NCBI GenBank assembly: GCA_051294905.1
Contig: CM119373.1
Span: 3,534,001 to 3,598,000, forward strand
Reading direction: 5' to 3'
DNA length: 64,000 nucleotides
Origin: Botryllus schlosseri
Lineage: Eukaryota
In this document: positions 1-64,000 of the stretch, in pieces
Layout of the letters: each line of letters opens with the position of its first letter
How positions within the stretch are numbered: the first letter of the stretch is position 1
The notes under the pieces: generated by a model
What the model saw: the letters and a program-made list of their open reading frames with translations, nothing else
Database searches by the model: none
What the model was told of the DNA's origin: nothing
Program-made: the position numbers and the translations under genes

Positions 1-74
1 TTTATTGTGCCTGCCTCCGTTGCAAGATATCCGCCAAATCTGCAATGTTTCTCGGGGTCCAGTCGAACCTGAAG

Positions 75-1031
75 CAGTGTTGGGATGACTCGAGTCAGAC
101 TCGAGTCACCTTTTTCGCATGACTTGACTTGACTCGAGTCACTTTGCTAAAATGACTTGACTTGACTTGACTCGGCGTATCAGAAATGTAGATTGACTCG
201 TGACTCGGAGCAAAATTCACGAGTCAATTTCAAGTCACCAAGTAATCGGTGTCGATAAAAACCACTGTATCTTGCATATGTTCGGATTGTTCGCGAAACG
301 CTGGTGCACCACCCGTGAGAGCGACCAATCATTCAATGATAGTGCATTTCACCGAGCCTCGATTGCTCCCGCACAAATCATCAAACGTCATCAAACGAAG
401 TGATCGAAACTTACAGCTTACGTTGTCGTAACTCTAGTCATAAAGTAATAACATAGCAAAACGTCTATTTCTGTTCTCTGTTCTTACCTCAGCCAAACCT
501 CTTGTTCTATTGAAATTGAATTCGAATATAGTTTATAGTTCTCAACCATTGACGCAGGCTCGAATTGTATCATATCCATTTGTAAATGGGTAATGTATTG
601 CATCTTATCAATTTTTTCTCTATTCTCTATTTCGGCTGGTAACTATAAACTGAGACTATGCAATTGCGCAGTTTAACAGTTTCACGTATATGTGAGCGAT
701 GCAGCGCCTTCTTGCGTGTATGTATATTTAACTCTATATTCGTTCATCGGTTCGGAATCAATAACCAATCAATCAATATCAGACAGCTAGCAAATTGAAA
801 TGACGTAATCACGCCTCATACTTTGAAAAGCCAACTTGACTTGAAATGTGACTTGACTCGTGACTTGACTTGACTTGACTCGACTTGACTCGAGTCACCT
901 CCAAAAATCGAGTGACTTGACTTGACTCGAGTCACCTTTAAAAATCGATTGACTTGACTTGACTCGAGTCAAAATGTGCAATGACTCGAAGTGACTCGTG
1001 ACTCGAAGGTAGTGACTTGATCCCAACACTG
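75..1031. mobile_element. non-autonomous hAT-type element (MITE) with GACTCGAGTC/GACTT subterminal repeats
   Basis: TIRs cagtgttggga (75) / tcccaacactg (1021-1031); perfect 8-bp TSD acctgaag at 67-74 and 1032-1039; a partial right end recurs at ~4130-4251. Confidence 0.9.
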
Positions 1032-1911
1032 ACCTGAAGTAACTTAGTTCAGTCAGATAGCGAGGACAACGACCGAACGGTTACACCTGATACCAACCCC
1101 TATACTTCACATCAAAAATTATGGCTCGTTTGTTAGTGTGGAAAGTGATATCGAAAAATGTATATGTCGATCCAAATTTATTTTACAACCCCTAACACGT
1201 AAATCATTTGTCACAGACCCCATAACACACGCAGGTCGGAGTTTTTTTGCATGTGAGGAAAGATTCTGCCAGTATGCCTGTGTAAGTAAATTCGCGTACT
1301 GTAATCATGGGATTATCGCGGAGGTTTTTCAAGTATTTTCGGTCCCAATGTCTCATCGGTACCACATCTCCTTACATAACCGCTAATCCAGAATAACATC
1401 AAAATGATCCAATTGATAGAAATGACTAGGCAAGTAGCGTAGATCATTTCAGTATACTCGATAGTATGTCTCTGACTACCCAACTAGAATCATTGGAATT
1501 ATAATGCTCGATTCAGATTTGAGTATTACAATTTTTGTGTAGCCCTACCAATGAAGAGCACTATAACGATATAATGTCAACGGTGAGATCATAATGAAAG
1601 ATTCCAGATGTGACACAAAATCGAAGTTCACCATGCACATGGGATTATAGTTGTGTGCGGCATATTTCTTGTGGTTAAAGCTGATTTGATGGTATAACAC
1701 ACACATTAATCAAGCTATGTATATAGTCGGACCTCGTGGCATGTAACTGATCCAATTACACAACACTTAAAACATTTGCAGGTAACAATACGCCAATTAA
1801 TTCGCCACTGGTATTCCATGACATTCGTACGTTTTGTTACTTCCCTTTGTTCTGAAAATAACCTTCAGTCCATAGAATTCTTCCACATCCACTTTGTTAT
1901 AAGCTTTGTAG

Positions 1912-2415
1912 TTGTGTCCCACGATGATGAGAGACGCGAACGCAATTGCTGGTTGGCAGTGGGTCAGATAGTGTCAAGCAATATGAATAATTTTGAACCA
2001 GAAAGACCCTTTACCTCAACCGGATGCTTGGTATACAAAGCGTTTCAGGAATGCATGAACGGAAACAACTGCAAGCTATCGCATAACATTTCGACTGGTC
2101 AAGTACGTGTAGCAGTGGGCACCGTCATTAGTAAGATAGAGGATGTATCTGGAATTGTCACGTTCCAGATTGCTATTTTCTGAAAGTGAAGTCAAGCAAT
2201 CCAACCTCCTGTGCATACGAAGAGAAATATTGTCGAGCAATGAGTCGGAGATGTCTTTTGTTTGGACTTGTCACGCTGTTGCTTCGAAGGTATCACATGG
2301 TGAAGTCACATTCCTGGTTTGCAGTCTCTATCAGGAACACACTCCAGACATTATTTTCAAGGACGATACTGAGTTTATTGTCGAGGTCATCGATTTCCAC
2401 CACATAAACTCATAA
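1912..2415 (+). pseudogene. frameshifted coding-like exon of unknown protein (~165 aa)
   Basis: ctttgtag acceptor at 1911; two protein-like overlapping ORFs (1776-2183, 2143-2415) join if one T of atttt (2175-2179) is removed; no family recognised. Confidence 0.35.
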
Positions 2416-2761
2416 TAATACAGTAGGCCTGACAGTCCACTGGTCCGCCACATATTTTTCTGAATTTTACCTGTGTGCGAGGTGAAAAAGGTTGAGAAGC
2501 ACTGTCTTAGACGGCTCAGTGCTCAGCTCGAACGATCATGGTTTATGCGTTTATATTTTCACGGATGTGTAGATGGGTGGGTACTGGGTAGTGTATGGCA
2601 CGATATCAATTTGTTGTAACTTTGCTTCGTATACGATCTTCAATAAGGGATGACAATAACAGACTGTAGCATGTAGCTACAGCTTCTCAAGTATCCTTTT
2701 GGCAGTTCTACGTGTGCGTGAGTGATACCGCGCCTTTTTGTATGTATTTAACAATATATTA

Positions 2762-4052
2762 CACTGGCCAACAAAATGATTTTTTTTTAGGCAGAACATC
2801 TGAGAGCCGTTTCTGGGGTTTTTGAGGTTGCTGATTACGAATATCACATTGGTTTTGTCTGATTGGCTCTCTGTCAGAAGATATTTATACCCCTATAAAA
2901 GCCCAAAATTACTGTATTCACCCTTAAATATTTCGCTTGGTAGGAAGAAAATCGTAGTTTTTTCTAATTTCATACTGCGCATAAATGGCTAATTGACTAT
3001 GAAGAACCCTCATGTCATTCTCAGTCAATCTATCAATATTAACTATAAAATTTGTCCTTGAAAGGATTAACTACTATATTCATATGTGTCTCATTTCTTT
3101 TGACTGGTAAATGGATAATTTTCCACTGAATCAACAAAGCGGGTATACCTAGTAACCCCATCAAACGAGAAGCATAAATCTGGTATCTGGTATATTCGAA
3201 TACCGATGAAAGATTCCAATTTCACATTAAGAGGAGTTCACAGCATGTAATGTCTCCTAAGATGTAGTAAATGAAACTTTTTAGCTGATCACAAAGCACC
3301 GAACTACAAACAGTTGGTCCGAAAATTCGTAACTGCATATCGAAAACTTGGAACAAACATGAGCATTAAAGTTCACTTCCTGTTCAGTCATCTTGGTATA
3401 TTTTCCGATCATCTTGTTGATTAGCAAGGGTAGAGGTTCTAACAAGACCTCAGAACAACAAAAGAAAGATAGCAGGGCAGATGATATGAACCATTGAACA
3501 TATTATGTCAGACCATTGCCGGAACCTTTCGAGAAACTGCACTAAATAGCTTACTGGCGAAAATCGTACAAAACACAATTTCAATTTAACATATATCAAT
3601 AATATTGTATTCCAACTGATTATTTCAAATTTACAATAAGTGGTTGACGTAAAACTGATTGAACTATAATGCCACGTTATTCGAGTATCTACGTAAATAC
3701 TCATATACATGACTAGAGTTTATTTATGTTCATGATATCCCGTGAATGTATTTAATTATGATAAATCTAATACCCCTAAATATAGTGCTGTTGCTGTATT
3801 TTGATTTAAAATAGTCTTTTGTGTGTAAAAATAACAAGTAGATTTAATTTCTAAACTATATAGTACGACTAAGCCGATTTTATATCCAGTCATTACCCTG
3901 AAAATGGGAGATTTTGGTCAAAATACCCCCATGGATTATCTTCACAACAAGAGTCAATTTGAAAAAACTAAGGTCATATTCAGAATCAGTGCCCTTCAGA
4001 ACCCCCAAAATCACTCTTACTTTGTCTGCCTAAAAATATGTGTTGACCAGTG
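2762..4052 (+). mobile_element. Chapaev3-like (CMC) DNA transposon derivative
   Basis: Imperfect TIRs cactggccaaca..taggcaga / tctgccta..tgttgaccagtg; 3-bp TSD TTA on both sides (2759-2761, 4053-4055); internal transposase relic. Superfamily assigned from recalled motifs only. Confidence 0.7.
3275..3540 (+). pseudogene. degraded transposase C-terminal segment
   Basis: Translates NFLADHKAPNYKQLVRKFVTAYRKLGTNMSIKVHFLFSHLGIFSDHLVD*QG*RF*QDL, matching the HFLxSHL..D(E)QGERFHQD motif recalled for Chapaev3-type transposases; several stops. Confidence 0.7.
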
Positions 4053-5787
4053 TTATAGTTATTTAATTTAAGATCAATGGCCAATTAATATGTCCTTAAC
4101 GCAGCGAGCAAAATGTTATGACTTCGAATCGTCATACACTCATACTTCGAAAAATCAGTTTGACTTGAGTCACGTCCAAAAACGAGTGACTTGACTTGAC
4201 TCGAGTCAAAATGTGCAATGACTCGAAGGTAGTGACTTAATCCCAACACTGCCTTATATTACGTAGATATAGATCATTGGTACTGAATGAATGTTCTGAT
4301 GATGATGACTGCCGACCGTCAAAATGCTGCATAACGATTTAGTCCTGGTTAAATATATTTTTGGTCGGTATATGACAGGGGTTGGAAGCCCATTTCGTCC
4401 AACAAGGGCATTGTTTTAAATTCTGATGCGTTACAACAGATCAAAACAAACAGTATGCGGGTCTCAGCACTTTGCAGCTGGTGGTTCGTAAGTTGTCAGT
4501 GACTGGATTTGGTGACTGTTTCTTGCCGACCAAAGAAGATATTGATCACTGTTAGAGGCTGGATTGGAGTGACACATCTATCAAACTGTCATGGCATTTG
4601 ACAAGACATGAAATTAAGCACGGCATCGGATTTTGTTCGAGCCATTCACCGTATTATTGTCGACTATTGCAAATCGTGGGAAATCATGAAGGGAAAAGTG
4701 ATTTCAAAGAATGGAAATCAACTTATTCAGAACAGCGTGCGAATGGACAGGGCAGTCCAAAACAGAAAAATCTGCAATACAGGATGAAAATATAGCATCC
4801 TGGCGCTTTTCGGACTAATAACTGTATGAAATTTTCGATTTTTAAAGTGATAGTGTGACTTTTACATGTTACGAAATTAAAGTGACTTTTTCTCGCAATT
4901 TTCTCTTTTCCATACCTTGAAAGTTATGAATCATTTTTGAGGCAGAAAAAAGTTTCATCAGGAAATTTGGGGTAATTAGAATCTATAATAAAAACCCAGA
5001 AGAAATTTCACTCAAAAATTTTGCCAGAAAAAATTAATCAAAAAAAGTAGTTTGAAAAATCATAAAATCTAATGGAAGTCAAAAAAACGTAGACCATTTT
5101 TCAATAAATTTTCACCAAAGTTAGGATGTCCAACAAAGCACCTTGTGTTCAAATTTCAAAAATATTGCTTCATTAGTATCAAAGTCATGGGTGTATGACT
5201 CATTTCCCACTTCGTGGGGTAGCCTAGCCCCTTAAACGATTATCTTACTTGAGTGATTCGATTCGGAACCCAGCCGAGTCGAGCCTCACTCATGATGATC
5301 CCACAGCAGTACGCATAATGTTGAGAGTTTGAATATATACCTTTTATGAGACCACGAATAATACAAGGCCAGTTCTGCAGTAGAGTAAATATTATTTTGT
5401 ATTTTTTAGACCATATCTATATCACTGCACTTAGCGACAATGCTACAAGTTTTCACGACTTCACAGAGATGCCATATTCACTAACTTTCATAGCTTTGTA
5501 CTACACGTTTAGTATGCTGTCTGCTCACACAGTGGAAAATAGTACTGAAACTAGAATTATCATTGATAAATTAACTCTTCCTGGCAAGGAGCATATAATT
5601 TGAGTAGGCTTCTCGGAAAGGTCACCTCTCACTACACGGATTGAATCATTAGAATTATTCAGCCCTACTCAGCACAGAAATCGCAACACAACAGCGATAA
5701 TTATTGCCCGTTGTCCCGGGGAAAAAAAGTCAAGTCACCCCACTATTCCCCTGATACCCAACCACCTAGCACAGAAATCGAAAACAC

Positions 5788-5793
5788 TTTATT
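5788..5793 (-). promoter_or_regulatory. candidate polyadenylation signal of ASCC3
   Basis: AATAAA on minus strand 144 nt downstream of the TAG stop. Confidence 0.5.
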
Positions 5794-5936
5794 GCCAACA
5801 CAAAACTAGACACTTATCGTCGCAAATGCTTCCATAATTACTCATATTTCACTGTCCCAAAAATCACCGAAAAAATAGACACAATGAACTCCACATCCAA
5901 ATTTCGAGACACACAACAGACGATGCCAAGACTGCG

Positions 5937-6066
5937 CTACGTCATGTTCGACATATCGTTGGATGCTGGTAGCTGTGTCATTGCTGGTATTACGTTCATT
6001 CTGACTTCATACCGCTGGTCCAGGCCCATGTATGAATCCGATATGAGCCACACTGAGAGTATCCTC
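5937..6066 (-). CDS. ASCC3: ASCC3 last exon
   Basis: [25 protein letters not shown]; TAG at 5937-5939. Confidence 0.9.
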
Positions 6067-9000
6067 CTGGAATGCACAGAAGATACAAATGTTCAACTGA
6101 AGCAAAAAGTTCTGGAATTGTCTCTTGGAGACACAGGACTTCAATATATCATTATATGTGGTTACAAGAGAATTTGGCGTTAGAGATGTAATGCCAGGGT
6201 CGTAACAGACATTTCATTGTAACTTCGAAGAATAGTAAAGTCACCACATGATTGGTATTTCTTCTATCAAACCTGATACTTCGAAAATAGGGCCAGAAGC
6301 TATTAAGACTGAGGAAAATTACGATATTACGAATGCGAACCATTCTATATCACTTGAACAGAGTTTAAAAAGTGGGTTGAACCGGGTTAAACTGAAAACG
6401 GAACAGTGAACGTAATGACTTGGACTCGACCCTCAACTCACTGACTTGGACTCGGACTTGACTCGGTGGTGAATTGAAAATGACTCGATTTGACTCGGGT
6501 CAAATCTATAAAAGTGAGATTGACTTGTGACTTGGTTACAACCATGCTAACCGCATCTGGCTAGGGGTTACGGTGAGAGTAGGGCTAGGTTAGGATTGGG
6601 GGGGCCAAGTGCCGAATTCAACAATCCCCGAAGTTGCAGGTAGCCTGGAATAATATATTCGTTAGGGGTCTTCAAAAATGAATTCTTTTTTCAAATTATA
6701 CTGGCTACTTGATAAAATTGTTAGTTTATCTAATTTAATCCTACATACCAAATTTAGTTCAATTCCAGCCAGTAGCTGCATTACTACAGGAAAACGAAGT
6801 TTCTATTTATTATAAGTAAATTTAAAAAAATTTCTGTTAGGTTGTGTGTAGAAACGATGGTCACCAAATCTTGCTCAATTCAAACCAGTGGAAGCGGGGT
6901 TATTGCTGTCGAAAAATTTCGATTTGAATAAAATAGTATTTACGGTGGGCACACCTATAATAAATAATTAAAGAATTGATCACCGTAAATACTATTTTAT
7001 TCAAATCGAAATTTTTCGACGGCAATAACTCCGCTTCCACTGGCTGGAATTGAACCAAATTTGGTGTGTAGGCTTAAATTAGGTAACCCAACAATTTTAT
7101 CGAGTAGCCAGTACAATTTGAGAAAAAAAAGTCATTTTTGAAGACCCCTAATATTCATACATCTAAATTATCCCGAATATTTTCCATGTGATAGTAATCT
7201 TGAACAATCGTCTGCAATTGCAGAGCTCAACACAAATGTTGACACGCAATGGAATTCATTTTGCTTATTCAAAATAGCAATGTATTATTTAATTCTAGTC
7301 TGCAAAAATTTTGGGGTTGTCGCAGAGATAAGACAAAAGCTAAAATTCACCATTCACACAAATTTGGCGAAAGAGCCAGCCAGTTATGAAGCACTTCTAT
7401 TTTTTCCAATTACTTGGAATAATATTTATCTACTTGCATTACATACTCGAGTAGTTATATATCAGACTACTTCATCTTTTACCTAACAATTTTTTAGGCG
7501 AAACAACTTAGGAGGTTTTACACTTTTGATTTTGTGACATAGAAAGTTGTTTTTAAAACACTTTTGTCAATTCACAAGTTTACAATACATTTGAATAGTA
7601 TATTGATATTGAAATGAGCCCGAATATTTTCGGTTGACACTCGTCAGGGGTAATCGTCGGCAACCGGTAGAGATTTCAAAACAACTTCGTATATCAAAAG
7701 TCGTTGGATTTACTATTATGAGTGAAATTTCCATGAAAACTGGGAGAAATAACCTCTGTATCACGGCAACTGAATGTATTCCCGAAACTTGTACAAATTT
7801 CTAGTGTAATTGGCGATTTTTACGTCAGTCGCTAGGAAGTGCCCTGTAATTTCAAATTTTCAGCCCACTTCGTTGAACGACAAATGTTACCGACCTTTCC
7901 ATGTTGTCTGCGAAGAATGACAGCGCTTCTGTGGCTATACCGCGCAGGGTTTGGATTCTCTTCAAAGCCAACACCTCCTTATGCTCGACGTCGGCCAGCA
8001 GCAGAAACCAACCTTCCAGTTTCGGTTTCGGAAAACGCGGGGTCATGGCTTTTCCATCGTGCTATGCAGAAACCAGGATTTGAAATTGAGATTCACGAAT
8101 TCGCAATTATCTAGGACAACGGTTCCCAAACTTTCTTTTGTCGTGTGGCACGCTACAACAATTATAAATGCTCGCGGCACACTTACAAAATAGTTGCTTT
8201 TTGATATCAAAATTATTGCAATGGGATGCTTATTTACACAAACATACGAGGTTATATTGCATTGTTGACAAAAGTTCCTGCGTTGTCGTCAATACCAAGC
8301 AGTCTCTCTCAAGCATAGGTTTTAATTACAGTCAAAACGAAGAAGCTATGTTCACATAGATACCAACATACAAGCGGCAATCAAACTAGAATTACTTTGT
8401 ACGATTGTACCTATCATGATATAGGATTGGCAATGAGACAGCAGTTTTTCATCCATTTTCGTTGAAACAGCGCTTTAAAGAACGGGATTTGTACATCAAT
8501 GAGTTGTTCTTCTGCAGAAAAATTGCCGGATTCATTGTTTCTAAATGGACTAACTATCCATTCAAGTTGTGAGCGACAGATCCTGAGATGTAATATCGCA
8601 ATGCAAGTTGAATTCCAGGCAGTGTGCTCAGGTTTTGCGCGATAACTATGGCAAGTTTTTGTCGCAGTCAAATCCGTGGAAATTTGCAACTATTTTTCAC
8701 AAAATTTGTACTATAAAGTTGCATTTATGGACAAGTTCCATGAAAAATAATTGGCTATGAGATACTCGAATCAATCCGTATGCAAGGCACCGTCGCACAA
8801 CTCAGTGTTGGCCACTTCAACAAAATCAATGGCCTGAAAAAAATGACCCAGTGAAAATATAATTTTCGTCGGCCCGGCCTGAATATCTACGTCAAATCAC
8901 AAAGGACCTCAAATTTAAACGACAGTGACATAATCGAGCGATCTATTCACATATAGTGCCAAATATTTGCAGTAAAAGTTATTAGAATGAAAAATCGAAA

Positions 9001-12000
9001 AAACTTGCTAAAAGTTGCGTGAAGAATCGAAAAAACTTGCATGAAAAACCGAAAAAGCAAAAAGTTGCAACATAAGAATCCTCCAAACAGCTCAACACCA
9101 TACTGCATAACTTCTGAGCATTTAGAAATTTGCCGGAAGCTGTAAAAAAAAGTCGAAAAAGTTGCAAAAACTTGCCCTAGTGATAAATTTTGCTCATTTA
9201 TCAGCTATGAAGCAGTTAAACCGCGATGCTCGACTTGGAAATCGCTGATCTATTTTGTGGAATTTGATACTCCAAAATAGGCTTGTAACCCCTAGTTTAT
9301 CTGTTTGAACAAACAAGGGTGAGTTGAACTCATCTTGCACTCCATAATGAAGTGCGAGCCCTGCCCACAGCTGGTCACAAAGTGCAATGAAATAAGTACG
9401 GTCTAAAAATACCAAATTATATTCAGTTTGATCTAGAGCTGGCATTATATTCATTGCAGTCACACGAAAGCTAGTCCTAATTATAACACATAAATAGACT
9501 AAGTTCATGAGAGAATAGCCTGACAAACTATGAAGTGAACAGACAACAATAGACCACACTTACTCCTTTGTTCATCCTTCGTAGCGTCACCTCGACATGA
9601 TACTCCTGATCTACGTGAATATTAACCCACGAGCTTTTCACACGAACCCCAACTCCTGCACAAGAACAACATAATCGTAAACCGATCGAAATACGATGCC
9701 GAAAAGTAATTTACGACAAAACAGAATGGCCATCGGTAACATTTTATCAGGGTTGTAACCAAGTCACAAAGCTCCGAGACACAAGCCATTCTCACTTTTA
9801 TGGTTTTGACTCGAGTCAAGTCGAGTCATTTCAATTCAGCACCGAGTCAAGTCCGAGTCCAAGTCATCGAGCAGAGGTTCGAGTCCAAGTCATGGTATTA
9901 TGACTCGAGTCCGAGTCCAAGTCATTGTGTTGACTGCTCAGTTTCCAGTTAAAGTCTTGTAAACCCACTTTTTATAACTCTGTTTGTTGATATTGAATGG
10001 TTCGCATTTATATATACTAATTTTCCTCACTTTTAACTGTTTCTGGTCGCATTTTCAAGTACCAGTACCAATAGACGTAACCCCAATAGTGTGGTTACTT
10101 TTCTGTTCTTCGAAATTATAATGAAATGTCGGTCTTGGCCGTCTGAGTCTCGAGTCAAATGACTTGGTTCGAGTCATGCGCAATGACTCGTGTCCAAGTC
10201 GAGTCATTACCGTATTTTGAGAAAATTAATCGAGTCATCAAAGTATCGTGACTCGAGTCGATTCATTACTCGAGTCATTACAACCCTGCATTCTATGGTG
10301 CAGAGGGGATCATTTTTGCAGAAATCAAGCGCGCATAAATACGAATTCGGTTTCATTACTTTAACAGAATAATATATATCCATGACCCCGCAAAACAGAA
10401 AAGATAAAAATAAAGACACCCATCACGGACAGTGCCGAGGTCTTATTCTCACCGTGAGTGGCCGGGACGGTGACATGTTTCAATTTGGGATCGTCCCAAA
10501 CGCCCTTGACCCTCAAGGAAACGTGGACTTCCGGAAGATTTTTGATGTAGTCACAAATCTGAAAAGCACAAGATTTATTTTAACCCGAAAAACGGATGCT
10601 TCTGACCTAAAATTTTTTACAATTTTTGGCATTAAAAGACTTAATTTAGACCAAATGTAAGAAAATTAGGTGTTTTCGCACATGATGTTGGAATTGTACC
10701 ACTTATCTTCATTTCTGGTTGAGACTGTCTATCCTTACAAAGTAGCTAGGCCTGAGCTAACTCTTTTGACTTGAAAACTTTCAAATTTTTACATGAAAAA
10801 CTTCGTTTTAACGAAATCTGGACCTATGAAGAATTCCAGTAGTTACATCACGCATTATGGGAGAAGTAATTAAAATTTGTTGCGGTACAACGAAAGATAC
10901 TTTCCTACATTTATCGGGTAGAAAGTGTCTGTCCTTACTAAGTAGCTTGCCAAGAATGGAGAAAGAACGTTCAACAGCAGCAATTGTTGGCTGACAAACC
11001 GTGTTGCTTCATTCTGACAATGGTGGCTAGTGGCTACATCGTCACTTTTTCATCATGCGCTTCTTGATAAAAGAACCAATGCCCTAGCAGTCTTGCTTCA
11101 GTTAGGATATTGTGGTACGTTGAGCATAACACCATGTCAACCTATTTGTTTCATCTGGCCGTTTATGATTCACAATGAGCAGACAATGGGCCGTCTACAA
11201 CGATAGGCTTATAAAGTAGGCTACAAGCTGTAAAATGTCACATGATAAGCTCACCGACAGCGCAAACATCTACGATCCAAACGAAATGCAGGCTGCAAAT
11301 TTTTTTTACTTTATAAACAATTTTGACCAATTTTTTGACCTAACGCTACAATTTTGACAAAATATACACTTATTTTGATGTCACAAAAAAACTTCCCTAA
11401 TCATCACTTAATTACACATCACATCTGTACTAAACTATTAAACGATATAAGTCATTGCGGTAATTGATAAAAAATGCTGCACACAGAGCATGCTCCATTC
11501 AATATAGCATAGGAGCACCTATTATTCAACTTGAGTGACATTTATTGACTGCAATGCTGCATGAAGTCTATAAAAACCTCATGTTGATGTAGAGAAAAAA
11601 TGTTCCAGAGCGTAAAAGAAATTTGTAACCAAGTTTCGTCCACCTTTAGTTGTTATACACTAGACTGATTTCTAATGATACTACAATGCCAGTCAATGGC
11701 ATTGTGACCACAGTTTAAGGGCATACCGAAGTTGTTTCGTCCGTGATGTCACAGATGATGGAATTAACCATATCAGAAACATAAATTCCATAACTTGAAA
11801 ATTTCTTTCCGACTCATTCCATATTTTTCAATCAAGACCGAGTCAAGTCAAATAAGTTAGGGCTTGACTTCGATCCGATTATTCGAAATCTCATGCCAGT
11901 GACGTCATATTTTGTGATACGATTGTTGATATACAATGTTCTTTCCACTTCTCTACTAGTTGCTGACGATTGCACCTGACGAGCATCAGCCGAAAATATT

Positions 12001-15000
12001 GGAGCTTAACAGTCTAAATATGATCCGCAGAATTGTTGATCGAAACCAGCCTTTACATTGAAACTTGACTCTGCATAGTCAATCCCTTACCTTTTTCACT
12101 TGACTCGAAGCAAATTCAGACGCAAGTACATCCCTGACGTCATCTGGCTTCTGTTTGTAGACCGCCATCAGTTGTGGCAGATGTCTCACCGGCGATCGCC
12201 GGTACAGGATTCGACTGAGAAATAATCGCATGGATTAAGGATTGAGAGAACGATTTCGTTTGGAAACGCCGAAAACACAGAAAAAGGACAATAATTGCTG
12301 GGCTGTAATGACGCGAGTCATGACTCGACTTGACTCGCGATCTTTTGCTGACTCGGACTTGTAATCGAGTCATTGTGCATGGCTCGAACCAAGTCAAACA
12401 TCTCGAGACTAGGACGGCCAAGACTGACATCTCATTGTAACTTCGAAGAATAGTTAAGTCACCGCATGATTGGCATTTCGTCTATCAGTCCTGATACTTG
12501 GAAATTAGGGCCAGAAACTGTTAAGAGTGAGGAAAATTACGATATTATAAACGAAAGTGGTTTAAACATGACTATAAGTAAAATTGACTTGTGACTCGGG
12601 ACCTTGTGACATGGTCACAACCCTGCATAATTACATCTTGATTGGAGACTGTAGATGCCTAGTTAAGTCTGGTGTCCAGCACTAATCACAAAGTAAAGGC
12701 AACCTGTGCATACACAAGTAACAGAAACTTGTAAAACCTCAAAACAAGAATATACAGCTACACAAAGACGCCATGCTCACTTGAAAATATCCAGGTTCCC
12801 TTTTTCGATGTAAGGTATCGTCAGCAAGTTACTCGGGTTATCAAACCAGATAGCTTGCGCCACCATCTGTACGATTTGCGTAAGTCTGAGTGTCGTGATC
12901 AACATGCCTTGGTCTGCGCTGATGTCAATCATGGCCTGAAAGAAACAAAAGTCATATATGCAACCTAATTTGCTGCATCGTCATGATGATTCTAATCAGC
13001 CGTCAACATTACCGGACCTCGATCTGACAAATATACCTTGCATATCGACACATGCGTTTTATGTTATCACTGACATGTCAAAAAAAGTCAAAACTTTTTC
13101 AAAATTGTAGCGTTAGGTCAACAAAAGGTCAAAATTGTTTACAAAGTCAAAATTTTTTTGCAACCAGCATTTCGTTTGTATAGCTGTTTGCACTGTGGGT
13201 GAACTTATCATTGATATTTTACAGCTTGTAGCCTACTTAATAGGCCTACCGTTGTAGACGACCCATCGTCTGTTCATTGTGAATCATAAACAACCAAATA
13301 AAACAGGTTGTCATGGTGTGATGCTCAACGTACCGCAATACTCAACTGAAGCAAATCTGCGGGAACAATCGGCATTGGTTTGTATATCAAGAACCGCATG
13401 ATGAAAAATTGTGATGTAGACAACATGGTTTCTCGCCAGCAGTGTACACACAACTTGAGTGTTGTCAGCCAACAACTGCTGCTGTTGAACGTCCTTTCTC
13501 CATTCTTGGCAAGCTACTTCGTAAGGACAGACACTTTCGACACGAGAATGTAGGAAAGTATCTTTCGTTGTACTACGACAAATTTTAATTACTTTTCCCA
13601 TAATGCGTGATATAACTACTGGAATTCTTCATATGTCCAGATTTATTCAAATAAAGTTTTTCATGTAAAAATTTGTCAGTTTTCAAGTCGAAAAAGTTAG
13701 CTCAGGCCTAACTACTTCGTAATGACACACAGTTCCAACCAGAAATGAAGATAAGTAGTACAATTCTAAGATTTTATGGGAAAACGCCTAATTTACATAG
13801 GTGAGGTCAAAATCTTACGTTTTCTAGGTAAAAAAAATCGCCGTTGATATCATTTGGTTGAGAACCCCTGCACGAGAGGAAGCGTGGCACTGTAAAAAGT
13901 GCATGCGCTAAATACGAAAGCTTACTTGCAAAATCCTGAACGACTGATCCAGCACCGATTTCAGGTCGGTAATGTAGTCGGAGGAGGGCATTTTGATGCG
14001 CGAAAAATGGGACTGGTACAAGAGATGGGCTTTGGTGCTTGACGAGCCAAACGTGTCCGGGTTGACTTCGAGAGGCAGATGCTCGGAGATGTTCCTGAAA
14101 CGTGTTGCACAGTAACAGTGGTGGCATGCTGCAGATGATTTTGTGGATTACTGAAATTATAGGCTCCTTGCCGATAAGAGTTGATGTATAAACTGGCATT
14201 ACAGTTTCGAAAATCTATTTCACTTGTGGAATGCTGTAAACCACGATTGGTCATATCACAGAATATGAAACATTGAGCAGTATATTCATATTGAAATAAA
14301 CTTAAATAAATTTTCGGCTGACACTCGTCAGGGGTAATCGTCGGCAACTAGTAGAGAATTGGAACTCTGTCAACAAAAGGAGTTCGCGTACCACCTCAAA
14401 ATAGTACATTGAACGCTGTCTCATTCGAAATTTCATGCTGGTGACGTCATATTTTGTGATACGATTGTTGATATACAATGTTCTTTCCAATCCTCTACTA
14501 GTTGCTGACGATTACCCCTGACGAGTGTCAGCAAAAAATATTCGGGTAATGTAAGTCCTTCTATATCACTCGAGCAGTTGAAAATGTGGGTTGAACGGGA
14601 TTGTACTCGAAAGTGAACGGTGAACACAATGACTTTGACTCGAGTCACAGCACTATGACTCGGACTCGACCCTCTAATCACTGACTCGAAATTGACTCAA
14701 CGGTGAATTGAAACTCGAGTCAAAACTATAAAAGTGAGATCGACTTGTGACTTGTGATTACAGCCCTGCTGTAAACAAGAAAGGTATAATTGATAGATAA
14801 AGGTTACATATCAAATCCACTGTTTCAACGTCTTCTGATATATCCACATTCACAAAGGGCAGGATTCTTATACTTGATTAGCTATACTTTGTGAGGTCTT
14901 ACTTGTTGATGATATCTTCGTTATGCCTGACTGGCAATTCGCTGTATTCTTTTGCGTCTGTGAGCATCTGAAGTATTTCTGAAATGGTAGCGCCAGGGCC

Positions 15001-18000
15001 CATTTCCTCGCATAACATCCTGCGAAATTCACAATAGTAGATGTATTGCGGTTTATACTGGACTGTTGGCTGTTATTTCGATGTTAATACGATGGCGCGG
15101 GCATGTGCTCTTCACAAAATCAATCCGTAACGCTCTATCACCAGTAGAATTTAAGATATATCCCGTTATATCAAAGGTGTTTTTGCAAGCGTTTGAGGCT
15201 AGTATGCAAGTCCGCAGGAATTCCCTTTCCGATTATCAGAAGAGGTCTTTATCAGCGTAGCCATACCTAATATTTCGTTATTTTATTGTTGATATACAGA
15301 AACTGACGAGAAACAATTTGGCTCAATTCGAAAATTTTTAATTCCTAAAAATTTTGTTCTTTCATTTTTCACTGGCAAACCCATGAAATTGTTAAGTTTT
15401 CTATGGAACGATGCTTAGCAAAGTAACGCATTCATAATAATAGTATTTAGGGTGTGTGGTTGCATAGTTATTATTTAAATAATCACCCACCCTAATCCGT
15501 AAATACTTTTTTGGTTATTCAAATCCAAAATTTTGTACCAAATAATTTCGCTTCTACTGGCTGGAATTGAACCAAGTTTTCTACGCATCGTCTTTATAGA
15601 CAAATTAACAATTTCACGGGGTTGCCAACGAAATATGAAAAACATTTTTGTCAATATATTTAAAATTTCCCAACTCTAAATGTTTCACTATGTTGGATTC
15701 GAATTGAGACAAATTTGGTGTGAAACCTAACAATTCTTTCGAATAGCCCGTAAAAATTTGAAGAAAATATTTATTTTCTTCTGGTATACTTTACACTCGG
15801 ACTATTACAATGCAATACTTACCTCACGGTGAGATGGCTTAGGTAGTAGTACGATGCGATCCTTCCTATGCTCGTAGGCTCGATCGTGATGTCATCGTCT
15901 TCATCTACGATGACGCAGCACGAGCGCTCGAGCTCTTTCACTTCCTTTTCGACCAAATCAGTGAGAAAATCATTGATCCGCTCGGTGTCTGAAAAGCAGT
16001 GTAGGAATAGGAGGACGTGGTATATATTTTTGTCCTTAATGTTTTTGCGGCATAGACAACGACACACGATCTGTGCATATGCATACCATGAGTACATGAT
16101 GCGCATATACCGCTGGACAAGGAAGGTGCAGATATAGCCTTGTAAGGCGTTTTAAGTCTTGCACCACCCTTCCATGCTATCCCGGTAATGCTGAGCGCCA
16201 AACGGGAAGGCTACAGAGACCAGTGTTACTAATCAGGTCTTTGGTCTGACCCGTTCAAGAAGCCCGACGCTCCAACAATACGCTATCTTACATGCATTCT
16301 GTGAGGACATATTCGGTAAACGTCATACTGGGGCTGTTTAACCTAGCTGATGACAGTTTCACCTATAAACTTTGTCTAAAAATTGTGTAGTGTGATGATG
16401 TATCTTCGCGACTAACACAAAATCTGCAATGACACTAGATTTCGGTGCTATTTTCCAAACCATATTCAGACACCGCAATACATGGCTTTTTATTCAGGTG
16501 GTGATGACAATTTCACTCATAAAAGGTTAAAAAGCAAGCAGTTTTGCCCAATGAAATTATTAAGTCAAAGAGGAAATAGCCGAAAAACATAACCACTCGA
16601 GCATATAGTTCAAGCAGGCAAACCCTACGATGAATACGATGATGAGTAGTACTTCATTAGTGACCAACATAAGTGAAAAAAATGAGTGGAAGTTATATGT
16701 CGGAGATTTTGCTTCTAGACTTCAAGTACTGCATGCATTGCAGAAAAAGGTTAAGTATTTGGCACATAACCAGGTGGGATACAACAATATACAGATATAT
16801 TTCGGTATGTGCTACCTGCAGTGTCTACAATAACCCTTGAGAAGTTTGAAATTGAAAAGATATGCTCATTTTCACACATCGCATTATGTTGATAGCACTA
16901 AAATGCATGTTTATGTTTTGATGCCTGAAAAGAGTCTAACCTCATACTACCATTACTACTGAAAACAAGGAATTTTCGACGCTACAAAATCTAAGAACGA
17001 ACAACATTCAGCAAAGATGTTGCTAAAACATCCTACTGCGTTACCTGCTTCGCTCTGCGCCGATGGGTCATCGAAATCTAACAATACATTTAATAATGTC
17101 TGTTGACTTAAGTAAATATCCCGTCGAAATAGACAAGAGAATTCAGAATACTTCAAGGCATAACAGTGCATCTTGCTACACAGTATACAGCATGACATAA
17201 AGAAACGAAAACTATGAAAGAAAACTAAAATATTTAAAATGTGTGGCAGAGCTACTGAGCATATTGGACGAAAATATTTTGCACCGGTACACTGCTATTC
17301 TCACATTAAATGTCGCGAACTGATGCTATTACTATTAACCTTGAGTTTCCGTGAGAAACAAATTACGTTATGAAAGTTAAAGATATTGTTCTTTTATTTT
17401 TCAGAGATGTAAAGCACTATTCAGATATTACATTGGTCACAGACATAGGTCTTGTCATTCTGGATGTTTCGGCATATCAAATGTTGCATACAATGAAGTT
17501 TTAAACCTGATTACTTTATTACATCAATTATTTCATTACTTGAAGTGGTTTGTCCACTTTGGCTTCTACTCAGGTTTGAGTACAATTTTCAGGGCATTCC
17601 TACTACTTGGATGGCATGAATGGCTATTCCGACCACCTCCCTGGGAGATTTATGGGCCATATTACAAATATTGGCGACCAGTGTACCCAAAAACACACAA
17701 AAATATGATAAATCCATGTTACCAGACCTTTCCTAACACCGAATGCGCTGCATGGTGCCCCCCCTATTCAGTTCCTATTGTGACCGGTCAGTAATATGAA
17801 CACATATAAGCTAATGGCTAATATGGTCCCTAAAGTATAACCCTTACCGATCCGTTCCAAATCGTAGTAGGTCGGATTCATGAGTAGTCTGCGGAAGAAG
17901 TAAGTCCACGTCAGATAGTCCAAGGCGTCCTGCTTGCTCATGATGGTGCCGGCGACTATCTCCGCGTTCAAATGGTCCGGAAGCACCTAATATAAAATAC

Positions 18001-21000
18001 AGAAATTCACAAAAATGTATGTTATGTTTAACCAGTACATAGAATTGCCAGACTTGTATAAAATATTGGGTCTTCATAATGAGCAACTAGAACTAGGACT
18101 AAAACAACTAAAAACCAGTAGCTAGCTGACCACCAACTAACTCGATTGGTAGTTTGCACAAGTTTGACTGTCGTAAACTTCTAGAGCTCCACAAGTCGAA
18201 AGATTTGATGCGACCTAAACTGTATCTACCGCCACCATAACCATCATATGGAAATAGACTGAATCGAGATTAGGTCACAAAGTGATGACCTTTAATCCTT
18301 TTCTTTAGCCCTTGATTTCCGAACTTTTGGGGATACGAGGTCAAAATTGTTTAGGAACCCCTAGTTTAGACTGGGGTTTTAGTTCAACTTGTGTTGCGCA
18401 ATGTGGATGAGCAAATTGCATGTCTTGAACATTCTTTAAACGGTAGTTCCAGTTCGAGTTGCGTTGTGCATGTGCAGTAAAAAGTGCACTAAAAAGTAGA
18501 GGTCGACCGATATTGATTTTTACAGGCCGATACCGATACCGATATTTCGACGCTCACAGGGCCGATAACCGATATCATAGGCCGATATTAATATGGAAGG
18601 AGCAGAGAACTATTTCGCCAAAATATTATATATTAGGCAAGGTGGCACTTGTTCATGCCACAGAAAGGTGAACAACAAACGAGAAAACTGAAATCGAAAA
18701 GACTTATTGCTTAATTGTGAACATTCGTTGAAATTTGGGATAACCCGAAAATCAAAACATGATACAGAATTGCAGATCAGTTCAGAAAAGGTTGATTGTA
18801 GTTAGATATAAAATATCGGTCGCGATATCGGCCTAGATTGGCCGATACCGATATTCGAGAAATTTCCAAATATCGGCGCCGATAATCGGTCGACCTCTAC
18901 TAAAAAGGTGCCTGCAAATCCATTTAAAATCCAAATCAGATTGTTCGTTCGTATATAATAAACCCGATTATCTTCATTTCACACACGTCAGGGGTAATCG
19001 TCAGCAACTAGTGGAGAATTCAAAAGAACTTGGCATATCAAGAATCGTATTAGCTTAAGCGGTATCTTCGCCTCGATTATTCGAAATTCTACGCTTGTGA
19101 CTTCATATCAGGTGATATAACAGTTGATATACAATGTTCTTCCCAATTCTCTACTAGTTGCTGACGATTACCCCTGACGAGTGTCAGCCGAAAATATTCG
19201 GGTTCATTCAAATATGAATACATCCTCTCAAAGTTGTGCAGTGCACTGAAAAGAAGATGGTGCGCACGGCACAATACCAAATAGCTTGAAAACACGCACC
19301 TCGAGCAGACTGGACTCCACCGGGAATGGATCGTACAGGAACTTCTTGTAAAAATGCTTCTTCACGTCGTGCACAAGAACCACCGCGACAGCGCTCTCGT
19401 CAAACTGAGGCCGACCGGCCCGGCCCATCATTTGCAGCACGTCTGAAATATGCCCCAGAATTGCAAAGTCTGTCCTCGATACGCTATTGGGTCGTTTATA
19501 GGGTTATACATTATCAAGTGTTATCAGAAGTCTGTGAATACACGATCAAAACCAACAGCATATTCACAAAGTGCAATGGAATGGGTATGATAAAATCTAC
19601 CACGTGGTTCATATTGCTATGTTGCAGGGTTGTAACCAAGTCGAAAGGTTCCGAGTCACAAGTCAATCTCACTTTTATAGTTTTGACTCGAGTCAAGTCC
19701 AGTCATTTTCAATTGACCACCGAGTCAAATCAGAGTCATATTGTTGTGACTCGAGTCCGAGTCCAAGTTATTGTGTTCATTGTCCAGTTTTGAGTTCAAT
19801 TCGGTTCAACCCACTTTTTTCAACTCTGCTCGAGTGATATAGAATTGGCTCGCATTCATAATATCGTAATTTTCGTCAGTCCTAACAGTTCCTGGCCCTA
19901 TTTTCCGAGTATCAGGACTGATAGACGAAATATCAATCATGTGGTGACTTTACTATTCTTAGAAGTTACAATGAAATGTCGGTCCTAGCAGTCCTAGTGT
20001 CGAGTCACATGACTTGGTTCGAGTCATGCGCAATGACTCGAGAACAAGTTGAGTCAGTACACAAATACGCATTTGAAAAAATGACTCGAGTCAAGTCGAG
20101 TCATCAAAAAATCGAGTCTGAGACGGACTAGACTCATTACCAACCTGCAATGACGATATAATCTGGAATAACCGACCCAAATTATGATATTACAGATAAC
20201 GTGATAAAACTTTATTGACCTTGAACTAAAAACTCTAAGGGCGGAGATCACAAACGTTGCTTATCTGGTAGAATGCTACTCATCTGAATAAAATAAAATT
20301 GGATGAGATTTCGCGCGAGGATTTTCGGGATTCTTCAGGTGAAACTTTTTATCCAGTGAAAAACTTACCATCACTGAATGTTTTTAATCAGAGGATTAGC
20401 ATTCTCCCGCGTACCCTGACTTTATGATCCCCGCCTGAAGATTGGTATTGGCATTTCATGAACCCTAATTTGAAAACCCCTAGTCTACGGCCGGAGTAAA
20501 TCGAAGAAAACCCTACGACCAGAAAATTCTGTCTCGATTTCGCGTACCTGTGATTGGGAAGTCGACGTATCTCTTGGTCTTCCCATCGAAATACTCGGTG
20601 CCCTTGACGATGACCAGATGGGCCGGAAAATTGACGCCCCAAGCGACCGTCGCGGTCGCGACAAGGATCTGAAAAGAAGAAATGGTTTTTATTACTAGGG
20701 CGATTTTTTTACCTAAAAAACGCAATTTTGACCAAATTTTGACCTCAAGTATGCAAATTAGTTGTTTTCGCACATAATGTTAATATTGTACTATTTATCT
20801 TCATTTCTTGTTGCAACAGTCTGTACTTACTAAGTTGTTTGGCCTGAAAAAACGTTTATGGCTCAAAAACTGATAAGATTTTACTTGAAAAAAAACTATT
20901 ATTTTAACGAAATCCGGCCCTATGAAAAATTCCAGTAGTTACATAACGTATTATGGTAGAAATAATTAAAATTGTTGTAGTACAGAAAATGTCTGTCCTT

Positions 21001-24000
21001 ACTAAGTAGCTTGCCAAGAAGGAAGAAAGAACGTTCAACAGCAGCAGTTGTTGGCTGACAGCACTGAAGTTGTGCGTACACTGCTGGTGACAAACCGCGC
21101 TGCTTCATTCTGACAATGGTTTCTGCATCACAATGTTTCATCATATGCTTCTTGATATAAGAGCTATGCAATGTCCACGCAGTCTTGCTTCGGTTGGGAT
21201 ATTGCAGTACGTTGAGCATAACACCATGTCAACCAACTTGTTTCATTTGACTGTTTATGATTCACAATGTGCAGACAATGGGACATCTACAACGGTAGGC
21301 CTGTAAAGTATGCTACAAGCTGTAAAATGTCAAATGATAAGTTCACCGACAGTACAAAATCTACGATACAAACAAAATGCAGGCTGTAAAAAAGTTTCAA
21401 CTTTGTAAACAATTTTGACATTTTTTGACCTAACGCTACAATTTTGACCTAATTTTGACTTTTTTTGACATGTCAAAAAAAAATTGCCGTAGTCATGACA
21501 AACACGAGGCGAGGTTGAATCTTGAAAAAGAGATCTGTCCGACCTCGGGGTTAAAATATCTCCAGTTACTAAGAGTCACGGACTCGCCTGTATTTTCTGG
21601 TTCACAAACAGCTCTTCGACCAGTGTCCTGTCCTTGTCCACGAGCCCGGCGTGGTGCAGTCCGATTCCAAACGCTAGCGTCAGACGCAGGTTACTGTCTT
21701 GCACGTTCTTCGTCAGTTCCTCCATCTAAAAAATCACGAGCGCAGAGACATGAGTGAAAAGTTATTCCATATTGGGTTTGAAGCGACAGGAAAAAGCAGT
21801 ATCTAAATCAGCTACTTTACGAGAGAAGGTTTTGACTGGCCCGTGAGGTAATTCTCGAAATTAGTTATATTATCAAAAAAATAAATTACCCAGGAAAGTT
21901 ATTGTGAGCTTGCAATACCAACCAAAAATTTGATGAATAAAATATCAGTTCCAACTCTAACGCATTGTCGTAGCCAGGGGCCAACCACATTTACGTAAAT
22001 CTTCGTATGTGACCATAAAGTAGAATATTTCGTGGCAGATTTATTTGACTTGATGTTTTTTTAGCGCTTCACGCGATTTATTGTCACTCGATTTCTTGCA
22101 ATTAGTATTGGTGCCCACCTGAACTTTACAGAATTAATAAACTATATTCACAATTATGAGAGAAAGTGTCGACCAACATGCAACTTCGTGCCTGCAATCG
22201 CAGTAACATCGTCGGCGACATCATTTTTGACCAAATTCATTCATTACGTTCAAACAAACTTAGAGCCCCGCGCGGCTAGGATATAAATACACCCAGAATT
22301 TTTGTGTCATAATTGTTCTAGATTTTCATGCGTAGTGATATCAATCTCGTTTTCACCGTTCACTCCTATAGGACGACCAAAAAATGATCATCAATATGAA
22401 AGTGGTCCTTCGGTCGGAAAGATTATCCTCCCCTGCTTTACATCCTTAAAATATTTCATTAATGTACACTGCCATACGTTTGTCCAACGTTTTCCCGCGC
22501 ATTGCATGATTCTGATTTTAATTGGTTTTCTTTGCTATGACTACCGCAAAAATACCAGTGTAAGCTGAATTGTTTTCCAAAAGTACATCGTTACGTCATA
22601 CTTTGCTGAATTGGTTTCCATTTGAATCTCTTTTTGTATGATTGTTTTTGCGCTGCTAATATTTGACAAGGCGGACACGAAAAGTCTTCAAGTAAAATAA
22701 ATTTTACTACAATGAATGCAGTCCTGAAAGCAATATTAAAGCCACAACGGTTACCTGCCATTCCACCATATGCAGCCATTGCTTCGGGTCGTCTTCAGCG
22801 GCCAAATATGCGATCAAGTCGAGCGCGGTCAGGCGAGTCTGCCGCCTTGACGCCACGAATATCAGCACCGGCTTGGCAGGGGAATGTGTGCGAATCGCTG
22901 TATGAAATCAAGGCATAATATGGTTCGGATACAGACAACGTTAAATGGATAAAGAAATAAATTAACAGTGGTTAGTATAGCGACTACAGAAAAAGTATTG
23001 TTGCAAATTCATGCTTAACTAGACCAGCGCTTCCCAACTTGCACTGCTATCTGCCAGTGGGCCGTGAAGCTATTTAAGGTTGGTAATCAAACAATTTCTA
23101 AATGACACACTTTCCTATTCAATTTGCCAAATATGCCATACACCTTATCTTCTCATGATTAGAGAAACAAATACACGTTCTCTACCTTTAAATTAAATTG
23201 CGTTTGTTGCCATAATCGTCGTTCCCAAGCTCTCAATAATTCATGAGCCATATTTTCGTGACAGTATTTTTGATTAGAGCGCGAAATTGGACAGGGTGTT
23301 ATTGCGTAGGTCTGAGAATCGGAATTAATTCCTTCCTCGTAAGGCTTTGAGAACATTTGATTGAAACGCAGCCATCCAACTATAATTAGCAAACTATTAA
23401 AGCAACTCAAGCTACTCAGAACCCGTCCGTGTTCGACATAAAAGACGAATTACTGATGGGATATGCACTTTCTCGTTTGCAATCATATGTAGTAAGTCTT
23501 GTCTGCATGAGACACTCGTCTCCCAAATTATCGCGCATTGTCACTTGCCGGCATACAGTTTAACTCGCTACTTGCACGACACGCCTTGAAATACGTTCTT
23601 ATACTTTTGGTCATATCTAGTTGTGGGTCGTACGATGATATTTGGGATGAAAAAGGTTGGGAAGCACTTGTTCAGTGCTAGACTGTCAAGTGAAAGTAGC
23701 TATTGCCAAAATACCACAAAACTACTTTTCAGTAAATATAGTCCGTGAAAGGTCTGATGTTGTGCTTAAATATTCAGTATCAATAAGCAGTCTGAAGTAT
23801 TCCAGCAATTTGAAATTTCCTGCGAATTACCCATCGTCAGAGAAATTCCAAATCCCCCCTGAAAGAAACTAACCGCCTTGAAAAAAATTTCAAACTTCCC
23901 ACCTTGAAAGCAGGGCTTGTTCATGGAAGCCATCCTCGGGCAGTAATGCTTCCCCGCGAAGCCGTGAATGTGCACGTCCATCGGTACTGGGCGTACGGAA

Positions 24001-27000
24001 GGCCGGAAATTGAATAATCCAAGCTGGAAATGAGGCGAAAGTTAATCTCTTGTAATTATTGCTAATTGGTCGATCGTGTTTGGGCATTCTATTCCGCTGG
24101 CCCAACTATAAAACCACTTTTCTCATATGTTTGAATAATGAAAACGCGGATACCTGTTTGATTCCCAGCCAATCTGCGAGGTCTCTCGCGTTCGCCAAAG
24201 CCGTGGAAAGCCCGACCACCCTCACAAATCTTTCGGTGTGGGACGAAATAAAATTTGTCCTCGACACGATGACCTCCAACACCGGGCCGCGGTCCTCACC
24301 TGAAAACGCAGAGTACTCAAAATGCGTGCAGCAACTTGTTTTGCGCATGCTGCATATACAATGGTTATGTAGAAACTACTGGATTTTTAAAATAAGCACT
24401 AGTCAATTTTCAAAACCCGCAGAAAGAATTGCAATCAGTACTACCCACTTTTCAAAACCCGCAAACGGAAATAAAACTAGAACCACTCCCTTTTCCACAC
24501 TCACACCTAGAATTAGAACTAGAACCACCCACTTTTCAAAACTCACAACTAGAATTTGCACTCAAGCTGCCCACTTTTCAATTCTCGCAAGTAGTATTAC
24601 AACTAGAACTACCCACTTTTCAAAAATTTACAACTCGAATAAGAATTAAAATAACTCACTCTTCTAAACTCACAGCTAGAACTATAATTACTCACTTTTC
24701 AAAACTCACAACTAGAATTTGAACTTAAACTACCCACTTTTTAATACTCGCAAGTAGAATTACAACTAGAACTATCCACTTTTCAAAAATTTACAACTTG
24801 AATAAGAATTAAAATAACTCACTCTTCTAAACTCACAGCTAGAACTATAATTACTAACTTTTCAAAAATCATAAATAGAACTAGAACTACTCACTTTTTA
24901 AAACTCGCAACTAGAATTAAAACTATAACCTCCCCCTTTTCAAAACTCACAACTAGAATTTGAAGTGAAACTATCCACTTTTCGATACTCGCAAGTAGAA
25001 TTACAGCTAGAACTACTCAATTTTCAAAACTTCTGACTAGAATAAGAATAAATGTATTATGGCACTGGATGAAACCAATATTCGATTTCTGTACCATGAA
25101 CCATCTATTTAGAAATTTCCAATGATTCCTTACCTAGTAAATGAATTTCGTCGATCACGATCAGCGCCACGCTTTTGACGTAGTTCCTGGTCTGCCAGCT
25201 TCTCGAAATTCCGTCCCATTTCTCCGGGGTGGTCACGATGATGTCGGACCTGGCCACGGCGCGCATGTCCGGGGCCACGTCACCGGTCAACTCCACGATG
25301 CTGTAACGGCCAGAGACTTCTAGCAACGACGTGCTTTTCAATTGCGTTCTACCGGTCATTATAATCATAGTGTTACAGTCAGACAAACTGCTGAGTTTTC
25401 CAAACGCGTAACTGGAACAACCCAATTTTCAAGAACTAGAGCTACAGACCATTAAAAATCCGTAACTAACCAACTAAAATATAACTACCTTGATACAATT
25501 TAGATTAAATCAGTACAATTTCGTAATGGGAGGGTTCCGACCCCCAAAACCCACTCCCTGTCTACGTCACTGTTAGCAGTGCTGACTCTGAGCTAGGAAT
25601 GACTTTGGAGAGTATATATTTTAAATGCACAACTGGTACTAGAACTGGAACCACTGCAAATTAAAAAAAAATTATTGCCCATCTCATGAAATTGCTAAGT
25701 TTTCTAGAAAAAGCGATGCCTAATAAATTTGGCTCAAATCCAACTAATATAAGCAGAGTTATTGCAGTATAAAAATTTTGGAATTGATATAATTTTACAG
25801 TATTTACAGTGGGCACTTCTATGATTAATAATTGAAGAATTTCACGCAGCAACTGCTATTTTTTCAAATCAAAAATTTTCTACTATAATAACTTCGCTTC
25901 TACCAGTTGAAATCGAGCCAAATTTGATACGCATTGCATTTTTTCAGACAACTTAATAAATTCATGGGGTAGCCAGTGAAATCTGAAAAATTCATTTTTT
26001 ATTAGTCAAATCCAAATTTTCTTCTTCCGTGTTTCCAATGGTCGGCGTTGAGCCAAATTTGGCATGCAGCGTTTTTTTTAGGCAGCCTCACAATTTTATC
26101 AGGTCGCCAGTAAAATTTGAAATTTTTTTCAACAATCCTGTTGCACAGACAATTGCGGAATACGAAATAAATACTCTTCCTCCACAGTACGACAGAGACG
26201 TACGTTTTACCGAGTCTCCGGCCGAATCTCTCCTGCCAGTCCGATATCCTCTCCCTCACCAGAGCCTTCATGGGTGCGATATAGACGGCTTTGCCCTTTG
26301 GCTGCGTGTCGAACATATGTAAAATCGCCAGTTCCGCAGCCACCGTCTTTCCAGACCCGGTAGGAGCACCTAGAATATTTACAATGTCAGAATGTAGTTT
26401 ACAGACATGCAAAATAGCCAGCTTTACCACCACTGTCTTGCTGGATACGGTCGTTATAGTTGGTTCTAATGGAGATATGCCTTATTTCGATATCTGCAGA
26501 AGATTGCGGTGTACCACATACTCGCACAAACCACCAATCTAGCTAGTTTACGGCCAATCAACTACTGTTTTTCGAGTAATTTTAGTTCTAGTTCTACTTG
26601 AAAAGTGAGTAGTTCCAGTCCGAGTTCTAGCTGCACATTTAAAAAGATAATGAGTTGCGCACAGCTAAAAAACAAGTGTCACCGTTTGGTGTGAATAGTG
26701 ATGCTGGCGTCCTACTGTGTGATGTCCTTGCAGCCATCGCAAGCTCAAAGTCATTACTACTAACACTGGTTTAGCCGGGGGGTGCGTTTTAGGGGTCGAA
26801 CCCCTTCCATTTCAAACTCAAAACCACGCCCTTTAGATATTCCACATTCGCAATTCAGGAATTGGTGTTATCCGTTTATTAGTTACTTAATTACAGATTT
26901 TTAAAGGCTGTTAGTTCTAGTTCTAGTCAAGCGTTTTGAAAATCCAGTAGTGTATCTACAAGATATGCTATATCAGCGATATTGCTATAGCCTCAAAATT

Positions 27001-30000
27001 ATGATATCCTGAGAAATCGAGTTCTTATCAGCCTATATACAGCCGAACGTATGATGCAATGCATTCTTAAAAGTTATTGAATGATTTTCGTCAGAAATAC
27101 CGATGCAGCAAGTACGAAGCCGTATTTTTGGGTTGTTTTTATACCTCCTCTTACCCCGCGTGACCTGATGAACAAGGAGGATCGGAGAGCAGTTTATGAC
27201 TGGAAAATTTTGAAGGCAAAAAAGCGCACTGCAACTTGAAAATGTATCTTAAAACTCTGCTCAAGATGTGGCTCAAATTTGAGGAATATGTCTTCGATCG
27301 AGCACCAAAATTTTCTGATAAACATTTCGAAAATTACGTTGGTGATACGATTGCTGATACAGCCTACAATGTTCTTTCCAATTCTGTAATAGTTGCTGAC
27401 GATTACCGCTGACGAGTGTCACCCGAAAATATTTCTGTTCATTTCAATAGCAATATACTATTCAGTTGTATACTGAACCTGACTACTTACCAACCAGAGC
27501 ATTGCAATCGTTATGATACAAGCAATGGAAAATCTGCGTCTGCACAGGGTTGAAATGGGAAAACTTGTACAGGCAGCGATATTCTTCCTTCAACGCCGTC
27601 ACAGGCAAAGGCTCCAAGTCCAAAAGTTCTACACAAAGGGTAAATTTGTAGGCGTTCAAAGCAGATACATACTATATTCAAGTAGCAGTAGCTTGAATCC
27701 ATACTTGCGGGTGCAAGCTCGGTAAAATTCATCAGCATTGCCACTCACATAGAAGCCAAGTCATAAGTTTCTACTCAATTACAAGTAAGATTGGGCGATT
27801 TAGTTATGAGTGCGTAAAATGACGCGACTCGAGTCAAATTCTGTATTGACTCGAACCAAGTCATACGACCCGAGACTAGGACGGCCAAGGCAGACATTTC
27901 CTTGTAACTTCAAAGAATAGTAAAGTCACCACACGATTAATATTACGTCTGTCAGTCCTGATACTTGGAAAATCATATTTAGTGATACGATTGTTGATAT
28001 ACAATATTCTTTCCAATTCTCTACTAGTTGCTGACGATTACCCCTGACGAGTGTCAGCCGAAAATATTCGGGTTCATTTCGATACCAATATATTATTCAA
28101 TTGTTTAAGTAGTTTTACTAGAAAACCAATAAGTAGGAGTGTAAGTAATCTGAAAATATATCCATTTGAGTATGTAATGGATGCAGCACAAGATATACTT
28201 CACAACTGACCAACTCTCCCAGTGAAAAATGAAAATTAGAGGTAATACAATCTCAGATACTATTGTACATAGATTTTAACACCTACCGTCTATGAATAAC
28301 TAAATAGCCCACACTAAAATTTAGGCTGTACCGCTGTACCTGTGTGCGGAGGATGGCGGTCCGGCAGTATCAGGTGCTGGAACGATATGGGACAGACGGC
28401 AGAAGCTCCCAGCCACCGGTCAGATTCCGCGTGCACCATGTATTGCGACGGTATCGGTTCGACGATGGGAATCGTGAAGACAAGTTGCTGGTTCTCCCTG
28501 TTTTCCACCTGGGAATATTCAATTACATGCACCATTGTATATTATTCGAATTTATCAGTACGAATGAAGAGGAAACTTGGACAACACACCTGTTAGTCGA
28601 CCGTAAAGAATACCATGCCCGTTCTAAATCACATTAAATATCATTTGGTATTTTTTTCAATCATACCTATTCCAATCTGCTTCCATGAATACATTCAGTA
28701 CAGTTGAACTTATCAACTCGAAGACTGGCACGGTACTAGGTGGAATAGATCAAATAAATTAATCGAATACAACTTATTTGTTGAATGATATCGTGTCTGA
28801 AATAGCTGGTTCATGGTGCAAAACTTGAAGATTGTTTTATTCACAACATCTGTTATATAAACACATATATCGAGCACTTGTCTATGAATGACACAACAAT
28901 CGAAATTACAGACAAATTTTACCTCATAGTTTTCCATATTGGTTTCACTTTTGGATTTAGTTGAATCCTTCACTGGGCCGAAAACTACTGATAAGAGGGC
29001 ACCACAATAGTCCTTGTGTTATATTAGGTGCGTCTTAACCATTTGACACCGGCGTGTCTATTTTTCTACATGCCGGTACGAGAGAAGGGTACCGTAATTG
29101 AAACCACGATATATTACATATTAATCGTGCTAGGTCGTTGCTGTTCATTTCTGTGAATAGATAATGTTCGTACAAGTTCATTTATACCTTGTTATTTGAT
29201 ATTTATTATATCGAAGACGTCGAAATCGTACATCAAACACCGTAGATAAATATGTTGCAAAATACACTGTGTCGGCAATTCGCGCGTCATTGACCACTCT
29301 CAGATAACGTTCTGTATGTTTCGTTCTAGCCGTCTTAGGGCATAGTTGTTACATTATGTGTATAGCTAGTGTCCATACAAGTCCACACGTATCTTCATAT
29401 CTGATATTAGTTACATCTAAGCTGATCAAAAGCTATGTGATAGGCCGCGTGACGAAAATATCCGCCGAAGCATCATTTCGCAGACACGGGCGTTCCTCAT
29501 ACCCGCCATATACACTGTCGTTTAGTTGGTTTTATTCGTCATAACCAGCTGTAGTTTGTTGCTATGAATAGCGATTGTCAGCTTCTGTTTTTATTTTCCT
29601 AAAGCAACTATACTAGTTAGTTCTATACCGCTCGAGGTTTCATTTGAAAATCGGGATGCGAATTCCGTCAGACTACCGTACCAGCTTCAAGCAGATGGCT
29701 GAATACCCGTTACATAACGTGAAATATATCGTGTTCTAATAGCCATAGACCTTCATAGATTGTGTCTGTGAATTGTTGTTGCCTATATGATTCTAAATTA
29801 TGGCTAATGGTCAAGTATAATTCGGAATACATACGATATTACTCAGGGATTATACCTACGCAAAAGCATGCGTCTGGGTATACAAAGAGCTGTAGTACAT
29901 CGATAAATATCTTACGTTGTAGTAATGATAAGCATTTGCAGTAAATCATTATGGTAAGGACTGTATAATATCCGTCTACGGATACTAAAATGACCGATTA

Positions 30001-33000
30001 TGGTTCACAACAATTTGAGTTATACGCCTTAGAAGTTACCACACCCGCGCATCACTCGCCATGACTCACTTTCTCGGAGGCCCGCCGCGAGCTGACTAAA
30101 ACGGTCGGTATTGTTTTGATTAGAAATTAGCGCCTGCTAGACGTAGACCGTCGACTCAGGGCTCACTAGAACGATGAATTCTGTACCTATACAATACACC
30201 AGACTGTATCGTTGTCGAATACCTATACTAAGGTTCATAAAGTACGCAATTTAGCATGTCTGTTCCCAACTAACGTATTTTCGGTTTGTTCTTCATATAA
30301 GTAATCAGACACGGCGTCGGTATTGATTTGAATGGCGCAATCGGCTACGCGTTGATATTTTGAATCGAACGATAACTTGGTTACAGTGTTCGGATCCCAG
30401 GAAGGTACCATTTTTCAATTTTGAAAAATGAAGTAAAATTTTTCGAAAATGGCAGCCGGTGCCAATCGGTTAAAATTGGATATTTTGACGAAAGCAATAC
30501 AGGGTTTATACAGCAATATTTTGAACTTGAGTTCAACTATTATGGTATGAAGTTGATATCGGTAAGATCCATCATCACAGTTCGCTGATCTTCCGTTTAA
30601 ACAAGCTTGCAGGACCAAAAACAGAAGAGTCTGCCTTCCATAATGTATAGGGCTTCAGAGGTAACTCACGTGCTTCATATGAAGGATATAATACTCGCTG
30701 TGGTACATTGTGTTGGTGTCAGGGTCTTCCACCCATATCCACCACGGTTCACCGCTGAGCCCGTGCACCTGAAGGACGAAAAATAAGCGAATTACAATTT
30801 GAAATGAATTCAAAGAAGCACTTTATGAATACACAGGCCCGCAAATATACTGCTTCTAAACAAATATTGATGTGAATTGTGCGACAGCTGAATTAAATCA
30901 ACTAACTGATGTGTGAGATAAGCATAAATTAACACTAATCCTGGGGTTAGCATAATTTGTTGGTTCACCATAGGGTTGTTATGACTCAAGTCGCAATTTT
31001 TGGTGACTTGACTTGACTCGAGCCAATTCTTGTATTGACTCGACTTGTACTCGAGTCATTGCGCACGACTCGAACCAAGTCATGTGACTCGAGACTAGGA
31101 CGGCCTATACAGACATTTCATTGCAACTTCGAAGAATAGTAAAGTAACCACATGATTGGTATTTCGTCTGTCTGTCCTGATACTTGGAAAATAGGGCCAG
31201 AAACTGTTGAAAATGAGGAAAATTACGATATTATGAATGCGAGCCATTCTATATCACCCGAAGGAGTTGAAAAAAGTAGGTTAAATCGGATTGAACGTGG
31301 ATCATAATGACTTGGACTCGGACTCGACCCTCTACTGGCTGACTTGGACTAGGACTTGACTCGGTGGAGCATTGAAAATGATTGACTTGACTCGAGTCAA
31401 AACTATAAAAGTGAGATAGACTTGTGACTCGGAGCCTTATGACTAATACTAGATACTGCTTCATTTACCTTTCGATGCCATTTGAACTTCGGAATGATCG
31501 TGACCCTGATGCGCAACACAGTCCTTGTGATCGGCTGAATTTGGGTTTCCAATTCGATGGCGGGAAATTCCTTGACGCAGGCCTTCACCATCGTGCCCAT
31601 CTTGGGGTGTCGGATCATGTGCCCTAGATGTAAGACGCTTAGCACAGACGTACAGAATCCAAAAACGTGAATCGAAGTAAGAAACAAAGTGTGCTGGAGT
31701 CCAAAATTTTGTCAAAATTGTAGCGGCAGGTCAAAACATTGCCAGAAATGAAGAGCAGAAGAGCAATTCTAACACCTAATTTACATACACGGGGGCAAAT
31801 TTTGTCAAAATCTAGTTTTTTAAGCTAAAAAAATGTAAAAATTCTCTTTTTTAGGTCAAAATCATTCGTTTTTTAGGTAAAAAAAAATCGCATAAGTGAT
31901 GAAATTGGTTCAAAAATTCAAATCCAATAAAATCAACATCTTGAAAAAATAGGTAGCGGTGATCGGGTGACTTGTCAATAAAAATTAGTTATCAAATAGC
32001 ATGTATAAATGGCCAAAGATAAAAGTGAAGATTAAGGCAACAAAGCTTGTTTTTGATAGCACAACAAATTTCGTCAAAATTACCCATTTTCTAAATTAGC
32101 ATATGCATGTATGGCAGTGTTTTTGCACTGTTACTTGAGCTGAGCTCGAAAGTAACGGACCTAGCCAAACTTCTTCACCAAAAATATTTCTTTGCCCCCT
32201 TGTCTGACAATGTCGCCCATTAACATAGAACGAGCCCTGCTTTGAGTGGGTAGCAGTACATACTTCAGAATATAATTTATATCGTGGCATAATAGGTCAT
32301 ACCCATCATGTTCATTAGTTACCGCTAGTGGTATCCATTCTTCAATCAGAGAGAATCTAATTTAATGAGCTGACAATGCGTCCACTACTTTTTTGCCATA
32401 AAAAATATTACAGTGTCTGAGTTTGAGACTAAGGCTTGTCAGGGAACGATTTCATGCGGTATGCAAGCGATTTGACGAATAGAAAGTAGGATATGTTAAA
32501 GTATGGAAGTATGGAGAATCTTTCCATACTATACTTGCACATTTCCATATTCCACACCAAAATTCTGTTCCACACCATACTATGCCTCGCTTATAGGTGA
32601 CAAATTCGTGATTTCACTCAAGTTGCCTGCTTTAGATATCAGCCATACCGATTTCTGACGCTGGCATGTCCTGCATTTTATCGATGGTGAGCCTTTGCTC
32701 CTTGAGCTTCCGCAGAGTGTCGTGCTTCAGGATTGGAAACTGGCATAGCGGGCTCTCGTCAAGCCACATCCTGCGTTCCACGCACTTGGACAGGTCCAGG
32801 AGACGCTTGGTGAGGAGAGGGTGGCCCTTTTTCACGGCGATGTCGAAGAGCCCGCGTACGATCCTACCGGCGTTCTGTGTGAAAACAGAACGGTTAAAGC
32901 GGCACTGCACTCTAAAAACGGTGTGGTCTCCAATTGAAGGGCAAAACGAAGAAAAAAAATTGGCCGCAGCCATTTTCCTCAGAACGCCACCAAAATGGAG

Positions 33001-36000
33001 CTGCAATGTATTGAAATTTCCACAAGTGTTTCACGCTCCAGCAATCACGCAGAGATCGAACTTTATATAGTTGTCAGCCGATGTTATGAAGGAAACATGT
33101 AGTACATGCCAAGGTGGTTTAGATACCGCGTTCAACGGAAGATGTCCAGTCGGGAGATTTATATCGAAATCGGGCCCAGTGTATTCTATTTCTTTAGAAC
33201 AGAAACAGATCATTTCTAACAATGTTACATACATGAGCAATGTTTTATACATAAGAATAGGACATGATATATTTCTGTCCTAAAGAAATAGACGACTATA
33301 TAAAGTTTGATCTCTGCGTGACTGCTGGAGCGTGAAACCCCTATGGAAATTTCAATACATTGCTGCTCCATCACGGTGGCGCTCTGAAGAAAATGGCTGC
33401 AGCCAAATTTTGTTTGTATTGCGCTTCAATTTGAGACCACATCGTTTTTAGAATGCAGTGCCCCTTTAACACACAATCGAATGCGAGTCTAGAGGTGGTG
33501 AAACTGGCCATCGTTTGGTGCCTGAGAAGAAGTAAACACAGAACTTCTAACTTTTTAAAACTTACAACTAGAACTAGAACTACTCATACAACTATTCGGC
33601 GTTCAGAACAGACTAAAAACTAGGTAGAACCAACTGATTTATCCTAACCTGAGCAATGTACATCAGGTCCGACGTCAGCGAGAAGCTTCTGACGGATCCC
33701 CGCGAGATATACGTCTGTAGCAGTATGTTGACTTTGCCGTACGTGTTCTCCGATCCACCGCCAGGTGGCACAACACACATCGTGTCGATTAGATCGTCCA
33801 GTTCATCTAATTCGTCATCACGCACCTAGGCAAGAAGAAAAATGCGTAAAATGACTCGACTTGAGTCGCGATTTCTCGGTGACTCGACTTGACTCGAGTC
33901 ATTTTCTGAAATGCGTAAAATGACTCGACTTGAGTCGCTATTTCTTGGAGACTAACTTGACTCGAGCCATATTTTAAAATGCGTAAAATGACTTGACTCT
34001 CGATTTTTTGGTGACTCAAGTCGAGTCATTTCTTCAAATGCGTAAAATGACTCGACTCGAGTCGCGATTTCTTGGTGACTCGACTTGACTCGAGTCATTT
34101 TTTCAAATGCGTGAAATGACTCGAGTCGCGATTTCTTGGTGACTCGACTTGACTCGAGTCATGCTTTCAGATGCATAAAATGACTCGACTCGAGTCGCAA
34201 TTTTTGGTGACTTGACTTGACTCGAGTCATTTTTTGAAATGCGTAAAATGACTTGACTCCAGATTTCTTGGTGATGCGACTTGACTCGAGTCATTTTTTC
34301 AAATGCGTAAAATTACACGACTTGAGTCGCAATTTTTTGGTGACTTGACTTGACTCGATTCATTTCTTGAAATGCGTAAAATGACTCGACTCCAGATTTT
34401 TTGGTGATGCGACTTGACTCGAGTCATTTTTTCAAATGCGTAAAATTGCTCGACTCGAACCAAGTCATATGACACCCAAGACCGACATTTCATTGTAACT
34501 TCGAAGAATAGTAAAGCTACATTATTGCTATCAGTCCTGATACTTTGGAACACAGTGCCAGAAACTGTTAAGACTGAGAAAAATTAGTATATTATGAGTG
34601 TGAGCCATTCTATATCACTCGAGCAAAGTTCAAAAAGCCTGTAACCCGTACTCGACCCTCTACTAGCTGACTTGGACTCGGTGGTGAATTGAAAATGACT
34701 CGACTTGACTCCAGTCAAAACTCTAAAAGTGAGATTGACTTGTGACTCGGAACCGTGTGACTTGGTTACAACCTCGCTACTTCCGGTTTCAAGCACGACC
34801 AAAGTAGTAACTGATGCTTCTGAAGAAGAAGTAAAAGCAATGCTAAAAATTGTGGAAGTAGAATCAGGAGAAAAGGGTAAAAAAGCAACTAAGTAAGTAC
34901 CATTGGGAGATAGTTTTATCAGTGTACCAACCTTGACTTGTTCGAACTCGCTGCACTTTGAAATCATCGCAAACACTCTCGACACGGGCATGGTGGCGCT
35001 GATCATTTCGTTAAAAGTTTCGATGGTGCTACAGTTGATGTAGTAATGGGACGCGGTCCTTCCGAGGTCGGTGGCGTTGAAGTAGCCTGCAAATACAATC
35101 GCAAAGAGTTTTGAATACATACTTTAAAAAAAATATATTGTTCTTATAAAATATGTCATCCTTTCCGAGTAGAGTCCGTATTTAATGTTTTATTAAACAA
35201 ATACAAAGCTTCTGACTGTCCCTGTAATAAGATTTTTGTGGCTCATACACAACATCATAACCGCCGACTCTTTCCTCGTCAGGATATCAAAGCATACAAC
35301 GACTTCCAGGATGCAATTGCTCATAATGAGTATGACCCATATCCATCTTCATAAAAATACTAGCATCAGCCAACTCTTGGGGATATTACCACCAACACAA
35401 TTGTTCCAAGTGAGAGGGTATACTGTCAGAATGAAGCAGCTGCTGTTGAACGTTATTTCTCCATTCTGGGAAAGCTACCTTTAATTATTTCTACCACATT
35501 ACGTGATGTAACTACTGGAAATCTTCACAGGGCCAGATTTCGTTAAAATAAAGTTTTTTCATGCCAAAATTTGTCAGTTTTTGAGTCTAAAAAGAATTTT
35601 CAGGCCAGACTACTTCGTAAGGACAGACCAGTTCCAACCACAAATGAAGATAAGTAGTACAATTATAACATTATTTGGGAAAAACACCTGATTTGCATAC
35701 GTTAGGTCAAAATTAAGTTTTTCAAGGTAAAAATTTGTCGAAACTTTGATTTTTTTTGTCAAAATCTTCCGTTTTTTAGGTAAAAAAAAATCGCCCTAGT
35801 CATAACTCATATGACTTCACTACTTGGTGAAAATGCAGACACGCTGTGTCTTCAAACCACAAGTACGCCGGTTGGAGGTCGACGTACTAGTTTCTTGGTA
35901 AGCTGGAATGTTATTGTATATAAATTAAGTTTATATGGGCTGTATCTTTCTAATTAGCACCACCAATTCGAAGTTCTAGTGGAAACATGGGGCATTTGCC

Positions 36001-39000
36001 ACCATCACGCTTATGAAAATCATGAAAATTCAGCGATTCTAATTTGAGTCTAATTTTAAAAAGACTTTATACTAATTGTAATTGTAACCTGTACGCTCGT
36101 TGAACCGAGCCATTTCGGCTTTCTCCAAATGTCTCCCGGCGATTTTGATCAATTCCGCCCGCCAACGTTCCAAAAGCGGATCGTCCTGAAAGGAATCATA
36201 ATTATGACGTGAAAACCGCTGGGAAATTATCGCTAGTGTTGAACTGAAACAGTACGCTCCATGTCACTAACAGATAATTTATCAACGGAAACTATAGTTT
36301 CAATCAGGTTTGTAACGACTTTGAGTCGCCATTTTTTATCGACTCGACTTGACTCAAGTCTTTTTCTTAAATATGGAAAATGACTCGACCCGTGTCAATT
36401 TGTGTATTGACTCGAGGCTCGACAAATTCTACATGACTTCTTCAAAACTTGTATACCGGGGGCGATAATTGAAAAACGGGCTTGAAAACTGTCTTTTATC
36501 TGTTCGAAAACATGTTTAGAGTGAGAAAAATGACTATATTATGAATCCGTGGCCTTCGTTTACACCCAAGAGTTTTACAGGAGTGATTTGAGGCTGACTT
36601 GATCTCGATACCGAACAGTAGTGAACTCTACGACTTGAACTCTGACTCGAGTCTGGGAACCTCTTCTTTGGTAATATTTCTCAAGGCGCACACAGCAAAC
36701 AGCTTGGTGAAAATACGCAGAGACAATAACTCACGCTGAGTTTGTCCCATGCAATCCCGTAATGCAATGGGTTCTTCTTCATTCTGGTAAAGAGATAAGT
36801 GTAGGACAGCCATTTCACGCCGTCCTCCACAGAGTTAACGGTGCCCAAACAAATCTAGGAAGAAAAACAAACAGTAATATTAACCAACTAGTAGAGAATT
36901 ACAAAGAACATGGTATATTCAAGCTATGACACCGTACCTCTGCGTTCAAATTGTCAGTGATCTTCGACACAAACTGCGATTCGATCGGGTTTTGCCTGGT
37001 GAGCAAGGCCAGATAGTGAGACAGCTTGGCGTGGGTCGTGATGATGGTCCCTTCTCCGGTGGTGTCGAACTGTGGACGCCCGGCTCTGCCGAATATCTGA
37101 AGAAAAATTTAGAATTATTATGACCGTAAGTTGGCGGCAAAGAGCAACCTCACTTCAGATTGTAATTTTTATTATAGCTACAGTTTTTTTCTAAATTAGA
37201 TTACAATTAAAATTGTAGCTACATTGTTTTTCAAAATTAGATTTGAATTTGAACTGTAGCTACATTTTTTACATCTCAGATTAGAATTTAAATTATAACT
37301 ACAGTTTCAAATTGCGGAAGCCCAGCTGTGCCGAATATCTGGGGAAAATTTAGAATTCTTATAACCATAAGTTGGCAGCCAAGAGCAACGTCACTTCAGA
37401 TTATATTTAGAATTATAGCTACACAGTTTTTTCCAAATTAGAATACAATTAGAATTGTAGCTACACGTATTTTTCAAATGAGGTAGGAATTTGAATTATA
37501 GCTACAGTTTTTTTTCCAAATTAGATTATAATTTGAACTATCGCTACAGCGCTGAATTGCGGACGCCCAAGCTCTACCGAATATCTGGGGGAAAATGTAG
37601 AATTATTATAGCCGTAAGTTGGCGGCAAAGAGCAATGTCACATCAGGTTATATTTACAATTATAGCTACACAGTTTTTTTAGATTACAATTAGAATTGTA
37701 GCTACATGGTCTTCCCAAATTAGATTGGAATTTGTATTATAGCTACACAGTTTTTTTTCCAAACTAGATTACAATTAGAATTGTAGCTACATGGTTTTTT
37801 CGAAATTGAATTGGAATTTGGATTATGGCTACACACTTTTTTTTCCAAACTAGATTACAATTAGAATTGTAGCTGAATGGTTTTTTCGAAATTGGATTGG
37901 AATGGGAATTATAGCGACACAGTTTTTTTCTCAATTAGACTGGAATTTAAACTAGAGCCACAGTTTTTTCAGAAGTAGATTTGAATTTGAATCAAAGTTA
38001 CAATTTTTTCTAAATTAGATTAGAATTTGAATTATAGCCACAGCGTCGAATTGCGGAAGCCCAGCTGTGCTGAATATCTGGGAAAAAATTAGTATAACCG
38101 TGAGTTGGCGGCAAAGAGCAACGTCTCTTCAGATAATAAGTAGAATTGTAGCTACACGTATTTTCTAAATTAGATTAGAATTTCAACTATAGCTACAGTG
38201 TCGAATTGCGGAAGCCCAGCTCTGCCGAATATCTGGGGAAAAATGTAGAATTATTATAACCGTGAGTTGGCAGCAAAGAGCAACATCACTTCAGATTATA
38301 ATGGGAATAATAGCTACACAGTTTTTTCTCCAAATTAGATTACAATTAGTACCGTAGATACAGTTTTGCCAAATCAGACTAGAATTAGAATGATAACTGC
38401 ACAGTTTTTCCAAATCAGATTAGAATTTGAACTATAGTTACAGTGTCGAATTAAGGACGCCGAGCTCTGCCAAATATCTGGGGAAAAATTTACAATTGTT
38501 ATATCCATAAGTTGGCAGCCAAGAGCAACGTCACTTCAGATTATATTTAGAATTATAGCTACACAGTTTTTTCCAAATTAGATTACAATTAGAATTGTAG
38601 CTAAACGTATTTTTCAAATGAGGTTGGAATTTGAATTATAGCTACAGTTTTTTTCCAAATTAGATTATAATTTGAACTATCGCTACAGCGCCGAATTGCG
38701 GACGCCCAAGCTCTACCGAATATCTGGGGAAAAATGTAGAATTATCATAGCCGTAATTTGGCAACAAAGAGCAACGTCACTTCAGATTATAATTGGAATT
38801 ATAGCAACAGTTTTTTCCAAATTAGAATACAATTAGAATTGTAGTTACATAGTTTTGTCTAATTAGATTTGAATTATAACTACTTGGGTTTTTCCAAATT
38901 CCATTAGAATAGGAATTATATCGACAGTTTTTGATGAATTAATCTAGAATTGGAATTATGGCTATACATTTTTTCAAAATTAGATAGGAATTATAATGAA

Positions 39001-41343
39001 AACTGGTTTTTCCAAATTAGATTAGAATTAGGATTATTCCGATTGTGCCTATCCCTACTCACATACTCAGATTATGAACATCAATCTACTCAATGCAGTA
39101 CTGTGGGGACAGTAGAAAGTCTGCATCTTGACAAAAATTATTTAGGTTAGCAGTTGGAAACTATGCATAGGCACTTACGCAGTCACAAAGCAAACTTGCT
39201 CTATATCATACCTGCATTACGTCCAGTATGCCGAGATCGACAAACGTGCCCTGCTTTGCGTTGTAGATGTCCGTTCCCTTGATGATAACGGCGTGCGCGG
39301 GCAGATTAACGCCCCAAGCGAGAGTGGCAGTGCAGCAGAGGACTTTGATGAATCCCTGCACAATATCAAACCACTTGAAGCAGTGGTGCTAAAACTAGGA
39401 GGGGATGCGCAAAGCCGCCTGAGAGAAATGATGTTACTTTAACTCGGAATGAGTTTAATTTGTGCTGAAACTTCCAAGTTTCAACAAATGCAATAATCCT
39501 AATTATATTTCGATTATAAATGTCATAATTGCGTCGTATCATCCACAGTCCACACGCTGATGTTTGATTTTAACTGATACAGAACCTTGCACTAATCAGA
39601 AAATGTTACCGAATGAAGTGTATCTGGTGAATGCGTGTAGCTATGCCATTGGTTTTTGATTTGGCTTATGGTTTGAGCCAAGCTCAATTAGGGCAATAGA
39701 AGGAATATGGCTTACGATTTGGCTCATGTTTGAGTTAAGTTCAATTAGGGTAATACAAGGGATTAGACACCAAAATAGCCGTGCACTATGTGCTAACATT
39801 GCATATGATTATGTCTAACAAAATATTTACCTCCAGCTCGTAATTATTGCTTCAGTTACGGTCTGAGTCCAATATTTGAGAAGTGTCTCAACAGCCATAA
39901 CACCTTCCATGCCACCCACAATGCATTGGGATTGCATACATTGTGGTTGCTCTTTTTCATATTTTTTGATATGACGATAACGGGGGCGTGAAATCTTTCA
40001 CTATCATAAATGTGGGCGTATTCATAAAAATTTGAGAACTCAACTTTAAGTCTTGAAACTTTGTGATGAAGGTCAAATTTTGACTACTCCTATCGACTCT
40101 GCAGTGAACTCAATGATCATCAGGCTGCTTTGCTGCAATTTTATCTCACAAATTCGAAACATTTCATCAAAATTTTGTCATTCATCAAATTTTCATTTTT
40201 CCAACAAGAAATTCAAGCCAATTCTCGTTACCTGCGCGAAATATTTCTCCACCATGTTCCTGTCAGACCGTAGCATTCCGGCGTGATGGATGCCGAATCC
40301 AGACGCAAACAATTCCCGCATCTCACGATTTCTCGAGCTTGACAACTAAACGGAAGGTTAACACTGTTACCATCATGAAAAATGCGTATATTTTGTGGTT
40401 TCTATATTCAGGTGGTCAGTGATAAGGTACTACAAGGTTCTGAGAACCATTGAACATAGGAATAGGACGTTCTATTTATTTTTGTCCTTGATGTTTTTGC
40501 GGCATATACACCGACTCATGATATACATACACACGATCAATGCAATATGCATACCATGAGTGCATGATGTGCATATGCCGCTGGACAAGGAAGGTGCAGA
40601 TATAGCCTTGTAAGCGGCTTTCTGAGTCTCGCACCACCCTTCATGCTCTCCCGGATATGCTGAGCTACAAGCGGGGAAGCCATGGATACCAGTGTTACTA
40701 ATTAGGTCTTTGGCCTGACCCTGCCTGTGATTGAACCAACAACCTGCCAAACAAGAGCCGGAAGCTCCACCATTACGCTATCTTGTCGCCAAGAGTAAGT
40801 ATATCTACTTAACACCTGCGGATTTACAACATCCTAACATTTTCCTGCTACAATTCAGCAGAAGAGGCGAGGAAACTTTGTAAAAATCGGTGTGAATAAC
40901 GTTAGGAGATAAAATACATGTTTTTCAGCTTGACCAAAACCCGTCATCTGTCTGGTGTCGAACAGATGCGTCTCCCCGTTGTTCCTCGCCACTTCCAACA
41001 GAGCTTGTGCAGTCTTGACAGTTGCATTTCGGGCGTGGACAAACACCAAAACCTGAAACAGACGCAAAGGCTCAGTGAACAACAAAATTTCGTGAAATCT
41101 CATGGGGTACGACCAAAAAAAGATAATGAAACTCTGATTTAGCTTAATACTGAATTAGTCCCTTGAGGCCAAAATCACATAGGTACCTGATAACCACGTT
41201 CCACATTCCTAGCTGTCTTTTCGTAGCAGATGTTGTTCATTTCCTGAGCCTGTTGCATGCGGCTCATGGACTTCACTCCTACGAACGTCTGCTCGAGGGG
41301 CACGGGCCGGAATCTCCCATCGAAGAAGAACAGCCCTTTGTAT
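5937..41343 (-). CDS. ASCC3: activating signal cointegrator 1 complex subunit 3 (Ski2-like helicase; helicase-WH-Sec63 cassettes), 5'-partial, 32 exons
   Basis: 32 exons with AG/GT ends (one GC donor) and matching phases, total 4555 nt = 1517 aa + stop, no internal stops; motifs [66 protein letters not shown]-terminal Sec63 [15 protein letters not shown]; collinear with vertebrate ASCC3 from about residue 670 as recalled. Confidence 0.96.
6665..7148. mobile_element. foldback MITE with long inverted arms
   Basis: ggggtcttcaaaaatga / tcatttttgaagacccc termini flanked by TA; arms >100 nt complementary; related pieces at ~15310-15785, ~25650-26150, ~48760-48880. Confidence 0.75.
7895..8061 (-). 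CDS. ASCC3: ASCC3 exon 31
   Basis: [35 protein letters not shown]. Confidence 0.9.
9564..9655 (-). CDS. ASCC3: ASCC3 exon 30
   Basis: [30 protein letters not shown]. Confidence 0.85.
9748..10288. mobile_element. hAT-type MITE family R1 (cagggttgta TIR, GACTCGAGTC-rich), full copy
   Basis: TIRs cagggttgta / tacaaccctg; TSD cattttat / cattctat (7/8). Other copies at ~6206-6546, 12299-12625, 14562-14768, 19625-20147, 27810-27972, 30971-31437, 33838-34772, 36305-36660, 41400-41760, 60788-61272. Confidence 0.85.
10453..10558 (-). CDS. ASCC3: ASCC3 exon 29
   Basis: [23 protein letters not shown]. Confidence 0.85.
10570..11399. mobile_element. hAT derivative family R2 carrying transposase dimerisation-domain relic
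   Basis: Clear similarity along its length to 20696-21491; opposite orientation to 13071-13845. Confidence 0.8.
12091..12214 (-). CDS. ASCC3: ASCC3 exon 28
   Basis: [22 protein letters not shown]; phases fit both neighbours. Confidence 0.82.
12781..12935 (-). CDS. ASCC3: ASCC3 exon 27
   Basis: [29 protein letters not shown]. Confidence 0.9.
13071..13845. mobile_element. hAT derivative family R2 (reverse orientation)
   Basis: Reverse complement of 10570-11399; contains cagccaacaactgctgctgttgaacg (QPTTAAVER). Confidence 0.8.
13926..14094 (-). CDS. ASCC3: ASCC3 exon 26
   Basis: [38 protein letters not shown]. Confidence 0.92.
14281..14550. mobile_element. short foldback MITE family R4 (core ctagttgctgacgattacccctgacgagtgtcagccgaaaatattcgggttcatttcaatat)
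   Basis: Core present as two inverted arms here and at ~18975-19225, 47520-47780, 49150-49350; single arms at ~7595, 11905, 27345, 27980, 41975, 44865, 53930, 61850, 63440. Confidence 0.75.
14903..15019 (-). CDS. ASCC3: ASCC3 exon 25
   Basis: [25 protein letters not shown]. Confidence 0.9.
15823..15988 (-). CDS. ASCC3: ASCC3 exon 24
   Basis: [31 protein letters not shown]. Confidence 0.92.
16011..16287 (-). mobile_element. tRNA-derived SINE copy
   Basis: Homologous to 40465-40782; A-box-like 5' end; 3' end lies ~20 nt from the acceptor of exon 15988. Confidence 0.7.
17848..17986 (-). CDS. ASCC3: ASCC3 exon 23
   Basis: [31 protein letters not shown]. Confidence 0.92.
18497..18899. mobile_element. 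hAT-type MITE with CCGATA subterminal repeats
   Basis: TIRs tagaggtcgaccgat / atcggtcgacctcta; perfect 8-bp TSD ctaaaaag (18489-18496, 18900-18907). Confidence 0.92.
19300..19442 (-). CDS. ASCC3: ASCC3 exon 22
   Basis: [31 protein letters not shown]. Confidence 0.93.
19625..20147. mobile_element. MITE family R1 copy
   Basis: cagggttgtaacc..taccaacctg; same body as 9748-10288. Confidence 0.8.
20548..20668 (-). CDS. ASCC3: ASCC3 exon 21
   Basis: [30 protein letters not shown]. Confidence 0.93.
20696..21491 (-). mobile_element. hAT derivative family R2 with transposase C-terminal relic
   Basis: tagggcgattt / aaattgccgta ends; minus ORF 20920-21219 contains [24 protein letters not shown] (hAT dimerisation SAxVERxFS-like); further partial copies at ~31700-31893 and 35330-35798. 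Confidence 0.8.
21588..21725 (-). CDS. ASCC3: ASCC3 exon 20 (followed by GC donor)
   Basis: [33 protein letters not shown]|gcgagt. Confidence 0.9.
22755..22897 (-). CDS. ASCC3: ASCC3 exon 19
   Basis: [28 protein letters not shown]. Confidence 0.92.
23903..24023 (-). CDS. ASCC3: ASCC3 exon 18
   Basis: [37 protein letters not shown]. Confidence 0.93.
24154..24299 (-). CDS. ASCC3: ASCC3 exon 17
   Basis: [34 protein letters not shown]. Confidence 0.93.
24385..25045. repeat. minisatellite of ~30-40 bp units (actagaactacccacttttcaaaactcaca-like)
   Basis: Many degenerate tandem units with higher-order repetition; source of spurious TTHFSK / PTFQN ORFs. Confidence 0.85.
25134..25300 (-). CDS. ASCC3: ASCC3 exon 16 (DEIH)
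   Basis: [34 protein letters not shown]. Confidence 0.93.
26204..26369 (-). CDS. ASCC3: ASCC3 exon 15 (Walker A of second cassette)
   Basis: [26 protein letters not shown]. Confidence 0.93.
27491..27628 (-). CDS. ASCC3: ASCC3 exon 14
   Basis: [29 protein letters not shown]. Confidence 0.92.
28340..28508 (-). CDS. ASCC3: ASCC3 exon 13
   Basis: [35 protein letters not shown]. Confidence 0.92.
29039..30469. mobile_element. non-autonomous piggyBac-like element (1.43 kb)
   Basis: TTAA at 29035-29038 and 30470-30473; TIRs ccatttgacaccggc / gccggtgccaatcgg (12/15 complementary); no transposase ORF recognised. Confidence 0.7.
30670..30768 (-). CDS. ASCC3: ASCC3 exon 12
   Basis: [33 protein letters not shown]. 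Confidence 0.9.
31469..31623 (-). CDS. ASCC3: ASCC3 exon 11
   Basis: [25 protein letters not shown]. Confidence 0.92.
32649..32874 (-). CDS. ASCC3: ASCC3 exon 10
   Basis: [23 protein letters not shown]. Confidence 0.92.
32898..33465. mobile_element. Kolobok-like foldback MITE
   Basis: TTAA TSD (32894-32897, 33466-33469); ~185-bp inverted arms beginning agcggcactgca / tgcagtgcccct. Confidence 0.85.
33649..33825 (-). CDS. ASCC3: ASCC3 exon 9
   Basis: [26 protein letters not shown]. Confidence 0.92.
33838..34460. repeat. tandem array (~10 units, ~58-69 bp) amplified from the end of an R1 MITE
   Basis: Unit aaatgcgtaaaatgactcgacttgagtcgcgatttcttggtgactcgacttgactcgagtcatttt; runs directly into R1 body to 34772. 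Confidence 0.9.
34932..35086 (-). CDS. ASCC3: ASCC3 exon 8
   Basis: [23 protein letters not shown]. Confidence 0.92.
36089..36185 (-). CDS. ASCC3: ASCC3 exon 7
   Basis: [32 protein letters not shown]. Confidence 0.9.
36735..36854 (-). CDS. ASCC3: ASCC3 exon 6
   Basis: [33 protein letters not shown]. Confidence 0.9.
36938..37096 (-). CDS. ASCC3: ASCC3 exon 5
   Basis: [22 protein letters not shown]. Confidence 0.92.
37097..39045 (-). repeat. ~245-bp complex tandem array containing six copies of the ASCC3 exon-5 acceptor and exon start
   Basis: Decoy AG at 37339, 37585, 38078, 38233, 38478, 38724; copy 4 matches the real exon at 31/35 nt; near-identical higher-order duplication ~37381-37620 vs ~38521-38760. 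Confidence 0.92.
39212..39355 (-). CDS. ASCC3: ASCC3 exon 4
   Basis: [33 protein letters not shown]. Confidence 0.92.
40232..40345 (-). CDS. ASCC3: ASCC3 exon 3
   Basis: [38 protein letters not shown]. Confidence 0.92.
40465..40782 (-). mobile_element. tRNA-derived SINE
   Basis: Minus strand starts gatagcgtaatgg (A box) ..ggttcaatcac (B box), then ggcttccccgcttgtagctcagcat, a central motif I recall from Meta-domain SINEs (unverified). Confidence 0.75.
40918..41052 (-). CDS. ASCC3: ASCC3 exon 2
   Basis: [19 protein letters not shown]. Confidence 0.92.
41187..41343 (-). CDS. ASCC3: ASCC3 exon 1 of 32 seen
   Basis: [24 protein letters not shown]; phase-2 acceptor, so upstream exons are required. 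Confidence 0.92.
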
Positions 41344-42480
41344 CTGGAAATGGAGTTGGAATTATTTGGATGGGACACTCTGTAGCAGGGACGTAACATG
41401 TGATTTTTTGGAGACTGGACTTGAGTCGAGAGTCAATCTTTGTATTGACTCGACCTGTATATGACTCGAGACTAGGACGGCCAAGACAGACCTTTCATTG
41501 TACCTTCGAAGAATAGTGTAGTTACCACGTTATTGGTATTTCGTCTATCAGTCCTGATACTTGGAAAATAGGGCCAGAAACTGTTAAGACTGAGGAAGAT
41601 TACGATAATATGACTGTGAGCCATTCTATATCACTCGAGCTCGACCCTCTACTAGCTGACTTGGATTCGGACCTGACTCGGTGGCGAATTGTAAATGACT
41701 GGACTTGACTCGAGTCAAAACTATAAAAGTGAGATCGACTTGTGGCTTGTCACAACCCTGAGTTCTAGTCATAGTTTTAATTGAACATTTTGAAAAGTAT
41801 GTAGTAGTTCTAATTATAGTTATGTATTTCAAAATTAATTTAGTTGCCGAACAGCTACAAAACACTTGACGTGAACTGTGATACCAGTGTGCTGTTATTT
41901 CTAATGTTGTTGTTCTAATTCACAAGTAATGAGGTGGATATATTTAAATCTGCCTAAATAAGTATTTTTTGATAATCACGTTGATATACAATTCTCTTTC
42001 CAATTCTGTGCTAGTTGCTGACGACTATTTCTATATGAATATACCATTATTCAATCAAATACGTAGTGTGCGACCAAGCGTTAACATATTCGCAGCATTA
42101 TCACTTTCCCTCTCAATACAAAAGACAATCTCTCAGATTATGTGATCTTTATGTGAGAGATGAGTTTCGGCATCAAAAAAATCATAATTGACCGGAATTA
42201 CTTGTCACTTCAATCCAATCAGACCAACTGAATTTCAATTATTTTTCACTCAAATGACAATTTTCAATCTGTTACTCAGTTTTCAGGGAAAAATAAGCCT
42301 ACATTGACTCTGGTGTTTAATGCAGTGCATATCATCTTCAAGTGGATATGAGCCTCTTCATGATCAATCTGATATGGATTATGGATTGAGATCTTTGATC
42401 GTGCTGTATGTGAAGTGAAGTTTTGTAAAGAAGGAAATAGTGATCGCAGCAAGTAGAGTTCGGTGCAATCCACATCAATA

Positions 42481-43012
42481 TAATCTACTATTGGCGGAGA
42501 TTTGGATATGGCTTGCGGCGTCACCATTAGAATGTTTGTAGCTTGCTTCAGGTAAGATATTCAAATAAATGCTAGACTATGCGGGTCGGAACACGTCTAG
42601 TAAATGCTTCCCTTGGAATTTGGTTGATGAATTGTGAAAATTAACGCATTGGCAGAAACGGAACAAGGGACGGTAATATTATGCATATCCTATGATCATT
42701 TAGATATCAGATTGCAGGCTGTCATATCAATTAACGCAAAGAGGACTAACCAATGAACCAATCAGTATTATCTCCAGTTATCAATGAATTTACTGATTCA
42801 GAATAGACACAGAACATAAACAGAGGAATGGTAATCCCATGCGGAAAATTTCATGGATGCCGTTCAATTTCAGAGTCGACATCGGGAAGTCCAGGAAACA
42901 ATATACACTCAAGAATCCACAAAACCTGAGCGAAAATGCTACCGTTTACGAAAACATTCACTTTTGGAAACACAATTACTCGGAAGATTACGTACAAAAT
43001 TTATCCGATTAA
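42481..43012 (+). pseudogene. possible decayed paralogue of the receptor cluster (TM-like exon end + cytoplasmic-tail exon 42874-43012)
   Basis: CAG|gtaaga donor at 42552 and ttcag acceptor at 42873 are phase-2 compatible, like the TM/tail junction of genes A and B; tail VDIGKSRKQY..TVYENI..EDYVQNLSD*; in-frame TAA at 42481 upstream. Confidence 0.4.
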
Positions 43013-46000
43013 ATGAACAAATGTTTGTAATGTTTATATGCTGATAATATGTATTTGCAATGTTTGATTACAACTAGAAAGGTCTGAAATTTGTAAGGAG
43101 TAAGTTTCAAGACGGTTTGGTCTTCAATGAGCTTATATACTGCGTAATGGTATAATGTAATGCCTGTGGTTTTATTAGTGTTTCGTGTAGCTTTTGTAAA
43201 TAAATAATATTCTGGAAGCATTGATTATACTGTGTTACTTACGTAGAGCGAATCACAGCTACTTCAAGCGTATTCTAGATCAGTGCTTGCCAAATGTATT
43301 TTATGTGGGTTGCTAAGCATTTCCAAATGCTACAGATCAATATGTCATAGAGGGCTGTTTTTGAATGTTCTGGAATTACATCAGTCTTATTATTGATATG
43401 GTAGCACTTTTGTAGGAAATTATATAAAAATTATTTCGAATGACGATCTTACATGGGTCCAAAACAGGTGTACACAAATTTTAGGTATTTCTAGTAGAGA
43501 TATCCAGCCAACCAAGCCTAGACTTGACCTGATAAGGTTAATATCCAACATATGCCAGCTCAACTTTCCCATTATTAGTAAACTGTATGTGGATAGATTG
43601 TTTCTTTTCTCATCAATTTGTTTTCATTTGTTTGGTCGTATCTCACCGTGTTCTGCATGCTAAATGTTGCATTAAAAGTCAGCAGTGACCTGAATAAGGT
43701 TGGTAAAGCACCAGGCTATATTGAGTTCAGGCATTCAAAAGCAACAGCCGGGAACAGGTGTCAAAAAGAGTAAATAATTAGGTAATAAGTTGGAGTAAGA
43801 TAGCAAAACCAAAGGCAACAATTGGTCGGAGGCGTTAATAATTATGTCTATGAGTAGGCAACTTAACAAATTGTGCTATATAGGTAAACATCGGTGATGT
43901 TTTAAAATTGTACGATATACATGAGGTAATTCCCAATTGAGATCATCCGGTATGCTTGCGAACCGTGTGAAAGTGTGACTGACGATATCCATGTGACAGT
44001 TCGCCTATGTGTGACATCACATGATTGACATAGTTTCACAACAATAACATCAAACAGCACACAGAGGTTAACAAGGCAAGGTATCTTGCAGGAATAGGGA
44101 ACATAGTGTGTAGAAATACAAAAGATAAGGTTACAATAATAACTATTCATTAAGATTCAAGTCGGTATATATGAGATTACAATCTTTATTGTGGTAGGTA
44201 AAATCCATGTAGAAGACGCAAGCAGATTGTAGCGAAGAAAATATGTGAGATACTTTCAATATTAAAAGATATAATGAAGAATTATGATTATGTAATATTT
44301 ATTGCTCACTTCCGGTCTAGTGACATTCAGGTTTAGTCAATAATGATCTGTGGAGTATGAATGAACATAAGTAGTCACTGAAATTCTATCGTAATTATTC
44401 TGTATCAAATTATTGTATTATAAATCCATGTTGTTACCAAGTTTAATGTGTAATGTATTCCTTTTTAAAGAGTGACATCAAACAACATGCTACTCAGGAA
44501 ATACGTAGCGTACCATTGACTATTCCTTACATTTCCCTTAATGCAATGCAAGCATTCATTTGAGCGTAATGTGGAAATAGTAAGGATATGAGACGTTTAA
44601 TATGAGCTAAGATGTTACTGAATTGCAGTAAGACTTGAATTGCAGTAAGACGTAATATGTGAAGTAGACAATAAGTCTGTCGATCTAGCATGCCACTTTG
44701 AAAAAAAAGAACAATTAATCGCCAGAGGTGTCAATTACTAACATTAAAACAATATCAGCTGATGGCTAGTTTTTTTGTGCGAGACGCTGACATACTCCCT
44801 CATAAAGATAAAATATCAACGTTTGAAGACACTCTTGGAGGTACGGAACTTTAATATACAATTGAACTAGTTGCTGACGAGTGTCAGCCGAAAATATTCC
44901 GATTTATTTCGATATGAGGCCGCTATTCAATTGTAAATTCAATATTGAACATTGTTAAAAGTTATTAAAGAATCAAAATAGGTGCGAATGCTGTCAAGTC
45001 AAAGTGAAGTTTAATATTAACTAACATCGGACTAACCAGGTTACTGAGATTGTCTAATAGTATAAATTTAAAGTAAAATCGAGATAGCCCTTAGGTAACG
45101 CCATATTGTTTACACTGAGCTAACCTTTTTTATGAATAACTTCCTTGATTTGTGTGGTATACTGGTATTGATTAGAAATTTCCCTTATCCCCTGTCGCGA
45201 CATTACATCGGGCTGCATGGCTTCAGGAAGTATCTTAATCAGCGTAGATCATTGAAATTAACAGCCAGAGTGCGCTATCCATATGGGACGACTGCATTTC
45301 CATGAAAAACGATAGAATCAGGGTATCTGAACTATGTTTACAGGATCAAGCTTTTCGGCGTAAGGGTAAATATGTAATCACACCTGGCGGTGATCATCGA
45401 TTTGTGACGTTATTCAAAACCCTTCAAAGTCATACGTCATGTCCGTGGATAGCCTATATAGTAAGCTTTCAGATCCCTAACAGTGTCTCATGTTGGTATT
45501 TTGAAATTTGACTCCACATAGACAGATCATATTGCTGCTGCACTATGGGAAGGTAATTTAGATTAATTTTAAAGTGTGAAAGCTCAAAAACGCATCATTT
45601 CATGACAGGTGAATGAGAAGTATTAGAGAGATCATTAATTTCTGCAATATTAAAACGATCAGATGTTGATGTTCATTACTTGTTCGTATCAATAACATTT
45701 ATGCAAGTCGTTAACATCAATCAATACTAACAAAATGTAAATGATGGTAATTAATGTCTGGATGTTTAGTGCAGTGCAGCGGTCATCTTCTAGCTGACAA
45801 TGATAATTCAATTAATACTACAGTACGGTATGGACAAGTAAGGTTACGTTTGCAATTTACTAAATGATGTTGGTGCAGAGGACCGCAGTTATTACGAAAA
45901 TTCTTAGTTTCTTTCTTAACAACTAAGAATCTACGTATCAAACACAGTTTTTGACTCTCTAAGTCCAATTGGAAGCTCCCGTTAATAGACAACTTCAATG

Positions 46001-46118
46001 CGTGTTTACTAGTTAGTAGAGCATAATTATATCATATTATATCGTATTATTTTATAAGCCATGAAATCATCTACAGCTTTACTGAAATAACCAAGATGCC
46101 GAGATAATGTAATAAATA

Positions 46119-49100
46119 ATGATATCCAATCTCTCTTTTCTGTGCCTCTGCCTTGCAAGTTACATCCAAGGTAAGTAACTTACAGACCCTAAATTCAGAG
46201 TGATATTCATGGATATTCATTCAGATTCACACTCACAGAAGAGTGGCTCAGATGTTGGTATAAAGCGACTAGGATCTGACCGGTCAGAAATTCAATGCAC
46301 ACGAGGACAAAATTGCACATGGGAAGTACCGCAAGATGTGTTTATGCAAAACTACACAGTCATTATGCTGGTTTATCACAAAGAAGCCACACGACTTGAA
46401 TCGGACTGCAATGACCAGTTGGTGTTATCAGGTATGCTAAAATTCGTAGATTTAAAGAATAATGATATCATTAAAACGTGACATAATCAACATTACAATG
46501 TCCAGTAAGTGGTGCAAACTAGGTGCAGCGTGCACTTAGACTGTCTAACTGACAAATTAATAATCAATACCCTGAGACTTATACATTTTGGCGGCATGCC
46601 GACACCGGCTCTAAATCATTATAAATAATGTCTTCAATGACAAACACGTGCGCACTGCGCAGTGACACCGGTACAAATATATCAATTTCAAGAAGACAAA
46701 AAATAACCTTTATTATTTTGTATCAGGGCGCTTGAGTGATGGATGTCCAAAAGTGAACCACACTTGCTTGGTTTATCAGACAGAGGACTATTGCACTTCA
46801 AAAGACACGTCCTTACGCATTGGGAAAGAAAACTTCAAATGTAACAAGACAATGTACAATAACTCATTTAAGGACACCGTCAGGATACAATATCAAACAT
46901 CTAATTCCTCAGGAAATTTTAGAATGATATACATTGCGATTAAATGCAGTGAGTATACAAACTAACATGATCAATGTCCGCAATTAAGCTAACTAATGAT
47001 CTGTCTTGAACAGATAAGCCTCTGATCAATTTTGGAGTAAAGGCAAGTGTTGAAAAAGGTAAGAGCATGATCGTGTGTATCAACTATGTATCTGAAGCAT
47101 CCGCCAGCTGCTTCTAGAAAAAGCTGGGCAAAATTGGAAACTTGATCATTCGAATGTCAAACTAAATTACCTTTATTATTGCAAAATTTAGCGCAAATTT
47201 ATCGAAACACTTCTTTCAACCTGACAAAAGCTACAACGCAACAAAATTGTTTGGATTTTTGAGCTTTCCTATAGGAGAGGTCGAAGTTCTCTCAAGTAAA
47301 ACCTCTCAAGAATCAAAAGTGGGTCAAACTCACCCAAGTACTAGAAAAGAGGATAAGTAGCCTACTTCATTGCTGATGGCTTCTGATCAGAAAGAAATTT
47401 AGAAATTTTTCAGCGTATCCAAATCAGATCATAATTTTAATTATTGGTGTGCACTTTTATTCAAATTATATGAAAACTAGCATTACTGACTTCACAAAAA
47501 ACTTGGAAATTGAATTAAACTCTGAATTGGTAATATACCGCACATTTGAATAGTGTATACTCATATTGAAATGAACCCCAATATTTTCGACTGGGGTAAT
47601 CCTCAGCAAATAGTAGAGAATTGGAAAGATACGATTGCTGATATACAATGTTCTTTCCAATTGTCTACCAGTTGTTGACGATTACCCCTGACGAGTGTCA
47701 CCCGAAAATATCCGGGTTCATTTCAATATCAATATACCATTCAATTGTGTATTGAAGTTCTGCACCTCCAAGAAGCTCTCAAATTAGCGTTGACTCTAAT
47801 AGGCAGAAAGGGGATATGTATGTACACCAAGCCAGGTTCGTTTCGTATGATACAATTCTCTTGCAGCCTTTCCAGGAAAACCAGAAATTAGATTATAATT
47901 AAGATGAGTGTATTGAAATATTCTTGGAATCTGATTAGAATTAAAGTACTGACATTATATCAATTGTTCGAATTCGACAATTGCAATCATCTAGTTGTCC
48001 AAGTTTGCGTCTGATGCGTACTAAAAAGACTACTTCAAGTTCATATGGATAGGTAGAACAGTGTGCGAAAGAGAGACACATTGCATATGTACTGGACTCG
48101 AAAGAATAAAAATTGACATGCCCAAGCCCTGCCAAAATTAAATCCAGTTCAAATATGTACATTCCGTGAGACCAAAAAGAATGAAATCCCAGATCTACAT
48201 CACATTAGAGATGACTTGGTATTTTCTCAACCATACCTATCTCCGTGGGTCAATCAGGACGTAACAAATATGGAATTTCCACTAACGTACCTAACATTGT
48301 ACTGTATGTTATACTGTGAGATGGCCTATTAAGGTTTCAAGCTGGCTTTCCACAGTGTAAAACAGTATCAATTTTATAGTTATCTTTGATTACTCAACTT
48401 TTGATGGTAATGAGTGTGCTCGTACAGTGTACATATCGAACATTCAAAACTCACACTATTTAATGGGTAACAAGGTACACAGAATACACCTACATCGTGG
48501 ATATGACAAGATTTCCTGTCATTCATGATTTCAAACTACGGTTCCGACCACACTAATGGCATCCTCCGATATATCCAGGAAATTCACAGGGAGAAAAGAA
48601 CGTGATAGTTACTGACAATAACGATGATAAAGAGGAGCTATCTGTGGAAAAAACTGTAATCACAATCGCCGCTGTCATGATCGGGACCATTACGTTGGTT
48701 TTAATTGCAATAACAATGTAAGTTTTATTTCTTTGTTAACTTTTTACTTCAAATTCTACTGGCTAGTTTGAATAATTGTTAGATTGCTCAAAAAACACTG
48801 CATACCAAATCTGGCTCAATTCCAACCTGTAGAAGCGGAGCTATTAAAGTGAGAAAATTCTGAATTTGAAATAATAGTAGTACTATTACTAAAACCATAC
48901 TATAGTATGAAAGGTATATAAAATCCCAGCACTCATATATTCAATGTCACTCTGATATTCTGTGAGAGCTGTCAAAATTATGCAATAATTTTCCATACCT
49001 AGGTGATCGTGATACTGGCATAAAATCACAAATAATATCAACTTGAGGAAACTAACTACGAGCATAATGTAAATTGGAATCGGAAATTAATTAAAAAATG

Positions 49101-49666
49101 TCTTGTTGTAGTTACACCACCTGTCTGCCCCTTGCTATTGACCATCTAAGGGTATATTCATATTGAAATAAACCCAAAAATTTTCAGCTGACACCTGTCA
49201 GGAGAATTTGTTAGCAACTAGTATTACTTCTGAGTGTTAATAATTGATATGTATTACGATTAGTCGTGGCGAGTGTCATCCGAAAATATTTGGGTTTATT
49301 TCAATATGATTATGTTATTAAATTGCATAGTTAACTTCTGTACCTCCAGAGTCTATTGAAATTAGAAATATTGTTGACTTATTCATTCATAGTTGGGAAA
49401 TACACGAATTAGATATCCGTCCCTTAAAACCAATTGTAGTACACTTTAAAAGTGAGATTATAAAACGATTACAACACCTACCTCTTTTCAGAATAAAAAG
49501 GGAACGATCGAACAGAAAGGCAAAAGGTATCGAACTCGCCGAGATTTCAAGAGAGGAAATGGAAAGCAAACAGGATCTTCCGTATGACGATTCAGACCAA
49601 GCAGACGAAAGCTACGAAACTCGGAGGGTGGAGGAGCTGCATGAAGCTGATTATTATCAAGTATAG
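46119..49666 (+). CDS. receptor gene A: type-I membrane protein, 8-Cys CUB-like ectodomain, Tyr-containing tail (264 aa)
   Basis: Exons 46119-46170 (signal MISNLSFLCLCLASYIQ), 46225-46431, 46727-46948, 48579-48717 (TM TVITIAAVMIGTITLVLIAITI), 49492-49666 (tail ending ADYYQV*); all GT-AG, phases 1-1-1-2, no stops; acceptor at 48579 least certain. Confidence 0.82.
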
Positions 49667-49976
49667 AAGGGGCTCTGATCAAGATCCCAAACGAAATAGA
49701 AGAGATACCAATCTACTGCTAACTGCATTTACTCAAAGTAGACTCGAGTGTTACGTCAAAACTCTTGTAAACATATTTTACCCCAATTTTTCATGTCGGA
49801 TTGAAAGTGCTAAGCATGTTTCCTTTTCTATTAAACATATTTTCTCTGTACTAGAAATTATTCGTACTTCGTTTGTAAGTGAATGTTGTTGTGTTAAAGC
49901 TACGAGTTGTTCTTCGCATTGCCAACTGTATATTTCTTAAACCGCTCTGATTTAGCGTTTCCGGTTTTAAAGACCG

Positions 49977-49982
49977 AATAAA
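49977..49982 (+). promoter_or_regulatory. candidate polyadenylation signal, gene A
   Basis: AATAAA ~310 nt after stop. Confidence 0.45.
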
Positions 49983-52346
49983 GAATATAGACACTTGTGA
50001 ATTTATTTGAAATCTGTTTATTTGAAATCTGGTTCTCTGTAGGCGTCACCTTGTGTCAAGGCCAAAGTCTTAAAGCTGTTCAATTTTGGGTCACATCTGC
50101 TGCATCTTTGTATATCTACCTCAACGATACTTTAGTGAATTTTCCGTTCAGCTCAATTCGGCAGATGATATTTAAGTGATCAGCATTACAAACAGTATTG
50201 ATTACTTTAACGACGAGGATAGGAATCACAATGACAGGAAATTAATGATACAATCAGTTGCAATTACGTAAGAAAGGATTGAATTACGTAAGAACAAATA
50301 AGCTCTCGCAGCAATATAAGCACAGGGGACAAAAGAAACCCGGTTTTTACATACATATTCCAATGAAGTAAAAACATGGTTAAATTTGTTCTGACATGAA
50401 TGATACATGACAACAAACAGATTGTTTCAAAGGGAAATTAATTACTAACACACTACCGGGTGCCTAATCTATAAGCAGCTGTGGTAAAAGAGTTTCCAAT
50501 GGATTGCGAAACTACAGTCGGAAGGAAAAACTTGGAAGATACAAATGTATCATTAGGCATGAACTGGAAATATTGGAATTATGCTCTAATAATATATCTT
50601 GTGAGCAGCATAAAATAGTTATCAGTGTGGTAAAGAGTCGCAAAGTATCAATGTCATGATTCAGGACCTGTGCAGTGGATACACTATATTCACCCAAGCT
50701 GTGTAAATCTAAGAATAAGCACGAGAACCCCAAAACATATTGAAAATGATGTTGAAAGATGATCAACATGTAGCCTACTGCAGATTTGATGTCGGAAATT
50801 TCATTGCCAATTTAGAGACATCTAATGTTGTGCTCAATATCATAGAATTTGGAGTTCACTATGGTATATCACGATTTCTTGTCAAATGCCACATGAAAAT
50901 CAAAACCAAGTCGATATGCAAACAAGCTTTCTGCACAGTATGTTGTATACAAGGTTTTAAATGGCTTGTGGTGTGTTGTAGATGAGGTAAAGTGAAAGTA
51001 TACTGAAGCATATCAAGGATCAAATCCAAAATAGCTATACAAAGCAGTGATCAATGTCAAACCGGGGTTACCGTTTCCAATACAGGAAGTTACTAATCAG
51101 GTCGAGCTTTCTTACAACTGTGCAAAGGATTAGTTGCATTCCGTCACCTCATGACCGAAAAATACATATCACTAAATTGCCAAGCATTGTCCAAGTTTCA
51201 TAGATATTTTCCAGAATAATCCAACAGCAACATCCATTAGTTTCTGTAAGTAGTTCATGATAGTTTTGTGAGTGCGTTATATGGGTTACGTGTGGCAGCT
51301 GGCATAAGGTATGATATTGCTGATATTGCTGCACGTCCCCATTACATCACTGCGTCACATTATCGCAATAATTAGCGTCACTAAGCTAGGAAGCGCGGAT
51401 CATTGACGTACATTAGCTGAGGTAACTTAACGTACCGCGAAAGATGCGTCTGACTGGCGTAATGTGGGCTTTGCCGACATGCTAGTCACAGTGGCTGCAA
51501 AATAAGTGTCTGACAATTGTGCTTAGGTTCAAAAGTCACGGAGTTGCAAAATTATTTACCACAAGCTAATCAAATGTGACGGTGAAGCAATTGATGTAAA
51601 AACGAGCTACGATTATGTAACACGTCAATCACATTACAACGAGTAATCACAAAAAGGCCCGCATTTCACATGACAATATGGAATTGCGACAAACATTTTA
51701 AGATATATTCACACAAACTACAGTGCCATTACTATAAATGTTGTATATACCAGATAGGACGCATTTCAATATGTATTAGCTTTTGTATACAGGCCTACCG
51801 GTAAGAATGCATATCGGTATATAACAGCTTTGCTTGAACAATGTGAAAGTTGATATTTAGCAGAAACGTCCCAGGAAGTATTTCACTCATCATAATAGTC
51901 AGTTAAGTGACGGCCGTGCATTAGCCTCAAGCTTCCTGTACGAAATATTCGCCAGACTGGCATCAGAAGAATGAACGACTCATCATAGGTTGACGCACGT
52001 GCATAATTGATTTCCGTAGTGCTGAGACTCTAAAGGAGAGGGTATGGCGTCCAAAGTGAGTCTTTATTCATGCGACTTCAGGATATATGCAGACTATATT
52101 GTGTGTGAGAAATTTGGTTAAGAGACCGCAAGTATTGAGTCGATGTTAAAGAAAAGAATCATCATTCGATAATGCAAACGTACATGCTTTAATTTTATGA
52201 TTGGAATTGCATTCTGAGTGATTTAGGTTGAAATGGATATACTTGAAAGGGTGTAGTTTACAAAAAAAAACTTGATATCCTATCTTCCTTCTTACAGATC
52301 AATAATTATCCATAAAACTACACGGAATACCGCCAAAACAAAATCA

Positions 52347-55300
52347 ATGGGAATTACAAAGAAGCTTTTACTGTGGCTGTTAACATTGTGCGTGACAGGT
52401 AACTACATTTTAAAAATGATCAAAAACATAGACTGGTAGCAAAGTTAGGTGATATTAACCTTCATTTATCATTTAGATTACTACGAACATGGACAAGCAT
52501 CTGTGATATCACCAAAACTGACTTTAACATCAAACGGAGATGACAACTCGTGTCAAGATCGGACTTTCCTGGTTCTTCACGATGGCAAAGTCAAAATATC
52601 ATACGAGGGTGCAGCCACCGTTTCTACATGTTCGTGGAAGATACCACACATATCACAATCTAAATTCTCTGTGATTGCATACAAAGTCAACAAAGCGGAG
52701 TTGAAAAAGGAAACAGAATGTCTCGGACACCTAAAATTTCCAGGTAGGCTCTATTCATGGATTAGGATTAGAATGGATTAGCTTGTAGAAATAGACTTTG
52801 TCATTGCAAAATACTCGTTAGCTTACAGATAAAAATAGAAATGTGTATTGGTGATTATGTATTGATTACTAGATAACTTAATATTCTTTGTAAAGGAAGT
52901 AATTGAAGTCCATGAGTATAAAATAAAGCAAGTGGATATCAATTTGTAGCCATATTTTACTGATATTACGTATCGCAATAGCTAATACGAACATTTAAAG
53001 TACCAACTATAAGAAAGATTAATTCCGACCGTTAATGGTAATCCTTTTCAAAATAATTTACAAGTGTTGCACAGTTGCAAAACCCCCTGGGATTAGTTGT
53101 CTAATCTTCTTGATAAAGGAAGTAATTGAAATCCAAAAATCATGTGGATATTAATTTGCAGCCATTGATATTACGTACGACAATAGCTAATACCAACATT
53201 TATAATAACAAATATAACAAGGGATAATCCCTACCGGTAACGATAATCCTTTTCATAACTATTTACAAGTGTTGAACAGAACAGTTGCATAAAGCCCTTG
53301 AATTAGTTGTGATCTACATATCGTACTATCATACAGGGACATAGGAAAGATAAAACTTGTGTATCTGCTGGTATGGGTTAAAAGCTTCTGCCAATATACT
53401 GCACTAATATTATGGTAAAATCACATCGATAATTGGATTAAAGAAAACACCCATGTATTCTCTGCCATAATCTGACAAACTTTCCAGGAAAAGGATACAG
53501 ATGTGCATTGTCCAAAGGAGATTGCTTTATATACACTACGAAAGAAAACTCTTGCAACACCATTGACATATTAAGAGCGATTAAGTCCGAACTTCAATGC
53601 ACGGAAGCGGTAATGATCCGGGTGCCTTTGGAGGAAATGTCAACGTTATCCTTTCAGTCAACGAAGGAAGACTCCTTCAAAATAAGTTTCGATATCACGG
53701 CGAGTTTTCACAAGTCTGCTTGCGACGAGACAGACCCATTATCAACGCCTGGTGAGTTTTAAGAATACGATACAAATCCCAAATTTCAGAGCATGGCACA
53801 AGAAATTCCATTTGAATAGCACTGTCCAATCAATGGATTATGGACCTACTCTATTTATTATACTAGTACAATTGAATAATATATTCATCTTGAAAAAAAC
53901 CTAAATATTTTCGAAATGAACATAAGCGATCTCTTCGTCTCAAAATTTCATGCCAGCGACATCATATTTGGTGATACAATTAATGATATCACACCGTTCT
54001 TCAAACTTCTCTAGTACCGTGGTTGGTGACGATTACCCCTGACGAGTGCCAGCCAAATATCTTTGGGCTTATTTCGATATGAATATTTAATCCAATTGAA
54101 TTTTGAAGTTTTCTACCTCCAAGAAGCCTTAATAATAGTACAGCAAAGATAATGTCTATTTTTTTATTAGATCTATCTTTTAAAGTACCATTTCGGAACA
54201 TTTTCTAGCACACATGACAGATAATGACGAAACCAAACCAGACCACCAGTCAAGCAATTCCACCATTGCGGATTTCGACTATATGAAAAGTGACGGCGAA
54301 AATACATTAGGATCGTCTGAGCTATTGAAATACGCGTTGATGATCGGTCTTCCTGTGGTGCTTATCGTCATAGGAGTTATCGCTATTATTTTGAGGTGAG
54401 TGTTCCGGAAACATTTTTCTAAATTTATGGAAATTATAGGGGACTGCATCCATTCTAGTCCGTATTGTTGGAAATAATCTAATTGATAATCAATAATAAT
54501 CTGCACAGCCAGGCACAAAGATCCGTTGTCTCAGTTACCCCAGAATGGCACACAGATTGAATATATTTGAGTTACAATCCCGAGTATCGAGTCATAATAG
54601 GTTTATTTACTGAAATAGTACTTGCAAATATGTAATTAGCACTATCGCAACAACACACTTGGTAAAAATACTATACTGTTCAGACATATTCATTACAAAA
54701 ACTTGTCTATTATGATAATAGCCATTTTCTAGTAGTTATTTGTATGTTTTAGTAGATAATTGAGCAAAGCAGCTTTATTTTCATTGCTTCGGCGATGGAG
54801 ATTTGAAGGGAAACTAAGTTTATTACCGAGCCAGATCTACCACCGAATCTAATTTGAATGTATACACTCACTTCTACAGCAGATGTGATTAAAAATGCTG
54901 ATCCTTCGAAAGGTCAAATAGATCTTTACTGCACATTTTGTTTCGATGAAATATTTAAAAATACTTCTATTTTAGATCAAAAAAGAAGAAACAACCACCA
55001 TCACATCACCAATCGCAAGATGCGATGCTAGACACCGTTTCAAGAGACATCGAGCTAAACGAATACGAGCACACCGAAATAATTGTGGAATACCAACCCA
55101 ACCCCAGACATTCGTTCATATCCTTTCCCGACAGCGAGAACCAGAGTGCCGTCGTAGTAAACTCATACAAACTAACACCCGGCACAGCGGAAAGCAACGG
55201 ATACCTGGTGCCAATGAAAGACGAGCCGCGATACACTGCACCGACTGAGGAAAAACAAATACAACCAGTTTCAGATTACAACAGCGAGCCATTTCAGGAA

Positions 55301-55450
55301 GAAGACAACCAAGGGTACTTCGTGCCACCGGAAAATGGTGAAAGAGACACAGCTTCTATATACAACGACGATGCATTTGTCGATGATGAGAATCCATATG
55401 AAGTCGTAAGAGAGGTTTACTACAGAAGTGAATCTTATTCCGAAGATTAA
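52347..55450 (+). CDS. receptor gene B: type-I membrane protein, 8-Cys CUB-like ectodomain, 12-Tyr cytoplasmic tail (414 aa)
   Basis: Exons 52347-52398 (signal MGITKKLLLWLLTLCVT), 52477-52743, 53488-53751, 54209-54395 (TM YALMIGLPVVLIVIGVIAIIL), 54976-55450; same phases 1-1-1-2 and same 52-nt first coding exon as gene A. Confidence 0.88.
52885..53312. repeat. diverged ~220-bp tandem duplication in gene B intron
   Basis: taaaggaagtaattgaa..gatattacgta..tttacaagtgttg..attagttgt occurs twice (~52885 and ~53107). Confidence 0.75.
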
Positions 55451-56096
55451 ATCGGCAGAACGTTTAATCCGAGGGATTAAAATGAAGGCTGTGATCAAAC
55501 AAGGATCTTGAAAGCAAGACAAATGTGACAAGCGTCCACAGTGACATCATGAAATGGGTCACAGATTCCACACGTTTGCAACTAGAGTCGGGTGCAATGA
55601 TTCTAGTACTGGAATAGGAATCGAGCATTAATTGCAATCTTATTTATGTACTGGGACAAGTACACAAATTATAGACACACCTTGAAACATCGATTGGCCG
55701 TAGTACCAAAATATGAAACACCAGGCTATGGATGGTCTTGACAAGATTTTCTTTATGCCGTTAATATCTGTCTATCAATATTTCGATGTGCTAGCATAAG
55801 AGGTACACATTTCTTACTGTGTGATGTCCCAATGATTAGTACTTGAACAAGCGATTTGGTATCAAATCAGTCTGATACCCGACTTCACCCCAGCCCTACT
55901 TGCACTTGTAAAACCGTAAAAGCATAAATATGAATCAAGCCAGGGTGTTTGACACTAATTGCGCATCTGTGTAGTGATTCTTGTAACTAAAACTATGGCA
56001 AACTGTTCCTATAACTTCTGTGTTATTAAAGTTCAATTTGAGGTGTCATGATTAGTTTATAATTATCGTCTGTGAAACTTTTGATATACCGGTACA

Positions 56097-56102
56097 AATA
56101 AA
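56097..56102 (+). promoter_or_regulatory. candidate polyadenylation signal, gene B
   Basis: AATAAA ~650 nt after stop; a second one near 56150. Confidence 0.4.
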
Positions 56103-57777
56103 TTTGATCTTTTTATACACGTGTGCATGTATCAATAGAAATTTATGCAATAAATAATTAAATGGACAGGGTCAGGTGTACAATTTTCAATCCACTAGAA
56201 GGGCCAATAATTTCTCAACGCAAGTTAATATATTTTGAAAACCGCAAGTATTGAAAAGTCCAGCAATAGAAGAACACATGAAGGATTTATCAGTTTAGAA
56301 AGATATTATATTTACAGTCCCTTTACACTGATTTATTTTCCCAACAACACTTCCATGTATGGATTAAGCATACTGTTAAAACACAATTCCTTATATTGCT
56401 AATATTGACAGCATGGTAGGCCTACTTACCAAGCGAATTAAAACATGTAATATGGAGCTTTTGCTTAGGTTGAACAAGTCAAATGAAAGTGACGAATCGG
56501 AGTATATGACAAAGACTTGACAGCCTTACTTCAACATGATTTATGAACATTCGAGCACTGAAACTAATCAATAAAACCTCTTCCTGCTTAATGCACCACG
56601 ACTATTGAGCATGCAATATAAGTCAATGTTTTGAAAACTTTTTTCTGAAAACTGACACTAGTGTGTTCACAGTCGGGTGAGGAATAGCATTACACAAAAT
56701 GCAGCTTTGAATTGATCATAGGACAGCCTTCCCACAAGTAAATCTAATGTATGGAATAAGTCCTTTCAGGAAGGAAGCTGCGTGTCTACCAGATGTTTAA
56801 GGAGCAAAAAAATGTAATGTCAGGTTATCAAGTTAAATACCGAAAGCGTATCAGGCCAGCACTTGCCAAAGTATCAAGGCTATTTACTTATAAGTGTGCC
56901 ATCCAAATTTATAATGCTAAGACAATGATAAACACATACACAATTTTGAATCCATTCTAGGATCCAGAGTAATCAAAACATTAACTCCAGCTGATAGAAT
57001 TAGCAGGCCTAAATTGAGTAGTGGAGCATCGTGCATTGAAGATTTAATTTGAGTATAACAGAATATCGTCAAATAATTAAGCTGAAAGTGACTGAGATAT
57101 ACTCTTGTTATACAGACAGAGAATGCAACTTTATCTATAGTATATCTGCATGCAGAAGATTGTCTAAGTGTCCCAAGTGATTACTTAGTTTCTGTAATTA
57201 TAAATATGCTGTAATGAAAGCCTTTCTTGTAACATTTCTTGGTAATTCTCACTGGTCATGTATTTATATATCAATTAAAATACCAGAACTTATGTCGTAG
57301 GTTTGTTAGCTGCAAGAGAAACCATTTGAAAGGAACTTCTATATTGAATCTAATGCCAATTACCATAATTTATAATTGACCATGTACTTTATTTGTTAAT
57401 AGGTCCTTGAAATAGATGGGTTGGAACCTCCCAAGTTGAGTTGTGGAATTTATTTCAAGTAGGTGCAACAACTTTTCCTCAGATAAGGTATTCGAGTATT
57501 TGATACTTTGGTGGTGCTATTACAGACTCTTAACGCACACCGGAAATTTAGACGATAATTTTCGTGCCGAAGCATTCTCATAGAATTTCTGAAAATATGG
57601 ATACATCTGGAAGAGTCTTAATCATCAAGATATTATTTATTCTCGTGATAACATCTCTCTTCCTTGGAGCAAGAGCAGCAAAGAATTGTAGGTATTCAAA
57701 GAAGCTACCGGTGATATTATAGGAATAGGTTACAATGAAAGCTGTATACAGATATCAATGATATTGAACGAATTGAA

Positions 57778-60700
57778 ATGCCGCAACGGAGTGAATTTTG
57801 TTTGTTCTTGCTAACCGGTATATTGATCAGGAGACACATTTTGAATTATGGGGATACGTAGAATGTTACGTACTACAATATCGTAGAAAAACGTGGCCAT
57901 GATCATGAATGCTTCTGAAATGATGTTGCTTTGCAATTTGCATTGTCAAAAGATTTATTGAAGATTTATTGAAGAATTACAAAGAGATCTTAACATGGCT
58001 TAAGAGACATTTGGAACGTTTACAGTTAAACGTAGCATAATACTTCCAACGCAAAAAGGAACACAACAGTTCTAGCCAAGTTTTTATTAACTTACCGGCA
58101 CACTTTGCCATGCAGAGGGTCAAATTTCCAAAAAATACCAATTGAATAAAACATGTTGATTCCCATCACAATAATGCCTGTGCTCTAGTAGAACTGTAAA
58201 ATTGCTAAGACACAAAATTGCTTAAGTAAAACCTTACAATGCCATGGCCGAGTGATATGTAGTTGATGTTATACTGTCTAACTGATTAGGTAGAATGTCA
58301 TTTTACTACCCAAGAGTGTCACCAGAACCTGCACACTGATATTTCTGTGTGAAATTAATAAGTTAATGAAATATGGGTATGGCAAGTGTGTAGAAGTGAT
58401 AATTTCAGTCAATGGTTCGAAATAATTACTAACCTGGGAAACACTTGTACTAATCTACAAGCCTTCAGGAACTCCAAATTGCAAATAAGCTTAGGAATAT
58501 TGGAGATTGAATGGATAATTTAAAAGGAGCAGGTTCGGTTTCAATACCAACCTCCCTGCCATTGCACATGACAAACAGACACAACAGCCACAATTCGAAT
58601 GCTGCCAAGACCTAATTGCCTGCATCCTATGATTGCCAGGACAGGCGCGTCATCAGGAATCTTATGTATCAGTTGAGTGCATGTCTTGATCTCCAGGAAA
58701 CACCTGAGAGAGACTGGCTCAGGGCCGGGGGGTTCCCAGAAGCAATGGATAAGACGCACTGATTAAGTTCTCTGGGGAGCAAATGTACCTGATTCATGCC
58801 GAAATTATTATTAGTACACATATTGCTTTCGTAGTGTCGATACTCTTCAAGACAAGTTGCGACGAATTTCAAGAGCATTTAAACAATCCCCTCTCGGCAA
58901 GTTTGACAGTGGCTAACAAGAGTGACGAACGATGTACGTGGAACATGCGAAAACTGCTGCATCTACAAAAGCACGCCATAGTGTACAAGACGAACAGTAT
59001 GGATTGCGTTGGGGGACAAGTCACATTTGAAACCGATTATCGTAAGTGCTCGTTATCTGAAATATTGATGTCAGCCATTAGTAGCTAAAAAAATATTGGC
59101 AATTTTCGTGACGTCACAACATGGTAGTAGAGAGTCAGAGAATTGTAACCTGCGACTGTTAGACTGTAAATATTGATAAAATTCTTTTAGCTTAAAAGTA
59201 GAAGTAATGTGGAAGTAGAAGTAATGTCGTAAATTTATATTCAAGTACATATAAAGATTTCAATGGATAGTTTTGCATAAAAATTGAAAAGTTTTACAAA
59301 GAAGTAGTACAAAATCAAAACAATTCGAGCAATAAGTTCAAGTAGGGTAAACCTATTTGAGTACTCTGAAAAGGGAGTACTTCGTTGCTGACCGTCACTG
59401 ATTACAGCTGTTTAGATGCAGTCTTTCTAGTTTATTTCATTTGCAAGCACAGCAATGGCTGTAAAGCAGAGATGAGCATGGATTAGGATTAGGTTTTGAA
59501 AAAACAGGATTTGTGAAATTTTGTCGGATTTGGATTGGATGAGGATTACAGATTTTTTTGTGAACAGATTTGGATTTGGATTGGATTTACCGATTTTCTG
59601 GGAGACTGATATGTCGTGTGGAAAATGGCGACAAACTTTATTCAAATCACTTATTAATGTACTTATGGTACACTGCACTATGGTACACTCGGTGCCAATG
59701 AGCATGAGAGGTACAGCCATATGCCAAGTCATCGTAAATCAATTGCTGGCTGTGAGAGAAAATCTCCCAATTCCTCCCTTGCATAAATTAGCATTTTTTT
59801 CTGAATTTCAAGTTGGAATCGGATTAGGATTGAACATGGACTTGAATATACAAAAGTTCTGGATTAGGATTTGGATCAGGAGTTAAGGCTTGGGATATGG
59901 ATTGGATTAGGACATAGAAATTCCAAATCCGCTCATCGCTACTGTAAAGCATATCAAATAAATGCTCTGAAGTTCTGTGAATGGGAGTTGAGCGAGATGC
60001 CATATCTTTTGAACATCATGTTAATAAATCGAGGTTACCGTGTTTGTTTTAGGACATTGCCTCACAACGCAGGCGATATCGCCCCAACGTGGGCGATGGG
60101 GAGCAAAAATGTTAGAATGTCTAGTGAAATATCTTTAATCAACCCAACCAAAAACCGCAGAAGAAGACTGCTTATTCTGTATATGACGCGAGAATTGGCT
60201 CAAAAATAGGTCAACCCAACGGAAAGTAGGTGCGGAAACCGGTTTACCGAGCACCGACTCGGAAAATGAGCCTTTTTTTAGTCGATTCACCAGCGATCGG
60301 AGTGAGGTGAATAAAGTTTCTGTTTATTTGTCCACTTTTTCGGATCTGTAAATATGAGGGCTTGCGTCGAGTTTGATAAGGGGGCGATGAAGAGTCGAAA
60401 AAGGTTGGGAATACTGATCTAGGAATTAAATGTTGAAGGTATAAGTACCAAAAGGATAAAATGTATAAATGAAGTTAGGAATCACCGATGTGAGCAGAAA
60501 ATATTTTCTGAACAATACCCCTCTTTTACAGGGAACAAGTCGGTGACAGAAAATTTCTGTAATCAATCCAAGTGCCTCGTATTTATGAGAAAGGAAAGCG
60601 AGAAAATTTGCAACTCTTCCGTGCTGAATGAAACGGTGCCGCAGATATTCGGCGACTGTCACCAATACGTGAGCCACGTCAAACCGTCGACCATGAAAAT

Positions 60701-63700
60701 TGTGGCAGGAAAAAGTACGAGAAGCTTCCGACTTGAATATCAACTTTTCAACTGTAGGGATGAAGATATTGAGTCACATCATACAGGTAGGGTTGTAATG
60801 AATTGAGTTGTAATTTTTTGTTGACTCGGGTTATATTCTTAAAAATGGAGTATGACTTGACTTGATTAATTTCGTGTATTGACTCGACTTGTACTCCAGT
60901 CATTAGGCATGTCTCTGCTAAATCATATGAAACGAGATATTCTATATGATTTGATTCAAGTCTCGGGTAGCAGGATCGACATTTGAAAAAAAGGCCCAGA
61001 AACTGTCCTTTAACGGTGTGAAAAAAAGTTAAGAGTGGAAAAAATGAATATATAAATTGAGGCCTTCAATATCACCCAAAAGTTTCAAAAAAGCAAGTTA
61101 AGCCATCTTCTTGAACTTGAACCGAACGTTGAACAGTATGGCCTGGACTCAGACTCGAATCTCAACACTATGACTTGCACTCGAACCTTTGCACTGGCTC
61201 TTGACTTGAGTCAAAACTATAAAAGTGAGACCGACTTGAGACTCAGAACCTTGCGACTTCTTTACAATCCTGTCTATGAGATAATCGCTAATTCATCAAG
61301 ACTTAGAAGAGATACCGACACTAAATAGAGACAGTCTAACATACATTATGGCAGCGGTTCTCAACCGGGGGTCCGCAATTTCAGGGGGTCCGCGAGATCT
61401 CTAAATTTTTAAAATGGCTGATCACGCATAATGTTCGTTTTATTTTTTTAATTTGAGAAAGCAGTAGGCAGTTTCGCACCACAACTGCTAAAACCTCATG
61501 ACTCATATCATCATCATAATCGTCTGACATGAACTATCGTAGTGCGGAAATTCATTTTTATTGCCAATTTTCCAATAACCTGCTGATACATACGTATTGC
61601 TGTTTAGAGACGTTCTGTTGGGGTTTGTGAAAAAAAATAAAAATATGGAGATAGTAACGTCCATCAGGGTGACTTCTTAGTGTCTGCGAAACCTTCTCGA
61701 TTTGAAGTTGTCAGTCTCATCAAATTAGTGAACAGTGGTTTGAAATAAAAATTTCCGAAGTATTTCCCTAACTGGTCCCAATGTAGGGATTGAAACCTCG
61801 CCACGAAATCCATTTTATCCTGTGATATACCTAACCACTATTTGAACAGCTTCTTGGAGGTACAGGACTACAATATAGAATTGTACAGTATAGTCATATT
61901 GAAATGAATCCGATTATTTTCAGCTGACACTCGTCATTAATCGGACAATGATATACTTGTTCTTAAAGCTCGGCTATCAGATTTGGCGCATTCTTCTTGC
62001 GGATGCCCTATCTTCAAGGCAAATTTTTCGATGCGCAAGGAGTGTTTCGTTGCTATCAAAGCATTACGCCCCAACCCTGAAATTCATATCACCAGTTATA
62101 TTGGTACGAAGCCTTGTCTTGGTAATGTTCAATTGTTCATGGTCGAAAATGTTTGCTCGTAAATATATAAGTACACCCGAACAGAACAAGTCGTTTCATG
62201 ACAGTCCTTCTCAGGTTGGAAAACTTGGATCCATTCTTTGGCGCATAAAATTTGTAGATTAGATTAGATTAGGATTTCACTTTGACGGTAGAAACTCTCT
62301 GCAAATCGATCAAAATGCCATCGCGGACCGAATCCGGCCTGTGGTCCGAATGTTGCCCGTCCCTGCGCTAGATGCTGGACGTGATATGTTCATAAAATAT
62401 ATGTTTCTTCATTTTGTTGCCATAAATGTTGCGATCCCACCAAAAGTATCGTCGGAAGCGTCATGCGTTAATATTGCATCAGCCTCCATCTACCTTTGCG
62501 GAAATGGTTTTTGGCACTCCTCGTTTCATATCAAAACAAAGACGCGGATTTTCAAGACACGACCACGTACTTCAAGAAACACAGCAGCAAAATTAGATTT
62601 GAAATAACAAAAGTCTACCAATTTCTACATAAATAGTATGATGTTATTTTCAAGAAAAATCAATATTTTGCTGTTTATCACAAGCCTATAAAGTTCATAA
62701 TTGCACAAAACAAATGAAGGTCGCACCATAATAGAGCTAAAATTGAACTAAATCTTGAGGGGGTCCGCGAGGGTCCGTGACGGTCAAAAGGGGTCCGCGA
62801 AGCCAAAAAGGTTGAGAACCACTGCATTATGGCAATCGTGTTTGCATTTTATTTGATCAGCACTCAAAATGACTTGGAAGTCAGGTATTTCCACCATGAG
62901 TGCAAAGATGATAAAACAGCCACTGTAATAAGTGTAGATTTTATGCTTTTCAAGGAGAATCTACTGTCAACATATCGACAACATCGGCACCTTTACCCAT
63001 GACGAAACCTACTGCCAACAGCATCAGCGATAACATCAGTGAGAATGACCTTTAAAGTGAAGGATAATTGTTTTCATAAGCATGAAATAGTCTTTTCTTT
63101 CAGTTCAACTTGAATATGTTTCATTCATTTCCTTCAAAAAATATACGTGCCTATATTTTTACTTCTAGACTCCATCACCTACCATTGAACCTTCTAATGT
63201 CATGAACGAAATATTGGTTTTAATTTTTATGAATTCTCATTCCAGCGAGGGAGTCTACCACTGCAGGCGGACATGCAATGAATACGACACGAAATCAAGC
63301 AGACGAGAGTTCTACTGAAGGTTAATTACAAGCTTACTTCCAGTACTCAGAAAACTATTAGTAATCTTAACGAGCGGGTGGTGTTGAACTGGTCCTTGAG
63401 AAACAAATTCCACGGAAATAGTCATAGCTAATATCTTTATTCAATATTTGAATAGTATACTTATATTGAAATGAACCCGGATATTTTCGGCTGACAGTCG
63501 ACAGGGATAATCGTGAGCAACTAGTAGAGAATTTGAAAGAACATTGTACATGAACAATCGTATCACAAAATATGACGTCACCAGCATGAAATTTGGAATG
63601 AGAGAGCGTTCAATGCACTATTTCCAAGTGGTACACGAACTCCTTCTGTGGACAGAGTTTTGGCCAGTGTATTCAATATTTGCGAGTTTTGATAAACAAA

Positions 63701-63902
63701 TTTCTGAATAACTACAAAATTTATTTGAATACTAAGTTTTCCTTGGAATAATTGGCATAGTGAAATCTAATTTCCGCTGCTTCTACTACAAGCATACACA
63801 CTATTATCTGTTTGCTCATGTTATCAGGTGCATTCACAACCATCGCGATCCATACTACTTTGCCAAATGCGAAGGAAAAAGATGTGAAAAAGATACCGCT
63901 AG
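57778..63902 (+). CDS. receptor gene C (3'-partial): 8-Cys CUB-like ectodomain plus Ser/Thr-rich stalk exons
   Basis: Exons 58835-59041 (207 nt, same length as gene A exon 2; RCTWN) and 60532-60786 carry the 8 Cys; putative signal exon 57778-57817 (MPQRSEFCLFLLT, weaker); phase-1 stalk exons 62955-63038, 63246-63320, 63828-63902; TM and tail not in window. Confidence 0.7.
59467..59941. mobile_element. hAT-type MITE with GGATT subterminal repeats
   Basis: TIRs cagagatgagc / gctcatcgcta; perfect 8-bp TSD ctgtaaag (59459-59466, 59942-59949). Confidence 0.9.
60788..61272. mobile_element. degenerate MITE family R1 copy abutting a gene C splice donor
   Basis: tagggttgtaatg start at 60788, tacaatcctg end at 61272; body similar to other R1 copies; no TSD match. 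Confidence 0.7.
61352..62824 (-). mobile_element. hAT (Charlie-like) deletion derivative with transposase relic and nested fragments
   Basis: TIRs cagcggttctcaacc / ggttgagaaccactg; perfect 8-bp TSD cattatgg (61344-61351, 62825-62832); minus-strand relic ~62060-62235 FSNLRRTVMKRLVLFGCTYI/YEQTFSTMNN with frameshift (hAT FGSTYxCEQxFS motif). Confidence 0.9.
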
Positions 63903-64000
63903 GTAAGGTCTGGAGCAACGAAGCCTATTGCCATGCAGGCCATGGTTATTGAATTTTTACAAGTCATTGTAATGCTACATCGCTACTTTTCTCCATGTTG

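What the first reader, a model, noticed from the sequence alone, without database searches (positions are those of the whole stretch)
37062..39045. Array of six decoy 3' splice sites copying the ASCC3 motif-VI exon start
Seen: each ~245-bp unit holds a branch-like cttac/ctcac, a pyrimidine tract (ttttccccag or tttttcccag), AG and ~35 nt of exon 5. All six lie upstream of the true acceptor (37097) in the pre-mRNA. Splicing to any of them gives IFGRAG-like residues then a stop within ~40 codons (e.g. copy 4 [20 protein letters not shown], copy 5 IFGRARRP*). The decoys share mostly synonymous differences from the live exon (GCT/CCG/CAA vs GCC/CCA/CAG), suggesting they came from another allele or an ancestral exon. 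Inference: either a built-in poison/alternative-last-exon switch truncating ASCC3 in its first helicase cassette, or a natural test of exon definition. As an analogy only, human ASCC3 is known to make a short UV-induced alternative-last-exon isoform.
Basis: partly seen in the sequence, partly recalled or inferred. Interest (0 to 1): 0.8.

Follow-up and report, generated by a model that had tools for sequence, protein, structure and literature searches.

The report
Six decoy acceptors in ASCC3 intron
A repeat array inside one intron of the helicase gene ASCC3 has copied the end of the intron plus the first 35 bases of the next exon six times; the copies look like usable splice sites but are most likely a harmless by-product of repeat expansion rather than a built-in switch.

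Summary
On the minus strand, the 2,115-nt intron between the ASCC3 exons ending at 39212 and starting at 37096 holds six diverged copies (72-89% alike). Each copy is about 75 nt of intron 3' end plus 35 nt of exon start. They are interleaved with a 41-43-bp minisatellite that occurs at well over a thousand other places in this genome.

All six share one exon-to-satellite junction, so they come from a single duplication. That unit was then amplified as a roughly 245-bp higher-order repeat. One unit-long patch is 97% identical between two units, which shows recent exchange.

The copied core is unique to this locus. Array words occur in DNA contigs of two samples from two studies. The closest available relative, Styela clava, has the same intron (about 750 nt) without any array.

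The decoys score as good acceptors, though below the live one. They lack usable downstream donors, poly(A) signals and exon-like composition.

RNA reads gave no coverage of any ASCC3 exon, so decoy usage is untested.

Best reading: a near-neutral by-product of repeat amplification. These are orphan acceptors, largely ignored or cleared by nonsense-mediated decay. A regulated poison or last-exon switch is not supported. A word search of the scan's notes found no equivalent case on other DNA.

The parts
39212..39355 (-). Upstream ASCC3 exon (ends ...GILDVMQ). The donor is CAG|GTATGA and the exon's last base is 39212.
   Evidence: 84% identical to Styela clava ASCC3 residues 780-836.
37097..39211 (-). 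Phase-0 intron of 2,115 nt, 33% GC, that holds the whole array.
39046..39211 (-). Unique 5' part of the intron, upstream of the array.
   Evidence: single place in the own genome.
37157..39045 (-). Array of 41-43-bp minisatellite monomers with the six captured junction copies. The higher-order period is about 245 bp.
   Evidence: periods 41/42/86/241/245; the monomer family has at least 1,864 candidate places genome-wide.
38689..38798 (-). Decoy d6: about 75 nt of intron 3' end plus 35 nt of exon start. Exon-like first base 38723; stop after 40 codons.
   Evidence: acceptor score 7.6.
38443..38552 (-). Decoy d5. Exon-like first base 38477; stop after 8 codons.
   Evidence: acceptor score 7.6.
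38198..38307 (-). Decoy d4. Exon-like first base 38232; stop after 20 codons. It is the decoy closest to the live copy (84%).
   Evidence: acceptor score 7.6.
38043..38152 (-). Decoy d3. Exon-like first base 38077, in a short 155-nt unit with a 5-nt deletion in the intron part; stop after 20 codons.
   Evidence: acceptor score 5.7.
37550..37659 (-). Decoy d2. Exon-like first base 37584; stop after 36 codons.
   Evidence: acceptor score 7.1.
37304..37413 (-). Decoy d1. Exon-like first base 37338; stop after 16 codons.
   Evidence: acceptor score 5.1.
37680..38042 (-). Pure satellite stretch (86-bp dimer, about 4 copies) between d3 and d2.
38505..38750 (-). One-unit patch that is 97.2% identical to 37365-37611, while its flanks are 77-78% identical. 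It marks a recent conversion or unequal exchange.
37365..37611 (-). Partner of the 97.2% patch.
36938..37096 (-). Live exon ([11 protein letters not shown]..., helicase motif VI of cassette 1), preceded by the live acceptor ...TTTTTCTTCAG. GC 55%.
   Evidence: 81% identical to Styela ASCC3 residues 830-891; acceptor score 9.7.
37148..37156 (-). The only donor-like site in the intron that scores within the range of real donors (GAA|GTGAGG, score 6.2). It lies 57 nt upstream of the live acceptor, in the last unit only.
37168..37173 (-). The only AATAAA in the intron. It lies downstream of all six decoys.
   Evidence: about 3 expected from composition; no ATTAAA.

Best explanation
The array is a by-product of repeat dynamics, not a device.

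Origin (shown by sequence). A dispersed 41-43-bp minisatellite lies in this ASCC3 intron directly against the last ~75 nt of the intron. One tandem duplication had its left breakpoint in the satellite and its right breakpoint 35 nt into the exon, with a 2-nt microhomology (AC) at the junction GACAC|TGTAGC. This placed a second copy of 'intron end plus exon start' inside the intron and left the downstream copy joined to the rest of the exon. The unit of three monomers plus junction (about 245 bp) was then amplified and shuffled by unequal exchange and gene conversion, giving six decoys.

Consequence (inferred). The decoys are complete but orphan 3' splice sites. After 35 nt they run into AT-rich satellite with no usable donor, no poly(A) signal and no exon-like composition. 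The spliceosome therefore mostly pairs donor 39212 with the stronger, exon-defined live acceptor at 37096. Any decoy use gives a stop within 8-40 codons and an NMD-prone RNA. The net effect is a ninefold longer intron and at most a small splicing leak.
For: - Six copies, 72-89% alike, all with the same exon-to-satellite junction.
- The core is unique to this locus and both flanks of the array are unique.
- The monomer family has at least 1,864 candidate places, in arrays of 0.75 to over 4 kb, on many chromosomes.
- Relationships are mosaic: d1's intron part is nearest d5 (93%) and its exon part nearest d4 (92%). A unit-long 97.2% patch sits between flanks of 77-78%.
- The Styela clava ASCC3 has the intron at the same position and phase, about 750 nt, without tandem repeat or decoy.
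- With a PWM built from 17 acceptors of the same gene, the live site scores 9.7 and the decoys 5.1-7.6.
- Donor-like sites downstream of the decoys score 4.2 or less, against a median of 7.5 for 21 real donors. The one exception is the site at 37154.
- There is one AATAAA and no ATTAAA in the intron.
- GC after the copied 35 nt is 0.20-0.33, against 0.53 in the live exon.
- Live-versus-decoy fixed differences are 7 of 75 in the intron part and 3 of 35 in the exon part, a similar neutral-like divergence.
Against: - Usage was not measured. The four RNA runs laid on 35001-41000 gave zero depth on every ASCC3 exon, the canonical junction included, so there is no power.
- The decoys score above the median genuine acceptor of this gene, and five of six are above the 95th percentile of non-splice AGs. 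The first decoy is transcribed 1.6 kb before the live site, so appreciable use is mechanistically possible.
- All six keep AG and the pyrimidine tract despite 11-28% divergence. That is expected from shared ancestry and conversion, but it does not exclude constraint.
Confidence: 0.7

Rival explanations
1. Unproductive-splicing leak or rheostat. The decoys compete with the live acceptor at an appreciable rate. This yields transcripts with a stop inside motif VI of helicase cassette 1 that are degraded by NMD, lowering ASCC3 output constitutively or in a regulated way (poison 3' splice sites).
For: The decoys are complete 3' splice sites scoring 5.1-7.6, above the median (4.5) of real acceptors of the gene. 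They are transcribed first. All give early in-frame stops. d1 together with the donor-like site at 37154 (score 6.2) could define a 185-nt poison exon.
Against: No junction evidence exists (uninformative). Donors after d2-d6 are weak and the composition is not exon-like. The array is absent from the Styela orthologue. The array shows ordinary satellite turnover.
Confidence: 0.18
2. Decoy-mediated intron detention. Factors assembled on the decoy acceptors engage donor 39212 non-productively, so the intron is retained in the nucleus, as proposed for decoy exons in SF3B1 and OGT.
For: By analogy only (PMC6097662, PMC7373989). The intron is longer than 1 kb and has several strong internal 3' splice sites.
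Against: Decoy exons need both decoy splice sites, and here the donors are weak. The array is not conserved in Styela. No intron-retention signal could be measured.
Confidence: 0.05
3. Alternative-last-exon switch. Splicing to a decoy followed by intronic polyadenylation gives a short ASCC3 RNA, as in the UV-induced human short isoform.
For: There is one AATAAA at 37173, 165 nt downstream of the d1 acceptor. The human precedent is PMC5332558.
Against: There is no AATAAA or ATTAAA after d2-d6, and the single hexamer is fewer than the ~3 expected by composition. The human event uses a promoter-proximal exon, whereas this site is mid-gene, at about residue 836 of about 2,160. No 3'-end pile-up appeared, which had no power.
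Confidence: 0.03
4. Assembly artefact. The array, or its copy number, was created by mis-assembly of a repeat.
For: Tandem repeats are error-prone in assemblies. The best DNA holders of the array (64-84% of its words) may be the source sample.
Against: The copies differ by 11-28% with unit-specific indels, unlike collapsed or expanded identical repeats. A second sample from another study holds 40% of the array's words, and further runs hold 5-8%.
Confidence: 0.03

Closest known systems
Tandem genomic duplication absorbed by splicing (Rogers model; Hellsten et al. 2011, PMC3265369; potato RdRp case, PMC4974935)
   Same: A direct tandem duplication within a gene leaves the mature mRNA unchanged, because the redundant segment lies between a donor and the last acceptor and is spliced out.
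   Different: In those cases an exonic AGGT is duplicated and a new intron is born. Here the duplication spans an existing intron-exon boundary, so the extra copies simply lengthen the old intron. They were then multiplied sixfold as part of a satellite higher-order repeat.
Decoy exons that drive intron retention or detention (SF3B1, OGT; PMC6097662, PMC7373989, PMC12017769)
   Same: Both are intronic, non-productive splice sites able to engage the flanking constitutive sites. In both, inclusion would bring in premature stops.
   Different: Decoy exons have both a 3' and a 5' splice site, are conserved and have measured effects on retention. Here there are only 3' sites with weak or no donors, the array is lineage-specific, and the effect is unmeasured.
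Poison exons and NMD-coupled unproductive splicing
   Same: Use of any decoy gives an in-frame stop far upstream of the last exon junction.
   Different: Classical poison exons are deeply conserved and regulated. These copies are young, variable and embedded in a satellite.
Human ASCC3 UV-induced short alternative-last-exon isoform (Williamson et al. 2017, PMC5332558)
   Same: It is the same gene family, and a truncated RNA is conceivable.
   Different: The human isoform uses a promoter-proximal last exon with its own poly(A) site and acts as a non-coding RNA. Here the site is mid-gene, without poly(A) signals after five of the six decoys.
NAGNAG and other tandem acceptors (e.g. PMC2699507)
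   Same: Several acceptors compete for one donor.
   Different: Those lie 3-12 nt apart and give subtle in-frame variants. These are 155-493 nt apart, each with its own branch region and tract, and all are disruptive.

Membership tests
Tandem duplication across a splice junction, absorbed by splicing | Direct head-to-tail copies that share one breakpoint junction | tested here: met
   All six copies end at the same exon position (35 nt) and join the same satellite position, GACAC|TGTAGC.
Tandem duplication across a splice junction, absorbed by splicing | The coding sequence is intact when the outermost donor and the last acceptor are used | tested here: met
   Joining 39212 to 37096 reads ...[15 protein letters not shown]..., matching Styela ASCC3 at 81-84% identity without stops.
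Tandem duplication across a splice junction, absorbed by splicing | The redundant segment is actually removed from the mRNA | tested here: inconclusive
   Read laying gave zero depth on all ASCC3 exons in four RNA runs.
Minisatellite higher-order repeat | A monomer family in tandem, with a longer period that is more self-similar than the monomers | tested here: met
   TRF finds period 41-42 at 69-78% matches and period 241-245 at 80-82%. The family is dispersed genome-wide.
Decoy exon (intron detention) | An intronic pseudo-exon with both a 3' and a 5' splice site | tested here: not met
   Donor-like sites after d2-d6 score 4.2 or less, against a median of 7.5 for real donors. Only 37154 (score 6.2) after d1 is within range.
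Decoy exon (intron detention) | The host intron is retained in a sizeable share of transcripts | tested here: inconclusive
   There was no usable RNA coverage.
Decoy exon (intron detention) | Conservation of the decoy across species | tested here: not met
   The Styela clava orthologous intron has no array or decoy. No closer relative was available.
Poison exon / NMD-coupled splicing | Inclusion introduces a premature stop upstream of later exon junctions | tested here: met
   Stops appear after 8-40 codons for all six, and more than 25 exons follow.
Poison exon / NMD-coupled splicing | Inclusion junctions are observed, and raised when NMD is blocked | not testable with these tools
   There were no junction reads at all, canonical ones included, and no NMD-inhibited data.
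Alternative last exon / intronic polyadenylation | A 3' splice site followed by a poly(A) signal | tested here: not met
   There is no AATAAA or ATTAAA after d2-d6 and a single AATAAA at 37173 after d1.
Alternative last exon / intronic polyadenylation | RNA 3' ends map inside the intron | tested here: inconclusive
   No end pile-ups were seen in the intron, but coverage was nil.

The most novel reading that the evidence does not exclude
The six orphan acceptors act as a tunable sink for the upstream donor. By drawing U2AF and U2 onto non-productive sites, they would set or regulate (for example under translational or alkylation stress) how much full-length ASCC3 is made, through NMD or nuclear intron detention. 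The copy number of the satellite unit would then act as a heritable dosage dial.
Probability: 0.07. Interest if true: 0.7.

Novelty: new member of a known kind. Interest (0 to 1): 0.3.

Why it matters
If the neutral reading holds, this is a clean natural experiment. Seven near-identical complete 3' splice sites lie in series behind one donor in an essential, single-copy gene, and only the last is attached to a real exon. Counting junctions would show directly how much local acceptor strength, transcription order and exon context each contribute to splice-site choice in this animal.

It also documents a route by which satellite amplification can capture and multiply a splice junction without killing the gene. 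The three fixed third-position differences may date from before the duplication.

If the decoys were used appreciably, it would be a young, copy-number-variable form of unproductive splicing in a ribosome-quality-control helicase.

Tried and rejected
- RNA test. Four bulk RNA runs were laid on 35001-41000. Depth was zero on all six ASCC3 exons, and 98-100% of laid reads were partial matches, almost all to an interspersed repeat at 40401-40800. Not even the canonical junction was seen, so nothing can be said about decoy use. The tool warns that reads of conserved genes may be filtered. The only read-laying run is spent.
- Own-species transcripts through protein searches. No protein of this species or of a close relative was returned. 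The nearest is Styela clava at 71%, so the array cannot be dated more finely.
- Exact look-up of two array ORFs in public assemblies: not on record.
- Transposon capture (for example a Helitron or MITE carrying the exon piece). Rejected because the core and both flanks are unique to this locus; only the satellite is dispersed.
- RNA structure that loops the array out. Only short AT-rich partial palindromes inside monomers were found. There were no Rfam matches.
- Recursive splicing. The junction after splicing to a decoy would read CAG|ATATTC, which does not regenerate a donor.
- Selection on the decoy signals. Six related, converting copies give no power. Intact AG in all six is not unexpected.
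- Polarising the three synonymous differences with Styela. Styela has GCA, CCA and CAG, but 10 of 15 third positions differ between the two species, so this is not informative.

Full report
**What is there.**
The gene is on the minus strand. The exon ending ...GILDVMQ stops at 39212 (donor CAG|GTATGA). The next coding exon, [11 protein letters not shown]... (helicase motif VI of the first cassette), starts at 37096. tblastn with the Styela clava ASCC3-like protein (P0257) covers exons from about 41350 down to about 5950. It gives 71% identity over 2,021 aligned residues, far above any other hit (next best 58%). The gene is therefore an intact ASCC3 and the animal is probably a tunicate; the second point is an inference.

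Inside the 2,115-nt intron there are six further copies of the acceptor region. Their exon-like first bases are 38723 (d6), 38477 (d5), 38232 (d4), 38077 (d3), 37584 (d2) and 37338 (d1). Each copy comprises about 75 nt of intron 3' end and 35 nt of exon. Pairwise identity is 72-89%. The donor is in phase 0, so entry at any decoy gives stops after 40, 8, 20, 20, 36 and 16 codons.

**Not chance, not an artefact.**
In the 495-Mb assembly the 161-nt unit matches only these seven places (E 1e-35 to 1e-77). Only its first 44 nt, which are satellite, match elsewhere. The copies differ by 11-28% and by unit-specific indels, which is not what a collapsed or inflated assembly produces. Sampled 31-mers of the pure array (37100-39040) occur in the contigs of four DNA runs of one sample (64-84%). 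They also occur in a second sample from another study (40%) and, at 5-8%, in several more runs.

**The context explains the origin.**
- Tandem Repeats Finder reports periods of 41-42 bp (69-78% matches), 86 bp, and 241-245 bp (80-82%) over 37066-38876.
- The 41-43-bp monomer belongs to a dispersed family. There are at least 1,864 first-look places on most large contigs, in arrays of about 0.75 kb to over 4 kb.
- The array here (37157-39045) lies between two stretches that are unique in the genome: the 166-nt 5' part of the intron and the 75-nt 3' end of the intron. A transposon carrying a captured exon piece is therefore not the explanation.
- All six decoys leave the exon at the same base and enter the satellite at the same monomer position (GACAC|TGTAGC, against the live exon's GACAC|CACC). 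The two parents share AC.
- A single tandem duplication is thus the founding event. Its left breakpoint was in the satellite and its right breakpoint 35 nt into the exon. The upstream copy became intronic, and the downstream copy stayed fused to the rest of the exon.
- The unit of three monomers plus junction then behaved as a higher-order repeat.

**Later exchange is visible.**
- d1's intron part is closest to d5 (93%), while its exon part is closest to d4 (92%). The exon parts of d2 and d6 are 97% alike.
- A patch exactly one unit long (38750-38505 against 37611-37365) is 97.2% identical, between flanks of 77-78%.
- The stretch between d3 and d2 is a local expansion of an 86-bp dimer.

**Comparison with a relative.**
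In Styela clava (locus L023), the intron lies at the same codon boundary and phase. It is about 750 nt long and has no tandem repeat and no second copy of the exon start. No closer relative could be found, so the array can only be called lineage-specific with respect to Styela. Without the array, the intron here would be about 240 nt.

**The three shared differences.**
The live copy differs from at least five of the six decoys at 7 of 75 intron positions and at 3 of 35 exon positions. These divergences (about 9% each) are similar. All three exon differences are at third codon positions. If they had arisen at random in a dead copy, that would happen about 4% of the time ((12/35)^3). They more likely arose in a functional exon, either as synonymous changes in the live exon after the duplication or as differences between two functional alleles that recombined unequally. 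Styela's codons (GCA, CCA, CAG) do not help, because third positions are largely saturated.

**Would the decoys be used?**
I built a position weight matrix from 17 acceptors of this same gene, with the live site left out.
- Real sites score 0.7-10.7 in leave-one-out scoring (median 4.5). The live site scores 9.7 and the decoys 5.1-7.6.
- The 95th percentile of 1,512 other AGs is 5.5.
- The decoys are therefore good acceptors, and the live one is the best. Its tract is T-richer (TTTTTCTTCAG against TTTTTCCCCAG).
- The matrix is small, so these numbers are rough.

What the decoys lack is everything downstream.
- Donor-like sites in the array score 4.2 or less, against a median of 7.5 for 21 real donors. 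The exception is GAA|GTGAGG at 37154 (score 6.2), found only in the last unit, 57 nt before the live acceptor.
- GC beyond the copied 35 nt is 0.20-0.33, against 0.53 in the live exon.
- The intron holds one AATAAA (37173) and no ATTAAA, where about three of each are expected.
- No long inverted repeats bridge the array, and there are no Rfam matches.

From established knowledge of exon definition, an acceptor without a downstream donor and without exonic enhancers is poorly committed. This is an inference, not a test made here. If a decoy were used, the RNA would carry an early stop with more than 25 exon junctions downstream, which is the classic NMD substrate.

**RNA evidence.**
It gave zero depth on all six ASCC3 exons in 35001-41000. 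Between 98% and 100% of laid reads were partial matches, nearly all on an interspersed repeat at 40401-40800. The canonical junction was not seen either, so the result says nothing about decoy use. The tool itself warns that reads of conserved genes may be filtered.

Five RNA-like contig sets hold 6-9% of the words of 36900-39300, about the exon share. One of them also holds about 6% of the array words.

**Verdict.**
The origin is well supported by sequence: a single junction-spanning duplication inside a dispersed minisatellite, then higher-order amplification with ongoing exchange. That the decoys are functionally near-neutral orphan acceptors is the best-supported inference, which I put at about 0.7.

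Against the poison, last-exon or detention device are the missing donors and poly(A) signals, the absence of the array in Styela, and the ordinary satellite behaviour. It is not excluded, because usage is unmeasured and the decoys are intrinsically good sites that are transcribed first.

The nearest known frameworks are the Rogers and Hellsten model of duplications absorbed by splicing (PMC3265369) and, for the functional alternatives, decoy exons (PMC6097662, PMC7373989) and the human ASCC3 short isoform (PMC5332558). A word search of the scan's notes found no equivalent case on other DNA.

Noticed in passing
window 40450-40780: A ~320-bp interspersed repeat (SINE-like; no tRNA or Rfam match) lies in the neighbouring ASCC3 intron. 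It has at least 3,270 candidate copies at 86-88% identity across the genome. It drew RNA depth above 1,000 as partial reads from other copies.
   Followed up: partly
own genome, e.g. G000:C6:5618401-5622543; loci L013, L014: The 41-43-bp minisatellite of the array is a genome-wide family with at least 1,864 candidate places. It often shows 85/86-bp and 128/171-bp higher-order periods, in arrays of 0.75 to over 4 kb. Whether it captures flanking sequence elsewhere was not examined.
   Followed up: partly
window 21586-21588: There is a candidate GC-AG intron in the second helicase cassette of ASCC3. The exon ends ...AAAATACAG and is followed by GCGAGT rather than GT.
   Followed up: no
window 35001-41000: All six ASCC3 exons in this stretch had zero RNA depth in four bulk RNA runs, although the organism's repeats were abundantly covered. 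The cause may be the tool's filter for conserved, human-like reads; it remains unexplained.
   Followed up: no
window 37148-37156: The last repeat unit alone carries GAA|GTGAGG; the other units have GTGACG, GTGATG or GAGACG. This donor-like site is within the score range of real donors. With the d1 acceptor it would define a 185-nt stop-containing exon followed by a 57-nt mini-intron.
   Followed up: partly
window 36855-36937: The intron directly downstream of the live exon is only 83 nt. Without the array, the decoy-bearing intron would be about 240 nt. The array may therefore have moved this intron from a short class to a long class.
   Followed up: no
run X1: One RNA-like contig set from 2015 holds about 6% of the sampled words of the pure array. 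If it is RNA, some array sequence reaches assembled transcripts through retention or decoy use.
   Followed up: no

What the first reader, a model, noticed from the sequence alone, without database searches (positions are those of the whole stretch)
46119..63902. Undescribed family of highly diverged 8-cysteine CUB-like type-I receptors
Seen: genes A, B and C share the phase-1 split of the ectodomain into two exons and the pattern C..C-[TS]-W..C | C-x4-6-C-[LF][VI][YF]-x5-8-C-x14-15-C..F-[RK]-[MIL]-x-[YF]..C, yet few other residues match. A and C are rich in N-glycosylation sequons. Established: canonical CUB domains have up to 4 Cys with CxW and a terminal F-x-x-x-Y strand. Inference: a CUB variant with two extra disulfides in an inserted loop. 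Tandem clustering, strong ectodomain divergence and tyrosine-based tails are hallmarks of immune, allorecognition or gamete-recognition receptor families.
Basis: partly seen in the sequence, partly recalled or inferred. Interest (0 to 1): 0.85.

Follow-up and report, generated by a model that had tools for sequence, protein, structure and literature searches.

The report
Sea-squirt tandem array of divergent CUB receptors
Three neighbouring sea-squirt genes are the first members of an undescribed tandem array of about 15 surface-protein genes whose outer part is a much-altered CUB domain, a known protein-binding fold, here with an extra disulfide-rich insert; their function is unknown.

Summary
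Genes A, B and C each carry the reported cysteine pattern, and a phase-1 intron splits the ectodomain. For A, every splice junction is confirmed by RNA from three studies.

The three genes are the 5' end of a larger family. About 15 same-strand genes span roughly 125 kb (C3:3.580-3.706 Mb). There is also a partial duplicate at 15.93 Mb and one distant copy on another chromosome.

B and C join the family by sequence. A joins only by profile comparison (hhalign P 2.4e-6, above all 300 shuffles).

The CUB reading is supported by three lines:
- The exon-1 profile hits cubilin CUB domains at E 3e-5.
- Protein-language-model neighbours are mostly CUB clusters.

Pfam's CUB model does not match, and Foldseek gives only generic jelly-roll hits.

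Eight cysteines are not universal: paralogues have 6, 8 or 10. Tyrosine-rich tails occur only in A and B. Most paralogue pairs show purifying selection. An immune, allorecognition or gamete role is untested.

Verdict: a real, apparently tunicate-restricted new variant of a known domain family, of moderate interest.

The parts
46119..46170 (+). Gene A exon 0: start codon and signal peptide (MISNLSFLCLCLASYIQ), phase-1 donor
   Evidence: Joint 46170/46225 (GT..AG) in contigs of X6 and X1 and in raw reads of X21; ORF.
46225..46431 (+). Gene A exon 1: N-terminal half of the CUB-like domain (IQC, NCTW, LESDC)
   Evidence: Joints 46170/46225 and 46431/46727. The polymorphisms listed here are 6 non-synonymous and 2 synonymous.
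46727..46948 (+). Gene A exon 2: C-terminal half of the CUB-like domain with the Cys-rich insert (5 Cys, FRMIY strand)
   Evidence: Joints 46431/46727 and 46948/47014. hhalign alignment to the family runs across the exon boundary.
47014..47058 (+). Gene A 45-nt phase 1-1 mini-exon (short stalk)
Evidence: Joints 46948/47014 and 47058/48579 in X6, X1 and X21.
48579..48717 (+). Gene A transmembrane exon (TVITIAAVMIGTITLVLIAIT), phase-2 donor
   Evidence: Joints 47058/48579 and 48717/49492; hydropathy 2.74.
49492..49666 (+). Gene A cytoplasmic tail exon: basic stretch, then an acidic stretch with 4 Tyr, ending DYYQV-stop. The CDS totals 279 aa.
   Evidence: Joint 48717/49492 in 13 raw reads plus contigs; assembled CDS is in frame.
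52347..52398 (+). Gene B exon 0: signal peptide (MGITKKLLLWLLTLCVT), phase-1 donor
   Evidence: ORF and GT donor. The SP exon ends in ..TG| as in D, H, L, M and N. Predicted; no RNA was laid on it.
52477..52743 (+). Gene B exon 1: N-terminal half of the CUB-like domain (SC, TCSW, EC)
   Evidence: AG/GT sites and in-frame assembly of a 414-aa CDS. Predicted.
53488..53751 (+). Gene B exon 2: C-terminal half of the CUB-like domain with the insert
   Evidence: Joins the exon-2 family (E 2e-4 to M). Orthologue P0005 in another species is 52% identical and pairs with B at 100/100 support.
54209..54395 (+). Gene B stalk plus transmembrane exon (LLKYALMIGLPVVLIVIGVIAIIL), phase-2 donor
   Evidence: Hydropathy 3.17; AG/GT sites. 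A second in-phase acceptor lies 12 nt downstream and could not be excluded.
54976..55450 (+). Gene B cytoplasmic tail: 157 aa, acidic, 12 Tyr, including three YxxP (YLVP, YTAP, YFVP) and two YxN (YNSE, YNDD) motifs
   Evidence: Translation; no Pfam family. The motif reading is inference.
57597..57687 (+). Gene C exon 0: signal peptide (MDTSGRVLIIKILFILVITSLFLGARAAKN)
   Evidence: ORF, hydropathy 3.32 and phase-1 donor T|GTAGGT. An alternative phase-2 donor/acceptor pair also fits. Predicted.
58835..59041 (+). Gene C exon 1: N-terminal half of the CUB-like domain (SC, RCTW, DC)
   Evidence: BLAST hits to downstream paralogues at E 1e-9 to 2e-7; HMM family ex1; C|GTAAGT donor.
60532..60786 (+). 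Gene C exon 2: C-terminal half of the CUB-like domain with the insert. The next exon (TM) lies outside the window at C3:3598605-3598706.
   Evidence: tblastn to D at E 1.3e-8 and to E at 3.4e-6; BLAST 1e-11. TM exon with a phase-1 acceptor and phase-2 donor.

Best explanation
A, B and C are three real genes at the 5' end of a tandem array of about 15 genes, all in the same orientation, in an ascidian genome.

Each gene encodes a type-I membrane glycoprotein with this plan:
- a signal-peptide exon;
- one highly diverged CUB domain encoded by two exons split in phase 1;
- a short to long Ser/Thr-rich (mucin-like) stalk;
- a TM exon ending in phase 2 in A, B and C (clear TM exons were found for A, B, C, D, E, I, N and O);
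- a variable cytoplasmic tail.

The CUB domain keeps the canonical cysteines: C1, C2 (C-x-W/F), C3 (DC..GYL-like) and C4. Between C4 and the next strand it carries an insert of about 36 residues (one strand plus one helix). Extra disulfides probably pin this insert: C5-C7, which are invariant, and C6-C8, which are lost together in one subfamily.

Inferred function:
- The CUB module, held away from the membrane, binds an extracellular protein ligand, as CUB domains do in Kremen, neuropilin, cubilin and C1r/C1s/MASP.
- A, and above all B, could pass the signal on through phosphorylation of their acidic Tyr-rich tails and recruitment of SH2 adaptors, in the manner of CDCP1 and DCBLD2.
- Members with short basic tails would more likely act as co-receptors or adhesion molecules.

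Shown here: gene structure, family membership, fold class, transcription and splicing of A, and purifying selection on most paralogues. Inferred only: ligand binding, disulfide pairing and tail signalling.
For: - Gene structure: A's junctions are confirmed by RNA and its CDS is in frame at 279 aa. B assembles in frame at 414 aa with AG/GT sites.
- Shared exon plan: the same phases (1,1,1,2) occur in A, B and C, and SP exons ending ..TG|GT recur across members.
- Family size: the exon-2 profile finds 15 cluster loci plus 2 elsewhere, and the exon-1 profile finds 18 loci, all in the cluster or in the 15.93-Mb duplicate. Iterative HMMs link B and C to D-O. A links by hhalign at P 2.4e-6, above all 300 shuffles.
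- Insert: helix 100-110 and strand 88-93 lie between C79 and strand 116 of the model.
- Disulfide inference: C6 and C8 are present together in 12 sequences and absent together in 9.
- Selection: dN/dS is 0.15-0.55 in most paralogue pairs.
- Age: orthologues of three subfamilies occur in one other sample.
Against: - Pfam CUB (PF00431) gives no hit at E<=10 on the exon halves or on the full orthologous ectodomain.
- Foldseek against PDB, AFDB and the Atlas ranks bacterial carbohydrate-binding jelly rolls and Cry-toxin domains above or beside CUBs, with TM-scores of 0.3-0.5.
- The model is of an I/N-type orthologue from another sample, not of A, B or C, and its alignment was shallow (25 rows, many of them half-domains).
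- B and C gene models have no RNA check.
- No clear TM exon was found for F/G, H, J or K.
- There is no direct evidence on ligand, cell type or tail phosphorylation.
Confidence: 0.75

Rival explanations
1. The array is a polymorphic self/non-self, immune or gamete-recognition locus. Ectodomains would be under diversifying selection, alleles would differ between individuals, and the Tyr tails would signal recognition.
For: - It is a tandem array of strongly diverged ectodomains.
- In A exon 1, the polymorphisms listed between three RNA samples and the reference are 6 non-synonymous to 2 synonymous (pN/pS about 1), against 3 to 6 in the tail.
- L/M exon 1 has dN/dS of 1.14.
- In the same second species, the B-type orthologue is only 52% identical and the D-type about 39%, against 80-83% for the N/O type.
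- The ectodomains of A and C are sequon-rich.
Against: - Ten of thirteen paralogue comparisons give dN/dS of 0.15-0.55.
- Subfamilies keep orthologues across species, which differs from rapid birth-and-death turnover.
- Ascidians are highly polymorphic genome-wide, and no background rate was measured here.
- SNP counts are tiny, and 45 further differences were not listed.
- Tyr-rich tails occur only in A and B.
- There are no data on expression in blood cells, epithelia or gametes.
Confidence: 0.12
2. The ectodomain is not a CUB homologue. It would be another jelly-roll beta-sandwich (a carbohydrate-binding-module-like or galactose-binding-like lectin domain), and its CUB-like motifs would be convergent.
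For: - Foldseek's best PDB, AFDB and Atlas matches are agarase CBM, CBM6 and Cry-toxin domains, at E 4e-4 to 1e-2 and TM up to 0.50.
- There is no Pfam CUB hit.
Against: - Sequence evidence points to CUB specifically: the cubilin hit at E 3.2e-5 aligns C-x-W and the C3 'C..dYL' motif.
- The exhaustive structural alignment ranks CUB domains in 21 of the top 23 places, at lower rmsd (2.3-3.4 A) than most of the CBM-type matches below them (3.2-4.1 A).
- 62 of 100 language-model neighbours are CUB.
- Cysteine positions C1-C4 fit the canonical CUB pattern.
- CUB domains (DCBLD2, nas-23) also appear among the Foldseek hits.
Confidence: 0.1
3. Gene A is not a family member. It would be an unrelated small type-I membrane protein gene that shares cysteine spacing and exon phases with B and C by chance.
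For: - A has no BLAST or phmmer hit to any member from exon 2, and only E 0.003-0.008 from exon 1.
- It sits on a very long branch in the tree.
- Its C1 is displaced.
Against: - hhalign of A against the family profile gives P 2.4e-6 and 89% probability over 80 columns spanning both exons. None of 150 full shuffles or 150 cysteine-fixed shuffles came near (maximum 24.5 against 42).
- Exon phases are identical (1,1,1,..,2), and A sits next to B on the same strand.
Confidence: 0.04

Closest known systems
CUB domain superfamily (Pfam PF00431), e.g. Kremen1, neuropilin a1/a2, cubilin, C1s/MASP CUB1, TSG-6, spermadhesins
   Same: - C-x-W after strand 2 and a C..(G/D)YL motif at C3.
- A terminal F-x-L-x-Y strand.
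- Profile similarity to cubilin.
- The domain is encoded by phase-1 exons.
   Different: - No match to the Pfam model.
- An insert of about 36 residues (strand plus helix) after C4, with 2 to 3 extra disulfides.
- The acidic calcium-site residues of many CUBs are not evident in most members (by eye; not tested).
- The family was found only in ascidian-like samples.
CDCP1 (CUB domain-containing protein 1)
   Same: A type-I membrane protein with CUB-like ectodomain modules too diverged for the standard CUB model, and a cytoplasmic tail whose tyrosines are phosphorylated by Src-family kinases to dock partners (PMC4395315). The tails of A and B look like such docking tails.
   Different: CDCP1 has several CUB-like modules and is a single-copy vertebrate gene. 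Here there is one module per protein, a mucin-like stalk and a tandem multigene array. No sequence similarity was detected.
DCBLD2/ESDN
   Same: A single N-terminal CUB domain on a type-I membrane protein. From general knowledge, its tail is rich in YxxP motifs that recruit CRK/CRKL. B's tail has three YxxP motifs. The DCBLD2 CUB domain (residues 64-183) is among the Foldseek hits.
   Different: DCBLD2 also has LCCL and discoidin domains, lacks the Cys-rich insert and is not in a tandem family. The tail resemblance is at motif level only.
Lineage-specific tandem families of recognition receptors in tunicates (Botryllus fester/uncle fester, Ciona vCRL1 and Themis loci)
   Same: Tandemly arranged type-I membrane proteins with diverged ectodomains, in ascidians.
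   Different: From general knowledge, those families use sushi/CCP, Ig, PKD or fibrinogen-like domains, not CUB. No polymorphism-phenotype link or tissue expression is known for the present array.

Membership tests
CUB domain (PF00431) | Significant match to the curated Pfam CUB profile | tested here: not met
   No PF00431 hit at E<=10 for the exon halves of A, B and C, for H/I/N/O (only CUB_2 at E 0.18 for I exon 1) or for the full orthologous ectodomain L021:51-614.
CUB domain (PF00431) | Profile-level sequence similarity to a bona fide CUB domain | tested here: met
   The exon-1 family profile (A2) against PDB sequences hits cubilin CUB domains (3kq4_B) at E 3.2e-5, aligning C-x-W and the C3 region. 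The N-terminal half only; the exon-2 profile has no PDB hit.
CUB domain (PF00431) | Jelly-roll beta-sandwich of about 110 residues superposable on solved CUB domains | tested here: met
   [not shown]
CUB domain (PF00431) | Four conserved cysteines forming C1-C2 and C3-C4 disulfides | tested here: inconclusive
   The positions fit. C2 and C3 are invariant, C1 is present in 13 of 14 sequences, and a Cys follows just after the splice site in all. A's C1 is displaced.
CUB domain (PF00431) | Calcium-binding acidic triad (only in the cbCUB subset) | not tested
   By eye, A keeps LE..C.D, while most members have W-I-D-C..GYL. No structural or statistical test was done.
CDCP1 / DCBLD-type phosphotyrosine docking receptors | Cytoplasmic tail tyrosines phosphorylated by Src-family kinases and bound by SH2 partners | not testable with these tools
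   B's tail has 12 Tyr, including 3 YxxP and 2 YxN motifs; A's tail has 4 Tyr in acidic context. Motif level only.
CDCP1 / DCBLD-type phosphotyrosine docking receptors | Domain architecture (CDCP1: several CUB-like modules; DCBLD: CUB + LCCL + discoidin) | tested here: not met
   There is one CUB-like module per gene, followed by stalk and TM. No other Pfam domain was found.
Polymorphic recognition (immune/allorecognition/gamete) receptor families | Excess non-synonymous change or high allelic diversity in the ectodomain relative to background | tested here: inconclusive
   A exon 1 has 6 non-synonymous to 2 synonymous polymorphisms and L/M exon 1 has omega 1.14. Ten of thirteen paralogue comparisons give omega 0.15-0.55. 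No genomic background was measured.

The most novel reading that the evidence does not exclude
The array would be a so-far unrecognised polymorphic recognition locus of a sea squirt (self/non-self, immune or sperm-egg). It would be built on a new CUB variant whose disulfide-stapled insert and N-terminal half form a fast-evolving binding face, with A and B as the signalling members through phosphotyrosine docking tails.
Probability: 0.12. Interest if true: 0.8.

Novelty: new variant of a known kind. Interest (0 to 1): 0.45.

Why it matters
CUB domains are among the commonest extracellular protein-binding modules of animals. This family shows how far the fold can drift: it is invisible to Pfam, carries a 36-residue disulfide-pinned insert and varies between 6, 8 and 10 cysteines, yet keeps the core.

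It also adds a compact array of about 15 genes, apparently restricted to tunicates, to the list of surface-receptor expansions in the closest invertebrate relatives of vertebrates. Such arrays are where recognition systems have been found before.

If population and single-cell data showed allelic diversity and expression in blood cells or gametes, the locus would become a candidate recognition system. If not, it remains an ordinary lineage-specific receptor or adhesion family. In either case it is useful for annotation, because current protein databases hold only five unnamed fragments of it.

Tried and rejected
- Pairwise tblastn of the A, B and C exons within the window found no cross-hits.
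- Pfam on all exon pieces and on the full orthologous ectodomain found no CUB.
- The search for homologous proteins with gene I's long exon found nothing.
- phmmer of the orthologous ectodomain against PDB found nothing. The exon-2 profile against PDB found nothing. The mixed profile A5 against PDB gave only chance hits, because only the exon-2 columns became profile positions.
- Foldseek against PDB, Swiss-Prot AFDB, AFDB clusters and the ESM Atlas gave generic jelly-roll hits that do not decide the family.
- Alignments A3 and A4, made to feed AlphaFold, misplaced the distant exon-1 fragments and were discarded in favour of A5.
- The spliced proteins of A, B and C could not be folded. They have no reference and I did not type them.
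- The 15-nt gap after A's signal-peptide exon was rejected as an intron. RNA shows a 54-nt intron.
- The hydrophobic stretch at 63794 was rejected as C's TM in favour of the exon at C3:3598605-3598706, which has the family's phases.
- The sample file holding P0001, P0003 and P0005 was too large, so no DNA was returned.
- One literature search found no description of the family.
Full report
**Setting**

The window is G000:C3:3534001-3598000 of a 495-Mb assembly. Earlier notes of this scan call the organism a sea squirt. GC content is about 38% and the genes have introns. The finding covers three + strand genes between 46.1 and 63.9 kb.

**Checking the observation**

Stop-free frames and splice sites were read directly. 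A, B and C all have the same plan:
- a short signal-peptide exon ending in phase 1;
- two ectodomain exons joined in phase 1;
- a transmembrane exon ending in phase 2;
- a tail exon.

By my count of the translations, A and C carry 6 and 5 N-x-S/T sequons in the domain, and B carries none.

**RNA evidence for gene A**

RNA was laid on gene A using contigs of two RNA-like runs and raw reads of two RNA-seq runs, from three studies in all. Every A junction is seen with GT..AG ends: 46170/46225, 46431/46727, 46948/47014, 47058/48579 and 48717/49492.

This corrects two details. The first intron is 54 nt, not the 15-nt gap that a naive reading gives. There is also an extra 45-nt exon at 47014-47058. 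The assembled CDS is 279 aa and in frame.

B assembles in frame to 414 aa with canonical sites. C's first three exons do too. C's transmembrane exon is not at 63.8-63.9 kb. It lies about 600 bp beyond the window end (C3:3598605-3598706), with the family's phase-1 acceptor and phase-2 donor. B and C have no RNA check, because only one read-laying run was available.

**Chance or family?**

A, B and C share no BLAST-detectable similarity with each other, so the claim needed outside support.

C's exon 2 has relatives further down the chromosome. I fetched 119 kb downstream. There I found twelve more genes with the same two-exon ectodomain, all on the + strand, named D to O here. There is also a lone exon 1, and there are signs of decay in J and E.

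Iterative HMM searches link B and C to D-O for exon 2, and C to D-O for exon 1. B's first-round hit to M is E 2e-4.

Genome-wide, the exon-2 profile finds the 15 cluster genes, a copy of H at C3:15.93 Mb and one distant exon on chromosome C1. The exon-1 profile finds 18 loci, all in the cluster or the 15.93-Mb duplicate, two of them with stop codons.

A is the outlier, with only marginal hits from exon 1 (E 0.003-0.008). A profile comparison of the spliced A ectodomain with the rest of the family gives 89% probability and P 2.4e-6 over 80 columns spanning both exons. The score of 42 compares with a maximum of 24.5 in 150 full shuffles and 150 shuffles that keep the cysteines in place. A is therefore a very diverged member, not a coincidence.

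**Cysteines**

Three exon-2 cysteines and two exon-1 cysteines are invariant.
- The '8-Cys' set holds for A, B and C. In B the last cysteine is shifted.
- The H/I/N/O subfamily has ten cysteines.
- D-G and J-M have six. They have lost C6 (now Y or F) and C8 together.

This suggests a C6-C8 disulfide, although the joint loss is probably one evolutionary event. By elimination, C5-C7 would be the other extra pair, and C1-C2 and C3-C4 the canonical CUB pairs. This is inference, since I could not read coordinates from the model.

**What the domain is**

Pfam sees nothing. Three independent lines point to CUB.

1. *Profile search.* The exon-1 family profile hits cubilin CUB domains in the PDB sequence set at E 3.2e-5, aligning the C-x-W and C3 motifs.

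2. *Structure.* The family profile searched against 1.84 billion representative proteins found only five unnamed hits. One of them, P0002, lies on a 2,077-nt spliced transcript contig (L021, SRR32906212). This contig gave a reference for a complete ectodomain of an I-type orthologue, 68% identical to I in exon 2.
   - AlphaFold2 with a family alignment gave pLDDT 77.7 and pTM 0.75. The model is a beta-sandwich with one helix at residues 100-110.
   - The unmatched part is the stretch between C4 (residue 79) and the strand starting at 116. This is the Cys-rich insert (strand 88-93 and helix 100-110).

3. *Language model.* 62 of the 100 nearest ESM Atlas clusters are PF00431 CUB clusters.

I put CUB homology at about 0.85.

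**Rest of the proteins**

Clear TM exons exist for A, B, C, D, E, I, N and O. L and M have a TM-end plus tail exon, seen by paralogy. None was found for F/G, H, J or K.

Stalks range from a few residues (A, B, C) to several hundred Ser/Thr/Pro-rich residues, in one exon (H, I, N, O) or several (D, E).

Tails differ completely between members:
- A: 56 residues, acidic, 4 Tyr, ending DYYQV.
- B: 157 residues, 12 Tyr, with three YxxP and two YxN motifs.
- D, O and the transcript orthologue: short and basic.

'Tyrosine-based tails' are therefore a feature of A and B, not of the family.

**Evolutionary mode**

dN/dS values between recent paralogue pairs (Nei-Gojobori):

| Comparison | dN/dS |
|---|---|
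| Ten of thirteen comparisons | 0.15-0.55 |
| J/K exon 1 (J looks decayed) | 0.7 |
| H/H' stalk | 0.77 |
| L/M exon 1 | 1.14 |

These are therefore functional genes, mostly under purifying selection, with exon 1 often less constrained than exon 2.

One other sample (SRR25569784) holds fragments of three subfamilies. In a tree, B pairs with its fragment at 100/100 support. Identity is 52% for the B type, about 39% for the D type and 80-83% for the N/O type. The subfamilies thus predate that species split and evolve at very unequal rates.

Polymorphisms listed for gene A among three RNA samples are 6 non-synonymous to 2 synonymous in exon 1, 2 to 3 in exon 2, 3 to 3 in the TM exon and 3 to 6 in the tail. 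This suggests a relaxed or diversifying N-terminal half. However, the numbers are small, 45 further differences were not listed, and no genomic background was measured in an animal group known for very high heterozygosity.

**Mechanism**

Best-supported reading: these are cell-surface glycoproteins that present one CUB-type protein-binding module on a glycosylated stalk.

By analogy with Kremen, neuropilin, cubilin and the C1r/C1s/MASP CUB domains, the module would bind an extracellular protein partner. The variable N-terminal half and the insert are the likeliest specificity surfaces.

A and B could transmit through tyrosine phosphorylation of their tails and SH2 adaptor docking, as CDCP1 does (PMC4395315) and, from general knowledge, DCBLD2. 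Members with short tails would act as co-receptors or adhesion molecules. None of this was testable here.

The immune, allorecognition or gamete reading is a narrower version of this. I give it about 0.12.

**Comparison with known families, and novelty**

This is a member of the CUB superfamily by fold and weak sequence signal. It fails the curated Pfam test and differs by the insert and the extra disulfides.

It is not CDCP1-like or DCBLD-like in architecture. I found no paper describing it. Public protein collections hold only five unnamed fragments.

My analysis confirms this and joins it to A-C.

I class it as a new variant of a known kind. The interest is moderate: the family is real, apparently undescribed and restricted to this lineage as far as the data reach, but no function is shown.

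Noticed in passing
window 47500-47900 (intron of gene A); also 54030-54149 and C3:3633509-3633667: A repeated element inside the introns of A and B has word depths in the thousands in RNA-like contigs and gives chimeric joints to 44.86-44.90 kb and 49.15-49.28 kb. It is a highly expressed or very abundant repeat family.
   Followed up: no
window 63440-63674: A repeat of about 235 bp, MITE-like by its size and copy number, has more than 50 copies at 88-92% identity, spread over at least 14 of the large contigs. It overlaps an ORF that could be mistaken for an exon of gene C.
   Followed up: partly
L018:6604-8621 and L018/L019 joined coordinate 11070-11240 (C3:15.925-15.931 Mb): The H-I part of the array is duplicated 12 Mb away. 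The H-like copy is intact (75-79% identical, dN/dS 0.18-0.31 in the domain). The exon-1 profile match in the I-like region there contains a TGA stop.
   Followed up: partly
C3:3625411-3628518 (genes F and G): F and G lie about 250 bp apart, and no signal-peptide or TM exon of their own was found. They may form one gene with two CUB-like domains.
   Followed up: no
C3:3611620-3611700 (gene E exon 2 acceptor): At a run of eight A's, the acceptor that is used in D is out of frame in E. This could be a frameshift, an assembly error in the homopolymer, or use of a weaker upstream acceptor. E's stalk and TM exons lie about 10 kb further on.
   Followed up: no
L020:5454-5729 (C1:34822454-34822729): A distant exon-2-like ORF with the C-x4-C-IVY..C..C..F-S-L-D-Y..C pattern lies on another chromosome (E 4.4e-4). 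No exon 1 was looked for.
   Followed up: no
window 54976-55450: B's tail (noted separately as s1-281531) has three YxxP and two YxN motifs among its 12 tyrosines, which resembles CRK/GRB2-type docking sites. It has no Pfam match.
   Followed up: partly
C3:3599037-3599240: A candidate tail exon for gene C (KKRRQRRTYFHH...KIYDYL-stop) lies downstream of its TM exon. It is unverified.
   Followed up: no
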